Source: an uncultured bacterium (lineage in GTDB: Bacteria; Poribacteria; WGA-4E; GCA-2687025). Taken from it: 64,000 nucleotides of DNA. The stretch spans positions 353-64,352 of the forward strand of contig CAYYPK010000032.1 of the NCBI GenBank assembly GCA_964473525.1, in the 5' to 3' direction. The translations under genes were made by a program, and so were the position numbers. Of this stretch, positions 1 through 64,000 are shown piece by piece (within the stretch, counting starts at the first letter, position 1; each line of letters opens with the position of its first letter). The notes under the pieces are model-generated. The model had not been told where the DNA came from. It made no database searches and saw only the letters and a list, made by a program, of their open reading frames with translations.

Positions 1-1
1 G

Positions 2-214
2 CGCCCGCCACAGCGTCAGATTGATGCCCCGCACCTCGCGCATCTGCCGATCCGCGAAGTTCACCCGTAGGCCGCGCGTTACCTCAGAGTCGCCGAAGCT
101 GAGACCATGGCGCCGGTACGTGATGTCCACGCTCGCGTCGGCTGCGCCACACACGCTGAGAGCGATGGCCACCAGGAGCGTGTTCCGAATGATCGATCGC
201 CTGTGCGTCGGCAT
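2..214 (-). CDS. Secreted/surface protein, N-terminal part only (runs off the window start)
   Basis: Manual translation MPTHRRSIIRNTLLVAIALSVCGAADASVDITYRRHGLSFGDSEVTRGLRVNFADRQMREVRGINLTLWR. Signal-peptide-like N-terminus, GGAAAG upstream and a good promoter at 308-336. Not in the ORF track because it is truncated. Confidence 0.65.
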   Translation of the reverse strand, partial: MPTHRRSIIRNTLLVAIALSVCGAADASVDITYRRHGLSFGDSEVTRGLRVNFADRQMREVRGINLTLWRA

Positions 215-307
215 GTGCAAGCCCACTTTCCAAAACGTCGTGATGGCGTTGTCTAGGTCGCGCGGTGCAGGGAGCTATCTCCCAATATGCGACAACGTAC
301 CTCCATT

Positions 308-336
308 AAGTTAACCTTAACCCTGCCATATGTCAA
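308..336 (-). promoter_or_regulatory. Sigma70-type promoter (TTGACA-N17-TAACTT) for the gene at 214; overlaps a TTAACC-TTAACC direct repeat
   Basis: Minus strand reads ttgaca tatggcagggttaaggt taactt; AT-rich patch in GC-rich DNA. Confidence 0.6.
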
Positions 337-466
337 TGGTGCGGCGTGAAATGTGGCTGCCGCGCCAACTGAAGCCGCAGCCATGCCCCGCCGCCCTTGT
401 GGTCCCCGCCCGCGCGGACTACCGTGCGCCGTGAGCCCCCAGCGCCTGTCCCGCCTAGGAGAGACT

Positions 467-1285
467 ATGAGCTCGTCGCACGAGTACCGCTACAACCGTC
501 TGACGTGGCCCGAGATGAACGACGCGATCGGCGCTCGGAAGGTCGTCATTCTCCCGACCGGCTCGACGGAGCAACACGGCCCGCATCTGCCACTGGACGT
601 CGACCTGTTCCTCACTGAATCCGTCTGTCTGGAGGTAGGCCGCAGGTCGGAGGGCCGCGTGTTGGTGCTGCCGCCCATCGCGTACGGGCTGAATCTGCAT
701 CATATCGACTTCCCGGGCACCGTCCACATCGAACCGGACGTATTCATCGCGTTCTGCCTGAATGTCACCAAGAGCGTCGCTTACCACGGCTTCGAGCGCA
801 TACTGCTCGTGAACGGCCACGGCTCCAATTCGCCGCTCATCGACCTCGTCGCCCGCAAGACCGTGTTGGAGACCGAGTCTCTCTGCGCGGCGACGAACTA
901 TGCGTCGTTCGCGCGCGATGCTTTCAACGAGGTGCGAGACACGGAGGTGTGGGCGCACGCCGACGAATTCGAGACGTCCCTCTACCTGCACCTGGCGGCC
1001 GACCGGGTACGCATGGAGCACGCCGGGCGCGACGACGACGTCATGGGCAAATACGTGAGCTCTGACAGCACCTCCCGGTATGTGCGCTTCAACGACTACT
1101 GGGGGCGATGGACTGACGTGGGCATCCACGGCGACGCGACCACGGCGACGAGAGAGAAGGGCGAGGCGATCTTTGAAGCAGCCGTGAGCGGGCTCGTTGA
1201 GTTCACGCAGGAGTGGGAGGCGTGGCCTCTGCCGGAGAGAAGCGACCAGCACGAGCATCCCGTACAGCGGCAGATAAGGTGGTAG
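467..1285 (+). CDS. Creatininase / creatinine amidohydrolase family protein
   Basis: Motifs PTGSTEQHGPHLPLDVD, VNGHGSN and HADEFETS; RBS AGGAGAG before ATG 467. Confidence 0.92.
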   Translation: MSSSHEYRYNRLTWPEMNDAIGARKVVILPTGSTEQHGPHLPLDVDLFLTESVCLEVGRRSEGRVLVLPPIAYGLNLHHIDFPGTVHIEPDVFIAFCLNVTKSVAYHGFERILLVNGHGSNSPLIDLVARKTVLETESLCAATNYASFARDAFNEVRDTEVWAHADEFETSLYLHLAADRVRMEHAGRDDDVMGKYVSSDSTSRYVRFNDYWGRWTDVGIHGDATTATREKGEAIFEAAVSGLVEFTQEWEAWPLPERSDQHEHPVQRQIRW

Positions 1286-1303
1286 GAGTCGACCGTCAGG
1301 GTT

Positions 1304-2557
1304 CTACCGCGCGAGGAACTCCCGGAAGGCGCCCCCCAGCAGCGCTCGGACGTCGCGTTCCAGTTCGCCTTGGTGCAAGGACCACCCGGACGCGACGAGG
1401 TCACAGTACTTGTCGCCAAGGACGTTCGCGATCACCTGACGCGAGTGTGGCCACTTGTAGACGAGTTGGTCGAGGATGCGCGCGTCGGAGTGCTGCGGGA
1501 CCGTGCTGAGCCCGAGCAGCTCGATACGCTCGCGCGTGATCTCATCGATGATGCTGGGGTTGTTCATGAACCACCAGCACCCGAAGATGAGCAGGTTAGG
1601 GAACTTCCTCCCAACGACGCACAGCTCGTGCTGGTTCTCGCGCGAGAGTAGCGTCGCCAGGAACTTGCTGTCCGGATTGTCCTCGAGCATGCGCTCGAGG
1701 TTGGACATGTCCGCCTTCCCCATGCCGTCGCCCGCCATGCGCAACTGTGGGTTCACGGCGCGCTTGACACCGATCATCACGGCGAACGGGACGTTCCGCT
1801 CTCGCGAGACGGGCAGGACGCACTCCCGGATGATGGCCCCGCGCGCCGAGTCCTCCGGGTACGCGAACTCTGGCGGCAGGGACACCGCCATGTATTGCGG
1901 CCCCATCCGCGTGATCCAGTCGTCCAGGAACCGCCGGATTTCGGCTAGTCCCTTAGCTGAGAGACCGGCGTCCGCTTCGTAGCCGAGCGCGACGAGGGTT
2001 GGGCGTCCGGCGTCCTCATACGTGTTCAACAGCGGGTCGATGCGGAGCGCGGGTAGGAACCGCGGGTCGCCCGACCGCTCCGAGAGCCACACGGGCTGCT
2101 CGGCGAGGTCGAACGGGTCGTTCGTCATGACGGCGGATTCGACGTTCGCGAGTTCGAAGACGCGGTCGATGTGGTCCTCGACGCGCACGTCTCTAAGCGC
2201 GTCGCGGTAGCTGTTCAGGTCGCGCGTCGAGAGGTCGAATCCGTACGCCTGCAAGGTGGTGACGACGCCCCGACATGCCTCGCTCACGGGCGAGTTGTCG
2301 AGGAAGAGCGTCTGCCAGATGAGGTCCGCTTGCTCCGCCTGCGACATCGCCCAGTAGGCGTCGTACCCTATCGTGGACGAACGGAGCGTCTCGGCGATGA
2401 GGTAATGGTACGTAAGCAGTTCGTCGACGCCCCAGAGCAGCAGTTCGCCGAATTCCGGGCTAAACAGGTGCGTGTGGATGTCCATGACCGGCTGCGCTGC
2501 TACGGCAGCCGTCACGGCGTCCCGGACATCGGCCGCTTCGATGACGCGGTCTGGCAT
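1304..2557 (-). CDS. uxaC: Glucuronate (uronate) isomerase, divergent amidohydrolase-fold type
   Basis: DIHTHL, LLTYHYL, MTNDPFD, FGCWWFMNNPS and QHSDAR motifs; start at MPDRV after GAGGGG. Confidence 0.85.
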   Translation of the reverse strand: MPDRVIEAADVRDAVTAAVAAQPVMDIHTHLFSPEFGELLLWGVDELLTYHYLIAETLRSSTIGYDAYWAMSQAEQADLIWQTLFLDNSPVSEACRGVVTTLQAYGFDLSTRDLNSYRDALRDVRVEDHIDRVFELANVESAVMTNDPFDLAEQPVWLSERSGDPRFLPALRIDPLLNTYEDAGRPTLVALGYEADAGLSAKGLAEIRRFLDDWITRMGPQYMAVSLPPEFAYPEDSARGAIIRECVLPVSRERNVPFAVMIGVKRAVNPQLRMAGDGMGKADMSNLERMLEDNPDSKFLATLLSRENQHELCVVGRKFPNLLIFGCWWFMNNPSIIDEITRERIELLGLSTVPQHSDARILDQLVYKWPHSRQVIANVLGDKYCDLVASGWSLHQGELERDVRALLGGAFREFLAR

Positions 2558-2607
2558 CTTACCCCTCGCGCCGGGCTGGCCGGCGGTTTGTACGCGCGGG
2601 CGAGCTG

Positions 2608-3444
2608 TTAGCAGGTGACGTCCTTGCCCTCGTCCCCGTAAATCGCCAGGCGTCCCTCGCGGGTCAGGGTGACAATATCCTCGGGTCGGTAGTGCAGTTG
2701 GAGCGCGCGCCTGGGTAGGTCCGTGGTGTTCGGCGGCGTGCCATGGTGCACCAACCCGTGGAAGAACAGACAGCCTCCGGGCGCCAACGGCGCGACGACG
2801 TTGGCTTCCGTCGCGACGTCCGTGTCGCATATCTGCCAGTCACGACGCTGGAAATGCACGGTGGGGCCGTCGCGATGCGTGCCTGGAATCACGTGCATGC
2901 ACCCGTTGTCGTACGTGGCTTCGTCGAGCGCGATCCACGCGCCCACGACCGGTGTGTCCGGGTGGAAGTTGAAATACGCCGCGTCCTGGTGCCACGGCTT
3001 CTCTGACCCCACCCGCGGCGGCTTCGAAAGCGCCATGTCCTGGAACAGCATGGGCGGCTTCCCGATGAGACGCTCCAGCGCCGCGAGCATGCCCGCATGG
3101 TCGGCGATCGCCTTGAGCCGCTCGTCGTAGTCCACGAAGCTGAACACCTTGCGTACGAAGGCGCGCCGCTCCTCGACGGGCAGGTCGCCGACTGCGTCGC
3201 GCATGGCGGGCTCGTACTGCACGCCCCGAAACTCGCCGTCGGCTCCGTCCATCAGATATGTCAGCCCCTCGAGCGCGCTCGCGATCTCGGCGCTGCTGAA
3301 GGCGTCCTCGACGATGAGATAGCCGTCCGCGTGGAATCGTTCGGCCGCCGCGTCGTCCACGGCTGAGAAGCCGCCGGTGAGCCCGGACGCCGCCACTGAT
3401 CGGCGATACAGATCGGCGGTCGTGGTTGCCGGGGCATCGTGCAT
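2608..3444 (-). CDS. Phytanoyl-CoA dioxygenase (PhyH) family Fe(II)/2OG oxygenase, canonical HxD
   Basis: KPWHQD, WIALDEAT..NGCMHVIPGTH, distal HHGT...RRA. Confidence 0.92.
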   Translation of the reverse strand: MHDAPATTTADLYRRSVAASGLTGGFSAVDDAAAERFHADGYLIVEDAFSSAEIASALEGLTYLMDGADGEFRGVQYEPAMRDAVGDLPVEERRAFVRKVFSFVDYDERLKAIADHAGMLAALERLIGKPPMLFQDMALSKPPRVGSEKPWHQDAAYFNFHPDTPVVGAWIALDEATYDNGCMHVIPGTHRDGPTVHFQRRDWQICDTDVATEANVVAPLAPGGCLFFHGLVHHGTPPNTTDLPRRALQLHYRPEDIVTLTREGRLAIYGDEGKDVTC

Positions 3445-3464
3445 GAATCCAGGCCTCCTGGTCG

Positions 3465-4169
3465 CTACGCTGTCCGCAACTTGGCGCGTTCGCTCTCCTG
3501 AAGTTCGAACGGTAGGTGATCGACCCGGTTCGAGAACGCCAACCGGATACCGTGGTCTCGCATGCGGAAGTAGGAGATCGAGCAGTTATCCAAGCCGAAG
3601 CGTTGCTGTGTGTAGACGGGTTCGAGTCCCAGGAACGCCTCGAAGAACAGCCAGCCGGCAGCTCCGTGGCCGACACACGCGGTGACATCGTCCGCGCCGC
3701 CCCGCTCCGCCATGAGGCGCGCCCGCATGCGCTTCGCGCTGGTGACGGCGTGCTGCCACACGAGCGTGTCGTCGGCGTCGAGGACGTCCCGACGGAGGAA
3801 CCACCAACCCGCCTCGGTGATCTCCTCGGAGAGTGTCGCGCCGGGGCATATGTCGAGGATCTCCGCAGGTGCCATGCCGCTGCGCTGCTCCAACTCGCCC
3901 GACCCGTAGTCGTGGGGTGCTATCCCGCCGATCTCGCACAGCTCGGGCATGACATGTGGGGTCAGTCCCAACGCATCGCCTATGGCCCGCGCCGTTTGGA
4001 GGTTGCGGCGCAACGGGCTACAGTACAGCCTCCCTATCCCCAGGCTCCGCAGAGCGGCCCCGGCGTGCCGCGCCTGCGCCTGACCGGCGTCGGTAAGAGC
4101 CGGGTCAGGGTCGTGCGTGTCACCGTTGTTGTTCGTCGACTCGCCGTGGCGCACGTAGTAGACGTGCAT
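3465..4169 (-). CDS. Histidine phosphatase (phosphoglycerate mutase) family protein
   Basis: VRHGES, CSPLRR..QTA and VGHG motifs. Confidence 0.9.
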   Translation of the reverse strand: MHVYYVRHGESTNNNGDTHDPDPALTDAGQAQARHAGAALRSLGIGRLYCSPLRRNLQTARAIGDALGLTPHVMPELCEIGGIAPHDYGSGELEQRSGMAPAEILDICPGATLSEEITEAGWWFLRRDVLDADDTLVWQHAVTSAKRMRARLMAERGGADDVTACVGHGAAGWLFFEAFLGLEPVYTQQRFGLDNCSISYFRMRDHGIRLAFSNRVDHLPFELQESERAKLRTA

Positions 4170-4216
4170 GGCTGGAAGCTCCCGTCGCAGCGTCTACGCA
4201 ACTACACTCGCGCCTA

Positions 4217-4582
4217 CTAGAGGTCGATCGTCTCTGGGTCCGCCGCGCTGAATCCTACGAGGATGACGAGGTCGCCGTCGCCGATGTTCAGGGTGGAATG
4301 CACCGCGTTATGCGGTATGTTCGCGCAGTCGCCGGGCTCCAGCTCCATCACCTCGTCCTCGACAGCCTGCCGCGCCCTGCCACTTACGACGTAGATGAAC
4401 TCCTCGGCATTGGGGTGCCTGTGCGAGGCATGGCCGCCACCTTTCGGGAAGGTCGCCGTACCCAGCGCCAGATCCCGCAACGCGGAGTTCTGCGCGTGGC
4501 AGTGCCAGGAGATGTTCGCGAACGGGAGCTCGATCGCGACTGCGTCCGCTGCCTTCACGAAAGGCCCAATGGTCTCGCTCAT
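4217..4582 (-). CDS. Cupin domain protein
   Basis: HRHPNAEEFIYVVSG ... PGD...IPHNAVH metal-binding cupin motifs. Confidence 0.9.
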   Translation of the reverse strand: MSETIGPFVKAADAVAIELPFANISWHCHAQNSALRDLALGTATFPKGGGHASHRHPNAEEFIYVVSGRARQAVEDEVMELEPGDCANIPHNAVHSTLNIGDGDLVILVGFSAADPETIDL

Positions 4583-4618
4583 GTCGTTCCTTTGGCTGCC
4601 TTCTTGCCAGGTCTTGTC

Positions 4619-5545
4619 CTAGTCTTCACTCACCACGGGATTCGATAGAACCCCGATGCCCTCGATCTCAACATCGACGGTGTCGCCAGGATTGAGGTGC
4701 TCGCCGCGCGCCTTGCCTACTCCCGACGGCGTGCCAGTGGAGATGATGTCGCCTGGCTCCAGCGTCATGTTGCGCGACACCCACTCGATGAGCTCCGCGC
4801 ACGTGAAGACCATGTGACTCGTGCTAGAGTCCTGCTTCGAGGCGCCGTTCACGCGGAGCGCGATGCGTAGGGAGTCCGGGTTGGTGATCTCGTCCGACGT
4901 CACGAGGCACGGCCCTTGCGGCGCGAACGTGTCGAACCACTTGCCGTTGAGCCAGTCGAACCAGCTGTCGCCGTCCCGTGGCTCGCGGTCCTTGTCGATG
5001 ACGAGCTGTCGCTCCGACACGTCGTTGACGATCGTGTACCCGGCGACGTAGTCCAGCGCCTCTGCCGCGTCGATGTACTTCCCGCGCCGGCCCATCACGA
5101 TCGCTAGCTCAGCTTCCCAGTCGATCCATCCCGCGTTGCGTGGGATCACGATGGCGTCACCAGGGCCGACGATGGTCGTGGACGGCGGCTTCATGAACAC
5201 CCGCGGCGTCGTCTGCTCCTTCTCCAACGCGATTCCGCCGCCTTCGCGGATGTGCTCGGCGTAGTTGCCGGCGAGGCAGAGCAGCTTCGGCGGATCAGGC
5301 ACGGGAGCGGTCAGCGCGGCGTCGGTCGTCGTCGCCTTCTCCGGCGACGCCGTCGCCAGATCCTGCACCTGCTGAGCCGCTTCGTGCGCGGTCTCGCCGC
5401 CGTTCAGGAACGACCGCATCGTGCCCAGGGCGGACGCGTCGCCCTCGAAGTGGGCCGCGTAGGTAGCGGCCACATCGACTACCGCATCTCCGACCGACAG
5501 GCCGAGGCGTGGCCCATCGTCCGACCGAAAGCTCACGAGCTTCAT
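4619..5545 (-). CDS. Fumarylacetoacetate hydrolase (FAH) family protein
   Basis: AGNYAEH, DWEAELA, NDVSER, GKWFDTF and GDIISTGTPSGVG. Confidence 0.93.
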   Translation of the reverse strand: MKLVSFRSDDGPRLGLSVGDAVVDVAATYAAHFEGDASALGTMRSFLNGGETAHEAAQQVQDLATASPEKATTTDAALTAPVPDPPKLLCLAGNYAEHIREGGGIALEKEQTTPRVFMKPPSTTIVGPGDAIVIPRNAGWIDWEAELAIVMGRRGKYIDAAEALDYVAGYTIVNDVSERQLVIDKDREPRDGDSWFDWLNGKWFDTFAPQGPCLVTSDEITNPDSLRIALRVNGASKQDSSTSHMVFTCAELIEWVSRNMTLEPGDIISTGTPSGVGKARGEHLNPGDTVDVEIEGIGVLSNPVVSED

Positions 5546-5676
5546 GCGTATATCCCCCACCAATCCCGCGTAGATACTTCCCCGTGCGGTCGCGCATGGT
5601 ACACCGGCCGCGCGTGGTCACGCAATCGCCCGGGGATTGGACCCGGGTTGGCTGGCCGCGCGCCTAACGAAGGGCG

Positions 5677-6030
5677 TTAGCGCAGGTCGTCGATGGCCTC
5701 GGTTGGTCGGCCGATGACCGCTCTGTCACCCCGTACGATGATGGGCCGCTGCAACAGAATCGGCTGCGCGACGATGGCGGAGATGAGCGCGTCGTCGCTG
5801 AGCGATTCGTCACCGAGGCCAGCCTCGTCGTATTCGTCCTCGCCGTCGCGGATGATGTCGCGCACGCCGACACCTAGCTTTGTCAACAGACCGCGAATGT
5901 CGTCAGCTGTCGGCGTCGCCCCGAGATACTCGACGACGTCGGCGTCTATGCCGTTCTCCTCAAGATACGCCATCGCCGCGCGCGACTTGCTGCATCCCGG
6001 ATTGTGGTAGAGCGTCCATTCCCTGGACAT
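5677..6030 (-). CDS. arsC: Arsenate reductase (ArsC, glutaredoxin-type) family
   Basis: YHNPGCSKSR, LLQRPII and IGRP motifs. Confidence 0.9.
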   Translation of the reverse strand: MSREWTLYHNPGCSKSRAAMAYLEENGIDADVVEYLGATPTADDIRGLLTKLGVGVRDIIRDGEDEYDEAGLGDESLSDDALISAIVAQPILLQRPIIVRGDRAVIGRPTEAIDDLR

Positions 6031-6269
6031 GCGTGTCCTCTCCTGTGGAACCGTTTGGCGCCGTGGGTGTGAAGGCTGACGGTAATCCTACGGCGGTTGG
6101 GACCCGTCGCCAAGATGGCCGGCGCTGTCCTTGCGCTTTGCCGACGGCCACCCGACGATGGCCACCGGGCCTGAACCCCGAGGACACCCGCGCGCGTAGT
6201 TCTACTGTCGGCGACGACGCGCGCGACCCAGCCAACGTTCCAGACCCACGAAAGGCATCGACAGAGCAG

Positions 6270-8945
6270 GTGGCAAAAGCCAAGACGACCCCCATGATGG
6301 AGCAGTACCACGGGATCAAGGCGGAGAATCCCGACGCGGTCCTCTTCTTCCGCATGGGAGACTTCTACGAGACGTTCTTCGACGACGCCAAGGTCACGGC
6401 AAGCGCGTTGGAGATCACGCTGACGTCCCGCGGAGAGAAGGACGCCAACGGCGACAAGATACCCCTCGCCGGCTTCCCCTACCACGCCCTGGACGCGCAT
6501 CTCTACAAGATGATTCAGGCGGGTCACAAGGTCGCCATCTGCGAGCAGGTCGAGGATCCGAAACTGGCGCGCGGCGTCGTTAAGCGCGCCGTCATACGGG
6601 TCGTCACGCCAGGGACCGTCACCGACCCCAAGGTTTTGGACGTCAAGGCGAACAACTTCATCGTCGCCCTCTACGCCTTCGAGAAGACATTCGGCCTCGC
6701 GTGCGCGGATGTCTCCACGGGCGAGTTCCACGTCACCGAGCTAGCCACTATCGAGAAGGTGTCGGCGGAACTCACGCGGCTGATGCCGGCGGAACTGCTG
6801 CTGCCCGAGGGATTTCGACACCGCGACGGGTTGTCCGAGGCGGAGGAGGCCGTGCGCCCCGCCCTCAACGAGTTGCCCGCGTGGCAGTTCGACCCGGAGA
6901 CGGCGCGGGGAACGCTGCTACGCCACTTCCAGACGGCGTCACTTGACGGCTTCGGCTGCGAAGGCATGCACGCCGCGATCGGCGCCGGCGGCGCGCTTAT
7001 GTCGTACTTGCACGACACGCAGAAGGAGAACGTCGACCATCTGACGTCCATGGACACGTACTCCACCGAGTCGTTCATGGCGATGGACGGCGCGACGCAA
7101 CGCAACCTCGAGCTCGTGCGGTCGATGCGCGACGGATCCTCGCACGGCACGCTGCTGCAGATCCTCGACGGCACGTTGACGCCGATGGGCGGGCGCAAGC
7201 TGCGACAGGCTATCGTGCAGCCGTTGTTGGACGCCCGTGAGATACGGTCCAGACTCGACGCGGTTGCGGAGCTGCGCGCCGAACTCGGCCCCCTGGACGA
7301 CCTCCGTGCGCTGCTCAAAGGCGTGTACGACGTCGAACGGCTCGTCGGACGTGTGGGTCTGGGCTCCGCTAACGCGCGCGATCTGCAATCGCTGGGGTCG
7401 TCTCTGTCGATACTGCCCGCGCTGAAGGAGGCGCTCTCGACGAAGAGCAGCAGCCTCCTCGCGACGCTGCACGACTCGTTGGACACCTGCGCTGATGTCG
7501 TGGACCTGGTCCTGCGCGCCGTGCACGAGGAGCCGCCCATCACCCTCCGCGACGGCAGGCTCATTCGCGACGACTACAACGCCGACCTCGACGAACTGCG
7601 CGACATCCTCGCCAACGGCAAGGAGCGCATCGCCCAGCTACAGGACACTGAGCGCGAGACGACAGGAATCTCGTCACTCAAGGTCGGCTACAACCAGGTC
7701 TTCGGCTACTACATCGAGGTCACGCGCGCGAACCTGGCTAGCGTGCCCGAGTCGTACATCCGCAAGCAGACCCTCGCGAACGCAGAACGCTATATCACGC
7801 CGGAACTGAAGGAGTTCGAGGAGAAGATACTCAACGCCCAGGAGCGAATTCTAGATCTCGAGTACGACCTGTTCCTCCAGGTGCGGGAGCAGGTTAAGGG
7901 CGAGATATCGCGTATCCAACGCGCCGCGGCGATCCTCGCCATCCTCGATTTCCTCGCCGCGATGGCTTACATCGCCGTCAAGAACAACTACGTCAAGCCC
8001 GAGGTGGACGAGACGGCGGCGCTCTTCATCAAGAGCGGCCGGCATCCGGTCGTGGAGCAACTGGTGACCCACGAGGGGTTCGTGCCCAACGACACGCATC
8101 TGAACTGCGACCACGAGCAGTTGCAGGTCATCACCGGTCCCAACATGTCCGGCAAGTCGACCTATCTGCGGCAGGTGGCGCTCATCACGTTGATGGCGCA
8201 GATGGGCAGCTTCGTGCCTGCCGCCGAGGCGCACCTGGGCGTCGTGGATCGCATCTTCACGAGGGTCGGGGCTGCCGACAATCTGGCGATGGGGCAGAGC
8301 ACGTTCCTCGTCGAGATGAACGAGACGGCGAACATCCTCAACAACGCCACGGATCGTAGTCTGCTGATTCTGGACGAGATCGGGCGAGGCACGAGCACCT
8401 TCGACGGCATCAGCATCGCGTGGGCCGTCGCGGAGCACATACTCACGGAGACCGGCGCCAAGACCCTGTTCGCGACGCACTATCACGAGCTCATCGAACT
8501 TGCCGACAAGTACCCGCGCGTGCGGAACTACAACGTCGCGATTCACGAGGACGAGGAGCGGATCACGTTCCTGCGCAAGGTCGTCGAGGGCGGGACAGAC
8601 GACTCGTACGGCATCCACGTGGCTCGGCTGGCGGGGCTGCCGGACTCCGTCATTTCGCGCGCGATGGACATCCTCGTCGTGTTGGAGCAGCACGAGATAT
8701 CGGTCGGTGAGCGGAAGGGGCCGCGGCCTCGTCGACGCCCTCGCAGGCGCGCCACCACGGACGGAGGCCTACAGATGTCGCTGTTCGTGCCGCCGTCGTC
8801 GGGAACGACGGACCCGTTGCTGGAGGAGCTTCGAGATGAGCTCACGGCGATGGAAGTCGACGCAATGACGCCGCTGGAGGCGCTCAACGCTCTACACGCC
8901 CTACGCAAGAAGCTGGACGGCTCCGACAACGGCGATACCGGTTAG
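6270..8945 (+). CDS. mutS: DNA mismatch repair protein MutS
   Basis: TPMMEQY, FFRMGDFYE, TGPNMSGKSTY, DEIGRGTST and ATHYHEL; start probably GTG 6270. Confidence 0.97.
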   Translation: MAKAKTTPMMEQYHGIKAENPDAVLFFRMGDFYETFFDDAKVTASALEITLTSRGEKDANGDKIPLAGFPYHALDAHLYKMIQAGHKVAICEQVEDPKLARGVVKRAVIRVVTPGTVTDPKVLDVKANNFIVALYAFEKTFGLACADVSTGEFHVTELATIEKVSAELTRLMPAELLLPEGFRHRDGLSEAEEAVRPALNELPAWQFDPETARGTLLRHFQTASLDGFGCEGMHAAIGAGGALMSYLHDTQKENVDHLTSMDTYSTESFMAMDGATQRNLELVRSMRDGSSHGTLLQILDGTLTPMGGRKLRQAIVQPLLDAREIRSRLDAVAELRAELGPLDDLRALLKGVYDVERLVGRVGLGSANARDLQSLGSSLSILPALKEALSTKSSSLLATLHDSLDTCADVVDLVLRAVHEEPPITLRDGRLIRDDYNADLDELRDILANGKERIAQLQDTERETTGISSLKVGYNQVFGYYIEVTRANLASVPESYIRKQTLANAERYITPELKEFEEKILNAQERILDLEYDLFLQVREQVKGEISRIQRAAAILAILDFLAAMAYIAVKNNYVKPEVDETAALFIKSGRHPVVEQLVTHEGFVPNDTHLNCDHEQLQVITGPNMSGKSTYLRQVALITLMAQMGSFVPAAEAHLGVVDRIFTRVGAADNLAMGQSTFLVEMNETANILNNATDRSLLILDEIGRGTSTFDGISIAWAVAEHILTETGAKTLFATHYHELIELADKYPRVRNYNVAIHEDEERITFLRKVVEGGTDDSYGIHVARLAGLPDSVISRAMDILVVLEQHEISVGERKGPRPRRRPRRRATTDGGLQMSLFVPPSSGTTDPLLEELRDELTAMEVDAMTPLEALNALHALRKKLDGSDNGDTG

Positions 8946-9265
8946 GCGGCGTCCTTAAGCCGCGCGATCTCGGCTTCGATGCGCCCCTGCCGCCGCGCGA
9001 CGGAGACCATGTAAACCCCGAGCGCCGCCCATATCACGACGTATCCCATGAACAGGAACCGCACGCGGCGCGACTGCTCCGCTTCAAGATATGCGACCGC
9101 CTGCGCCACCGCCGCGTCCAAGGATGCGTCGGGCGTGCCCGCCATCACGGTCTCTATCTCGTCACGCGCTTCCTGTGCGGATACGCCCACTGGTATCGCG
9201 CTCATCAGCCCGTACGCGCCGCACGCGAACGCCACGACCGCCAATACTGCCACCGATGCCCGCAT
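8942..9265 (-). CDS. ccmD: CcmD-family membrane protein with N-terminal extension
   Basis: C-terminal FMGYVVIWAALGVYMVSVARRQ..IEAEI pattern; follows ccmC. Confidence 0.7.
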   Translation of the reverse strand: MRASVAVLAVVAFACGAYGLMSAIPVGVSAQEARDEIETVMAGTPDASLDAAVAQAVAYLEAEQSRRVRFLFMGYVVIWAALGVYMVSVARRQGRIEAEIARLKDAA

Positions 9266-9269
9266 GCGC

Positions 9270-9959
9270 TTACCCCCCGGTGTCCTCGCCGAATAGCTGT
9301 TCCTGACGCAACGCCGCGACTTCCTGCTCTGCGATCTCAACGTCCGCGCGCAACCGCGTGAGCAGGACGTACGCCGCTGACATCGCCAGCGTTCCCAGCA
9401 CCATGCCGTAGTACATGCGGTTGTCGAGAGCCCACTTGGTCTTGGTCGTCGGGTGCAGGACGCTGCCCCATATCTTGATGGAGAAGTACACGATCGGCAC
9501 CATCACGAAGGCGAAGATGCCGAAGACCGACGAGTATGTCCGACGGGCGTCACCGCTCGTCGTCGAGCGGAACAGGAGGTAGCCCGCGTACATGAGCCAC
9601 AGCACCAGCATGGATGTCAGACGCGGCTCCCAGTTCCACCACGTGTTCCACGCACTACGCGCCCAGAGCATGCCTGTTAGCAGCACGATGGCGGCGTAGA
9701 TCCAACCGACGGCGGCGGACGCCCCCGCGATGGCATCCGCGCGCGGGTTGCGTCGCACCAGGTAGACGATGCCGAACACCGCCGTTACCGTGAATGCGAC
9801 GAACATGGACCACGCCGCGCCGACGTGGAAGTAGAAGATCTTCTGGATCTCGCGCATCTGGACTTCTATCGGCGCGACGACGAACACGAACGTCGCGCCG
9901 ACAAGCACGAGCGCTGCCGTGAGTAACCCCAGCGCGGCGTTGATGCGCGAACTCGTCAT
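9270..9959 (-). CDS. ccmC: Heme exporter protein CcmC
   Basis: IFYFHV, WWD-type motif WARSAWNTWWNWEPRLTS, LHP; multiple TM helices. Confidence 0.92.
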   Translation of the reverse strand: MTSSRINAALGLLTAALVLVGATFVFVVAPIEVQMREIQKIFYFHVGAAWSMFVAFTVTAVFGIVYLVRRNPRADAIAGASAAVGWIYAAIVLLTGMLWARSAWNTWWNWEPRLTSMLVLWLMYAGYLLFRSTTSGDARRTYSSVFGIFAFVMVPIVYFSIKIWGSVLHPTTKTKWALDNRMYYGMVLGTLAMSAAYVLLTRLRADVEIAEQEVAALRQEQLFGEDTGG

Positions 9960-9961
9960 CG

Positions 9962-10690
9962 TCACTCCTCCAATAGCGAGTCGAACAGCGCGACCCCGAC
10001 GCCCGTCGTCAACAGCGGATACGCCACTAGCAGCGAGAACCACCGCATGTCGTCGATGGGCCGTGACGCGAAGATGTCCACGCTGACCTTGGTCGCGGCG
10101 ATCAGCAGCGGCACCATCAGCGGCAGCAGCACGACGGACAGCAGGCTCTCGCGGCCACTCGCCGAGGCCGTCATCGTCGACACGAAGGCTCCTATGGCGC
10201 TTACGCCGCACGTCCCGAGCGCGGCCACGCCCGCCATACGAGTCATGTCGGGCGCTGTCATAGACTCCACTTGGAGGAACACCACCACGGCCGGGAGGAG
10301 CGCGACCTCAATCGCGGTAAGCACGACGAAGATGCTCGCGATACGGCTCAGATACACCGCCGTAGGACTTACGCCCGCGAGCCGGATGGCGGACATGGCG
10401 CCGTGTTCGCGATCCGCCTCGCCGCTTCTGTGCAACGCGATAACGGCGCCGAACGCCAGGGCCGACCAGAATATCGCCGCCCCCAGCTTCGCCAACTCGC
10501 CCTGCCGCGCCCCGCGTCCTAGACCTGGCGGCACGAACTCTGGACCGTACGCGAAGGCGAACACCAGCACGACGAGCAGCGAGAAGAGACCCACGACGTA
10601 GAGCGCCTCGCGATTGCGCCAGTGGAGCCCGAGATCCTTCGCCACAAGCCTCGTGAATTGCGATGTCCATGTGGCCCCGCTGGCTGTCAT
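9962..10690 (-). CDS. ccmB: Heme exporter protein CcmB
   Basis: KDL N-terminal motif, RESLLSVVLLPLMVPLLIAA; lies between ccmA and ccmC. Confidence 0.9.
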   Translation of the reverse strand: MTASGATWTSQFTRLVAKDLGLHWRNREALYVVGLFSLLVVLVFAFAYGPEFVPPGLGRGARQGELAKLGAAIFWSALAFGAVIALHRSGEADREHGAMSAIRLAGVSPTAVYLSRIASIFVVLTAIEVALLPAVVVFLQVESMTAPDMTRMAGVAALGTCGVSAIGAFVSTMTASASGRESLLSVVLLPLMVPLLIAATKVSVDIFASRPIDDMRWFSLLVAYPLLTTGVGVALFDSLLEE

Positions 10691-11382
10691 ACCGCGTCCT
10701 CGTTCGCGTAGACGGCGCGCAACTCGTCCAGCGAGTCGGCCTCCGCGGACTCGACGCGACCGCGCCGCACGAAGGCCACGTCGGTTGCCGCTTCATACCC
10801 TGACTCGATGTCGTGCGTCACGAGGCATATGGCGGCCCCGTCGTCGCACGCCATCCGCAGCCGCTTCAGGGCCGCGGCGCGCATCGTGGCGTCCAGACCT
10901 GTAAACGGCTCGTCGAGCAGTAGGATTCGCGGCGTGTGTATCAGGGCTCTGGCGAGCGTTGCGCGCTGTGTCATGCCCCTGGAATACGCGCGCACCGGGA
11001 TGTCCGCGAAGCGGGTCAGGCCGACTTCCTCGAGCAGTTCATCGGCGCGCGTCCGGACGTTCCGCACGCCGTAGAGGCCGCCGAAGAAGAGCAGGTTGTC
11101 CCGCGCCGACAGGTCGCCGTAGAGCTGGGACTCGTGACCGACGTACCCCAATTGCCGACGGTAGGCGGCGCGGCCCTTCGCGACGGGGCTGCCATCCCAC
11201 GTGACGGCTCCTCGGGTCGGTCGCCAAAGCGTGGCCAATATCCGCAGGAGCGTGGACTTGCCGCTTCCGTTGGAGCCGAACAACGCCAGGCACCGACCGG
11301 CGTGCAACTCGGCGGAGGCCTCCCGCAGCACGAGCCGTCCGTCGAGCTCCTTCGAGACGTTCTCGGCGGCGAGGAGCGCCAT
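10687..11382 (-). CDS. ccmA: Heme ABC exporter ATPase CcmA
   Basis: GSNGSGKST, YSRGMTQR and LLLDEPFTGLD; overlaps the ccmB start. Confidence 0.9.
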   Translation of the reverse strand: MALLAAENVSKELDGRLVLREASAELHAGRCLALFGSNGSGKSTLLRILATLWRPTRGAVTWDGSPVAKGRAAYRRQLGYVGHESQLYGDLSARDNLLFFGGLYGVRNVRTRADELLEEVGLTRFADIPVRAYSRGMTQRATLARALIHTPRILLLDEPFTGLDATMRAAALKRLRMACDDGAAICLVTHDIESGYEAATDVAFVRRGRVESAEADSLDELRAVYANEDAV

Positions 11383-11385
11383 GCG

Positions 11386-12618
11386 CTACCGTCCTCCTAG
11401 CCGCTCCATAATGGCGCCTAGGCGCGCCTTGTATTCGTCACGCACGCGCCGGTGCGCGCCACCTGACAGTTCCTTGGCCTCGTGCTGCTCGTCTAGGTGC
11501 GAGATCATCTCCAGGTGCGCGTCCTTGAGCGCGACCAGGTGAGATGCCTTCAAGCCCTTGAGGAAGCCCGGGTCGAAGCCGCCGGATGCCGGGATGGAGC
11601 CGCCAGCAGGTCGCCGGCTCTGCATGACCCACGCGCCGATGGCGCCGCCCGTCGTCAGCGAGATGGCGCCGACAAGCAGCAGCAGGACCATCGCGTTGGA
11701 GTCCGACCCAGTCGTTGTTGGCGACGCGGATGGGCGTGGGCTCGCCGCTGCGCCCGTCGCGCGCAGCCTGATATCGATGTTCGTGTACGCCGGTACTGGG
11801 CTCCCCTGGAAGGTGATGTACGCCTCGCCGTGGATGTCGGCGGACTCGCCTCGGGTGAACCCCGGCGAGGACACGGTGTACGCCGGGTTGCCTGCGAGCA
11901 CCCGCACCTCGCGCACTGCCGCGTGCATGGAGCGCGACAGGTCCGCCGTCTGCGCCGCCTCGAAGTGATACGACAGCGTGATGAGCGTGCGACCCGGCTG
12001 CAGCGGATCGACGATGCTCAGACCGGTCTCATCTATCCGCGTCTGGATGTCCTTGTTGTCCACGCTCACGGCGTGCGCGACGTGCGGTATGTGCACGTGC
12101 AGGCCAATGGGGTTGCCGTCGTGGTCCTGCTCGGCGTATGCCGACTCGCTTTCGTTCATGATGTCCAGGAACTCAATGACCTGCACCTGCCCTCCACCGT
12201 CGGTTGGCGGGAGGACCACAGAGAGGCCGACGTGTATCACCTCGCCGTCCGTTGTCGTGTCCGCGCGGGTCAGGTCGTAAACCATCTCCGGCGTCCAAGT
12301 GGACAGCGTGACGTTCTCGTTCTTCACGGGAGCGCCGTCGATTTCGGTCGCCAACGTGAAAGTGAGTTCGTCGTCCACGGGGAGGTCCACGAATTCGTAG
12401 CGACCGTCTGAGGACGTGACGATCTCGCGCACTTCCGCGCCGTTCTCGCCCCAGGTTAGCGTCACGACGGCGTCTGCTACGGCGCCCCCGTTGACGTCGT
12501 CCATCACGCGGCCTCGGATAACGCCGCTAACCTCCTGCCCTATGGCGGGCATGGTGAGCGTCAGCAGGGCCACACCTAACGAGAGCGCAATCGAAGTAGG
12601 CAGTGCTATTCGCCTCAT
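11386..12618 (-). CDS. Membrane-anchored periplasmic protein with carboxypeptidase-regulatory-like domain (ccm-associated)
   Basis: Signal peptide, IRGRV..ADAVVTL..TSSDGRYEF domain, C-terminal TM helix and helical tail; ATGA-coupled. Confidence 0.75.
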   Translation of the reverse strand: MRRIALPTSIALSLGVALLTLTMPAIGQEVSGVIRGRVMDDVNGGAVADAVVTLTWGENGAEVREIVTSSDGRYEFVDLPVDDELTFTLATEIDGAPVKNENVTLSTWTPEMVYDLTRADTTTDGEVIHVGLSVVLPPTDGGGQVQVIEFLDIMNESESAYAEQDHDGNPIGLHVHIPHVAHAVSVDNKDIQTRIDETGLSIVDPLQPGRTLITLSYHFEAAQTADLSRSMHAAVREVRVLAGNPAYTVSSPGFTRGESADIHGEAYITFQGSPVPAYTNIDIRLRATGAAASPRPSASPTTTGSDSNAMVLLLLVGAISLTTGGAIGAWVMQSRRPAGGSIPASGGFDPGFLKGLKASHLVALKDAHLEMISHLDEQHEAKELSGGAHRRVRDEYKARLGAIMERLGGR

Positions 12619-13085
12619 TGCGCGTCTCCCTTCCTTGAACTGCGGAACGCCTCGATTTCCTTCTCCAGGTCGTCGGAAGAGACCTGGCGGCGCCCGCCCC
12701 CTCGTCCCGTTCGATGTCGGCTGATTTCTTGTTCCAGCGCGTCCTCGTGCATGGCCGATGTCGCGCTTGCCGCAGGGACACCGCCCCCCGCGGCCGCTAT
12801 GCGCGCGTCTATGCGCGAGAGCACCTCTGCCGTCTCCACCATCAGATCGTGGCGCAGACGTTCGTAGTCCTCCTCCGATATCTTGCCGCATTCGAAGTCG
12901 AAGTCCAGGTCCGTCAGCGCCGTGTAGCTGCGTTCGCGCTCGCCGAGTAGCTCACGCGCCTCGCGCGCCGCGCGGTCGTCCTCTACGGTCACGCCGCCCA
13001 TAGTCAGCACCGGCCGCAACAGGTACAGCAACGTAGGGAGGCCGAAAGCGAACAGACCTACGCCGATCATTGCGGATTCAGTCAT
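12615..13085 (-). CDS. CcmI-N-terminus-like membrane protein
   Basis: N-terminal TM helix, then LTDLDFDFECGKISEEDYERLR, as in CcmI-like ccm-cluster proteins. Confidence 0.7.
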   Translation of the reverse strand: MTESAMIGVGLFAFGLPTLLYLLRPVLTMGGVTVEDDRAAREARELLGERERSYTALTDLDFDFECGKISEEDYERLRHDLMVETAEVLSRIDARIAAAGGGVPAASATSAMHEDALEQEISRHRTGRGGGRRQVSSDDLEKEIEAFRSSRKGDAQ

Positions 13086-13621
13086 GCGTCTTTCCGTTCG
13101 CTGAGTTCCCGCTCGATCTGCTGCTGATACTCGCTGAGCTCCTGTGTCGTCGTCGTCGGCTGCGGGGCGTGTTCCCGCCGACGGACGAGACGGCTGATGA
13201 GCACCCAAAACAGCGCGCTAAGGCCGGCAAACGCGAACGCTGGGAATATCCAGATGACGAGGTCAAAGCCCTCCTTCGGTGGGGCCGCGAGGTACTGCGT
13301 GCCCCTGCGGGCGATGTATTCGTCGGCAATCTGTTGGGGCGTCACACCGTCGAGCAACTGGAGGGCCATGCCGTCCTTTATTTCTCGCGCCGTGCCACAG
13401 ATGCACTCGTCTACGAGCGTCGGAGGGCAGCCGCAGTAGCATAGGATCTGCCGGGTCGCCTTCTTGAGTTCCGTGCGTTGGTCCGTCGTCAACTGCATGT
13501 GCGCGTGCTTCGACGGATCCTCGACCGGCGTGAGGTCGTGACCCACCTGCGCGAGGAGCGACGTTGAGACTGCAAGGCACAGTATGACCAGCACAGCGCT
13601 GCGCAGGAGCCGCTGGGTCAT
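13082..13621 (-). CDS. ccmH: Cytochrome c biogenesis protein CcmH/NrfF
   Basis: ILCYCGC..LVDEC, G.TPQQI..YI.R.G..YLAAPPKEGF and a C-terminal TM helix. Confidence 0.85.
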   Translation of the reverse strand: MTQRLLRSAVLVILCLAVSTSLLAQVGHDLTPVEDPSKHAHMQLTTDQRTELKKATRQILCYCGCPPTLVDECICGTAREIKDGMALQLLDGVTPQQIADEYIARRGTQYLAAPPKEGFDLVIWIFPAFAFAGLSALFWVLISRLVRRREHAPQPTTTTQELSEYQQQIERELSERKDA

Positions 13622-15840
13622 GCGGACGCCTCCTCTTTGCGCTTCGTTCCCGCCTCGCCCAAGCACACGATGGATCCGACGAGCATCACCGTCGGCGCCA
13701 GGATGAGCACGACCCACGCGAACGGGTTGTAGAACACCTGCATGTCCGCCATGCCTTCCTGGGTGACCTCCCCAAGCGCGATGTAGAGGTCGTGCGTTCC
13801 CCGCCGCAGGATCGCGGATTCATACGTGGGCGGGCCGTCGTGCCCGTCGTAGTGTCCCAGCGCTGGCCTCAACGTGATCGTGTCGCCGCTGCTCCGCTTG
13901 GCTTCGACGTTGACGCCCTGGTACTGCGCGTTTGCCGCCCGGATGGCGCCCTTCACGCCCGGCGGCGTCGGTGGGCCCGCATCGCCCCCGCGCTCCAAGA
14001 ACGCCTCGCCCAGCGTCAACGTGTAGTCGGCGACCTGGTACGTCTCGCCAGGCTGTAGAACGACCCGGTGCGACACCTGGAAGCCCTTGGCGCCAAGCGT
14101 GCCGAGGTAGAACAGCACCATGCCGACGTGGACGATGTAGCCCCCATAGCGTCGCTTGTTGCGTAGGTTCAGCTCAATGAAGGCCCGGAAGGGCCCACTG
14201 GATCCGCGCCGCATGCGGACCCGCATGCCCTTGTAGTACTCAAGTGCGACCGTAGCGAGCACGAACGCCGACGCGAAGATGCACAGGACGGCGTACGTCG
14301 TCTTCAGCAGAGGGACGCCATCGGGATTCTCGGAGCCGACGCGATAGAACGGGTAGATGCTGAGAGCCGCCGCCGCGGCGCCCACCAGCGTCGGCATCTG
14401 GAAGTTGCGCCGCAGGTTCGATTCCGTCGCCTTCTTCCACGAGATCATCGGCCCGATGCCGGTGAGCAGCAGAAGGATGAGACCTAGCGGTACGATGAAG
14501 GTGTTGTAGTAGGGTTCGGTGACCGCTATCTCGCGGTTCTCGATGCCCTTGACGAACGTGTAGTAGGACTTCGAGATGAGCGGGAAGGTCGTCCCAGCAA
14601 ACACGACGACGGCGCCGACTACGAATATCCAGTTGTTCAGCAGGAACGCGGCCTCGCGCGACAGCAGCGAATCGAACCGGTTCATACTGCGTAGCGACTG
14701 CCAGCGGCGGGCGATCATCGCGCCCGCGACCAGGGCGTTCACGCCCAAGAACGACAGGAAGTAGGTGATGAGCGCCTGCGACTCGCCGAATGCGTGGATG
14801 GACGACAGCAACCCGCTGCGCACCAGTGTCGTGCCGAAGAGCACGAGCATGAACGTGAGCGCGATGAGGATCACGTTCCACACCTTCAGCATGTTCCGGT
14901 GCTCTTGGATGATGACCGAGTGCAGGAACGCCGTGATCATCAGCCACGGCAGCAGCCCCGCGTTTTCGACGGGATCCCATCCCCAGTAGCCGCCCCACCC
15001 CAGCTCGCCGTAGGCCCAAGCGCCGCCGATGACATTGCCCAGTGTCAGGAACAGCCACGCCGCGATAGTCCAGCGCCTCGAGCGCTTGATCCACTCCGTG
15101 CCACCCGAGCCAGACGCGAGCGCCCCCAGCGCGTAGACGTACGGCACCGTGCAGACAACGAACCCGGCGTACAGGTTGGGCGGGTGGATAAGCATCGCGG
15201 GGGTCTGTAGGAGTGGGTTCATGCCCATCCCGCGCGTGCGACCAGACTGGATGGCTGCAAGCAGATCGGGAGCCGCGAAGGCAAACGGGTTCTTGATGCC
15301 CGGGATGATTCCAGCTACGAGAATCGCGTAGAAGAGGAGGATGATGGACATCCCGGCGAGCGCGTAGCTCGTGAGCTCGTCTTCCTCGTGCCTGCTCTTC
15401 CACGCCATGACGAGCGCACACACGGCGAGGATGGACAGCCAGAACAGCATCGACCCCGACATGCCGCCCCAGAGGGCGCTGATCTTGTAGATGAGCGGTT
15501 GGCCCGGCTTCGATGTCCGCCAGACGTAGTCGAGGTTCGCCCAGTCGAACGTCAGGGCGTAGAGCAGGCAGAACGTGGCGAATAGGACGAACACCGACGA
15601 GACGACGACCCCTCGCCGCCCGCTGTGTATCCACCCGACACGGCCGGCGCGCAGTCCGTAGAAGAGCGCCACCGTGGACCATATCGAGGCGCCCACCGCG
15701 CCGTACGTGGTCACTCTAGCGAGCCCTGCGACCGCGTCACCATAGACGCTAGCCAGAGCTACCCACGCCAGGGCCGCGATGCCCGCAAACCCGATGACTA
15801 GGGCGAAGTCGTTGCGTGTTTCGCGCGCTCGATCGCTCAA
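13618..15840 (-). CDS. ccmF: Cytochrome c-type biogenesis heme lyase CcmF
   Basis: MNPLLQ..MLIHPP, WAYGELGWGGYWGWDPVEN, SIHAF and YIVHVG; TTG start overlaps the ccmE stop. Confidence 0.95.
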   Translation of the reverse strand: MSDRARETRNDFALVIGFAGIAALAWVALASVYGDAVAGLARVTTYGAVGASIWSTVALFYGLRAGRVGWIHSGRRGVVVSSVFVLFATFCLLYALTFDWANLDYVWRTSKPGQPLIYKISALWGGMSGSMLFWLSILAVCALVMAWKSRHEEDELTSYALAGMSIILLFYAILVAGIIPGIKNPFAFAAPDLLAAIQSGRTRGMGMNPLLQTPAMLIHPPNLYAGFVVCTVPYVYALGALASGSGGTEWIKRSRRWTIAAWLFLTLGNVIGGAWAYGELGWGGYWGWDPVENAGLLPWLMITAFLHSVIIQEHRNMLKVWNVILIALTFMLVLFGTTLVRSGLLSSIHAFGESQALITYFLSFLGVNALVAGAMIARRWQSLRSMNRFDSLLSREAAFLLNNWIFVVGAVVVFAGTTFPLISKSYYTFVKGIENREIAVTEPYYNTFIVPLGLILLLLTGIGPMISWKKATESNLRRNFQMPTLVGAAAAALSIYPFYRVGSENPDGVPLLKTTYAVLCIFASAFVLATVALEYYKGMRVRMRRGSSGPFRAFIELNLRNKRRYGGYIVHVGMVLFYLGTLGAKGFQVSHRVVLQPGETYQVADYTLTLGEAFLERGGDAGPPTPPGVKGAIRAANAQYQGVNVEAKRSSGDTITLRPALGHYDGHDGPPTYESAILRRGTHDLYIALGEVTQEGMADMQVFYNPFAWVVLILAPTVMLVGSIVCLGEAGTKRKEEASA

Positions 15841-16292
15841 TTGCCGGACCCGACGGCTGAGGCCATCTCGCCGGACTCCGGCGTCTCGGCCTCGTACTTC
15901 GATGGGCACTTCGTCATCAGCTTGTCCGCCTCGATGGTCTTCGAGGCGGCGAGATACCTGCCGCTGACGACGACGCCTTGACCCTCGGCGAACGTGTCGG
16001 GCTTGAGACCCTCACGATAGACGACGTTCACGAACGCCGTTTTCGCCGTGTCACGCACTTGGAACCGGAGTTCCTTGGCGCCCATGTCGTACCGCTCGGT
16101 GCCTTCCGCGACAAATCCGTCCACCTGGACGCCTCGGCGCCCAACATCGGCCGGGTTCGCCGCGAGAAGCTGGTCGGGAGTGAAACGCGTAAGGCTGGAT
16201 TCTGGATCCTTGAGCGTTGTGAACATCAACGCTCCGACGCCAGCGGTCAGTAACACGCCAGCGACGACGAACTTGAGAACTCGACTCTCCAT
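15837..16292 (-). CDS. ccmE: Heme chaperone CcmE, CxxxY variant
   Basis: PDTFAEGQGVVVSG..ADKLMTKCPSKY (Cys instead of the His heme ligand). Confidence 0.92.
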   Translation of the reverse strand: MESRVLKFVVAGVLLTAGVGALMFTTLKDPESSLTRFTPDQLLAANPADVGRRGVQVDGFVAEGTERYDMGAKELRFQVRDTAKTAFVNVVYREGLKPDTFAEGQGVVVSGRYLAASKTIEADKLMTKCPSKYEAETPESGEMASAVGSGN

Positions 16293-16327
16293 ACCCCTGG
16301 TCCTCCTGCCTGAAGTTATAGCCTGGA

Positions 16328-17842
16328 TTAGCCGGACATAAAGTGTCTAATCAAGGCTTCCGACAGGGATTCGACGGAGGCGCTGTCCGCCTCTACCGTC
16401 ACGGCGAGGCCCCGCTCCTTGGCCGCGGTCGCGGTCACGGGGCCGATAGCCGCTATACACACGTCTTTCACGGCGCGCCGCGACTCATCCCCCGGCAGCG
16501 CGTCCATGAAGTTCTCTACGGTCGAGCCGCTCGTGAATGTCACGGCGTCAACCTCGTCGTTCGCGAGGAATTGGGCGACTCGGTCTGCGCCGGCGCCATC
16601 GGGAACTGTCCGGTAGGCGGTCACCGGCGTAACAGTCGCGCCTACCTCTCGGAGCCCATCCACGAGTTCTGCCCGTCCCTTGTCGGCGCGAGGCACGAGG
16701 ATGTCCGCGCCAGACACGTCGCCGATGTCCTCCACGACCCCTTCCGATCGCGAGCGTGGGGCTACGAAGTCGGGGCATATACCGTGGCTAACGAGCGCGG
16801 CCTCCGTCGCGGGACCGATGGCTGCCACGCGCACGCCAGCGAGCGTCCGGCTGTCGCGACCAAGGGCGTCCAAGCGTTCCCAGACGTACCTCACGCTATT
16901 GGCGCTCGTGAATACCACCCAGCTACGCGCGCTGATGACCGACAGAGCATCGTCTAACGCGCCGACATCTTCCGCCGGCTCCGTCTTGATGGTCGGGAAT
17001 TCGATGACGTCCGCGCCAGCGTCGCTCAGGAGCGACACGAGCGAACTGGCCTGCTCGCGCGCGCGGGTGACGACGATGCGCCTGCCGAACAGCGGCTTTG
17101 TGTCGAACCACGCCAGCGTGTCTCGTAGCCCCACGACATCCCCAACGAGGATGATCGCGGGCGAGCCCATGCCAGCCTTCGCCATGTCGGACGCGACATC
17201 CTTCAGCGTGCTTACCAGCGTGCGCTGATACGGCCGCGTGCCCCACTGCACGAGCGCGACAGGAGTGTCGGGCGACCGCCCGCCCTGGACCAGCTCCGCC
17301 ACGATACCCGTTATACGCGCGGTTCCCATGAGGATCGCCACGGTATCCACGGCTGCGCCGATCGCGCCGAGGCTGACGGTGGATTCCGTCTTCTCCGCGC
17401 GCTCGTGTCCGGTCACGAAGGCCACCGACGACGCGTGGTCACGGTGCGTCAACGGAATGCCCGCGTAGGCCGGCCCAGCGATGGGCGAAGGAATGCCAGG
17501 CACGATCTCGAAGGGGACGCCAGCCTCGCGCAGCCGTTCCGCTTCCTCGCCGCCGCGACCGAAAATGAACGGGTCGCCGCCCTTTAGCCGTACGACCGTC
17601 TTCCCGGCTTCCGCCGCTTCGACAAGCCGCTCGTTCATCTCTTCCTGAGGCACGGCGTGAGCCGCGCTACGCTTGCCGACGTAGAGCAGTTCGGCGTGGT
17701 CTGGCGCGAGGTCCAGAAGGACGGGGTTTGCGAGGGCGTCGTAGAAGACAACGTCCGCGCGCTCGAGGCACTCGCGGCCCTTGATGGTTAGCAGCTTTGG
17801 GTCGCCTGGCCCAGCGCCTACGAGGTACACAACCGCGCTCAT
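16328..17842 (-). CDS. cobA: Uroporphyrinogen-III C-methyltransferase / uroporphyrinogen-III synthase fusion (CobA-HemD)
   Basis: [11 protein letters not shown] and [16 protein letters not shown], then HemD part [28 protein letters not shown]. Confidence 0.95.
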
Positions 17843-18768
17843 GCCTCGGCCTCCGCGAGCAGGTCGGCGGCGCCCTTGTCCAAGAGTTCGCGCGCGAGGC
17901 GCCGTCCTACATCCTCGGGTACTTCTCCCGTGGCGGACCCGCGTATGTCGCGTGTGCCGTCCGCCGCCGCGACGAGTCCGCGTAACGCGAGTGTGTCTTT
18001 CGTCGCCGCGACTTCGGCGAGCCCCGCGATGGGTACGTGGCATCCGCCTCCCAGCGCGTGCAGGAACGCCCGCTCGGCGGCCACGCCCCGCGCCGTCGAC
18101 TCGTCGTGAATCACGCCGAGGACGCTCGCCGTGGGGTCGTCGCCGACGCGGGTCTGTATGGCAAGCGCGCCCTGCGCGACGGCTGGCAGCATCTTGTCTG
18201 GCGTGAGGATCTCTGTGGCTTCGTCGAGCCGTCCCAGCCTCGCTAGACCTGCCGCGGCGGCGATGATTGCGTCCCAGTCGTCGTCGCGGAGCTTGCGGAT
18301 CCGCGTGTCCAGGTTGCCGCGGATGGACTCGACGCGAAGATCAGGCCGCGCCGCCAGCAGCTGCGCCTGCCGACGTCGACTGCTCGTGCCGACTTTCGCG
18401 CGCTGCGGCAAATCCTTGAGAAGAGACCCGTCGGCGGATATGACGGCGTCGAAAGGTGTCTCCCGCGCCGGGATCGCGCCCACGCACAGCCCATCTGGCA
18501 TGTCCGTGGGCAGATCCTTCATGCTGTGTACGGCGGCGTCGATCTCGCCCTCTAGCAGCGCAGTCTCGAGTTCAGCCGTGAAGAGCCCCTTGCCGCCGAT
18601 TTCTGGCAGCGGCTCGTCGGTTCGTCTGTCGCCGGTGGTGGTGATGACTTGCTCGCGCGCGTCGAGGCCGGGATGGCCGGCGACGAGCTGGGCGATGACC
18701 CACTTCGTCTGCGTCCTCGCGAGGGCGCTGCCGCGCGTGCCGATGACAATGCGCTTGGGTGTCGCCAC
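17839..18768 (-). CDS. hemC: Hydroxymethylbilane synthase (porphobilinogen deaminase)
   Basis: IGTRGSALA, GGKGLFT, AVHSMKD, GTSSRRR, RGNLDTR and LGGGCHVP. Confidence 0.96.
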   Translation of the reverse strand: MATPKRIVIGTRGSALARTQTKWVIAQLVAGHPGLDAREQVITTTGDRRTDEPLPEIGGKGLFTAELETALLEGEIDAAVHSMKDLPTDMPDGLCVGAIPARETPFDAVISADGSLLKDLPQRAKVGTSSRRRQAQLLAARPDLRVESIRGNLDTRIRKLRDDDWDAIIAAAAGLARLGRLDEATEILTPDKMLPAVAQGALAIQTRVGDDPTASVLGVIHDESTARGVAAERAFLHALGGGCHVPIAGLAEVAATKDTLALRGLVAAADGTRDIRGSATGEVPEDVGRRLARELLDKGAADLLAEAEA

Positions 18769-18921
18769 GTGCGCCCGCCTAGACCCAGAGAAAGTCTTAA
18801 CCGCCCCTAGTGTAGCCTCGCGGCGACCCTCTGACAATTGCGGCCCCTCCCGGCGTCCGGTAGGATTGCGCGGCGTCACGGGACACTCCCGTCGGCGTGT
18901 CGCATCAGGGAAGGAACCCGC

Positions 18922-19254
18922 ATGCGTGGATGGGCTGGCATAGCCGTAGGGATCGTCGTCGGTGGCGTCGCGGTGGCTGTGGCCCTTGGGAGATTCCCGC
19001 TGGTCCCGAGCGCCCAGGCGCAGTACCTCAGCACCTTCCAAAATGTGGATGTTGACTTCGAGACAACGGGAGCCATTAGCACACTCACGTTCTTCGATCG
19101 GGACTCCGGCGACACGTACATCTACATTGCGTCTGGAACGGGACAGTTCCAGTTCACGCGCAAGCTGAGTATGCAGGATCTAGGCGGCCCGCTCGCGGCG
19201 GAGCTCCCCACGAGCGCGTCGAATGTGCCGCAGCTGCAGACCGGAATTGAGTAG
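18922..19254 (+). CDS. Small secreted hypothetical protein
   Basis: RBS GGAAGGA, hydrophobic N-terminus ending AQA, beta-rich body. Confidence 0.7.
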   Translation: MRGWAGIAVGIVVGGVAVAVALGRFPLVPSAQAQYLSTFQNVDVDFETTGAISTLTFFDRDSGDTYIYIASGTGQFQFTRKLSMQDLGGPLAAELPTSASNVPQLQTGIE

Positions 19255-19272
19255 GAAGGTCAGGTTTCTGCC

Positions 19273-20103
19273 TTGAAGGTAGTGATGTTCTCGAAGCACT
19301 TGCAGGAGCTGTCCGTTGAGGACGCCGGCCGCGCCGCGGTCGACATCGGCTTCGATGGCCTGGACCTGACCGTCCGGCCCGGCGGACACGTCACGCCGGA
19401 CGGTGTCGAGGAGAAGTTGCCCGTAGCCATTGAGGCGTTACGCGCCGTCGGCGCCGAAGTCCCAATGATCACCACGGCGATCACGGACGCTGATGACGAC
19501 GCGAAGGCGACGTTCCGCGCGGCAAAGGCGGCCGGTATCAAGCATATGAAGCTCGGGTACTGGCGGTATCAGGGCTTCCGCAAGCTTGCGGGACAGGTCG
19601 CGGAAGTCCGTGAGTGTCTGGCGCGTATTGAGCCTTTGGCCCAGGGAGCGGGCGTCACGGCGTGTCTACACAATCACTCTGGGAACGACATGACGGCGTC
19701 GTCCCACGTCATCGCGCGGTTGCTCGACGGCTTCGACCCCGCCGCCTTGGGCGCCTACATCGACCCCGGACATATGACTGTCGAGGGCGGTCGTAGCGGC
19801 TGGAAGATCGGCATGGACGCCGTGCACGACCGCATTCGCATGATGGCGCTCAAGGACTTCGGCTGGTTCCGCCATGAGGCCGACGGCGAGGTGAAGTGGC
19901 AGGAGAAGCTCGTGCCGCTCGCTGAGGGCATCGTACGCTGGGACGAGGTGTTCGAGTGCCTGGCGGAGATCGACTTCGACGGGGTCGTGTCGTTCCACTC
20001 CGAGTACCAGGGCGGACACAGTTGGCGCGACCTGGACACGGACGGCGTCATCGCGCAAACCCGCGAGGATTACGCCTACATGCGGGAACGACTCGGGCGA
20101 TAG
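19273..20103 (+). CDS. Sugar phosphate isomerase/epimerase (TIM barrel) family
   Basis: GFDGLDLTVRPGGHV, HNHSG, DPGHMTVEGG, LKDF and SFHSEY. Confidence 0.9.
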   Translation: MKVVMFSKHLQELSVEDAGRAAVDIGFDGLDLTVRPGGHVTPDGVEEKLPVAIEALRAVGAEVPMITTAITDADDDAKATFRAAKAAGIKHMKLGYWRYQGFRKLAGQVAEVRECLARIEPLAQGAGVTACLHNHSGNDMTASSHVIARLLDGFDPAALGAYIDPGHMTVEGGRSGWKIGMDAVHDRIRMMALKDFGWFRHEADGEVKWQEKLVPLAEGIVRWDEVFECLAEIDFDGVVSFHSEYQGGHSWRDLDTDGVIAQTREDYAYMRERLGR

Positions 20104-20214
20104 AGGACCGGCAGCGGCGATGTGTCCGGGGTAGGAGCCGCGTGCTGACTATCCCTGGCGCTGGCGCCGCACCGCGGGAAGCAATGCTCTTCGGGCTCGA
20201 TACGCGGGAGGAAC

Positions 20215-20886
20215 GTGGCGGATAGGCTGGTCTACTTCCTCGGCGGGCTGTGGCTGACGCTTGCGCTACTAGTGTGCTCGCTTGCGCTGGGGCTGGCGCT
20301 TGGACTCCTTCTCGCCAGCGCCCGTCTGTCCCGCTATCGGGCGCTGCGGCTCGCCGCCACCGCTTACATTGAGTTGCTGCGTGGGGTTCCGCTGCTTGTC
20401 ACGTTGCTGATCGCGGGATTCGCGTTGCCCGGACTTCTCGTTCAGTTCCGAATCGTGCCGAAGTTCGCGTGGGCCGTGCTCGCGTTTGGGCTGTGCTACG
20501 GCGCGTACCTGGCTGAGGTGTTCCGCGCCGGGATCGAGTCGGTCGACGACGGGCAACGGGAGGCGGCGCGAGCGCTGGGTCTTACCGGGCGCCAGACGCT
20601 GTGGCACGTGGTGTTGCCGCAAGCGGTGCGCAACGTGCTGCCCGCGCTGGTGAACCAGTCCGTCGCGCTCCTGAAAGACACGTCGCTGGCGGCGGTGATC
20701 GGCCTGGAGGAGATGACGCAACGAGCGCGCCTGGAGGTCGCGGCGACGTTCGATACCCTGTCTGTCTACCTGCTACTCGCGCTCATCTACCTCGTGCTCA
20801 CCCTCTCGCTATCTCAACTCGCGCGTGTGTTGGAGCGCAAGCAGGACCGTGCAAGACCCGATCATACAAGTCCGCGGACTGCGTAA
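20215..20886 (+). CDS. Polar amino acid ABC transporter permease
   Basis: [15 protein letters not shown] loop [30 protein letters not shown]. Confidence 0.93.
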
Positions 20887-21586
20887 GATGTACGGCGGCC
20901 TGGTGGTCCTCCGCGACGTCGATCTGGACGTGCGTCCGTCGGATCGCCTCGTCGTCATCGGGCCGAGTGGCTCGGGCAAATCCACGCTCCTACGCTGCCT
21001 GAACCATCTCGCAACGCCCGACGCCGGCAATATCGTCATCGACGGCGTGCCGCTGGACGGCGCCGAGACGAACATCAACGCTGTGCGCGCCGAGGTGGGT
21101 ATGGTGTTCCAAAGGTTCAACCTGTTCGGGCATTTGACCGCGGTCGAGAACGTCGCGTTGGCGCCTCGTCTGGTGCGGGGCGTCGAAAGCAGCGTGAGCG
21201 TTGAGCGCGCGACGGAGCTGCTCGCGAAGGTAGGGCTTGCGGACAAGGTGGGCGCCTATCCAAGTACGCTTTCGGGAGGGCAGCAGCAGCGCGTCGCCAT
21301 TGCCCGCGCGCTGGCCATGACGCCGAAGATCATGCTGTTCGACGAAGTGACGTCGGCTCTGGATCCCGAGTTGGTGCACGAGGTGCTCGTCGTCATGAAG
21401 CGACTCGCTGACGAGGGCATGACGATGCTCGTCGTCACGCACGAGATGCGGTTCGCGGAGGAGGTCGGCACGCGCCTCGTCTTCATGGACGAGGGCGCCA
21501 TCGTCGAGGAAGGCGATCCGGGGCAGGTATTGCGCGCGCCTGAGCATCCACGAACGCAGGCGTTCCTGGAGCGCGTTCTATGGTAG
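20849..21586 (+). CDS. Polar amino acid ABC transporter ATPase (GlnQ-like)
   Basis: [24 protein letters not shown] and [12 protein letters not shown]. Confidence 0.95.
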
Positions 21587-21608
21587 GTCCACAGAGGGAC
21601 AGACGCGC

Positions 21609-22478
21609 ATGAAGGCGCCGCGGTGGGCCGCCACGCATCCCTACCTCGTCCTGCTCTTCCCCGCCATGTTCTGGCTGGTCGTCTTCTTCCTCGCGCCCAT
21701 CACCCTCGTCGTCATCTACAGCTTCCTGACGCGCGACGTAGACGGCTCCGTCGCCTGGATTCCGCAGGTCGGCAACTACCTCCGTCTGGCGCGGCCGTTG
21801 GGTGACGAGTTCCCGCCCAGCTACGTCGTCATCATCGGCAGGTCGCTGTGGCTCGCCGCGCTGACGACGGGTCTGTGCCTACTGGTCGGCTACCCGTTCT
21901 CATACGGCCTGGCGCGCGTGTCGCAGCGCTGGCGGAACACGCTGCTCCTGCTAGTCGTGCTGCCGTTCTGGACGAATTTCCTCATCCGCACGTACGCGTG
22001 GCGATTCATCCTGTGGAAGGGCGGCCTGCTGGACAACTTCGCGCAGCGGCTGGGCATGGAATCACTCGTGCTGTACGGAACCGACGCGGCGGTCGTGGTC
22101 GGGCTCGTGTACGGCTACCTGCCGTTCATGATCCTTCCGCTCTACGTGACCCTGGAGCGGCTGGACGAGTCGCTTCCGCAAGCTGCGCAGGATCTCGGCA
22201 CCACGCCGTTCACCGCGTTCCGTAAGGTGACGCTCCCGCTCAGCATGCCGGGGGTCGTGGCGGGCAGCGTCCTGGTCTTCATTCCAAGCGCCAGTGCGTT
22301 CGTGACGCCCAAGCTTCTCGGCGGCGCCAAGTCGATGATGCTGGGTGAGCTCATCGAGCTTCAGTTCAAGACGGTGCGCGACTGGCCGTTCGGGTCGGCG
22401 GCGGGGTGCGTGCTCATGGCGATCGTCGTGCTGCTGACGACTGTGTACTTCCGGGCGGCGGGGTCGGAGGAGTTCTAG
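21609..22478 (+). CDS. potB: Spermidine/putrescine ABC permease PotB-like
   Basis: PFWTNFLIRTYAW, YLPFMILPLY and DWPFGSA. Confidence 0.9.
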   Translation: MKAPRWAATHPYLVLLFPAMFWLVVFFLAPITLVVIYSFLTRDVDGSVAWIPQVGNYLRLARPLGDEFPPSYVVIIGRSLWLAALTTGLCLLVGYPFSYGLARVSQRWRNTLLLLVVLPFWTNFLIRTYAWRFILWKGGLLDNFAQRLGMESLVLYGTDAAVVVGLVYGYLPFMILPLYVTLERLDESLPQAAQDLGTTPFTAFRKVTLPLSMPGVVAGSVLVFIPSASAFVTPKLLGGAKSMMLGELIELQFKTVRDWPFGSAAGCVLMAIVVLLTTVYFRAAGSEEF

Positions 22479-22508
22479 AGGCCGAGAGCTTGCGGACGGA
22501 ACAGATCC

Positions 22509-23490
22509 CTAGGGGGCCACGGGAGACCGGGATCCCCTAGTCAGCTCACCCAACACACTCGCCGACGCCTGGCGGAGGCGCGCGGGCTCTGTCGACACTA
22601 CCGCGGGGCTGGCAGCGTCATAGACAGCGGCAGGGCCACGCATCTTGTCTGAGGCATTGAGGAACTCCCTGAGATCCCTCGGTGCTGACGGTGCGAATCC
22701 GTACTCGTGCAGGAGGAACTCGACCAACTCGCTTACTGTGTCCACGCGTAGGACGAACGCCTCCGCGTCTGGGGACAGAGTCGGAACGCAGAACCGCTGT
22801 AGTGAGTTGCGAGTGAACGACCGGTATCCGCCGCGGTATATGCGGCTCGTACGGTGGATGTAGTAGTCTAGTATGGGCGAATTGAGGATCTTCGCCAGGA
22901 TCCGTAGATCATAGGCAGACTGCACGCAGTATCCCCCGTAGAACGTGGCGTCAGGCTGCCTACTAAGTACGAACCTCCCCCACAGGTTGATTCCCGACGT
23001 GAGTAGCTTGGGCCCGAAGTTCGTCGCTAGCCCCTGTGTTCGCCCGTAGGCGTACCAGGCCACAGGGTTTGACCGTCCCTTGTCACGCTTGTCCAGGCGT
23101 TCACGCATCGCGGACAGGTAATCGTGTGTGCCCGGATACAGCGCGCGCAACTCCTCCTCAGGTACGATCTCGTACCGATCGCCGAGAGGCCGGTACGGGA
23201 AGATGATCCGCTGCTCATTCAGGTGTAAGTCCTGTTCGGTGTGCACGCGGCTGGCTTTGACGATCGGGACCGTGGCGTCGGCCTCAATGTGGTACGCCGC
23301 GTCCGCCGTACGCTTGACGAGGTGCCCAGTCCGGGCGTCTCGGGCACCGTCCACTAGATAGAGGGAATCTGCGAGCGTGGCGATCCCGGCTCCGATCCTC
23401 GCACACGCACCCAGTGGGGTTCCGACACCTGTAAGGCGTTCGATGATGGGTCGAGCATCCTCGAGAACAAGCTCCCATGCAGGGCCCCTA
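22509..23490 (-). CDS. C-terminal (TaqI-C-like target recognition) part of the N6-adenine DNA methyltransferase, in the -1 frame
   Basis: GIATLADSLY, IIFPY, LDKRDKG..WYAYGRTQ and ILNSPILDYY motifs of gamma-class MTase specificity domains; no plausible start of its own. Confidence 0.75.
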
Positions 23491-24592
23491 GGCGGGAGCT
23501 GTTGATCGTGCCTGCCCGCGCAACATCGGGGATGCGCTGGGAGGAGTTCGCCGCCACGTACCGGAAGCTGTCGTTGTGGCGCCGAGACACGAACAGCATG
23601 CAACTGTACGTGGTTACGTCGTCAAACACCTGATGGTGAGCGAAGTCGTAGATCTCGACTACCGACTGCCTCTCGCCGAGTAAGGACCGGAGGCCTGTAC
23701 CCGCCTGAGTCGTCGTGAAACTACGCGGGAGGATGTATCCGGCGGCACCCTCCGGGCCAAGCTCCCTCAGCGCCAACTCTACGAATGGGATGTACAGGTC
23801 GGTGTTGCCGGTCCGCGCTGTTGGCCAGCTGCGGCGGAGTGCCGCTCGAGTCTCCTGCGGGAGGTTTTGGATGCGGACATATGGTGGGTTGCCGACCACG
23901 GCGGAGAAGCCCCCGCGAACGGCGAATTCGTCTGACAGGGAGCAGCCGTCCAAACTATCGCCGATCCGCGATTTCAGCCCTGTATCGGCCACATCGTCAC
24001 CGTGCTGGACGGCCCACAGGCCCAGCATCACCTCGGCAGCGGCCAAGCTTTCGGCACAGACGTCAGCAGCGTATAAGTGCCTTGCAATCACGGAATGTGG
24101 CCGTTCACCTGACCGCTGGCGTAGGGCCTCTGCCATCCCGACGAGAAACGCGCCCGCCCCAGCAGCCGGATCGAGGATCGCTAGGGGCTCCGCCCCCACC
24201 ACTGCGGAAGGGCCGGTGTGGATGTCCAGCGTACGCTGGCAGATGTAAGCCACTATGTGGGCGGGTGTGAACACGACGCCGGTGGATTTTCGCTCGGCCC
24301 GCTCCAGGCTGAGCTCGACGAGACGAAGGGCGAGCGCGAGTGAAAACGTCACACCGGCACCAGCGACGACGTCGCGGATCTCGGCGGAGACTTCCGGGTC
24401 TGCCCTATCTACGGCGGCTTGGACCGCGTGGTTGTGACGAACGGTCAGAGCCTGATGTTCGACGTAGGCCCGCGCGATCGCAGGCACAGCGCCCTCCCTG
24501 CTGTGGAGCACCGCCTCCGCAGCTGCGGAGGCCACCGACGGGACATCCTGCTTTATGTATGGGGGCGTGCGTGGCTCTGCGCGGATTTGCAT
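23354..24592 (-). CDS. N6-adenine DNA methyltransferase (gamma class, Eco57I/TaqI-like), N-terminal catalytic part
   Basis: GVVFTP, motif I ILDPAAGAGAFL, motif IV VGNPPYVR, DLYIPFVE and QVFDDVTTY. Confidence 0.9.
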   Translation of the reverse strand: MQIRAEPRTPPYIKQDVPSVASAAAEAVLHSREGAVPAIARAYVEHQALTVRHNHAVQAAVDRADPEVSAEIRDVVAGAGVTFSLALALRLVELSLERAERKSTGVVFTPAHIVAYICQRTLDIHTGPSAVVGAEPLAILDPAAGAGAFLVGMAEALRQRSGERPHSVIARHLYAADVCAESLAAAEVMLGLWAVQHGDDVADTGLKSRIGDSLDGCSLSDEFAVRGGFSAVVGNPPYVRIQNLPQETRAALRRSWPTARTGNTDLYIPFVELALRELGPEGAAGYILPRSFTTTQAGTGLRSLLGERQSVVEIYDFAHHQVFDDVTTYSCMLFVSRRHNDSFRYVAANSSQRIPDVARAGTINSSRLGALHGSLFSRMLDPSSNALQVSEPHWVRVRGSEPGSPRSQIPSI

Positions 24593-24612
24593 GTCGCGAT
24601 CAAGCCCTATTC

Positions 24613-25320
24613 CTAGAACAGCTGTGGCATCAGCAGACCTGGGTCCCTACGCGCCAACGTGCCCAGCATTCGCTTGATGAACGTCTCCACCGCCAACGAT
24701 GGAGGCAACGTGTAGGGACCAAGGGCATCAGTGTGCTGGAACCGGAACTCTGGACCCCCCGGAGAGTGGTGGACCAAGATCACACAGGCGTGTTCTGCCT
24801 TGTCATGGTCGCTCCCAACACCCGCGCGACCAGTGATGTCCTCCAGCTCTTCACAGTAGTGCCTCACGTACCCTGGAGCTTCCCTGCCCCGCAACGGGGT
24901 AGTCGGCAGGGCAACAACAGAGCCGATGACAGCATTTGGGTGAGAACGGTGGATCCGACTCGACTCGCCAACGTAATTCTGAATAGTTGTGGCCGTGTTC
25001 TTGCGTATGCTACTCGCTGGGGCCTTTATCTGCATGATGAGCGCCGGGTCGCCTGCCGCATCGGCGTACGCCACGTCCACGCTCTTCGTTGAGTGGGTCA
25101 GCCGGGCCTTCAGCTCCCGATTCTTGCCATCGGCCCCCAGCTTTGGCCACAACGCCTCGGATGCCAACCCCTCCATCTGGAGGATCTGCTTGAACGCATA
25201 GTGTAGCGGCATGACCCACCGTTGGCCGCGGATAACCCCCAGCCGTTCGCTTGTGCTCAGCGCGTCGTAGCGTCTCTTGGTGCGACCAATGCAGTCCAGG
25301 ATCACGTCGTCGACCCACAT
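24613..25320 (-). CDS. Putative type II restriction endonuclease (PD-(D/E)xK fold)
   Basis: E...KSVDVAY...LIMQIK...SIRKN...GE..RIH.SHPNAVIG pattern resembles XhoI/PaeR7I-like nucleases; directly upstream of the MTase. Confidence 0.6.
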   Translation of the reverse strand: MWVDDVILDCIGRTKRRYDALSTSERLGVIRGQRWVMPLHYAFKQILQMEGLASEALWPKLGADGKNRELKARLTHSTKSVDVAYADAAGDPALIMQIKAPASSIRKNTATTIQNYVGESSRIHRSHPNAVIGSVVALPTTPLRGREAPGYVRHYCEELEDITGRAGVGSDHDKAEHACVILVHHSPGGPEFRFQHTDALGPYTLPPSLAVETFIKRMLGTLARRDPGLLMPQLF

Positions 25321-25707
25321 CAGAGCTCCCTTCGCCGCCCGACCGTCGGCTACGGCGCCTACCGGGCGCAGCGTTGGACATTCCGGCCGCCGCCGCTTTC
25401 ATGAACGCAGTCTACATCGCGCGGTTTCAGGGGAGCTCGCCCGACGACCGCCACGCATGTGTGCGGAACGCGAGACGATGTGTGCGGGGCCGCGTCTCGC
25501 AGGAGGTCCTCGAGTTGAGGTTGTCGGCTAGGCAATCGACCTTGCCGATACCGTGGTGCCCACAACGCTCCGCAGCAGGTCGACGGGCAACCAGCCGTTC
25601 TGGGCGGCGGCGCGACGCGCGATCCCCTGAATCCGGATTCAGGGCTGACCGCCGACTGCCGCAGCCGGGCTTCATTACAGGGCTTCTGGCGTACATGCAC
25701 AGGAAAC

Positions 25708-25737
25708 TTGACCGCCCGTACACCCCCGCGATATAAT
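25708..25737 (+). promoter_or_regulatory. Sigma70 promoter of the rho operon (TTGACC-N18-TATAAT)
   Basis: Near-consensus hexamers about 425 nt upstream of the rho ATG. Confidence 0.7.
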
Positions 25738-26161
25738 ACGCCTGAACGACGTCACTCCCTCTCTATCTTCTCCGCCGAATGACGTTGTGACCCCTGCGAT
25801 GTTTCCACGCACACGCTACATGTAACGGCGTTGCGGCATCGCTCCGTATCTCTATCAATCCGGGACGCCTGCGATTCCGTAACGCGATCGCGACTGCACG
25901 AGAGTCCCTTTCGAATCCGTAGACCGTTGATCGCCCTCCACTGCGCCGCCCGAACTCCTGCGGCTTCCCGAGGCATACAAGCAACGGTCGTGGCCAACAA
26001 CCCAGCGTTTAGGACGCTTCCTCGAACCGCCATATCAGGCTGATCTCGCACGCTGACATCTGGCGCGCGAGCATCCACCACGCAGACACAGACTCACTCT
26101 CAGGCTCACGTGGCCGACAGCGACCAGTTGGCTGCCGTCACCTATCTTTTGGGACGATGCT

Positions 26162-27601
26162 ATGCGACAGAGAACGCACAGGGAAGGCTCCCCACGATCA
26201 CGTCGGGGTTACTCCAACCAGGGCAGGGATCGCCGCGGCCCACGCAACGGCGGCGGACGAGACACCGGAATGCGCGACGACGACAACTACGATGACACGC
26301 CTCCGCCTCCGAGGCGCGAAGGCGACCCCCCGCAGCTCGACCTGACGCAACTGCAAGAGAAGACCGTGCAGGAGTTGTGCAAGGTGGCGCGGGATCTGGG
26401 CATCGTGGGGTACAGCGGCCTGCGCAAGCAGAACCTCATCGCGCGTATCCTCGAAGCGCAGACCGAGAGCGGTGACCTCCTCTTAGGCGAGGGCGTCCTC
26501 GAGATACTCACGGACAACTTCGGCTTTCTGCGCTCGTCGAACTACAACTACCTCCAGAGCCAGGAAGACATCTACGTCTCCCCGTCTCAGATCAGGCGAT
26601 TTGGCTTGCGCACCGGACATGTCGTGCGTGGGCAGATCCGCCCGCCGAAGCGGGGAAGTGAGCGCGACAAGGACGAGCGCTTCTTCGCCCTGCTGCACAT
26701 CGAGTCCGTGAACGGGCAGGAGCCGGATCTCGTCAAGGAGACCGTCCTCTACGACAATCTCACGCCCATTCACCCGACGCAGCCGTTCGCTCTGGCGACG
26801 GATCGCGTCACGCTCTCGACGCGCATCATCGACCTCATCTCCCCGGTTGGCGCGGGTCAGCGCTCGCTCATCGTGGCGCCGCCGTTCGGGGGTAAGACGT
26901 ACCTGCTCCGCGACATCGCCCACGGCATCGAGACGAACTATCCCGACGCGGACCTCATCGTCGTGCTGATAGACGAGCGTCCCGAGGAAGTCACGGAGAT
27001 GGCGCGCTCGGTGAACGGGGAAGTCGTCAGCTCGACGTTCGACGAGCCGCCGGAACGCCACGTCGCCGTCGCCGAGATGGTCATCGAACGGGCAAAGCGC
27101 TCCGTCGAGTACGGCAACGACGTCGTGATCTTGCTCGACAGCCTCACGCGTCTCGCGCGCGCGTACAACCTCGTCGCTCCGCACACTGGCAAGACGCTGT
27201 CGGGTGGTATCGACGCCGGAGCGATGATGGGTCCACGCCGGTTCCTCGGCGCCGCGCGCAACATTGAGGAAGGCGGCAGCCTGACGATCCTCGCCACCGT
27301 GCTAGTCGATACGGAAAGCCGTATGGACCAGTACATCTACGAGGAATTCAAGGGCACGGCGAACTCCGAGATACATCTCGACCGCGAGCTGTTCGAGAAC
27401 CGGACATTCCCGCCGCTGGACGTGAAGAAGTCCAAGACGCGTCGCGAAGAGCTGTTGCTCGACCCGACGACACTCAATAAGATCTGGATTCTGCGGCAGT
27501 TCATGACTAAGATGTCTGCGTCGGAGTGCATTGAGCTGTTCCAGGACCGCATGAAGAAGACGGACACGAACGAAGAGTTCCTGGAGTCGATGAAGGGCTA
27601 G
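26162..27601 (+). CDS. rho: Transcription termination factor Rho
   Basis: GFLRS..DIYVSPSQIRRFGLRTG, IDERPEEVT, LDSLTRLARAYN and YEEFKGT; Arg/Asp-rich N-terminal extension. Confidence 0.97.
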   Translation: MRQRTHREGSPRSRRGYSNQGRDRRGPRNGGGRDTGMRDDDNYDDTPPPPRREGDPPQLDLTQLQEKTVQELCKVARDLGIVGYSGLRKQNLIARILEAQTESGDLLLGEGVLEILTDNFGFLRSSNYNYLQSQEDIYVSPSQIRRFGLRTGHVVRGQIRPPKRGSERDKDERFFALLHIESVNGQEPDLVKETVLYDNLTPIHPTQPFALATDRVTLSTRIIDLISPVGAGQRSLIVAPPFGGKTYLLRDIAHGIETNYPDADLIVVLIDERPEEVTEMARSVNGEVVSSTFDEPPERHVAVAEMVIERAKRSVEYGNDVVILLDSLTRLARAYNLVAPHTGKTLSGGIDAGAMMGPRRFLGAARNIEEGGSLTILATVLVDTESRMDQYIYEEFKGTANSEIHLDRELFENRTFPPLDVKKSKTRREELLLDPTTLNKIWILRQFMTKMSASECIELFQDRMKKTDTNEEFLESMKG

Positions 27602-27658
27602 TCGCCCACGCCGCCGGGGCCGCCTTCGCCAAGACGTTCTAGAAGGACACGTTGCCAC

Positions 27659-27904
27659 ATGAAGACCGGAATCCACCCCGACGTGCACACGACGACGATG
27701 TCGTGCGTCTGCGGGGCCACCTACGAGACGCTCTCGACGAAGCAGGATGTCCGCGTGGAAATCTGCGCGAGCTGCCATCCGTTCTTCACCGGTCAGCGCC
27801 GGGTGGTCGACACCGAAGGCCGCGTCGAGAAGTTCGAGCAGAAGTACGCCAAGTTCAACCTGCAGAAGCAGGAAGCGGCCGCGGACACCGAAGCCGACGC
27901 GTAG
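27659..27904 (+). CDS. rpmE: 50S ribosomal protein L31 (Zn-binding type)
   Basis: [21 protein letters not shown] and [10 protein letters not shown]. Confidence 0.96.
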
Positions 27905-28021
27905 CCGTGGGCGACTTCCCAGACGGCCGTACTCCATGACGCCGCAAGCCTCAGTCGCCTTGCGATATTCGTGCGCCGTACCGCGCGGGTACGCGCCCGA
28001 ATCAGCACGCCGGCCGCCGGC

Positions 28022-28678
28022 ATGCTGAAGCTCTTCCTGACATTCCTCAAACTGGGCACGTTCATCTTCGGGTCCGGCCACGCGCTCGTCAACGCTATGC
28101 AGGACGAGATCGTCGAGAAGCAGCAGTGGCTGACGCTGGACCAGTTCCAGTCTGGATGGGCGTCCGCGAACATACTCCCCGGCCCCATCGCGACGAAGGT
28201 GGTCGCGTACGTCGGCTATCAGCAGGCCGGACTGTTCGGAGCCGGCCTGGCGGTTGTGGCGTACCTACTGCCGTCCATCTCCGGCATGACGCTTCTCGGA
28301 GCCGCGTTGGCGCGCGGCAGCGATGACCGACCGCTGTTCACCGCGCTTCACGCGTGCGTGCGTGGCATCAAGCCAGCGGTGTTGGCGCTACTCGCGGACG
28401 CGTTCCTGAGCTTCACAGGAGTGGCCATCCCTCGGGGAACTGGTCTGGTCGCCAACGCGGCGCCCTTCGGCGTCGTCATGCTGGGGGTCACGATCTGCCT
28501 GGCGGGTATGTGGCGTCTGTCACACGCGCCGGGCGCCGAGAGTCGTTATCTTCTCGGTGATCCACGCGCGGTGGGCGTCTTCGTCCTGTCGATGGTGGCC
28601 TTGCTCGTGTTTCGCATCGACGCGATCTACGTCATGCTGGCGGCCGCAGCGATCGGACTGACCTATCTAGCCGTCTGA
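28022..28678 (+). CDS. Short-chain chromate transporter (CHR) family
   Basis: FLKLGTFIFGSG, EIVEKQQWLT..F, PGPIATK..GY and GIKPAV. Confidence 0.88.
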   Translation: MLKLFLTFLKLGTFIFGSGHALVNAMQDEIVEKQQWLTLDQFQSGWASANILPGPIATKVVAYVGYQQAGLFGAGLAVVAYLLPSISGMTLLGAALARGSDDRPLFTALHACVRGIKPAVLALLADAFLSFTGVAIPRGTGLVANAAPFGVVMLGVTICLAGMWRLSHAPGAESRYLLGDPRAVGVFVLSMVALLVFRIDAIYVMLAAAAIGLTYLAV

Positions 28679-28702
28679 GCGGCTTGTGAGCGGAAGGACA
28701 CC

Positions 28703-29776
28703 ATGGCCGACCTGATCGACAAGCTTGGCGAAATCGAGGAGAAACTCGCCGGCATCGACCGCGACCTGGGCGATCCCGACGTGTACAGCAACGCCTCCGA
28801 GCTGGAGCGGCTGGGGCGCATGCGCGCCGAGATCGAACCGGTGGCTACCGCGAGCGCGGAGTACCGGGGTGTGCTCGACGGACTGACGGACGCGCGCGAG
28901 ATGCTGGACGCCGAAAGCGACCAGGAGCTGCGCGACATGGCGCTGGAGGAGATCGAGACACTCCAGGCGCGCCAGGACACGCTTGAGGAGGAACTGCGCA
29001 TCCTCCTGCTGCCCAAAGATCCCAACGACGAGAAGAACATCCTTCTGGAGATCCGCTCGGGCACCGGCGGCGACGAAGCCGCGCTGTTCGCCGGCGAACT
29101 CATGCGGATGTACGGACGCTACGCCGAGGGCCAGCGCTGGAAGATGGAACTCGTGAACTCGAACCCCACGGAGCTGGGCGGGTTCAAGGAAGTGGTCGTA
29201 TCCATCACCGGCGACCACGTGTACAGCCGGCTCAAGTTTGAGAGCGGCGTGCATCGCGTGCAGCGCGTGCCCGAGACGGAAACCAGCGGCCGTATCCACA
29301 CCTCCGCCGTGACAGTGGCGGTGCTGCCCGAGGCCGAGGAGGTCGATGTCGAGGTCAAGAAGGAAGACCTACGCATCGACACATTCCGCGCTGGTGGCCC
29401 GGGCGGTCAGCACGCGAACATGACCGACTCCGCGGTTCGCATGACGCACCTACCCACGGGCGTCATGGTCGTCTGCAAGGACGAACGGTCGCAGATCAAG
29501 AACCGCGCACGCGCGATGAAGATCCTGCTCGCTCGCCTGTATGACCACATGCAGCAGGAGCAGGACGACGAGCGCATGGAATGGCGGCAGAGCATGGTGG
29601 GGTCTGGCGACCGCAGCGAGAAGATTCGCACGTACAACTTCCCCGACCGCCGCGTGACCGACCATCGCATCGGTCTCTCCGTGCACCAGCTTGACGCGGT
29701 GCTCGACGGCAGTATGGACATGGTCATCGATCCACTTATCGCGGCGGATCAGGCCGAGAAACTCAAAGCGCTCTAA
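28703..29776 (+). CDS. prfA: Peptide chain release factor 1
   Basis: PET motif (VQRVPETE), GGQ motif and RTYNFP. Confidence 0.97.
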   Translation: MADLIDKLGEIEEKLAGIDRDLGDPDVYSNASELERLGRMRAEIEPVATASAEYRGVLDGLTDAREMLDAESDQELRDMALEEIETLQARQDTLEEELRILLLPKDPNDEKNILLEIRSGTGGDEAALFAGELMRMYGRYAEGQRWKMELVNSNPTELGGFKEVVVSITGDHVYSRLKFESGVHRVQRVPETETSGRIHTSAVTVAVLPEAEEVDVEVKKEDLRIDTFRAGGPGGQHANMTDSAVRMTHLPTGVMVVCKDERSQIKNRARAMKILLARLYDHMQQEQDDERMEWRQSMVGSGDRSEKIRTYNFPDRRVTDHRIGLSVHQLDAVLDGSMDMVIDPLIAADQAEKLKAL

Positions 29777-29778
29777 GC

Positions 29779-30663
29779 ATGGCCGACAACCAGCCCTGGA
29801 CGGCACGCCGCCTCATCGAGTGGACGGCGGAACACTTCGCGAAGAGCGGCATAGAATCGCCGCGCCTCGACGCGGAGGTGCTCCTTGGGCATGCCGTCGG
29901 CCAAGACCGCATGTGGCTCTATCTGCACCACGACGACGCCGTGGCGGCGGATGCTCTCGCGATCTACCGCGAATTGGTGAAGAAGCGCGCCGACCGCATT
30001 CCCGTCGCTTACCTGACTGGAGCGAAGGAGTTCTACGCGCTGCCGTTCCGCGTGACACCGGACGTGCTCATCCCGCGGCCGGACACGGAGGATCTGGTGA
30101 AAGCGGCGCTGTCTCGGCTCGTCGCGCCCGAGGACGGCTCGCCTCTACGGGTCGCCGACATCGGCACCGGCTCCGGCGCGATTGCCGTATCGCTGGCGAA
30201 GGAATGGGCGCCGCAGGCGATCGAGATTACCGCTGTCGATGTCTCGCGAGAGGCGCTTGCGGTCGCGCGCGAAAACGCCGCCGATCTCGAAGTCGAGGAG
30301 TGTATCTCGTTCGGTGAAAGCGACCTCTTCGACGGGATTGAGGCGGGCGTCCGTTTCCACGCCGTTGTGTCGAACCCTCCCTACATCCCTTCCGGCGATC
30401 TCAATGACCTCCAGGCGGAAGTCGCGCGGCACGAGCCGCGACTCGCCCTGGACGGTGGCGCGGACGGCCTGGATGTCATCCGTCGACTGGTCGCTCAAGC
30501 GCCGGACTTCATCGAGACACGCGGTTTCCTCGCTCTGGAGGTCGGCGTCGCGCAGGCGCGAGTCGTCGCGGCGCTCGTGGGGGAGACGGGCGCGTTCGGC
30601 GCCGTTGAGATCCTGCGTGACCTCGGCGACGTGGAGCGCGTTGTTCTCGCGCCACGTTCGTGA
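29779..30663 (+). CDS. prmC: Release factor glutamine methyltransferase
   Basis: VLIPRPDTE, DIGTGSG, SNPPY and EPRLALDGG. Confidence 0.96.
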   Translation: MADNQPWTARRLIEWTAEHFAKSGIESPRLDAEVLLGHAVGQDRMWLYLHHDDAVAADALAIYRELVKKRADRIPVAYLTGAKEFYALPFRVTPDVLIPRPDTEDLVKAALSRLVAPEDGSPLRVADIGTGSGAIAVSLAKEWAPQAIEITAVDVSREALAVARENAADLEVEECISFGESDLFDGIEAGVRFHAVVSNPPYIPSGDLNDLQAEVARHEPRLALDGGADGLDVIRRLVAQAPDFIETRGFLALEVGVAQARVVAALVGETGAFGAVEILRDLGDVERVVLAPRS

Positions 30664-30675
30664 CGCCCCGATCCA

Positions 30676-31482
30676 CTACGGCTTGCGATCCGTGTCCACG
30701 GTCGGCTCGTCGTTGCTGACGAACCGGTCGATGGTGTTGTGCGTCGCCGGGCCGGTGCGGAAATCCGCAACCCACGGCTCGCGGAAGTACGCCTGCTTCT
30801 CACGCGGTAGACCTTCCAGAACGACCGGCGGAATCGTAAGCCGATGCCAGTGAGTGGCGAGATGCGCGTAGGCGTGCAGCACGCCTATGCGCGGCGTGTC
30901 GCGCTTCCACACCGGGCCAGCGTGGCAGACGTTCTCCGTGAAGAAGATCGCGCTGCCCGCCGGGCAGTCGTACCCTGTCAGGAACTCGCTCCGCTCGCCG
31001 TCTTCGAGCGAGACGTGGGCGGGGTGCATGGCGTAGTTGGACTTGTGGCTACCTGGCAGGAACACCGTGGCGCCGTCGTCCTTCTTGACGTCCGTGAGCT
31101 CGAACACGACCCGCACCATGCCCGCGTGGATCCGCCCGTGGTTCACGCGATAGCCGAAGATGGGGTCCGCCTGCTGCGGCCCGCCACCGTGCAGTGGCCC
31201 GGCGTGCTGCCCCTTCTCGCGCCACACGGAGAACGCGTTCTCCAGCCGTATGTCCGGCCCGATGATCTCGTGCAGCACTTCGATGACCGCCGGATGGTCG
31301 ATGAGCAGGCTAGCCGGCCCGCCTGGGACCGACCGGTGCTCCGGCGGCAGTGACTGCGAGTCGTGCGTTATCCTGTCTATCTGCTCGACGATCGACGCGG
31401 TCTCGTCGGACGTGAGTATCGCGGGGCGCACGAGGAATCCGGTAAGGTCGAAGCGGAAGCGCTCCTCGTCTGTCATCGGCAT
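30676..31482 (-). CDS. PhyH-family Fe(II)/2OG enzyme, HxG variant (paralog 3)
   Basis: LHGGG, LPGSHKSN and FTENVCHAG..W..DTPR. Confidence 0.88.
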   Translation of the reverse strand: MPMTDEERFRFDLTGFLVRPAILTSDETASIVEQIDRITHDSQSLPPEHRSVPGGPASLLIDHPAVIEVLHEIIGPDIRLENAFSVWREKGQHAGPLHGGGPQQADPIFGYRVNHGRIHAGMVRVVFELTDVKKDDGATVFLPGSHKSNYAMHPAHVSLEDGERSEFLTGYDCPAGSAIFFTENVCHAGPVWKRDTPRIGVLHAYAHLATHWHRLTIPPVVLEGLPREKQAYFREPWVADFRTGPATHNTIDRFVSNDEPTVDTDRKP

Positions 31483-31553
31483 GTCTGGTTCTCCTTAGCC
31501 TGCTCCCGAACCGGCGGCGACTCTGGGCCATGTCGACTGCGACCGCGAACGCC

Positions 31554-32360
31554 TCACGGCCGGGTGTCCGTGTTCACCGGCGGCTCGTCATTCCCCACGA
31601 ACCGCTCGATCGTGTTGATGGTCGCGGGCTGCGTGCGGAAGTCGGCGACCCACGGCTCACGGAAGTACGCCTGTTTCTCACGCGGCAGGCCCCGCATGAC
31701 AGCCGGCGGCGTCTTGAGGCGATGCCAATGCGTGGCGATGTGCGCGTAGGCGTGCAGGACGGCTATGCGAGGCGTGTCTCGCTGCCACACGGGACCGGCG
31801 TGGCATAGGTTCTCCGTGAAGAAGATCGCGCTCCCCGCCGGACAGTCGTAGCTTGTCAGATACTCGCTGCGCTCGCCGTCCTCGAGGGACATGTGGTCCG
31901 GGTGCATCGGGAAGTTCGACTTGTGGCTGCCAGGTATGAAGTGCGTCGCGCCGTCGGTCTTCGCGACGTCCGTTAGCTCGAAGACGACGCGCACCATACC
32001 AGCGTGGATGCGGCCATTGCTGGCGCGATACCCGAATATGGGGTCGGCCTGCTGGGAGCCGCCGCCGTGCAAGCCACCGTGGCTTTGCCCCTTCTCACGC
32101 CACACGTGCGAGCTGTTCTCTAGCCGGATGTCAGGCCCGATGATCTCGTGCAGCACCTCCAGCGCCTTTGGGTGGTCGATCAGCAGGCTGGCGGGCCCGC
32201 CAGGTACGGCGCGATGCTCTGGCGGCAGCGACTCCGGGTCGTGGGCGATCCTGTCGATCTGCTCGACAATGGTCGCGGTTTCGCCGGGCGTGAGTATCGC
32301 CGGCCGCACGAGGAATCCCGTGAGGTCGAACCGAAACCGCTCTTCGTCCGTCATGGGCAT
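31554..32360 (-). CDS. PhyH-family Fe(II)/2OG enzyme, HxG variant (paralog 2)
   Basis: LHGGG, IPGSHKSN and FTENLCHAG; 268 aa like its neighbours. Confidence 0.88.
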   Translation of the reverse strand: MPMTDEERFRFDLTGFLVRPAILTPGETATIVEQIDRIAHDPESLPPEHRAVPGGPASLLIDHPKALEVLHEIIGPDIRLENSSHVWREKGQSHGGLHGGGSQQADPIFGYRASNGRIHAGMVRVVFELTDVAKTDGATHFIPGSHKSNFPMHPDHMSLEDGERSEYLTSYDCPAGSAIFFTENLCHAGPVWQRDTPRIAVLHAYAHIATHWHRLKTPPAVMRGLPREKQAYFREPWVADFRTQPATINTIERFVGNDEPPVNTDTRP

Positions 32361-32416
32361 GACGGTCTCCCTGTCCTGGGCTGGTGTCTGTGGACCGCTT
32401 CCTGCTATCTCTCTGG

Positions 32417-33223
32417 CTACGGCCGGCGATCCGTGTTCACCGGCGGCTCCTCGTTGTCAACGAAGCGGTCGATTGTGTTGATCGTGGCTGGGTTCGTGCG
32501 GAAGTCGGCGACCCACGGCTCGCGGAAGTATGCCTGCTTCTCCCGCGGCAGACCCGCCATCACCTCAGGCGGGAAAGGCAGACGGTGCCAGTGCGTGGCG
32601 AGATGAGCATAGGCGTTCAGGACGGCTATGCGTGGTGTGTCGCGCTGCCAGATCGGACCCGCGTGACACAGGTTCTCCGTAAAGAAAATCGCGGAACCCG
32701 CCGGACACTCGTAGCTCGTGAGAAACTCGCTACGCTCCCCGTCTTCCAACGACATGTGGTCGGGGTGCATTGGGAAGTTGGACTTGTGGCTGCCGGGTAT
32801 GAAGTGCGTCGCTCCATCGTCCTTGCCGATGTCCGTCAGCTCAAAGACGACGCGCACCATGCCCGCGTGGATCTGGCCGTTGTTCACGCGATATCCGAAG
32901 ATGGGGTCTGCCTGCCGAGGGCCGCCGCCATGGAGTTCCCCGTGCCGATCGCCCTTCTCACGCCAGGCGAAGAACGAGTGCTCCAGGCGTACGTCAGGGG
33001 CGATGATTTCGTGCAGCACCTCCAAGACCTTCGGATGGTCGATGAGCACGCTAGCCGGTCCCCCAGGCACGGCCCGGTGTTCAGGCGGGAGCGACTCCGG
33101 GTCACGGATGATCCTGTCCAACTGGTCGACGATGGCGGCTACCTCGTCCGCCGTCAGGATCGCGGGGCGTATGAGGTAGCCCGTCAGGTCGAATCGGAAA
33201 CGCTCCTCGTCGGTCATTGCCAT
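32417..33223 (-). CDS. PhyH-family Fe(II)/2OG enzyme, HxG variant (paralog 1)
   Basis: LHGGG, IPGSHKSN and FTENLCHAG; RBS GGAGAAGG. Confidence 0.88.
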   Translation of the reverse strand: MAMTDEERFRFDLTGYLIRPAILTADEVAAIVDQLDRIIRDPESLPPEHRAVPGGPASVLIDHPKVLEVLHEIIAPDVRLEHSFFAWREKGDRHGELHGGGPRQADPIFGYRVNNGQIHAGMVRVVFELTDIGKDDGATHFIPGSHKSNFPMHPDHMSLEDGERSEFLTSYECPAGSAIFFTENLCHAGPIWQRDTPRIAVLNAYAHLATHWHRLPFPPEVMAGLPREKQAYFREPWVADFRTNPATINTIDRFVDNEEPPVNTDRRP

Positions 33224-33327
33224 GCTGCCTTCTCCCTATCAGCGTGATAGTCTGACCGCGTCGCCTGCCTACGAGTTCACCACGACGACCGTGGCCAAGC
33301 AACCGCGCCGCAGGGGAGGCCTCTGAG

Positions 33328-34704
33328 ATGATCTATCGCCAACTGTTCCACAGGCTGGGAGTGGACCGAACGGTCGCGGTCGGCGTCATCGGGACCGGGC
33401 ACTATGCCACCGCCGTTGTCACCCAGTCGGCGCACATCCCTGAGCTGCGCGTGTCCGTCGTCTGTGATGTGGATGTTGAGGCGGCAAGAGGCGCGTTCGA
33501 GCGCGCGGGAACGCATGACTACGTGGTGTGCGGGTCGTCGGCGCAGGCGTTGCGCGCCATCGAAAGTGGCAGACCCGCGATCGTGCAGGACGCCGACCAC
33601 CTCATGTCTCTCCCCGTGGACGTGGTCGTTGAGTCGACCGGCATCGCTGAGGCCGCCGCGCAGCACGCTGCGGCGGCCATCGACGCCGGCAAGCACGTTG
33701 CCATGGTTAGCAAAGAGGCGGACGCGACCGTCGGCCCCATCCTGAAGCGGCGGGCCGACGATGCGGGGTTGATCTATTCCGCCGTGGACGGCGATCAGCA
33801 CGGCCTGCTCATTGGGCTCGTCCAGTGGGCGCGGGATCTGGGGCTAGAAGTGCTGTGCGGCGGAAAGGCGCTTGCCTCGGACCTGGTCTATGACGAGTCA
33901 GCCAACTCGATCTCCGTGGGAGGCAGGAGCCCCGTTGGCGTGGACGATCCGTCGCTGTTCGCGCCGCGTTCGCCCGTGGACGCGCCCGATCTGGTTGGGC
34001 CGCGGCGTCAGGCCCTCGGCGCTCGCGGGGCCATCCAGGGGTACGACATCACGGAGATGACAATCGCTGCCAATGCGACGGGGTTGACGCCCGACACGGA
34101 CACGCTGCGGTGTCCTCCGACGCGCATACCAGAGATCCCCGAAGTAATGTGCCCCGAGGAGATGGGAGGCATTCTCACCGACCGGGGGGTCGCGGATTGC
34201 GTGACCTGCTTGCGCGGCCCTCACGAGGCGGGTCTAGGAGGCGGGGTGTTCGCGGTCGTGAGCTGCGAGAACGACTACTCGCGCGACATGCTCATGTCTA
34301 AGGGGCTCATCTCGAACAGCAGCGACACTGCGGCGCTCGTCTACCGTCCCTATCACCTGTGTGGGGTCGAGACGCCCATGACACTGATGGTCATGGGACT
34401 GCTAGGCGCGTCGACGGCCGCTGTGGACTACTTGCCGAGATACGACATCGTGGCCCGTGCGCGAGAGGACATGCGCGCCGGCGAAGTGGTTGGGTCGGAT
34501 CACAGCCCGAAGCTGCGCGCGATCATGCAGCCAGCGCTCCCGGTGACGCCTGGCGACCCTATCCCTCTCCACATGGCGAGCGGGCGGCGCCTCGTGTGCG
34601 ACGTCTCCGCTGGCGCGCCGCTTCTCGTTGAGATGGTCGAAGAGCCTGCGGATTCCGCGCTGTGGTTCCTGCGGCGCGAACAGGACGCACGCCTCTTGCG
34701 CTGA
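33328..34704 (+). CDS. NAD(P)-dependent oxidoreductase with C-terminal SAF domain (homoserine dehydrogenase-like)
   Basis: GVIGTGHY Rossmann motif, VVESTG, KEADATVGP, GDQHG and YRPYHLCGVE; SAF tail. Confidence 0.85.
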   Translation: MIYRQLFHRLGVDRTVAVGVIGTGHYATAVVTQSAHIPELRVSVVCDVDVEAARGAFERAGTHDYVVCGSSAQALRAIESGRPAIVQDADHLMSLPVDVVVESTGIAEAAAQHAAAAIDAGKHVAMVSKEADATVGPILKRRADDAGLIYSAVDGDQHGLLIGLVQWARDLGLEVLCGGKALASDLVYDESANSISVGGRSPVGVDDPSLFAPRSPVDAPDLVGPRRQALGARGAIQGYDITEMTIAANATGLTPDTDTLRCPPTRIPEIPEVMCPEEMGGILTDRGVADCVTCLRGPHEAGLGGGVFAVVSCENDYSRDMLMSKGLISNSSDTAALVYRPYHLCGVETPMTLMVMGLLGASTAAVDYLPRYDIVARAREDMRAGEVVGSDHSPKLRAIMQPALPVTPGDPIPLHMASGRRLVCDVSAGAPLLVEMVEEPADSALWFLRREQDARLLR

Positions 34705-34707
34705 GGC

Positions 34708-35130
34708 TCAGGGCCGTCTACCGGCGAGGAAGCCGCTCACGACGGAGGACTTCGCGACGAGGGAAACCGCGCACGGCGCGACGTACCCAACGCACACACG
34801 GCAGGCGTAGGGGATTGGACACCTGTACAGCGCGTAGAACGCTGTTCCCATGACCGCCGAGATGATGAGCGCGGCACGCACCGAGAAGCGGCGGCGGTTC
34901 CACCAGGTGCTGAAACGCACGACCACCAACGGCACGGCGTATCCCACGAGCGGTGGCGCCCATGGGAAGCACGACAGGCAGACGTTCCCGAGCAGCAACG
35001 CGGTGCCGACGAACAGCGACGCGATGACGTGCCCTAACCATGGCCTGCGCCATGTGGGAGGGTCAGGGGCAGGCGCATCAGCGGCGTCGGCCTCGGGTAG
35101 GAATATCTCGTCGTCGTGTGGCGTCTGCAT
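34708..35130 (-). CDS. Small Cys-rich membrane protein
   Basis: About 4 hydrophobic segments with CLSC and CRVC; GAACC/TACACG region upstream gives only a weak RBS; fills the gap between convergent and divergent genes. Confidence 0.55.
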   Translation of the reverse strand: MQTPHDDEIFLPEADAADAPAPDPPTWRRPWLGHVIASLFVGTALLLGNVCLSCFPWAPPLVGYAVPLVVVRFSTWWNRRRFSVRAALIISAVMGTAFYALYRCPIPYACRVCVGYVAPCAVSLVAKSSVVSGFLAGRRP

Positions 35131-35310
35131 GTTACGCGTGTAGGTTCCGAGGTGAGTTGTCGGCCGCCCCTGTCGGGAACGGCCCCGTGAGTTAGACCGA
35201 CGCGCCGCCTCGGGGTATCGCCACGGCCTGCCGTACGGGGCGTCGCCAGAATAGCGGAAACCCAACTCGCCGCCACGGCCCCTATATATACAGAAGTACG
35301 GGACCCGCAG

Positions 35311-36423
35311 ATGTTGCGCAGTACCGATGGGTTGACGGACGTCGAACTCATCAAGCTATGCCGCGATGGTGACCACGGCGCGTTCAACGCGCTGGTGGGC
35401 AGGTACCAGCACCACGTCTACGGGCTCTGCAGCTACTTCGCTGGCGACTTCGCCGCGGCGCAGGATCTGGCGCAGGAGACTTTCGTCCGCGTGTACCTTG
35501 ATCTGCACGCGCTTCGAGAGGTGGGGAAGTTCCCCGCTTGGCTTGGTCAGGTGACAACCCGTGTGTGTCGGCGGACGACGCGACGTCAGGCGAAGCATCG
35601 ACACGACGATCTGGATGCTACGCCGGAGTCGTCGCTCGTCGACGAGGGAGCCCCGTCACCAGCGGAGGCGTCGGTGGAAAGCGAGACGCGAGCGCTCGTG
35701 GCGGCGCAGGTCGCGCGACTGCCGGAAGCTCAGCGCCTGGCGGTGACAATGCACTACATGGACGGTCTCTCGTACGCGGAAATCGCCGCGTTCCTGGATG
35801 TCCCGACGACGACGATAAAGAACCGCCTACACCGCGCGCGCGGACAGCTGAAGAGGGGCCTGACAACCATGGTCGATAGCAGTTCTGGCGCCGGTCGCCT
35901 GCCCGCTGGATTCGCCGACGAGATCCTCCACGAGGCCGCTGTCGAGCGGATCGTGTGGCATCAGGCGGATGACGACGACGGCACGCAGGGCATGCCGGTG
36001 TTGGCGCTTGCCCGCAAAGGCAAGCCCGAGCGCCTCCTCCCAATCTGGGTTGGCATCGCCGAGGCGGCCGCGATTTGGTCAGCGATGAACGGCGACCCTC
36101 CTCTGCGTCCGATGACGCACGACCTGTTGGCGAACGTACTGGGAGCCGCCAACGCCACCGTGCGGCGCGTGGTCGTCTCGGACCTTGATGACCGCGTATA
36201 CAAGGGCGTGCTGCTGATCGACTTCGACGGTGTGGTCAAGGAAATCGACTGCCGACCCAGCGACGCCATCGCCATCGCCGTTCGGACAAAGTCGCCCATC
36301 CTCGTCGCGGACAGACTCACCACGCGCGACGATGCCTGGGCGCCCGCTGAGGAATTCGCCGAAGCGCTCGACCTCATGGTCGTGCCTGCGCGAGCAGCCG
36401 GGGACAGCGGCGAGGGGGCGTAG
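35311..36423 (+). CDS. ECF sigma factor fused to a bifunctional nuclease (DUF151/BFN) domain
   Basis: Sigma2 (AQDLAQETFVRVY), sigma4 (GLSYAEIAAFL..TIKNRLHRAR), then LPIWVGIAEA, RPMTHDLL and IDCRPSDAIAIA. Confidence 0.92.
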   Translation: MLRSTDGLTDVELIKLCRDGDHGAFNALVGRYQHHVYGLCSYFAGDFAAAQDLAQETFVRVYLDLHALREVGKFPAWLGQVTTRVCRRTTRRQAKHRHDDLDATPESSLVDEGAPSPAEASVESETRALVAAQVARLPEAQRLAVTMHYMDGLSYAEIAAFLDVPTTTIKNRLHRARGQLKRGLTTMVDSSSGAGRLPAGFADEILHEAAVERIVWHQADDDDGTQGMPVLALARKGKPERLLPIWVGIAEAAAIWSAMNGDPPLRPMTHDLLANVLGAANATVRRVVVSDLDDRVYKGVLLIDFDGVVKEIDCRPSDAIAIAVRTKSPILVADRLTTRDDAWAPAEEFAEALDLMVVPARAAGDSGEGA

Positions 36424-36611
36424 GGCCTCCGCGACCCGGTCGCGTTAGCATCACGCGCTGTAGACGCGCCCAAGAAGTCGCCGACACGTTCCCGCCCCCA
36501 CGCGGCCTCACAGAGCGTCCGACCCGCGCCGCTCCTCCATACCAGTCTGGTATCATGCGTCCCAAGATGGTATCCTGTGCGCGAGTCACTGACCGGTATG
36601 GAGGACGGACC

Positions 36612-37235
36612 ATGCGCACGCCCTGTCACTTTCTGTTGGCCGTCTGGCTCGCCGCATCGGTAGCCGGTTGCGGGGCAAGCTTGGTGAACCACACCGCAAC
36701 GACGGAGACCATCGGCACGCATCCGAGCTTCGTGGACGGAGACACCACGACATCCGGCACAACGGAGTTTCGGGGGCCGAGAGGCATCGGCCATCGCTCC
36801 GAGGCACTTGTAGAACTGGCGCAGCCACGGATCCTGTCGAAGATGCTTGTGGATTCGCCTGATCTGCTGTCGTTCGAGGTGTTCACACGCGATCTGGGCA
36901 CCCGGGAGTGGGTACCGCGGGCTTACCACCAGTCTTACAGGCCGTCCACGACTGGGCGGACGGAGGTGCGTCTCAAAGGGCAACCCCGATCCGACGCCGT
37001 TCTGCTACGTGTGCTCCGAACGGAGGGCGACACGAAGAACCGGGCCAGGGCCCTGACCAGTATGGAGCAGGTGTATGGCGTCGCCACGGCGCGCAACGAG
37101 GGCGCGTACGGTCTCGAACTCGGGCGTCGCGCGGTAGACACCGTGCTGGCCAGGGCGATCTCTCGCGGTGAACTGTTGAGCGTCGCGACCATCCACGAGA
37201 TAGCGCTCTTCGGCCCAGCCGAGAAACCAGAGTAG
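36612..37235 (+). CDS. Putative lipoprotein
   Basis: RBS GGAGG; lipobox VAGC after a hydrophobic stretch. Confidence 0.7.
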   Translation: MRTPCHFLLAVWLAASVAGCGASLVNHTATTETIGTHPSFVDGDTTTSGTTEFRGPRGIGHRSEALVELAQPRILSKMLVDSPDLLSFEVFTRDLGTREWVPRAYHQSYRPSTTGRTEVRLKGQPRSDAVLLRVLRTEGDTKNRARALTSMEQVYGVATARNEGAYGLELGRRAVDTVLARAISRGELLSVATIHEIALFGPAEKPE

Positions 37236-37288
37236 ACTACGCGCCGACACGTCCTACCGACGCTCCGAGGATGAGGAGGCGCGACGAC

Positions 37289-39787
37289 ATGCTACTTGGC
37301 CCACGCCACGTACGGCGGCTGACCTTTCTGCTCCCGGCCCTCGCTGTTCTGCTGTGCGCCCATCCCGCCTCAGCAGATGTAGTCCTGGCGTCCGTGTTCA
37401 CGGACAGCATGGTTCTCCAACGCGATATCGCCGCGCCGGTCTGGGGCGGCGCCGACGCTGGCGAGGAGGTCTTCGTCGTGGTGGCCGGCCACGTCGAGTC
37501 GACCACCGCCGACGCGGACGGGAGGTGGCGCGTTGACCTGCCCCCGATGGCAGCGGGCGGCCCGCACACGCTGGTCGCGGAGGGGTCGAATCGCGTTGAG
37601 CTGACCGACGTGCTCATCGGCGATGTCTGGGTCGGCTCCGGTCAGTCCAACATGCAGTGGACGGTGTCGAACTCAGCCGACCCCGACGCGGAGATCGCCG
37701 CCGCCGACCATCCGAGCATTCGCCTGCTGTCGGTCCCTCGCAAGGTCGCGGGCGCCCCCGCGGACTCCGTCACCGCGACCTGGGTGGCCTGCAACCCGGC
37801 CTCGGTCGCCGGGTTCTCCGCGGTCGCGTACTACTTCGGGCGCCATCTCCATCGCGAGTTGAACGTGCCGATCGGTCTAATCCACACATCCTGGGGTGGC
37901 ACGCGAATCGAGGCGTGGATGAGCGCCGACGCAATGGCCGACCCAGACTACGCGCACGTGCTGACGGACTACGAGAAGCGCGAAGCGAAGTACGCCGAGG
38001 ACCTCGCAGCCTACGAGAGTCTGCAGGCAGCCTGGATGACCGCCAGGGCGCTACCCGCCGATGAGAAGCCCACGCCGCCGCCCGCTGCCGGGTGGCCGCC
38101 CTGGAAAGTGGACACGTGGCCGCAGCGGCCTTCCGGGCTGTACAACGCGATGATCTCTCCACTGATGCCGTTCGCCATCCGGGGCGCCATCTGGTACCAG
38201 GGCGAGAGCAACGCCAACTCCGCCTATCGGTACCGCAAGATGTTCCCCGCGATGATCCGCGACTGGCGCGACAAGTGGGGTCAGGGCGACTTCCCGTTCC
38301 TGTTCGTGCAGTTGGCGAACTTCACGTGGCCCACGCTGGCGCCGCAGGACAACGCGTGGGCGGAACTGCGCGAAGCCCAACTGATGACGCTATCTGAGCC
38401 CGCAACGGCGATGGCGGTTGCCATCGACATTGGCAACCCCACGGACATCCATCCCAAGAACAAGCAGGAGGTCGGCAGACGGCTCGCGCTGGGAGCGCTG
38501 GCGAAGGCGCACGCGCGGGACATCCCGTACTCTGGCCCGCTCTACAAGTCAGCGCGGCGCGCGGACGGGTCGCTGTTCCTCACGTTCGCGCATAGCGACG
38601 GGCTCGTCTACAACGGGCGGGAACATGCCGACCTCGAGGACTCGAGCGGGTTCGCCGTCGCTGGCGAAGACGGCGTATATCACTGGGCGGACGCGGAGGT
38701 CGTGTCCGCCGAACTGCGCGTCTGGAGCGACCACGTCGACGAGCCCGTGTCCGTGCGGTACGGATGGTCGGCGAACCCTCCGTCGACGCTCTACAACGCG
38801 GCGGGGTTGCCTGCATCTCCCTTCCGCACGGATGACGCGTCGGGCGTCACGGTCGTCGAGATTCCCCCGGCGCCCGAGAGCGGAACGGCTCCGGCCGCGA
38901 CCATCTCGGCGGAATTCCCCTACGAGTCGCTGTACGTGGAGGTACTGGGCGAGCAGCTGCACTACGTTGACGAAGGTGAGGGGTCGCCGATCCTCTTCCT
39001 GCATGGCAATCCGACATCGTCGTACCTGTGGCGCAATGTCATGCCTTTCTTGCAGCCGTCGGGCCGCGTCATCGCCGTCGACAACATCGGTTTCGGGAAG
39101 TCCGCGAAGCCCGACGGCGACTACACGTTCGCGTACCACAGCCGATATATCGACGGCTTCATTGAGGCGTTGGGCTTGCGCGACATCACCCTCGTCGCGC
39201 ACGACTGGGGTTCGGCCCTCGCCCTGCACTACGCCTCTCGGCATGAGGCGAATGTCCGTGGCGTCGCCTTCATGGAGGCGCTGGTTCCGCCAGCCGCGCC
39301 CATCGCGGATCTGTCCGCCGCGCCGGAGGACATGCGGGAGTTCCTGTCACTAATGCGCGGCCCCGTGCTCGGGCCGCAAGCCGTGATAGAAGCGAACGCC
39401 TTCGTCGAGGACATCCTGCCCAAGAACGTCGTGCGGAGCATGACCCACGCCGAGATGGAGGCGTATCGGGAGCCGTTCCTCGACCCGGCTACGCGAGGGC
39501 CGATCGTCGTCTGGCCTAATGAGATACCGGTCGAAGGGGAGCCAGCGGACACGACCGCGGCCGTCGATGCCTACGGGCGGTGGCTGATGGAGACGGACAT
39601 GCCTAAGCTCCACGTCTATGTCGCACCGGGGGTGATCAACCCGCCGCGGCTTGTCGAGGCGCTTTCGGGCATGCTGAGCAATTACGAGACCGCATACGTT
39701 GGCCGCGGTCTCCATTTCATCCAGGAGGATCACCCTGAGGCCATCGGGCGCGCGTTGGCTGACTGGTACAGGAGGCTAGCACACTAG
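37289..39787 (+). CDS. Secreted sialate O-acetylesterase (SGNH) fused to a haloalkane dehalogenase
   Basis: Signal peptide; GQSNM, WYQGESN, DIHPKNK and PASPFRTD; linker; then FLHGNPTSSYLWRN, HDWGSAL, FMEA and GLHFIQED. Confidence 0.9.
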   Translation: MLLGPRHVRRLTFLLPALAVLLCAHPASADVVLASVFTDSMVLQRDIAAPVWGGADAGEEVFVVVAGHVESTTADADGRWRVDLPPMAAGGPHTLVAEGSNRVELTDVLIGDVWVGSGQSNMQWTVSNSADPDAEIAAADHPSIRLLSVPRKVAGAPADSVTATWVACNPASVAGFSAVAYYFGRHLHRELNVPIGLIHTSWGGTRIEAWMSADAMADPDYAHVLTDYEKREAKYAEDLAAYESLQAAWMTARALPADEKPTPPPAAGWPPWKVDTWPQRPSGLYNAMISPLMPFAIRGAIWYQGESNANSAYRYRKMFPAMIRDWRDKWGQGDFPFLFVQLANFTWPTLAPQDNAWAELREAQLMTLSEPATAMAVAIDIGNPTDIHPKNKQEVGRRLALGALAKAHARDIPYSGPLYKSARRADGSLFLTFAHSDGLVYNGREHADLEDSSGFAVAGEDGVYHWADAEVVSAELRVWSDHVDEPVSVRYGWSANPPSTLYNAAGLPASPFRTDDASGVTVVEIPPAPESGTAPAATISAEFPYESLYVEVLGEQLHYVDEGEGSPILFLHGNPTSSYLWRNVMPFLQPSGRVIAVDNIGFGKSAKPDGDYTFAYHSRYIDGFIEALGLRDITLVAHDWGSALALHYASRHEANVRGVAFMEALVPPAAPIADLSAAPEDMREFLSLMRGPVLGPQAVIEANAFVEDILPKNVVRSMTHAEMEAYREPFLDPATRGPIVVWPNEIPVEGEPADTTAAVDAYGRWLMETDMPKLHVYVAPGVINPPRLVEALSGMLSNYETAYVGRGLHFIQEDHPEAIGRALADWYRRLAH

Positions 39788-39800
39788 CGTCGCATCCCGT

Positions 39801-39838
39801 GGGCCGCATTCCGCCCCCTTGCGGGCGGATTCCGGCCC
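39801..39838. other. Intergenic GC-rich hairpin (possible mRNA-stabilising or terminator-like element)
   Basis: GGGCCG-CAT-TCCGCCC-loop-GGGCGGA-TTC-CGGCCC; no U-tract. Confidence 0.45.
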
Positions 39839-39872
39839 CTGATACCGTCCGGGTCGAGGAGGGAGAACAGAT

Positions 39873-40664
39873 ATGTTGCGCTCGCTGTGCACGTACGCTG
39901 CTCTGATGGGACTTGCCGCGCTCGCCGTGACCCCCGCCGACGCGCGGATCGACTCGTCCACCGTCGAGGGCATGTGGCTCTTCGATGAGAACGGCGGTGG
40001 CTCCACCGAGGATGTATCGGGTAACGGCCGCGACGGTCAGTTCCTCGACGCCGCCTGGGCTGTAGAGGGTGCGTTCGGCGGCTCCGTCGAAATCGCGGGC
40101 GGCGACACGCACGTCGCCATCGACGACTACAACGGCGTTGGTGGATCCGACCCACGCACGACGGTCCTGTGGTTCAAGGGCGACACTGTCATCGAGCACT
40201 CTTGGGTGAAGTGGGGAGTCAACGTGGACACCCGCAAGTACTACATCCGTTCACACCTGAACGCTGGCGAGTGTTGGCTGAGGATAGAAACCGCTGGAGG
40301 CCAGCACTACGGCGGCACGAACGTCTGCGACGGCGAGTGGCATCATCTGGCCGTCACATTCCCTCCGGGATCGAGCATGGTGAAGGAGCACCTGCTCTAC
40401 GTTGACGGCGTCCTCGAGACGGAGACCGGCGGGAACGACGTCGGCGTGGACACGGACGTCGCGAGCCAACAGGTCGTCATCGGCGCGAGGCTCGCGAACC
40501 ACGTCAACGCGGAGGGTTTGATCGACGAGGTCGCCATATTCAGCGTTGAACTCGGCGAAGACGACATCAACCAGATCATGGACCAGGGACTGACCGGCGC
40601 GCTTGGCGTTGACCCCGCCGGCAAGACGGCGACCACGTGGGCGAACATCAAGAGCGTGCGGTAG
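39873..40664 (+). CDS. Secreted LamG-like jellyroll protein
   Basis: Signal peptide, WLFDE, DGEWHHLAVT, LYVDG and GLIDEVAIFS; C-terminal VDPAGKTATTWANIK. Confidence 0.9.
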   Translation: MLRSLCTYAALMGLAALAVTPADARIDSSTVEGMWLFDENGGGSTEDVSGNGRDGQFLDAAWAVEGAFGGSVEIAGGDTHVAIDDYNGVGGSDPRTTVLWFKGDTVIEHSWVKWGVNVDTRKYYIRSHLNAGECWLRIETAGGQHYGGTNVCDGEWHHLAVTFPPGSSMVKEHLLYVDGVLETETGGNDVGVDTDVASQQVVIGARLANHVNAEGLIDEVAIFSVELGEDDINQIMDQGLTGALGVDPAGKTATTWANIKSVR

Positions 40665-40666
40665 AG

Positions 40667-42910
40667 TCAGGCCTGTCGAAGCAGCTCCGCGATGTCGGTG
40701 TGCCCCTTCTTCTCGGCTCGCGCGATGGGAGCGTTCCATGGCTTGTCGTCGGGATGCGTCACCGTGGCGCCACGCTCTAGCAGTACGCGGGTGCAGTCCA
40801 TGCTGCCGACGTGCGCGGCCCACGCTAGTGTCCTTGACTCCAGCTCCCAGTCGCGCGCCTCGATGTCGGCGCCATGGTCCAACGCCCACTCGACCATGTC
40901 CGGGCGGTCGCGCATGGTGGCGTAGTGCAGTGGCGGCTGACCGAACCAGTTGGGCCAGTTGATGTCCTCGCCGTTATCGATGAGGAACTCGGCGAGCTCG
41001 ACCCGCCGATGCGCGAGGCACTGCGCGAGCGCCGTTTGCCACGTCCGCACCATCTTGGGATCGAGTCGCGCGCCGTGGCGCATCATCAGCTTCACGATGG
41101 CGAGATGGCCCTGCTGAATGGCGTTGCCGTACAGATGGTCCTGAGCCTTCGAAGGGTCAGCAGCCAGAATCTCCGCGCACAGGTCGAGACGTCCTGCGTT
41201 GGCGGCGCTGGACAGACCGGCGACGGCGCCGTGCTCGTAGAGCAGACCGCGCAACTCCTCGTTAGTCGACGTGACCAGCGCGTAGCTGACGTCGCCGGAA
41301 GCGTGCCACCCCGCCTTGATGCTGGCGCCCGCCTCCAACAACATCCGCGCCAATGTGGCGTTCTCGTTCACGCGCGTGACCGCATAGAGGGCATACCCAC
41401 GGTCTGCGAAGTTGTCCTCGGGTAGGTTGGGATCCGCGCCCCGGTCCAGAAGCAGCCTCGCCATCTCTCCATGGCCTCGTTCCGCAGCGCAGGAGAGCGG
41501 GCGCACGCCGTTCGTATCGCGGAAGTTCACTAGGGACGCGTCCTCGTCCAGCAGGCGCGCCACCGTCGCGCGATCGTCACGCGCGGCGGCAACACAGATC
41601 GAGTGCTGCGCGCCCTTGCCTAGCAGATATCCGACCATCGCCCAGTTGTCTCGCATCTTGCGCCACTGGTTCTCCCACAGGGCGACGTGTATGGGTCTGA
41701 AGCCGTCGCCCCGGACGCCCTCGAGGTCGGCGCCCCGTTCGACGAGCAGTTCCACGAGGTCCATACGGTCCATGTCGGCCGCGACATGGAGCGGCTGCCG
41801 GCTTCCGATCTGGTCCGACACGATCTCGGCGACGTTGACGAGAGACGCGTCCTCGTCGAGTAGTTCGATGACGCGCCGGGCGTCGCCGGCCGCCACGGCC
41901 TGGCAGATGAGGGCGCCGCGCGTAGGAGCGCCTTGCGTGCGACTGTTAACAGCCGCCTCGAGTAGTCGCACGGTGTCCTCGTGTCCGCGGTCGCGCGCGG
42001 CTTCCAACGGGTTCTTGTACCCGTGCCACCAGACGTGCGACAGCGGGTCGGCGCCCGCGTCAAGGAGCAGCTCCACGATGTCGGCGCGCCCCATGCGGGC
42101 GGCGAAGTGTAGCGGCTGCCAGTACCCGATGTTCACAGTCAGAAGCTTGGGGTTGTCCGCGAGCATGTCCCGCACCGTGGCGGCGTCGCCATCGTTGGCC
42201 GCGGTAAGAATGCGCCACGTGTCTCCATCGAGCCCGGGCGGACGCGCCATTGCTTCGTCCACAAAGCGTCCATCACGAGACGGCCGGTTCGCTCTCACTT
42301 CGTCGGCGGACATCGCGGACATCCTCTCTTTGAGTTTGCGGCGCGCAGCCCGGAGCCGGTTGTCCACCGTGCTGGCGGGGAGCTCCAGGAACGTGGCGAT
42401 CTGCCGGTACGAGTATTCGTCCAAGTGGAACAGGACCAGCAGGATCCGGTCGGCTTCCGGCAGCGATCTCAACGACTGGCGGACGAGCAATGACTGTTGC
42501 TGTGCCTCGACAGCCGTCAACGCGTCCGGCTGAGGGGTAGCCGCATCGACAGCCGCTGCGATGGACACGGTCGGTACACCCCTACGGCGCAGGCGGCGAT
42601 GGCAGCGCGTTTGCACGATGCGGCGAAACCAGCCTGGGAACGCCTCGAGTTCGCGCAGATCCTCCAGGCGAACCCACGCGTCCATGAACGCCTCTTGGGC
42701 GGCGTCCTCGGCGTGCTGCGCGTCCTCTAGCAGCGCGAACGCGCAGCCGAACGCCATGTCCTGGAACCGCCGCACGATCTCCGAATACGCGGCGTCGCGT
42801 TCCTGACGTCGGGCCTTCGCCTGCTGCACGAGGCCGACGAGTTCGGCTGTCGTTGTGGTTGTCGCGTCCGGCATATGTGGCGCCCACGGGTCGGCGTGAT
42901 CGAGGAACAC
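40667..42910 (-). CDS. ECF sigma factor fused to an ankyrin-repeat domain (alternative start ATG 42874)
   Basis: AEDAAQEAF..AFPGWFRRIV and SYRQIATFL..TVDNRLRAAR, then roughly 13-14 ankyrin repeats (PLHFAARMG..IVELLLDAGAD etc.). Confidence 0.92.
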   Translation of the reverse strand: MFLDHADPWAPHMPDATTTTTAELVGLVQQAKARRQERDAAYSEIVRRFQDMAFGCAFALLEDAQHAEDAAQEAFMDAWVRLEDLRELEAFPGWFRRIVQTRCHRRLRRRGVPTVSIAAAVDAATPQPDALTAVEAQQQSLLVRQSLRSLPEADRILLVLFHLDEYSYRQIATFLELPASTVDNRLRAARRKLKERMSAMSADEVRANRPSRDGRFVDEAMARPPGLDGDTWRILTAANDGDAATVRDMLADNPKLLTVNIGYWQPLHFAARMGRADIVELLLDAGADPLSHVWWHGYKNPLEAARDRGHEDTVRLLEAAVNSRTQGAPTRGALICQAVAAGDARRVIELLDEDASLVNVAEIVSDQIGSRQPLHVAADMDRMDLVELLVERGADLEGVRGDGFRPIHVALWENQWRKMRDNWAMVGYLLGKGAQHSICVAAARDDRATVARLLDEDASLVNFRDTNGVRPLSCAAERGHGEMARLLLDRGADPNLPEDNFADRGYALYAVTRVNENATLARMLLEAGASIKAGWHASGDVSYALVTSTNEELRGLLYEHGAVAGLSSAANAGRLDLCAEILAADPSKAQDHLYGNAIQQGHLAIVKLMMRHGARLDPKMVRTWQTALAQCLAHRRVELAEFLIDNGEDINWPNWFGQPPLHYATMRDRPDMVEWALDHGADIEARDWELESRTLAWAAHVGSMDCTRVLLERGATVTHPDDKPWNAPIARAEKKGHTDIAELLRQA

Positions 42911-43306
42911 GCGTCTACCTGTACTCTTACCCTCAAGGAGCCACTACGACGCGGTTTCCGTACGCGATTCGCGGCTCCACCCGCCAGGACAGGTCGCGGC
43001 GTCGGTCTGTGGGCATCCAACGGGCATGATCCTCTGTCGACAGAGGCGTCCGTGAGGTACCAAGGCGTGGTTGGCGTAACCGCTCGAGCGGGGGCCACTC
43101 GTATCTCGTATCGAGCGTTGCAAGGCCGACGGTTGTACGCCATCCTTTCACAGGGCCGGAGTGGCCGATCCTGGTTGGTACGGCGCGCGCGTTCAGCGCG
43201 GCCGGAATGGCGCAACTTGGGGTTGGGCGCCGCCCGTTTCTACTGTGGAATCACCCGCGGAAGTCGGACGTTGCAAGTGGGGCAATCACTACGCAGGGGG
43301 CAGTAG

Positions 43307-54917
<11,611 letters not shown>

Positions 54918-54921
<4 letters not shown>

Positions 54922-55946
54922 ACACACCAACGCCGCGCCGCATGAAATCAACCGCGTGGATCGTCGGCATGCTGCTCCTGTGTCCTCTGCTCGCGGTGGC
55001 GTCGGGCCGCCTGGGAGGCACGTCCGCGAATCTGGGCGTAGGCGCCCGGGCCGAGGCGATGGGTGGCGCGTTCGTGGCGGTCGCTGACGACGCATTCGCT
55101 CTCTACTGGAATCCAGCGGGGCTCGGACTGGTAAGCGAATCCCGGCTGTCGGGCGCGCACACCGAGTACCTCGCGGGCATCCGGTACGAGTGGGTGGGCT
55201 TCGTGCAACCCGTGCAGGAGGTCGGCAGCGTCGGGGCCAGCGGCCAGTTCCTCTTCGGAGGCGATGTGGCGCACACCGTAGAGACGCCAGCGGGCATCGA
55301 GGAGCGTGGCACGTTCGCGTACACCGGGCGGCGCACTCAGGTGGCGCTGGGATCCAAGCCGCTGGGGCGCTTCCGCGTTGGAGGCGGCATAGAACTCGCG
55401 CGTGAGGGCTTCGACTTCTCGAGCGCGGCGGCGGAGATACCCGCCTCGCGCGCGGACATGACGCTCCTACATCTCGGCGGCCTCTACGCGCCGCCGCTGG
55501 ACGGTCTGCGGGTCGGAGCGGCGCTGCGCAACCTCGGGAGCGACGTGGAACTCGCTGGCGAGCCCGCGCCCGTCCCACGGCTGCTCCAAGTCGGCGCGAG
55601 CTACGAACGCCGCATGGAGTCGCTGCCAGAAGACCCCGGGGTCGATGCCTTCGAAATGGGCGTGGCGCCTACCGTGGTAACCGACGCCGCGGTACTCACG
55701 CTGAGCGTGGACCTGCGCTTCATGCGCGAGGAAAGCCCCAGCTTGCGCGCGGGGTCGGAGTACCGTTTTCACAACGGTTTTGCCGTCCGCGCGGGCTACC
55801 GCAGTGACGGCCCGTTCGACCTGGCATCCCGCCTGAGCGCCGGCCTTGGCTACTTGACGGACTCGTACGAAGCGGACTACGCCGTCGCCCCGCTGGGCGA
55901 CCTCGGCGTCGTGCACCGGGTCTCTTTCACGCTGCGTTTCCCCTAG
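54918..55946 (+). CDS. PorV/PorQ-family outer-membrane beta-barrel protein
   Basis: GVGARAEAMGGAFVAVADD..ALYWNPAGL, LRAGSEY..VRAGY and DYA..LG..HRVSF; ATGA-coupled to the giant gene. Confidence 0.88.
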
Positions 55947-55952
55947 CGCCCG

Positions 55953-57350
55953 CTACGCCAGCAGTGACCAATCCGGCCGCCGCTCCGGGTCGCCGAGAGG
56001 CCCGTAGGCGTTCCGCACGACGCGCCGTTGCTCGTCGAACCAGTTCGCGGAGTCTGTGCACGGAGCCAGCCGATCTCCCCGCGCCGCCATGAGCGACCGC
56101 AACCGCCGGTCGAGATCCTGTTCGACGTCCTCCACCTCCGCCTCTCCTGTCAAGTTGCGCATCTGCAGGGGGTCGGCGTTGAGGTCGAACAGCTCCGTGG
56201 TCCCGTCCAGCCACCTTGTGTAGACGTGTTGCTTCGTTCGCACGCCTCGCCATTCCTCGCCGTCGACGAGGTAGTCGTACGCCTTGGTGAAGTTCATCGT
56301 GAAGACAGCGTCCTGCTGCTCCGCTCCGTCGCGTCCAAGCCATGCATCGGACAGGTCGATGCCCTCCACCGTCCGCGGCGCCGGCACGCCAGATAGCCCA
56401 CATAGCGTCGGGAATAGGTCGACCGGCGCGGTGAGAACGTCACACGCCCCGCCACCCTCGAACGAGCCCGGGAGCCGCGCGATCATCGGGACGAGCAACG
56501 ACTCCTCGTACGGCAGCTTCTTTGCCCACGGTGGACGCCCCTGCGCGCCCATCTGCGTGCCGTGATCCGACGTGAAGATGAGCAGCGTGTTGTCCGCGAG
56601 CCCAGACTCGTCGAGGTAGGCCATCACCTGCCCGAGCATGTCGTCGATGGCGAGCGTCATGGCGAGGTAGTCGCGGTACGCGGAGAGCGCGCCCTCGCGC
56701 ATGTCGTCCGGGACGTTCGCGGGCAGATGGAGCGTGTCAGGCAGCCGGTCGTAGTAGGTCTGGGGGGCGAACGCATCGCCCGTGAAGTGCGGCTGATGTG
56801 GCGAGATGAACAGGCAGAACGGATCGTCGCCTGGTACCGACATGAACTCCTTCGCATAGCCGACAAGAGCATCGGTCTCGTAGCCCTCCCATCTCTCGGA
56901 GCGCCAGTCGCCGCTGTTGACCGTCCCGCCGAAGTAATCCGTGTGGAAGTTGTACCCGCGCCAGTGGTCGAAGCCGAGTCGGTCGCGCCCTTCTGGTACG
57001 AAGTCCGGGCCGCTGATCTGCGGAAACGAGCCGCGATGCAGATGCCACTTTCCTACCCAGCCCGTGCGGTACCCCGCGCGGCCGAACGCGTCGCCCAGAC
57101 CTATTTCGTCGTGGCGCGTGTTCACGAAGTTGATGAGATGTCCCGTCGTCTGCGGGTGGCGGCCCGTGAGCAGCATCGACCGATACGGCGTGCAGACCGG
57201 GCAGGTCGAGATCATGTTCGTGAACGTCACGCCCTGCTCCGCAAGCCGCGCCATGTTCGGCATCGGCGCCTGCGGCTCGACGTAAGGCGGCGTGTCACAG
57301 GCTCGGAGCTGATCCGCGAACAGATACACGATGTTAGGGCGGTTCGTCAC
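55953..57350 (-). CDS. Sulfatase (Cys-type, formylglycine-dependent)
   Basis: PNIVYLFADQ, CTPYR..LLTGR, GKWHL and FTSDHG; GGAGG RBS before GTG. Confidence 0.94.
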   Translation of the reverse strand: MTNRPNIVYLFADQLRACDTPPYVEPQAPMPNMARLAEQGVTFTNMISTCPVCTPYRSMLLTGRHPQTTGHLINFVNTRHDEIGLGDAFGRAGYRTGWVGKWHLHRGSFPQISGPDFVPEGRDRLGFDHWRGYNFHTDYFGGTVNSGDWRSERWEGYETDALVGYAKEFMSVPGDDPFCLFISPHQPHFTGDAFAPQTYYDRLPDTLHLPANVPDDMREGALSAYRDYLAMTLAIDDMLGQVMAYLDESGLADNTLLIFTSDHGTQMGAQGRPPWAKKLPYEESLLVPMIARLPGSFEGGGACDVLTAPVDLFPTLCGLSGVPAPRTVEGIDLSDAWLGRDGAEQQDAVFTMNFTKAYDYLVDGEEWRGVRTKQHVYTRWLDGTTELFDLNADPLQMRNLTGEAEVEDVEQDLDRRLRSLMAARGDRLAPCTDSANWFDEQRRVVRNAYGPLGDPERRPDWSLLA

Positions 57351-57373
57351 GGTGTCGCCTCCACGGCACGAGA

Positions 57374-58558
57374 TCAGTCGATCGCGTGCAGACCGGCGCG
57401 CTCGCGCGCCTCGACGCGCCACGCCGCGTGAGTGAGTTCGTCGCGTAGCCTGGTCCACTCCTCGTCGCCGTACACGTTCAAGTCGTCGCGTGGGATGCCG
57501 GGCACCTCGGCGCCCAACGCCATCGTTCCGGCTTCGCGCTCCTCGGTCGCGTAGTAGCGGTCCATCTGGACGTTGTTCGCGGCCGCCCACGTCCCTATGT
57601 GCGTCTCGGGCATGGCCTCGATGGTTCCCGGTGTCCACGCGGGGAACCGCAGGCGTCCGTGTAGCCATGCCGCGACGGGACGAGTAACGAAGAACGGCCG
57701 ATGGGACGCGTCCGGGTCGAACCCGACGTCGAATGCCGCGGCGCCGTTCCCAATGCGTTGCACGGTCCTTGCGCGGAGATCCTCGAAGAAGGACTCGCCG
57801 TGGTTGGGTATATTCACCACTTCGTCCCGCAGGCCGTTGTACAGCAACGTGGGGCCGCGCGCGGCGTGCATTGCGTAGAGTTCAGCGCCACGGTCGCCCA
57901 GGAACGAAAGCGCTCGGTACGGCGTGGCAGTGCACATGGGCTTTGTGTTGTCCCAGTATTCGTCCGGCCCGTCCAGGTTGCCGCCGCCCGCGTGCACGCA
58001 CGCGTGGATGCGGTCGTCGACCGCGCCGGTGATCGCCACGACGTACGACCCCAGCGAATACCCGACGGCAGCGATGCGCGTATCGTCCACGTCGGCCCGC
58101 CCGCGCAGGTAGGACACGGCCTGCATGAGGTCGGCCATCATGAGACCCGCTACCCAAGGAGCCAGCCGCTCTGGTTCCTCCACCGCGTCGTGCGCGCGAG
58201 TTCCCGACCGCCGCTCGACGTTGCGTTCGCCCTCGCCCGTGGGATCGTACGTCAGGACCACGGCCCCCGCCCGCGCGTATAGGACGCCGGTGTAGAACGC
58301 GTACCAACTGTACTTGTCGCCGCCGTGGCCGTTCACAACGACGACCGCTGGCGCCGGGGCGTCGGCGGCGTGCGCGGGCCGATACACGATGGCTGGCACG
58401 CGCATGTCGAATTGCGTGCCGAAGCTAATGCGTTCAGCGACGACGCGCGCCTCGGGCTCGAACGAGCCGTGGATCTCCGCGCGTGGCTGGGGCAGCGGCG
58501 TGGGAACGTGGAACGTCGCGAGGATCCGACGTCTTGCGTCGTGTGGTTGTCCAGGCAT
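57374..58558 (-). CDS. Alpha/beta hydrolase (acetylxylan esterase / dienelactone hydrolase-like)
   Basis: VNGHGG, YDPTGEGER, nucleophile elbow GYSLG and C-terminal His (SHRP). Confidence 0.82.
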   Translation of the reverse strand: MPGQPHDARRRILATFHVPTPLPQPRAEIHGSFEPEARVVAERISFGTQFDMRVPAIVYRPAHAADAPAPAVVVVNGHGGDKYSWYAFYTGVLYARAGAVVLTYDPTGEGERNVERRSGTRAHDAVEEPERLAPWVAGLMMADLMQAVSYLRGRADVDDTRIAAVGYSLGSYVVAITGAVDDRIHACVHAGGGNLDGPDEYWDNTKPMCTATPYRALSFLGDRGAELYAMHAARGPTLLYNGLRDEVVNIPNHGESFFEDLRARTVQRIGNGAAAFDVGFDPDASHRPFFVTRPVAAWLHGRLRFPAWTPGTIEAMPETHIGTWAAANNVQMDRYYATEEREAGTMALGAEVPGIPRDDLNVYGDEEWTRLRDELTHAAWRVEARERAGLHAID

Positions 58559-58670
58559 GGAGTCCGAGTCTCTGGAGCTGTCGCGTCTGAGGGCAGCTTA
58601 CCGCATCACCCGGCCGGCGCCACCCGTCTCGTAGTCCGAGCCGCTCGCAGGTCGGTCAGAGACCCTTCGC

Positions 58671-58709
58671 AAAAAAACTCTTGACAGGCGTATTGGAATG
58701 GCCGAGAAT
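58671..58709 (+). promoter_or_regulatory. Sigma70 promoter with A-tract UP element (A7-CTC-TTGACA-N17-GAGAAT)
   Basis: Perfect -35, 17-nt spacer, 4/6 -10 and an upstream A7 run. Confidence 0.7.
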
Positions 58710-58715
58710 GGGGTC

Positions 58716-59000
58716 AGAGGTTTAGCGAGTTCACTACTGAACTACTCGCCCCCTATCTTGCGAATTATCGACGACGTGGTAACGGATTCGCCTGTGGCCC
58801 CTTGGTGTGGGTAACGGGGCCGCTGGCAAACGAGCGTGGAGCCACCAATCTGCTACTTGGTGACTTCACGGTACGCATGTTTCTCCACGATCCCCGTGGG
58901 TGAAGACAGCGCGGGGGTTGTATGCGTACCTCTTCTCCGGGCCTGTTTTCTTCTTAGCCGTGAATGGGCGGCCGCCGTTTGGGTGGTCGCCCGTTTTTTG
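58716..59000 (+). ncRNA. Candidate stand-alone structured non-coding RNA of unknown family
   Basis: Lies between a promoter and an intrinsic terminator; four internal hairpins with G-U pairs; no credible ORF and no downstream co-oriented gene. Confidence 0.6.
58963..58999 (+). terminator. Intrinsic (Rho-independent) terminator
   Basis: GGGCGGCCGCC-GTTTG-GGTGGTCGCCC 11-bp stem followed by GTTTTTT. Confidence 0.85.
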
Positions 59001-59410
59001 TGCCTCCTTCGCCCTGATCCCAGGCGAACGCTGCGGCGTGGCTTGTGCGAAGCACGCCGCCGCGCGACCGTGCCTTGCCGGCGGCTGAGTCGGTGCACGC
59101 GTAGCGCCTGAGTTGCCGCGGGCGATCCCCGCGAGCCGTCGGAACGTCGTCTATTGGACCACGACGACCCCGCGTTTGTCAGTTGGGCCGTACCTCATCG
59201 ACGTGCAGCACGGCTTAGAGAGGGGCGGCCGCTCGGGGCTCGCTGGGCAGGAGCGTTACGCGCTGTCTTGCGCTGGCCTCAGCGCGTCGGCCAAGGCAGG
59301 TAGGATGGCCCGCTCGCCGCGAAGTTATAGGGCACAAGGCCAGTGGCGCGATTGCGCCGCGCGCCTCGGGCGCCGCTGTCGGATACGACCGCGTGCAGAT
59401 CCGGCTTGGG

Positions 59411-60880
59411 CTAGGTCGTCACCGAGTAATTCGGCGCTTCCTCCGTGATGACGACATCGTGCGGATGGCTTTCGCGGACGCCCGCGCTCGTGATCTGCAC
59501 GAACTGCGCGGTCTCACGCATGTCCGCGACGGAACCAGCGCCACAGTAGCCCATTGCGCTACGCAAGCCACCGACCAGTTGATAGGTCAGGTCGGCGAGC
59601 TTGCCCTTGTAGGGGACGCGTCCCTCGATGCCCTCTGGCACGAGCTTGCGAAGCTCGACATCTCCCTGCAAATACCGCTCGCGACCCCCGCGCTCACGCA
59701 TCGCCGAGAGGGAACCCATGGCGCGGTACACCTTGAAGCTGCGACCCTGGTAGATAACGGTCTCGCCGGGCGACTCGTCGACGCCCGCGAACAATGAACC
59801 GACCATCACGGCGTTCGCTCCGGCGCCGATCGCCTTCGCGATGTCGCCGGAATATCGCACGCCACCGTCCGCGACGATCGGCACGCCCGCCGCGTTTGCC
59901 ACTTCCGCGCACTCCAGGATGGCCGTTATCTGCGGGACGCCTACGCCGGCTACTACGCGCGTCGTGCAGATGGACCCCGGCCCGATGCCGACCTTGACGG
60001 CGTCCGCCCCGGCGCTGATGAGGTCTCGCGTGGCCTCCGCCGTCGCCACGTTGCCCGCCATGATCTGGACGTCCGCATGGCGCGCCCGGATCTTCTCGAC
60101 CGCTTCGAGGACGGCCACCGAGTGGCCGTGCGCGGTGTCCACGGCGAGGACATCGACTTGCGCCTCGATCAGGCCGTCCACCTCGTCCATCGCCGCAGGC
60201 GCCGAGACCGCCGCGCCCACGCGCAGCCGCCCCTGGGAGTCCTTACACGCGTCGGGGTATTTGATGATCTTGTTGATGTCTTTGATCGTGATGAGACCGC
60301 GGAGCTGGCCTGCCCCATCGACGATCGGCAACTTCTCGATGCGATGCTCCTGGAGGAGCTGCGTCGCCTCGTCCAGCGTTATGCCCTCGCGCGCGGTCAC
60401 GAGACCCTCGTGCGTCATCAGCGAGCTGACCTCGAGGCTCTCGTCGGTGATGAACCGCAGGTCACGGTTCGTGACGATGCCGACGAGCCGGCCGTCATCC
60501 TGGATCACTGGGAACCCGCCGATGCGGTAGTGCTCCATCAGCGCCAGAGTTTCCTGCACGGTCTGGGTCGGCCGCAACGTGATGGGGTCAACGATCATCC
60601 CGCTCTCGGAGCGTTTGACGTTGTCCACCATGTGGATCTGGTCTTCGATGCCGCAATTGCGGTGGATGATCCCGATGCCGCCCTCGCGGGCAATGGCGAT
60701 GGCAAGGTTGGCGTCGGTGACGGTGTCCATCGCCGCGCTGATGATTGGGATGTTGAGCGTGATGCCGCGAGTAAGCTGGGCGCTGGTGTCTACGGCTGCC
60801 GGGTGGACATGAGACTTCTGCGGAACAAGGAGGACATCGTCGAACGTGAGGGCTACCGCGCCGACCTTGTCGCGGGTCAT
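59411..60880 (-). CDS. guaB: IMP dehydrogenase
   Basis: [11 protein letters not shown] pair, [19 protein letters not shown] and PEGIEG. Confidence 0.97.
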
Positions 60881-61090
60881 GCCTGGGCTCCTTCGGGAGT
60901 GAGCGGGGAGGAGGAGAAGGGCCGCCGGTTTGACAGCTTATAGTAGCGCCGGGGTGTCGGCCGGGCAAGATGGCCGCCCCGGCCGCGGTGCGGCGCCAGG
61001 CGCCGCCGGAACGCTGCGTCCGAGGCCGCCGCGCTGGCGCCCCGGATGCGTGTATAATCTGGCAGACCAACCGATCCATCGGAGGCTGGA

Positions 61091-61822
61091 GTGCGCGACT
61101 ACACGGAGTTCGGCGAGAGACTACTGGCCATCTGTCGCGGCTCCGTGCGGGTGGATGTCGTCGGCCGCGTCGACAGCCACCCCATATACAGGGCGACGGT
61201 CCATGCAGACACGCCCGGGCCGCCCGCGCTTGTCATGGCTGGCACGCACGGGGACGAGCCGGCCGGAGTGGAGGCCGCCCTCCAGTTCATCGAGAGCGCG
61301 TCAGCTTCCCCCTCGCCCTTCCGCGTCGTCGTGCTGCCGTGCACTAACCCACAGGGATACGTGGGCGAGACCCGGGGGAACGAGGCTGGCGTGGATCTCA
61401 ACTGGGTATACGACAGGCTGGATCTACCGGAGATACGGGCGATACGTGACGTTGTGGCGGGCGTGCGGTACCGGTTCGTCGTGGATCTGCACGAGGACTG
61501 GGAGAGCCCCGGGTACTACGTCTACGAGCTGCGCCGCAACGCGCCGTACATCGGCGACGGAGTATCCAACCGCGTGGCGCGAGTCTGTCCCATCAACCCA
61601 GCGCCCATAATCGAAGGCGACCGCGCGGTCGCGGGAGTGATCCATCCGACCCCCTACACCGCCAGGCGGGCGAGCCGTGGCCATGGTGTGCCCGTCGCGC
61701 TGTATGAGCGCCATACGGATCATCTTCTAACCCTGGAGTCCCCGACTCCGGCGCCGCTACAGACTCGCGTCGACGGCCACCTGGCCGCGCTGGCCGCCGT
61801 TGCGGCTGAATACGGCGCGTAG
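61091..61822 (+). CDS. M14-family / succinylglutamate desuccinylase-like zinc hydrolase
   Basis: AGTHGDEPAG, DLN, VDLHED and TLESP; GGAGG RBS. Confidence 0.85.
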   Translation: MRDYTEFGERLLAICRGSVRVDVVGRVDSHPIYRATVHADTPGPPALVMAGTHGDEPAGVEAALQFIESASASPSPFRVVVLPCTNPQGYVGETRGNEAGVDLNWVYDRLDLPEIRAIRDVVAGVRYRFVVDLHEDWESPGYYVYELRRNAPYIGDGVSNRVARVCPINPAPIIEGDRAVAGVIHPTPYTARRASRGHGVPVALYERHTDHLLTLESPTPAPLQTRVDGHLAALAAVAAEYGA

Positions 61823-61840
61823 CGTACCCGGCCTCGCTGG

Positions 61841-63601
61841 CTACTCGCTGACCTGCTCGGAGGGGTCGCCGGACGGGGTGGCCCCATCGCCGATGAGCGC
61901 GCGCACATGCCGCTCGATGTCACCCGCGTCCTCAGACCTGTGGCCCACGTGCCGGTAACGTACGACCCCATCCCGGTCGACGAGCGCCACGGTAGGCACG
62001 GAAGCCACCGCGTACGCGCGCGCTATCTCTGGCGCGCCCATCACCGTTGCGCTGGCGATGTTCGCCGTCGCGTAGAGCGTCTCTCGTCCCTGAACGTCGG
62101 GCGGGGCTACGTTGACCGCGATGACGCTGAACTGGCACCCGAGACGCTGACGGAGATCCTCCAGGTATGCCAGCTGGGCCCGACAGGCGGCGTTATCCGA
62201 GCGCCAGAATGCGACGACTATCGGCGCGCCAGCGTAGTCGTCGAGTGTGACGGCCCCCAGAGCTCCGGTTCCTTCGATCGGGGCTGCGGGTTCGCCCACC
62301 TGCGACATCCCCGGGTCCAGGGCGCTCAGGAGCACCGTGGCGGCCGCTGGATCGCCCTGCTGCTCGTAGATGCTCGCCAAGCGGGCGATGGCGTAGCGAG
62401 GGATGCTGTCGGTCGCCGGCATCCCGGGAGGTAACTGGCGCAGCACGCGCTCCAACGCCTCCCGTGACGCCGGTAGATCCTCCGCCAGATACGCTACCGA
62501 TCCCAGAGCGTAGTTGTGGACGAGGCTCTCGGCGCGGAAGTGCGATTGCAGGAGAGCGTAAACGCGGCGTAGGTCGTCGTGTCGGCCGTCTCGGGCATAT
62601 TGGCGCGCCAACGTCAGCGTGACGTCTACCGTATCCGGCTGGAGCTTCAGACCCTCCTCGAGCGCCTGCGTGCTCTCCACGATATCGCCCGCCTGCCCGT
62701 GCAGTACGCCGAGGGCGAACCGCGCCTCGGCGTCGTTGGGCGTCAACTTCACTGCCTCGGCGTAGCGCGCGATCGCCTCGTCCCGGAGGTCCGCATGCGC
62801 GTAGTACGCTCCCGCAAGCTTCTGGTACGCTCCCATCGTCGCGTACGATTCGTGGGTCGCCGCCTCCTCCAGGGCCTTCCTCAGCTCCACGAGCTGGGGC
62901 GCGTCGAGGAGCTTCATCGTCCCGAACGGGTACGCGGACAGGGCGCGCCCGTCGGCGTCCCGCAATGCCGCCCGCATGTCGGCGTAGAGTTGGTCGATGA
63001 GCCGGCGGTCGTCCCGCCACTCCGGCCGACCGGCGTACACGCGCATGTCGGCCCCGATGGACAGCGTTGTCTCACCTGTTGCGTCCTCCGCGCCCGTGTA
63101 CGCGGCGAGCGGCACATCGACGTGATGGAGGCACCGCACGATTGGCACGATCCCGCCGTACTGTCGGATCTGGCTGCGTCGCGCTTCGTACTCGGATGGC
63201 GACAGCTCGTAGAGGTAGCTGGTCGCGAAGTCGGGGTCGCGAGCGTGCGTGGACAGAGGATCGCCGCCGGCGGTGTCCGCCGGGCAGATCAGCGTCGCGC
63301 GGTCAGGTAGGTGTGTCGGCGCGAGCGCCGACAGCCACACGGGGTACGCCCCGTCGTTTGCGGCCCGGAAGGCGCGGAGGGCGGCTGCGAGCTGGTGCAA
63401 CTGCGCCTGGCACGTCGCGGCGGCGTCCAGGTCGAAGGGGGTGGCGTCGCTTGGCTCCTCGGCCCAGTCGGGCTCGGAGGTGAACGTCCTGGAGGGCAGA
63501 GCGCCGGTCTGATCGACGCCGGCCGGCTGCGCGGCAGGCGCCGGTAGCACGCCCACGGCAACGAGAAACACGCTCAGTACGAGCGACTTGATCAACCGCA
63601 T
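61841..63601 (-). CDS. Secreted protein with pseudopilin-like domain, TPR repeats and TlpA-like thioredoxin domain (NxxC)
   Basis: Signal peptide; [18 protein letters not shown]; TPR helices; [12 protein letters not shown]...[11 protein letters not shown]. Confidence 0.8.
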
Positions 63602-63810
63602 CCCCTTCGCCGTCGTGCGCCATCCACGGTGGATGGCGGCGGGCGACCCCCGCGGCAGTAGCCGCGCTGACACTATGGTATGATCCTAACATAGCTCGGT
63701 GGGGCAGCGCCTCGGCCCACGAGGCCCGTCGTCCCATGGTCCGTATCCTGCGACGTTTGGCGACACCGGCGTCGGCGAGCGCGGCGTGCGGCACAGCACC
63801 GGAGTGGCAG

Positions 63811-64000
63811 TTGGACGGCAGCGCAGACATCGTAATAGTTGGCGGAGGGATCGTTGGCCTGGCCACCGCCATGGCAATCACCGCTGATGGCGCCCACACC
63901 GTCATCGTGCTTGAGGCGGAGCAGCGTCTCGCAGCCCACCAGACCGGCCGCAACAGCGGCGTTATCCACTCAGGTCTCTACTACCGCCCGGACTCCCTCA
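63811..64000 (+). CDS. lhgO: L-2-hydroxyglutarate oxidase (5' part, truncated by the window end)
   Basis: Manual translation ..[40 protein letters not shown]; GGAG RBS before TTG. Confidence 0.85.

Follow-up and report, generated by a model that had tools for sequence, protein, structure and literature searches.

Three adjacent genes in the analysed window (the whole stretch of DNA, 64,000 nucleotides) encode PhyH-like proteins in which glycine occupies the place of the canonical acidic iron ligand, which raises the question whether they are halogenases or oxygenases. Halogenases have no protein carboxylate on the iron; WelO5 and BesD, which lie outside the present comparison, are halogenases with a small residue at the HxD/E position. 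An HxG motif in 2-oxoglutarate (2OG) oxygenases is routinely taken as the mark of a halogenase, a rule that fails when a Glu stands four residues ahead of the distal His.

The three tandem ORFs of 268 amino acids are located on the minus strand (Table 1) and show 79-84% mutual identity. With 38.9, 41.1 and 48.6 bits (the last for paralog 3) all of them exceeded the 22-bit gathering cut-off of the Pfam PhyH model PF05721, and by this score and a predicted double-stranded beta-helix fold of the PhyH type they can be assigned to the PhyH superfamily. Common to all three are the motifs L-H98-G-G100, FFTEN(L/V)CHAGP(V/I)W(Q/K)RDTPR, VFELTD and QADP. The sequence-only reading had reported LHGG in each paralog where the canonical PhyH gene of the window (2608-3444) has PWHQD, and had found the distal His and the Arg retained; this was confirmed by the ORFs, the motifs and the profile alignment. 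The threefold LHGG is a single inherited feature and not three independent events, and family-wide conservation is therefore the meaningful measure. Pairwise dN/dS among the copies was 0.12-0.16 with dS of 0.84-1.0; they are old duplicates and all are under purifying selection. A scan of positions 30500-33500 for promoters and terminators gave none of either, and no signal peptide was apparent on reading the N-terminus.

Table 1. Features of the oxygenase array and of the genes compared with it.
Feature	Coordinates	Strand	Description and evidence
Paralog 3 (first gene of the array)	32417..33223	-	268-aa predicted HygX-type PhyH-superfamily Fe(II)/2OG oxygenase; PhyH and HygX matches
Paralog 2	31554..32360	-	268 aa; 84% identity to paralog 3
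Paralog 1 (last gene of the array)	30676..31482	-	268 aa; 79% identity to paralog 3
H98-G99-G100	paralog 3: 32924..32932; paralog 2: 32061-32069; paralog 1: 31183-31191	-	Proximal His ligand, Gly replacing the canonical Asp/Glu; aligns with HygX LHGG and AndA PHRD
E183-N-L-C-H187 (E-x3-H)	paralog 3: 32663..32677; paralog 2: 31800-31814; paralog 1: 30922-30936	-	Putative relocated carboxylate and distal His ligand; aligns with HygX N-E-A-L-M-H
R198	paralog 3: 32630..32632; paralog 2: 31767-31769; paralog 1: 30889-30891	-	Putative 2-oxoglutarate C5-carboxylate-binding Arg; aligns with the Arg of HygX GDR and AndA KPR
R124...E128	paralog 3: 32840..32854; paralog 2: 31977-31991; paralog 1: 31099-31113	-	Arg at the HygX Lys137 position; HygX alignment
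Canonical PhyH comparator	2608..3444	-	PWHQD; Pfam PhyH 125.5 bits
Divergently transcribed neighbour	33328..34704	+	NAD-binding DRL-like oxidoreductase with a SAF domain (sub-threshold); DRL_cat 5.4e-26, NAD_binding_3 8.5e-9

A search of the PDB with a single paralog protein revealed HygX (4XC9, 4XCA, 4XCB, 4ZPI) as the only clear sequence match (E 3.4e-10). With the profile of a family alignment (A3; 78 sequences, identity down to 26%) HygX was found at E 4.2e-31 and AndA next at 2.7e-14, while SyrB2 and CytC3 followed at 3.6e-6 and 4.3e-6. The C-terminal 109 residues alone, searched against the PDB by phmmer, matched only a glutathione transferase, at chance level, so the family profile was needed for the C-terminal equivalence. 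In this profile alignment to solved enzymes, LHGG of HygX corresponds to H98-G-G100, its N-E-A-L-M-H to T-E183-N-L-C-H187, the Arg of its GDR to R198 and its K137 to R124. The P-H-R-D of AndA aligns with H98-G-G100, which places H98 and G100 at the HxD position, and AndA carries the reciprocal pattern, PHRD together with F-T-G-K-C-V-H, with Gly at the Glu183 position. A MAFFT alignment with the PhyH gene of the window misplaced the WHQD motif and was found unfit as evidence for the HxD position.

The AF2 model of paralog 3 from the 78-sequence alignment reached a pLDDT of 94.7 and a pTM of 0.92; a single-sequence model (pLDDT 34.5) was discarded. Among the Foldseek matches of the model the HygX chains came first (E from 1e-15 to 2e-14) and SyrB2 took ranks 26 and 28. 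VIA gave HygX at Z 24.4 (201 residues superposed with an rmsd of 2.1 Å, 23% identity) and FtmOx1 next at Z 20.0 (rmsd 3.9 Å). All top matches of both programs are 2OG oxygenases of the PhyH type.

HygX, an enzyme of hygromycin B biosynthesis in Streptomyces hygroscopicus, shares with the paralogs the PhyH-type double-stranded beta-helix, the H-x-G...E-x3-H...R pattern and a basic residue at the Lys137 position. According to a 2026 review (PMC13374393), its iron site is H-X-G...E-X3-H with the acidic residue of the triad relocated, Lys137 occupies the gap left by the glycine, and the enzyme is an oxidative cyclase whose glycine is reminiscent of halogenases. The paralogs differ from HygX in their low identity to it (21-23%), in Arg for Lys137 and Glu for Tyr141 (chain numbering), and in forming a tandem triplet without a surrounding aminoglycoside/orthosomycin cluster; orthoester formation is not implied. 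The canonical PhyH enzymes (AndA, FtmOx1, SptF, EctD, human PhyH and the gene at 2608-3444) have the superfamily, the fold, the distal His and the Arg in common with the paralogs, but they possess HxD/E and, where the paralogs have Glu183, a non-acidic residue (Gly in AndA).

After 10 of 67 full-length-range representatives with truncated or garbled motif regions had been left out (P0132, P0140, P0153, P0186, P0203, P0218, P0220, P0221, P0226 and P0259), E183 and H187 were present in all 78 sequences of the family alignment, H98 and R198 in 77 each and G100 in 70. Among the sequences left out, P0153, P0186 and P0221 keep the Glu and have Arg or Gln for the distal His. Position 124 holds Arg in 44/78 sequences and Val in 25/78, so a basic residue there is not family-wide. 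E128 occurs in 46/78, the other 32 having a non-acid (Ala or other), and D106 in 36/78, being absent from 42. Arg124 and Glu128 are strictly coupled, E128 being found in 44/44 of the aligned sequences with R124, and E128 is invariant among the 36 close homologs. All three paralogs retain every invariant residue of the family, including Glu183 four residues ahead of His187.

The three genes most likely encode ordinary oxygenases and not halogenases, in which, as judged from the alignment to HygX, the relocated Glu very probably replaces the missing acidic ligand. There is good reason to regard each gene product as an Fe(II)/2-oxoglutarate oxygenase, soluble and about 30 kDa in size, from the HygX-like branch of PhyH proteins. 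We infer Glu183 as an iron ligand from homology to HygX and from conservation. The iron would then be held by a complete 2-His-1-carboxylate triad of His98, Glu183 and His187, with Gly100 at the HxD/E position and the carboxylate shifted to four residues ahead of the distal His. Arg198 would bind the C5 carboxylate of 2-oxoglutarate, a role suggested by general knowledge of the family. Arg124 is placed like HygX Lys137, the residue that fills the gap of the glycine, and its role, like the reaction type, is put forward by analogy. Decarboxylation of 2-oxoglutarate would lead to Fe(IV)=O and hydrogen abstraction from the substrate. The reaction would then end in hydroxylation or in an oxidative C-O ring closure like that of HygX, and no coordination site would be left free for a halide.

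The sequence-only reading had left open two possibilities, free-standing halogenases or a non-canonical subfamily, and only the latter is upheld here. If the genes encoded free-standing Fe(II)/2OG halogenases of the SyrB2, WelO5 and BesD kind, Gly100 would leave a place on the iron for chloride or bromide. The HxG does stand at the HxD/E position, the HygX glycine has itself been likened to halogenases (PMC13374393), and SyrB2 and CytC3, which have a small residue (Ala/Gly) at this position and a PhyH-related fold, can be recognised as distant relatives by the profile (E 3.6e-6 and 4.3e-6) and by Foldseek (ranks 26 and 28). Since Glu183 is invariant (78/78) and falls on the relocated acid of HygX in the alignment, the halogenase reading is nevertheless unsupported: this residue, which sets the paralogs apart from SyrB2 and CytC3, would complete the triad, and HygX itself works as an oxidative cyclase. 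The profile match to HygX exceeds the weak similarity to SyrB2 (E ~4e-6) by about 25 orders of magnitude, and none of the paralogs was matched by TIGR01762, the NCBIfam model for chlorinating enzymes, at E up to 1. In contrast to halogenase settings, no carrier protein, NRPS or PKS is located nearby; the earlier statement on NRPS/PKS held, as a Pfam scan of 22 ORFs of the window, the 3329-aa ORF at 44932-54921 among them, found no such domain. Halogenase activity is extremely improbable.

Another non-canonical site, with the carboxylate supplied by Glu128 of VFELTD or a further residue, or with the iron held by two His only, is very unlikely, even though Glu128 is coupled to Arg124 (44/44), does not vary among the close homologs and lies on the same strand as the equivalent of HygX Lys137. 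The Glu of VFELTD and the Asp of QADP had been named earlier as carboxylates that might fill the ligand site; both are less conserved than Glu183, which never varies, since a non-acid stands at position 128 in 32/78 sequences and D106 is absent in 42/78. HygX has Tyr at the position of E128, and in the genome nearly all ORFs with an acid at -4 of the distal His lack HxD/E. Another carboxylate at the ligand site was found by alignment, as had been envisaged, but it is Glu183 in FFT-E-NLC-H, overlooked in the sequence-only reading, and neither of the two candidates. That the paralogs are catalytically dead, for example binding or regulatory leftovers of the family expansion, has next to no chance: redundancy and decay are conceivable in a genome with 112 PhyH-like ORFs, but all three copies keep every invariant residue, the dN/dS values are low (0.12-0.16) and orthologs of 72-90% identity exist in MAGs labelled as four phyla.

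The 112 PhyH-like ORFs were detected with the family HMM in the 7.46 Mb of the paralogs' own genome. HxD/E is present in 44 of them, only two of which have Asp/Glu at -4 of the distal His, while a non-acid at +2 is combined with E-x3-H in 28 ORFs and with D-x3-H in five more; the resulting swap in 33/112 is a column-based and purely descriptive count, as related sequences are not independent, low-scoring ORFs are unreliably aligned and the canonical PhyH of the window is misaligned in it. A classification of these ORFs by regular expression was set aside for false positives such as H94-G-E96 in paralog 3. In the excerpted text of Kamke et al. (2014, PMC3909097), PhyH is the most abundant domain family of Poribacteria, with more than 1.9% of genes and mostly unknown function, and no HygX-type subgroup of this expansion is set apart in those excerpts. 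For the wider HygX-type family or a link between PhyH and sulfatases in symbionts, no literature was found beyond PMC13374393, PMC3909097 and an unrelated PHYHD1 paper.

Neighbours of the array are prfA, prmC, the DRL-like oxidoreductase and a sigma factor fusion. The SAF match of the oxidoreductase is below the cut-off (16.9 against 21 bits), and among seven relatives examined this gene is kept only in the same-genus genome G001, being absent beside the array homologs in the other six. No glycosyltransferase or aminoglycoside genes were found among the scanned window ORFs, and the array therefore does not belong to a cluster of the orthosomycin/hygromycin type. The 80 best genome loci for the paralog protein all belong to Poribacteria MAGs; as these genomes are close kin, the counts of their two gene blocks are not independent. 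One block, found at 40 of the loci, consists of crystallin/DUF1349, LamG3, GFO/IDH/MocA, a UxuA-like TIM barrel, GNAT/FemAB and a sulfatase, followed by the PhyH gene and a Phosphodiest-family gene, and the other, at about 19, of ligA, HhH-GPD, a TIM barrel and DUF1611. A link to sulfatases and glycans was negative in the own genome, where a sulfatase lies within 5 kb of 1/33 HygX-type ORFs compared with 8.8% of random positions; LamG3 (3/33 against 10.8%) and GFO (6/33 against 16.5%) were counted in the same way. Gene context gives no consistent clue to the substrate. From the aminoglycoside substrate of HygX and the one conserved Poribacteria neighbourhood, one may guess at a polar, possibly sugar-derived small molecule.

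At E <= 0.001 the family is matched by 1316 clusters (50% identity), and at E <= 1e-10 by 505; an ESM Atlas search returned unnamed PhyH clusters only. The close orthologs are found in MAGs labelled Latescibacteria, Poribacteria, Chloroflexota and Zixibacteria. The branch of the paralogs represents a large, conserved and unstudied part of the expansion of PhyH genes that is typical for bacteria associated with sponges. PhyH-family proteins should be checked for E-x3-H before they are called halogenases. The relocated-carboxylate site could also define a very large, uncharacterised family, which would amount to about one third of the PhyH expansion of the genome. Its R124/E128 subclade (the orthologs in four labelled phyla) could then oxidise a common sugar-like metabolite of marine or sponge origin without hydroxylating it, for instance by O-dealkylation or by a C-O ring closure of the HygX kind. 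This wider picture is unlikely; if true, the three diverged copies would cover related substrates. A second triplet of such genes is present on contig C5 and offers, besides the tandem triplet described here and the strict Arg124-Glu128 coupling, an entry point for biochemistry.

All motifs quoted in the sequence-only reading were found in the ORFs, i.e. LHGG, CHAGP.W..DTPR, VFELTD and QADP in the three tandem PhyH-type Fe(II)/2OG oxygenase paralogs and PWHQD in the canonical PhyH gene. A family profile was built from 78 aligned sequences: the three paralogs, 18 of 120 listed close homologs and 57 of 150 listed representatives. For the latter, 67 proteins of 230-320 aa were taken, and ten with truncated or garbled motif regions were then left out (P0132, P0140, P0153, P0186, P0203, P0218, P0220, P0221, P0226 and P0259). 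The profile puts H98-G-G100 (numbering of paralog 3) on P-H-R-D of AndA and L-H-G-G of HygX, an Fe(II)/2OG oxygenase of hygromycin B biosynthesis, and the HxG observation is confirmed. Direct MAFFT alignment with the canonical PhyH protein of the window fails to show this equivalence because WHQD is misplaced. Position 98 is His in 77/78 sequences, which reach down to 26% identity, and position 100 is Gly in 70 and Asp in one.

A Glu four positions N-terminal to the distal His, overlooked earlier, is present in all three paralogs (T-E183-N-L/V-C-H187). E183 and H187 are each conserved in 78/78 sequences and R198 in 77/78. The replacement carboxylates suggested before, Glu of VFELTD and Asp of QADP, are less conserved than E183 (E128 46/78, D106 36/78). 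In P0153, P0186 and P0221, among the proteins left out, the Glu is kept and the distal His is replaced by Arg or Gln.

The LHGG site had been read as that of possible radical halogenases or of a non-canonical subfamily. With the profile, SyrB2 and CytC3 were matched in the PDB at E values of about 4e-6, behind AndA (2.7e-14) and HygX (4.2e-31), the alignment with HygX extending across the C-terminal half. The single-protein PDB search gave HygX (4xc9/4xca/4xcb/4zpi) as the only clear match (E 3.4e-10; all others E >= 0.014). In the profile alignment, HygX L-L-N-E-A-L-M-H-G falls on paralog F-F-T-E-N-L-C-H-A-G and HygX G-D-R on D-T-P-R, while AndA reverses the pattern, with HRD present and Gly where the paralogs have Glu183. 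An AF2 model from the family alignment was confident (pLDDT 94.7, pTM 0.92; the single-sequence model, pLDDT 34.5, was of no use). Foldseek ranked HygX chains on top (E 1e-15 to 2e-14, TM 0.64-0.74) and SyrB2 at 26 and 28. VIA-align also gave HygX first (Z 24.4, rmsd 2.1 Å, 201 residues, 23% identity), followed by FtmOx1 (Z 20.0, rmsd 3.9 Å), with no halogenase among the 50 entries listed. The halogenase proposal is thus unsupported, given the invariant Glu183 aligned to the Glu of HygX N-E-A-L-M-H; the non-canonical subfamily is the correct reading, and it is of HygX type. According to a 2026 review (PMC13374393), the acidic ligand of HygX is relocated, its iron-site motif being H-X-G...E-X3-H, and HygX converts hygromycin C to hygromycin B in vitro via orthoester formation; the reference list of the review gives McCulloch et al. 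2015 as the primary structure paper. No description of a wider HygX-type family was found in the literature searched, supplements and the primary HygX paper being outside its reach.

The own genome of the window (7.46 Mb, 113 contigs) contains 112 ORFs (100 aa or longer) that match the family HMM at E < 1e-5, which were classed by alignment column. HxD/E was found at the proximal motif of 44 ORFs, just two of which also have Asp/Glu at the -4 position relative to the distal His. A non-acid at +2 is combined with E-x3-H in 28 ORFs and with D-x3-H in five (both HygX-type), and 18 ORFs were not placeable. The 17 ORFs with neither acid include many canonical proteins misaligned by the HMM, among them the canonical gene of the window, and several carry PWHQ a few residues downstream. 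The acid is thus found either two positions after the first His or four before the second, and seldom in both places, which matches the prediction for a relocated ligand; the sequences are related, so the counts are descriptive and carry no statistical test. The genome also encodes 67 sulfatase-like, 82 LamG3-like and 117 GFO/IDH/MocA-like ORFs. This repertoire resembles that described for Poribacteria by Kamke et al. 2014 (PMC3909097), where PhyH is given as the most abundant domain family, of mostly unknown function.

Arg124, equivalent of HygX Lys137, always occurs with Glu128, aligned to HygX Tyr141 (44/44 R124 sequences in the family alignment; 17 have a Val/Ala pair). The pair is present in 12/33 HygX-type ORFs of the genome, none having either residue singly. 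In HygX, Lys137 is described as filling the gap left by the relocated acid (PMC13374393). The Arg/Glu pair marks out a subclade with an active site different from the one in HygX.

Features of the paralog array and tandem PhyH pairs elsewhere in the genome (C, contig)
Feature	Position	Strand/orientation	Remarks
paralog 1	30676-31482	minus	ORF, 268 aa
paralog 2	31554-32360	minus	ORF, 268 aa
paralog 3	32417-33223	minus	ORF, 268 aa
Arg124-Glu128	32840-32854 and equivalents		paralog 3; family alignment
prmC	29779-30663	plus	convergent with array, bounds one side
DRL-like NAD oxidoreductase	33328-34704	divergent from array	Pfam DRL_cat, NAD_binding_3; SAF match sub-threshold
canonical PhyH gene	2608-3444		Pfam PhyH 125.5 bits; PWHQD
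tandem PhyH pair	C17:50765-52458
tandem PhyH pair	C22:20572-22120
tandem PhyH pair	C49:30893-32490
tandem PhyH pair	C1:46779-48551
tandem PhyH pair	C5:266361-268485

Gaps of 56 and 71 bp lie between the paralog ORFs, which share 79-84% protein and about 79% DNA identity. Their Pfam PhyH scores (38.9-48.6 bits) are above the cut-off but weak against that of the canonical gene. Pairwise dS of 0.84-1.0 and dN/dS of 0.12-0.16 indicate old duplicates, with purifying selection acting on each. A quick maximum-likelihood tree (126 rows) places them within one clade of eight (SH-aLRT 97), every copy pairing with a different database protein (P0002, P0005, P0003), which suggests that the triplication predates divergence from close relatives. 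Matches at E <= 1e-80 were found in 8/20 related genomes, single copy in each, one at a contig end. Outside the window, at C5:132449-135098, three more HygX-type genes (268 aa; H-G-S...E-A-V/T-T-H, Val124/Gln128) stand in tandem, and for 18/33 HygX-type ORFs a further PhyH ORF lies no more than 5 kb away. Paralog 3 alone carries H94-G-E96 (32936-32944, minus strand), four residues ahead of H98 and probably without meaning.

Of 938 candidates in the protein search, 315 matched at E <= 0.001. The best 120 of these share 72-90% identity and derive, where named, from MAGs labelled Latescibacteria, Poribacteria, Chloroflexota and Zixibacteria. In the exhaustive search, 1316 representative clusters matched at E <= 0.001; the number falls to 505 when E <= 1e-10 is required and to 73 for E <= 1e-30. 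The best 80 genome loci all belong to Poribacteria MAGs (80-86% identity, mean GC 48% against 66% in the window). Protein identity of 72-86% is held across local GC of 39% to 66% (loci L111-L116 and L031-L110 versus the window), which is unusually close conservation for an enzyme of the PhyH family.

Gene context gave no consistent clue to function. Forty of the best 80 Poribacteria loci share a co-directional block in the order crystallin/DUF1349, LamG3, GFO/IDH/MocA, UxuA-like TIM barrel, GNAT/FemAB, sulfatase, PhyH gene and Phosphodiest-family gene, and about 19 share another with ligA, HhH-GPD, TIM barrel and DUF1611. Near the HygX-type ORFs of the window's genome, sulfatase (1/33 versus 8.8% of random positions), LamG3 (3/33 versus 10.8%) and GFO (6/33 versus 16.5%) genes are not enriched. 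Of seven relatives whose gene context was examined, only the one from the same genus shares the DRL-like neighbour, and the ESM Atlas search returned nothing but unnamed PhyH clusters. Since the context is inconsistent, a sugar-like substrate for the paralogs would be a guess, based on HygX and one block in closely related genomes.

Elsewhere in the window, the 508-aa ORF at 1304-2830 (minus) has no Pfam match at E <= 0.001; its 5' part shares 223 bases with the canonical PhyH gene, so its true start is probably internal. The 3329-aa ORF at 44932-54921 (plus) has coding-like codon composition (GC3 0.82) and no Pfam family above threshold, with a sub-threshold PPC match only. An ECF-type sigma factor (Sigma70_r2 + r4) is fused to a long ankyrin-repeat region at 40667-42910 (minus, 747 aa). 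Another ECF sigma factor is fused to a bifunctional nuclease (BFN) domain at 35311-36423 (plus, 370 aa), and in the same-genus genome, too, this gene stands next to the DRL-like one.

Follow-up and report, generated by a model that had tools for sequence, protein, structure and literature searches.

A transcribed, structured small RNA of a few uncultured marine Poribacteria, outside the described RNA families

Relation to described small RNAs

GcvB is a multi-target small RNA (sRNA) with a long conserved single-stranded region, and in the sRNAs ArcZ and RprA a conserved 3' part is combined with a variable 5' part. The RNA described here is encoded in a 64-kb window (the whole stretch of DNA analyzed, contig C32 of the G000 assembly, which has 7.46 Mb in 113 contigs) and can be compared with both. 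By analogy with GcvB, many mRNAs could be targets of its conserved unpaired stretch, which is tens of bases long, and this would account for an invariance that goes beyond a short seed; unlike GcvB, to which it has no sequence relation, it gave no Rfam match and no Hfq was detected here. As in ArcZ and RprA, the 5' region is variable and the 3' region, adjacent to the terminator, conserved. However, no sequence relation to these RNAs was found, and RNA-library contigs keep both parts in one piece, with the 5' domain and the 3' module joined in single contigs.

The best Rfam look-alike, a weak one, was MmgR/alpha-r8 (RF00519, 'suhB'), which aligned over the pyrimidine-rich stretch and the terminator (58928-59007) with 16.8 bits against a gathering threshold of 41 (E = 1.1). 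According to a review, MmgR is a 77-nt, Hfq-dependent sRNA of alphaproteobacteria for which an anti-Shine-Dalgarno (anti-SD) motif is predicted to serve in targeting (PMC7143759). The two RNAs resemble each other in a pyrimidine-rich, possibly anti-SD-like stretch just 5' of an intrinsic terminator. However, ours is ~284 nt long, has a large 5' domain, and comes from Poribacteria whose carrier genomes have no detected Hfq; its motif is also U-rich where the RF00519 consensus has C (cmscan pairs GUUUUCUUCUUAGCC here with GUUUcCUCCCUAgAC of the model, a resemblance only). The likeness to MmgR is one of layout, not of membership.

A further comparison is with 6S RNA: our RNA, too, would be a structured molecule several hundred bases long, made in abundance from a strong promoter. 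The architecture is different, with separate hairpins, an unpaired 3' stretch and a terminator here (minimum-free-energy and RNAalifold structures), and a rod with paired ends and a large central bubble in 6S RNA. The 6S model (RF00013) gave no match in any of the five carrier genomes. It also gave none above cut-off in five genomes of the class that lack our RNA (G005, G006, G007, G012, and G023), and of 14 control genomes it fires in no more than 5. A missing 6S match therefore carries no information. A complementary distribution of the two RNAs was considered and rejected, the noncarriers being equally without an RF00013 match.

At gathering thresholds, Rfam 15 returned no family anywhere in the 64-kb window, and the five matches obtained at E <= 10 on 58500-59450 were all far under threshold. 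The subthreshold names obtained here and for the other lineages were mir-483, suhB/mmgR, naRNA4, Ysr141, CcsR1, Hrs13, and sR32. Two of these are sRNAs of bacteria: CcsR1 (RF02791), an CCUCCUCCC-motif RNA, weakly matched 58785-58874 (13.6 bits versus a gathering threshold of 65.3), and Hrs13 (RF02631) weakly matched the 3' module of G004 (23.3 bits versus 52). Among L012, L017, L018, and L016, the sole match above threshold was an unrelated RNase P RNA in L017. ARAGORN detected neither tRNA nor tmRNA in 58000-59600, and a standard tmRNA (tag ANTEMALAA) elsewhere in the genome. SRP RNA is found elsewhere in all five carrier genomes and RNase P RNA in four of them; the locus is not recognized as a copy of SRP RNA, RNase P RNA, or tmRNA, whose signatures had not been seen in the preliminary description either. 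A search of titles and abstracts found no relevant paper on regulatory or small RNAs of Poribacteria. A 2017 survey of structured RNAs reportedly includes a 'Poribacteria-1' motif; if this motif is in Rfam 15, it is not our RNA, since the Rfam scans gave no match above threshold.

The locus does show the features by which trans-encoded sRNAs are generally recognized, namely, a promoter of its own, an intrinsic terminator, and conservation confined to the transcript. The initial suggestion of a possibly undescribed class thus stands for the family, which is new and without an Rfam match, and not for the kind of molecule, which is a known one. The RNA founds a new family of Candidatus Poribacteria with a narrow distribution.

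Transcription unit, fold, and presence in RNA libraries

The transcription unit is compact. An A7 tract read from the sequence (58671-58677, + strand) lies directly 5' of the -35 box of a sigma-70-type promoter, TTGACA-N17-GAGAAT (58681-58709, + strand; -35 box at 58681-58686, -10 box at 58704-58709), which is followed by a predicted transcript of ~284 nt (58716-58999, + strand), its 5' end placed from the -10 spacing and its 3' end from the U-run. The intrinsic terminator (58966-58999, + strand) has a 10-11-bp G+C-rich stem (58966-58992) and a U6 run (58994-58999). These elements, and the hairpins discussed below, had all been listed in the preliminary description, and every one of them was found in its place. 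In a consensus scan the promoter has 10 of 12 consensus matches, and it is the one promoter-like site in 58300-59500, versus 0.1 expected from shuffles; the same scan found one terminator-like site, on the same + strand and in the correct order after the promoter. The A7 tract resembles an UP element and may act as one; a comparable A-run precedes TTGACA in G001, G002, G003, and G004, and there is none in the metagenome contig L018. TTGACA is present at the equivalent place in all six full-length family members, together with a -10-like box.

Two genomes of the same genus (G001 and G002) match the RNA over its full length, with 85% and 82% identity. In a three-way alignment with them, identity runs from the A-tract and promoter to a few bases past the U-run, and the flanks on both sides are unalignable. 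Conservation in related genomes, on which the first reading had been made to depend, is therefore present and limited to the region from promoter through terminator, as expected of a self-contained transcription unit. The terminator stem covaries between lineages (alignment of seven family sequences and genus-level helix scoring), and the RNA gene is single-copy in G000. On the 5' side lies a divergent alpha/beta-hydrolase gene (57374-58558, - strand; Pfam), and on the 3' side, 411 nt from the RNA, a convergent 489-aa open reading frame (ORF) (59411-60880, - strand) that had been read as guaB from its sequence. Within the 64-kb window no + strand gene was found 3' of the terminator.

Folded on the + strand, the 285 nt reach -125.1 kcal/mol (z = -4.49), and none of 200 shuffles was as stable. 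The - strand also folds strongly (-107.5 kcal/mol, z = -4.23), so the strand is not given by folding energy alone; we assign the RNA to the + strand because of the promoter, the terminator, and the substitutions in relatives that yield G-U pairs solely on that strand. In metatranscriptome contigs, the variants 58839 G>A, 58843 C>T, and 58844 A>G, all in the third hairpin, pair as G-U or A-U on the + strand and would be mismatched on the - strand, in agreement with the original proposal that the G-U pairs work only on the + strand.

The hairpins, all on the + strand, were compared in a genus-level alignment of G000, G001, G002, and a partial metagenome contig, L016 (n = 4), whose RNAalifold consensus retains H2, H3, H4, and the terminator. 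It also contains a small hairpin, UUAUCGA...GUGGUAA (58765-58782; columns 50-68 of the alignment, A3), with 6 of 7 pairs invariant, which was absent from the hairpins listed before. H1 (58725-58749) had been drawn with an outer and an inner stem; the outer one (GCGAG/CUCGC) is kept in G001 and G002 with another loop, and the inner AGTTCA/TGAACT pairing is not kept in the same-genus genomes. H1 has no covariation score because L016 lacks it. H2 (58794-58823, extendable to 58790-58827) has 12 pairs, of which 3 show changes on both sides and another 6 on one side, and in metatranscriptome variants 58794/58823 changes jointly from G-C to A-U and 58799/58818 from C-G to U-A. Of the 11 pairs of H3 (58835-58870), 1 is changed on both sides; a metatranscriptome variant replaces A-U by G-C at 58844/58861. 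The long hairpin H4 (58870-58930), which opens the conserved 3' module and holds GUGAAGACAG in its apical loop, has a basal stem of 9 pairs, all invariant, and an inner stem of 14, with changes on both sides in 2 of these.

Over the 72 consensus pairs of the four sequences, 97.6% of the cells are standard pairs. Changes on both sides occur in 7 of the 72 pairs; when the columns were shuffled 500 times, the mean was 2.8 +/- 1.3 and a single shuffle reached 7, and a control with the partners slid by 1-3 columns gave 0-2. The helices thus appear to covary in relatives, and this is good support rather than proof, four related sequences being few. An alternative fold through two copies of TTGGTG and a meaning for the repeated GGTAACGG had also been considered; both repeats are present in G000 and not kept in its relatives in alignment A3, so that the alternative fold has no comparative support, and the GGTAACGG repeat was likewise given up.

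A word search found a small part of the stretch in 20 RNA runs from 14 studies, of which 4 runs, from 4 studies, were aligned to 58500-59200 (no habitat is inferred from the rest). In all four of these metatranscriptomes the contigs are 90-95% alike to the window and come from relatives, not from this strain. Seven contig pieces among the matches listed together cover 58724-59001 only, and the depth is zero in the bins 58500-58715 and 59004-59200 in the four runs, although flanks of relatives may fail to align and the runs had been picked using this same sequence. The predicted transcript entirely contains one contig, of 244 nt (58727-58968; word depth, 57.6); another of 1093 nt (word depth 44.2) starts at 58724 and passes the terminator into sequence unlike the window. 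No contig reaches the promoter, and several terminate within the RNA. Contigs do not reveal the strand or the true ends of a transcript, and DNA may be present in RNA libraries; within these bounds, the pattern is that expected from a discrete, abundant transcript. We consider it highly probable that the locus is a real, separately transcribed, structured noncoding RNA gene.

The conserved 3' module and its distribution

BLAST against 41 relatives gave a match in 5. At the level of the order (E <= 0.01), 6 of 8 genomes matched; the match in G005, which is 35 nt long and covers the terminator only, was judged spurious because neither the class-level model nor the pattern search contains it. G003 and G004, from two further genera of the same family, share with the window the 3' part alone, as does L018. 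With a covariance model of the 3' module, the RNA was recovered from 5 of 151 genomes in the class, and these 5 belong to one family (f1, with 4 of 7 genomes besides G000, compared to 0 of 143 in other families). The RNA is confined to three of the five genera of this family, and in the remaining two (g4 and g5; 3 genomes, 61-91% complete) neither BLAST nor the model nor a search with the 29-mer (<=3 mismatches) gave a credible match. Exact-pattern scans of public collections retrieved 3 genome records and 7 metagenome loci; 5 of these loci are family members (3 of them duplicates of G001 or G004), and the remaining 2 are one phage sequence.

The 3' module consists of the long hairpin, an invariant 29-nt stretch, and the terminator, in an order common to four Candidatus Poribacteria lineages. 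In all seven family sequences a stable hairpin of 44-67 nt ends 5-8 nt before CCGGGCC, and the sequence of the hairpin differs. In three of the four lineages, a loop motif, GAAGA(C/A)A, is found in or near the top of this last hairpin. The 5' domains range from ~154 nt (G003) to 252 nt (G004) and are unalignable between lineages. Judged from these alignments, the RNA is modular, with a fast-evolving 5' multi-hairpin domain, entirely different from genus to genus, and a conserved 3' module.

The pyrimidine-rich stretch CTCCGGGCCTGTTTTCTTCTTAGCCGTGA (also given as CUCCGGGCCUGUUUUCUUCUUAGCCGUGA; 58935-58963, + strand) shows no difference among the seven family sequences from four lineages and is single-copy in the G000 genome. 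We propose it as the working part of the RNA. A search across the family found no conserved intramolecular partner for it: compared to dinucleotide shuffles, pairing with the 5' domain gave a fraction of 0.015 in G000 and of 0.165-0.59 in the other five members. An internal pseudoknot between GAAGACAG of the H4 loop and CUGUUUUC of the stretch is possible in G000 and was rejected as a family feature. In partition-function folds the accessibility of the stretch is modestly raised (0.34-0.62 unpaired, versus 0.31-0.35 elsewhere).

Possible modes of action

The mechanism that we propose is action in trans. The strong sigma-70-type promoter drives the ~284-nt RNA, which the intrinsic terminator ends, and the RNA would act through the invariant stretch, whose CUUCUCC and UCUUCUU, like the anti-SD of 16S rRNA, may pair with purine-rich, GGAG-type ribosome-binding regions. 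Such pairing with several mRNAs would alter their translation or stability without Hfq. Trans-acting pairing is favored because the stretch has no conserved internal partner and is adjacent to the terminator, as in many trans-acting sRNAs. The 16S rRNA of G004 reads CACCTCCTTTCT at its 3' end, so the Shine-Dalgarno sequence is canonical in this genome. The pairing reading also leans on MmgR, the best Rfam look-alike, for which anti-SD targeting is predicted (PMC7143759). On balance, we hold anti-SD-like pairing in trans through the invariant stretch with no more than even confidence.

None of Hfq (PF17209), ProQ, and CsrA was found in the five carrier genomes, whose completeness (64-95%) means that the absence of these proteins is not proven. 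With no such chaperone found, the pairing would be chaperone independent or use an unknown protein.

Duplex, complement, and pattern searches retrieved no mRNA target. Perfect complements of the stretch in G000 do not exceed 13 nt (short BLAST), and only 9 of the 49 complements of at least 11 nt in this genome lie near a plausible start codon. When the 19-nt center of the stretch was searched for complements with <=3 mismatches in the eight genomes of the order, only the RNA gene itself (in five of the eight) and one site in G003, with 3 mismatches, were recovered. When 17,119 seeded sites were scanned for duplexes across the genome, the values formed a continuum and no outlier was seen (best non-self value, -47.3; 0.1 percentile, -41.3). 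An rRNA partner was rejected, the best value of the stretch with 16S and 23S rRNA of G002, G003, and G004 being -34.5, within the -27.3 to -36.3 of 20 shuffled stretches; G000 has no assembled rRNA, and the pairing was computed on the loci of its relatives. A tRNA, RNase P RNA, or SRP RNA partner was also rejected (strongest z, -2.1 among 51 tRNAs and both RNAs). Two observations on the stretch itself count against pairing, namely, its 29 invariant bases, far beyond the usual seed length, and its modest accessibility.

Since no target was found, binding to a protein or machine is a serious rival. The stretch and its flanking hairpins would here dock a conserved protein, RNA polymerase, or the ribosome, and instead of pairing with mRNA, the RNA would sequester its partner or serve as a scaffold, in principle the way 6S or CsrB-type RNAs function. 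The 29 bases unchanged in four lineages are more in keeping with a constant macromolecular partner than with a short seed, and there is no sizeable complementary site in the order; the strong promoter with its A-tract and the word depths of 44-58 in small RNA libraries would suit an abundant housekeeping-type RNA. However, sponge-type repeated binding motifs are missing, the fold is multibranched instead of a 6S rod with a central bubble, no partner was found for the stretch, and a presence in three of five genera of one family is odd for a core housekeeping role. That 6S RNA was undetected in five of five carriers could speak for docking too, but this is uninformative given the five noncarriers without a match and the 5 of 14 controls in which the model fires. 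We regard docking as possible but rather unlikely and give it roughly half the weight of the pairing reading. In a more specific form, it is a tentative and less likely proposal still: the stretch would be no mRNA seed but the dock of a conserved machine or RNA-binding protein, and the RNA, with its exchangeable 5' domain, would be a new sequestering or scaffolding RNA and the abundant global regulatory RNA of a lineage in which 6S RNA, Hfq, ProQ, and CsrA are not recognizable.

The stretch could alternatively be conserved as part of an mRNA or dual-function RNA for a tiny protein with the C terminus (S/T)PGLFSS, a possibility raised in the preliminary description as the ORF MRTSSPGLFSS. The frame that closes at UAG (58955-58957) is open upstream in all four lineages, with possible starts present, and would give MRTSSPGLFSS in the G000 type (58922-58957), VCASTPGLFSS in L018, VVCLHTPHACASSPGLFSS in G003, and VSACVSSPGLFSS in G004, where it is open for 87 codons. 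Nevertheless, the six codons in common (from CCG to the second UCU) have no synonymous change across the four lineages, and the invariance extends 6 bases beyond the stop, through 58963. The Phe and Ser codons end in U despite a genome with 66% G+C; the start type, the length (11 to 80 or more codons), and the N-terminal sequence are unrelated between lineages, and the possible starts fall within the stable H4 stem and lack a clear Shine-Dalgarno sequence. Coding selection is thus not recognizable. The substitution pattern indicates that the constraint acts on nucleotides, and a tiny protein seems improbable.

A cis element of a neighboring gene (a leader or attenuator, a 3' untranslated region, or an antisense RNA to a convergent gene) appears more improbable still. 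In G001, G002, and L018 the RNA does lie tail to tail with a homologous gene of 186-200 aa without a Pfam family. However, the G000 homologue of this gene is on a separate contig, C37, and the convergent neighbor of the RNA in the window is the putative guaB, 411 nt away; the neighbors are different again in G003 (GH127 and TGT genes) and G004 (a PhyH gene). This variation between lineages argues against a cis role, as do the missing + strand gene beyond the terminator in the window and the RNA's own promoter in every lineage, and the early conclusion that there is no cis target holds.

Least credible of all is an antisense RNA against foreign DNA whose stretch targets a phage transcript: a 72-aa ORF of a marine phage contig (L013/L014, with portal and large terminase genes) contains a perfect 24-nt complement, but it is a single sequence from a 22-mer scan of a very large collection, the phage loci have 48% G+C compared to 62-67% in the carriers, the peptide encoded at the site is lysine-rich and could be a product of chance, and matches in named phages do not exceed the chance level (E about 6).

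Under the pairing reading as under docking, what has been described is a transcribed, structured small RNA of a few uncultured marine Poribacteria that lies outside the described RNA families. Its modular conservation, a hypervariable 5' domain combined with an invariant unpaired 3' stretch, is unusual, yet it is the kind of RNA regularly found by comparative genomics. For the uncultured Poribacteria, it provides a well-bounded, apparently abundant RNA family with a clear comparative signature, visible in marine metatranscriptomes of many studies and carried by genomes in which the usual sRNA chaperones were not detected. The 29-nt stretch is a compact and specific marker for the carrier lineages in RNA data, and the family may be an entry point to post-transcriptional control in the phylum Poribacteria.

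RNA genes and RNA chaperones of the carrier genomes

Domains of the RNA chaperones Hfq, ProQ/FinO and CsrA were found in none of the five genomes that carry the sRNA (G000 to G004, searched whole; these genomes are incomplete). 6S RNA was likewise found in none of the five whole genomes, which are incomplete and belong to a class in which the 6S model is insensitive. In the whole assembly of G000, the source of the window, neither a 16S nor a 23S motif was found, and its rRNA operon is therefore unassembled. The second, permuted tmRNA that ARAGORN called in G000 (661 nt, with the tag AAHEPVVRYTLAVG) appears to be a false positive. In G004, a carrier from another genus of the same family, the RNase P RNA gene (L017:1578-1961, + strand) is found on the same contig as the sRNA gene, about 6 kb away and on the opposite strand.

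Two sub-threshold 6S-like matches were found on contig C16 of G005, a relative lacking the sRNA (90694-90800 and 90973-91079). Since their scores are identical (21.5 bits each) and they are spaced 279 nt apart, they suggest a tandemly repeated structured element.

Complements of the invariant stretch

The only long complement of the 29-nt invariant stretch found anywhere is a perfect 24-nt complement of window 58938-58961 on a marine phage contig (L014:113-331, + strand; L013:33-54). This contig (48% G+C) codes for a 698-aa portal protein and a 472-aa large terminase, and the complementary site falls within a 72-aa ORF (...QEAKKKTGPER...); the match is probably due to chance.

Within the sRNA itself, three of the four lineages share the motif GAAGA(C/A)A at or close to the tip of their last hairpin (the H4 apical loop at window 58902-58909, L017 and the metagenome contig L018), the hairpins bearing it being otherwise unrelated in sequence. 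Part of the invariant stretch is complementary to this motif, a pairing without statistical support across lineages.

The region downstream of the terminator

Between the sRNA terminator and the stop codon of a convergent 489-aa ORF there is a G+C-rich spacer of 411 nt (window 59000-59410), which contains no ORF of note and could not be aligned with G001 or G002, of the same genus. Its sole Rfam match, to naRNA4 (15.9 bits, 59338-59406, - strand), is at chance level.

In G001, G002 and L018, the sRNA gene lies tail to tail with the gene of a conserved protein of 186 to 200 aa (L010:4256-4816, +; L011:4836-5396, +; and L018:756-1358, -), which has an N-terminal hydrophobic segment and no Pfam family. 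In G000, this gene has moved to a different contig (C37:47417-47974), with the breakpoint directly after the sRNA terminator.
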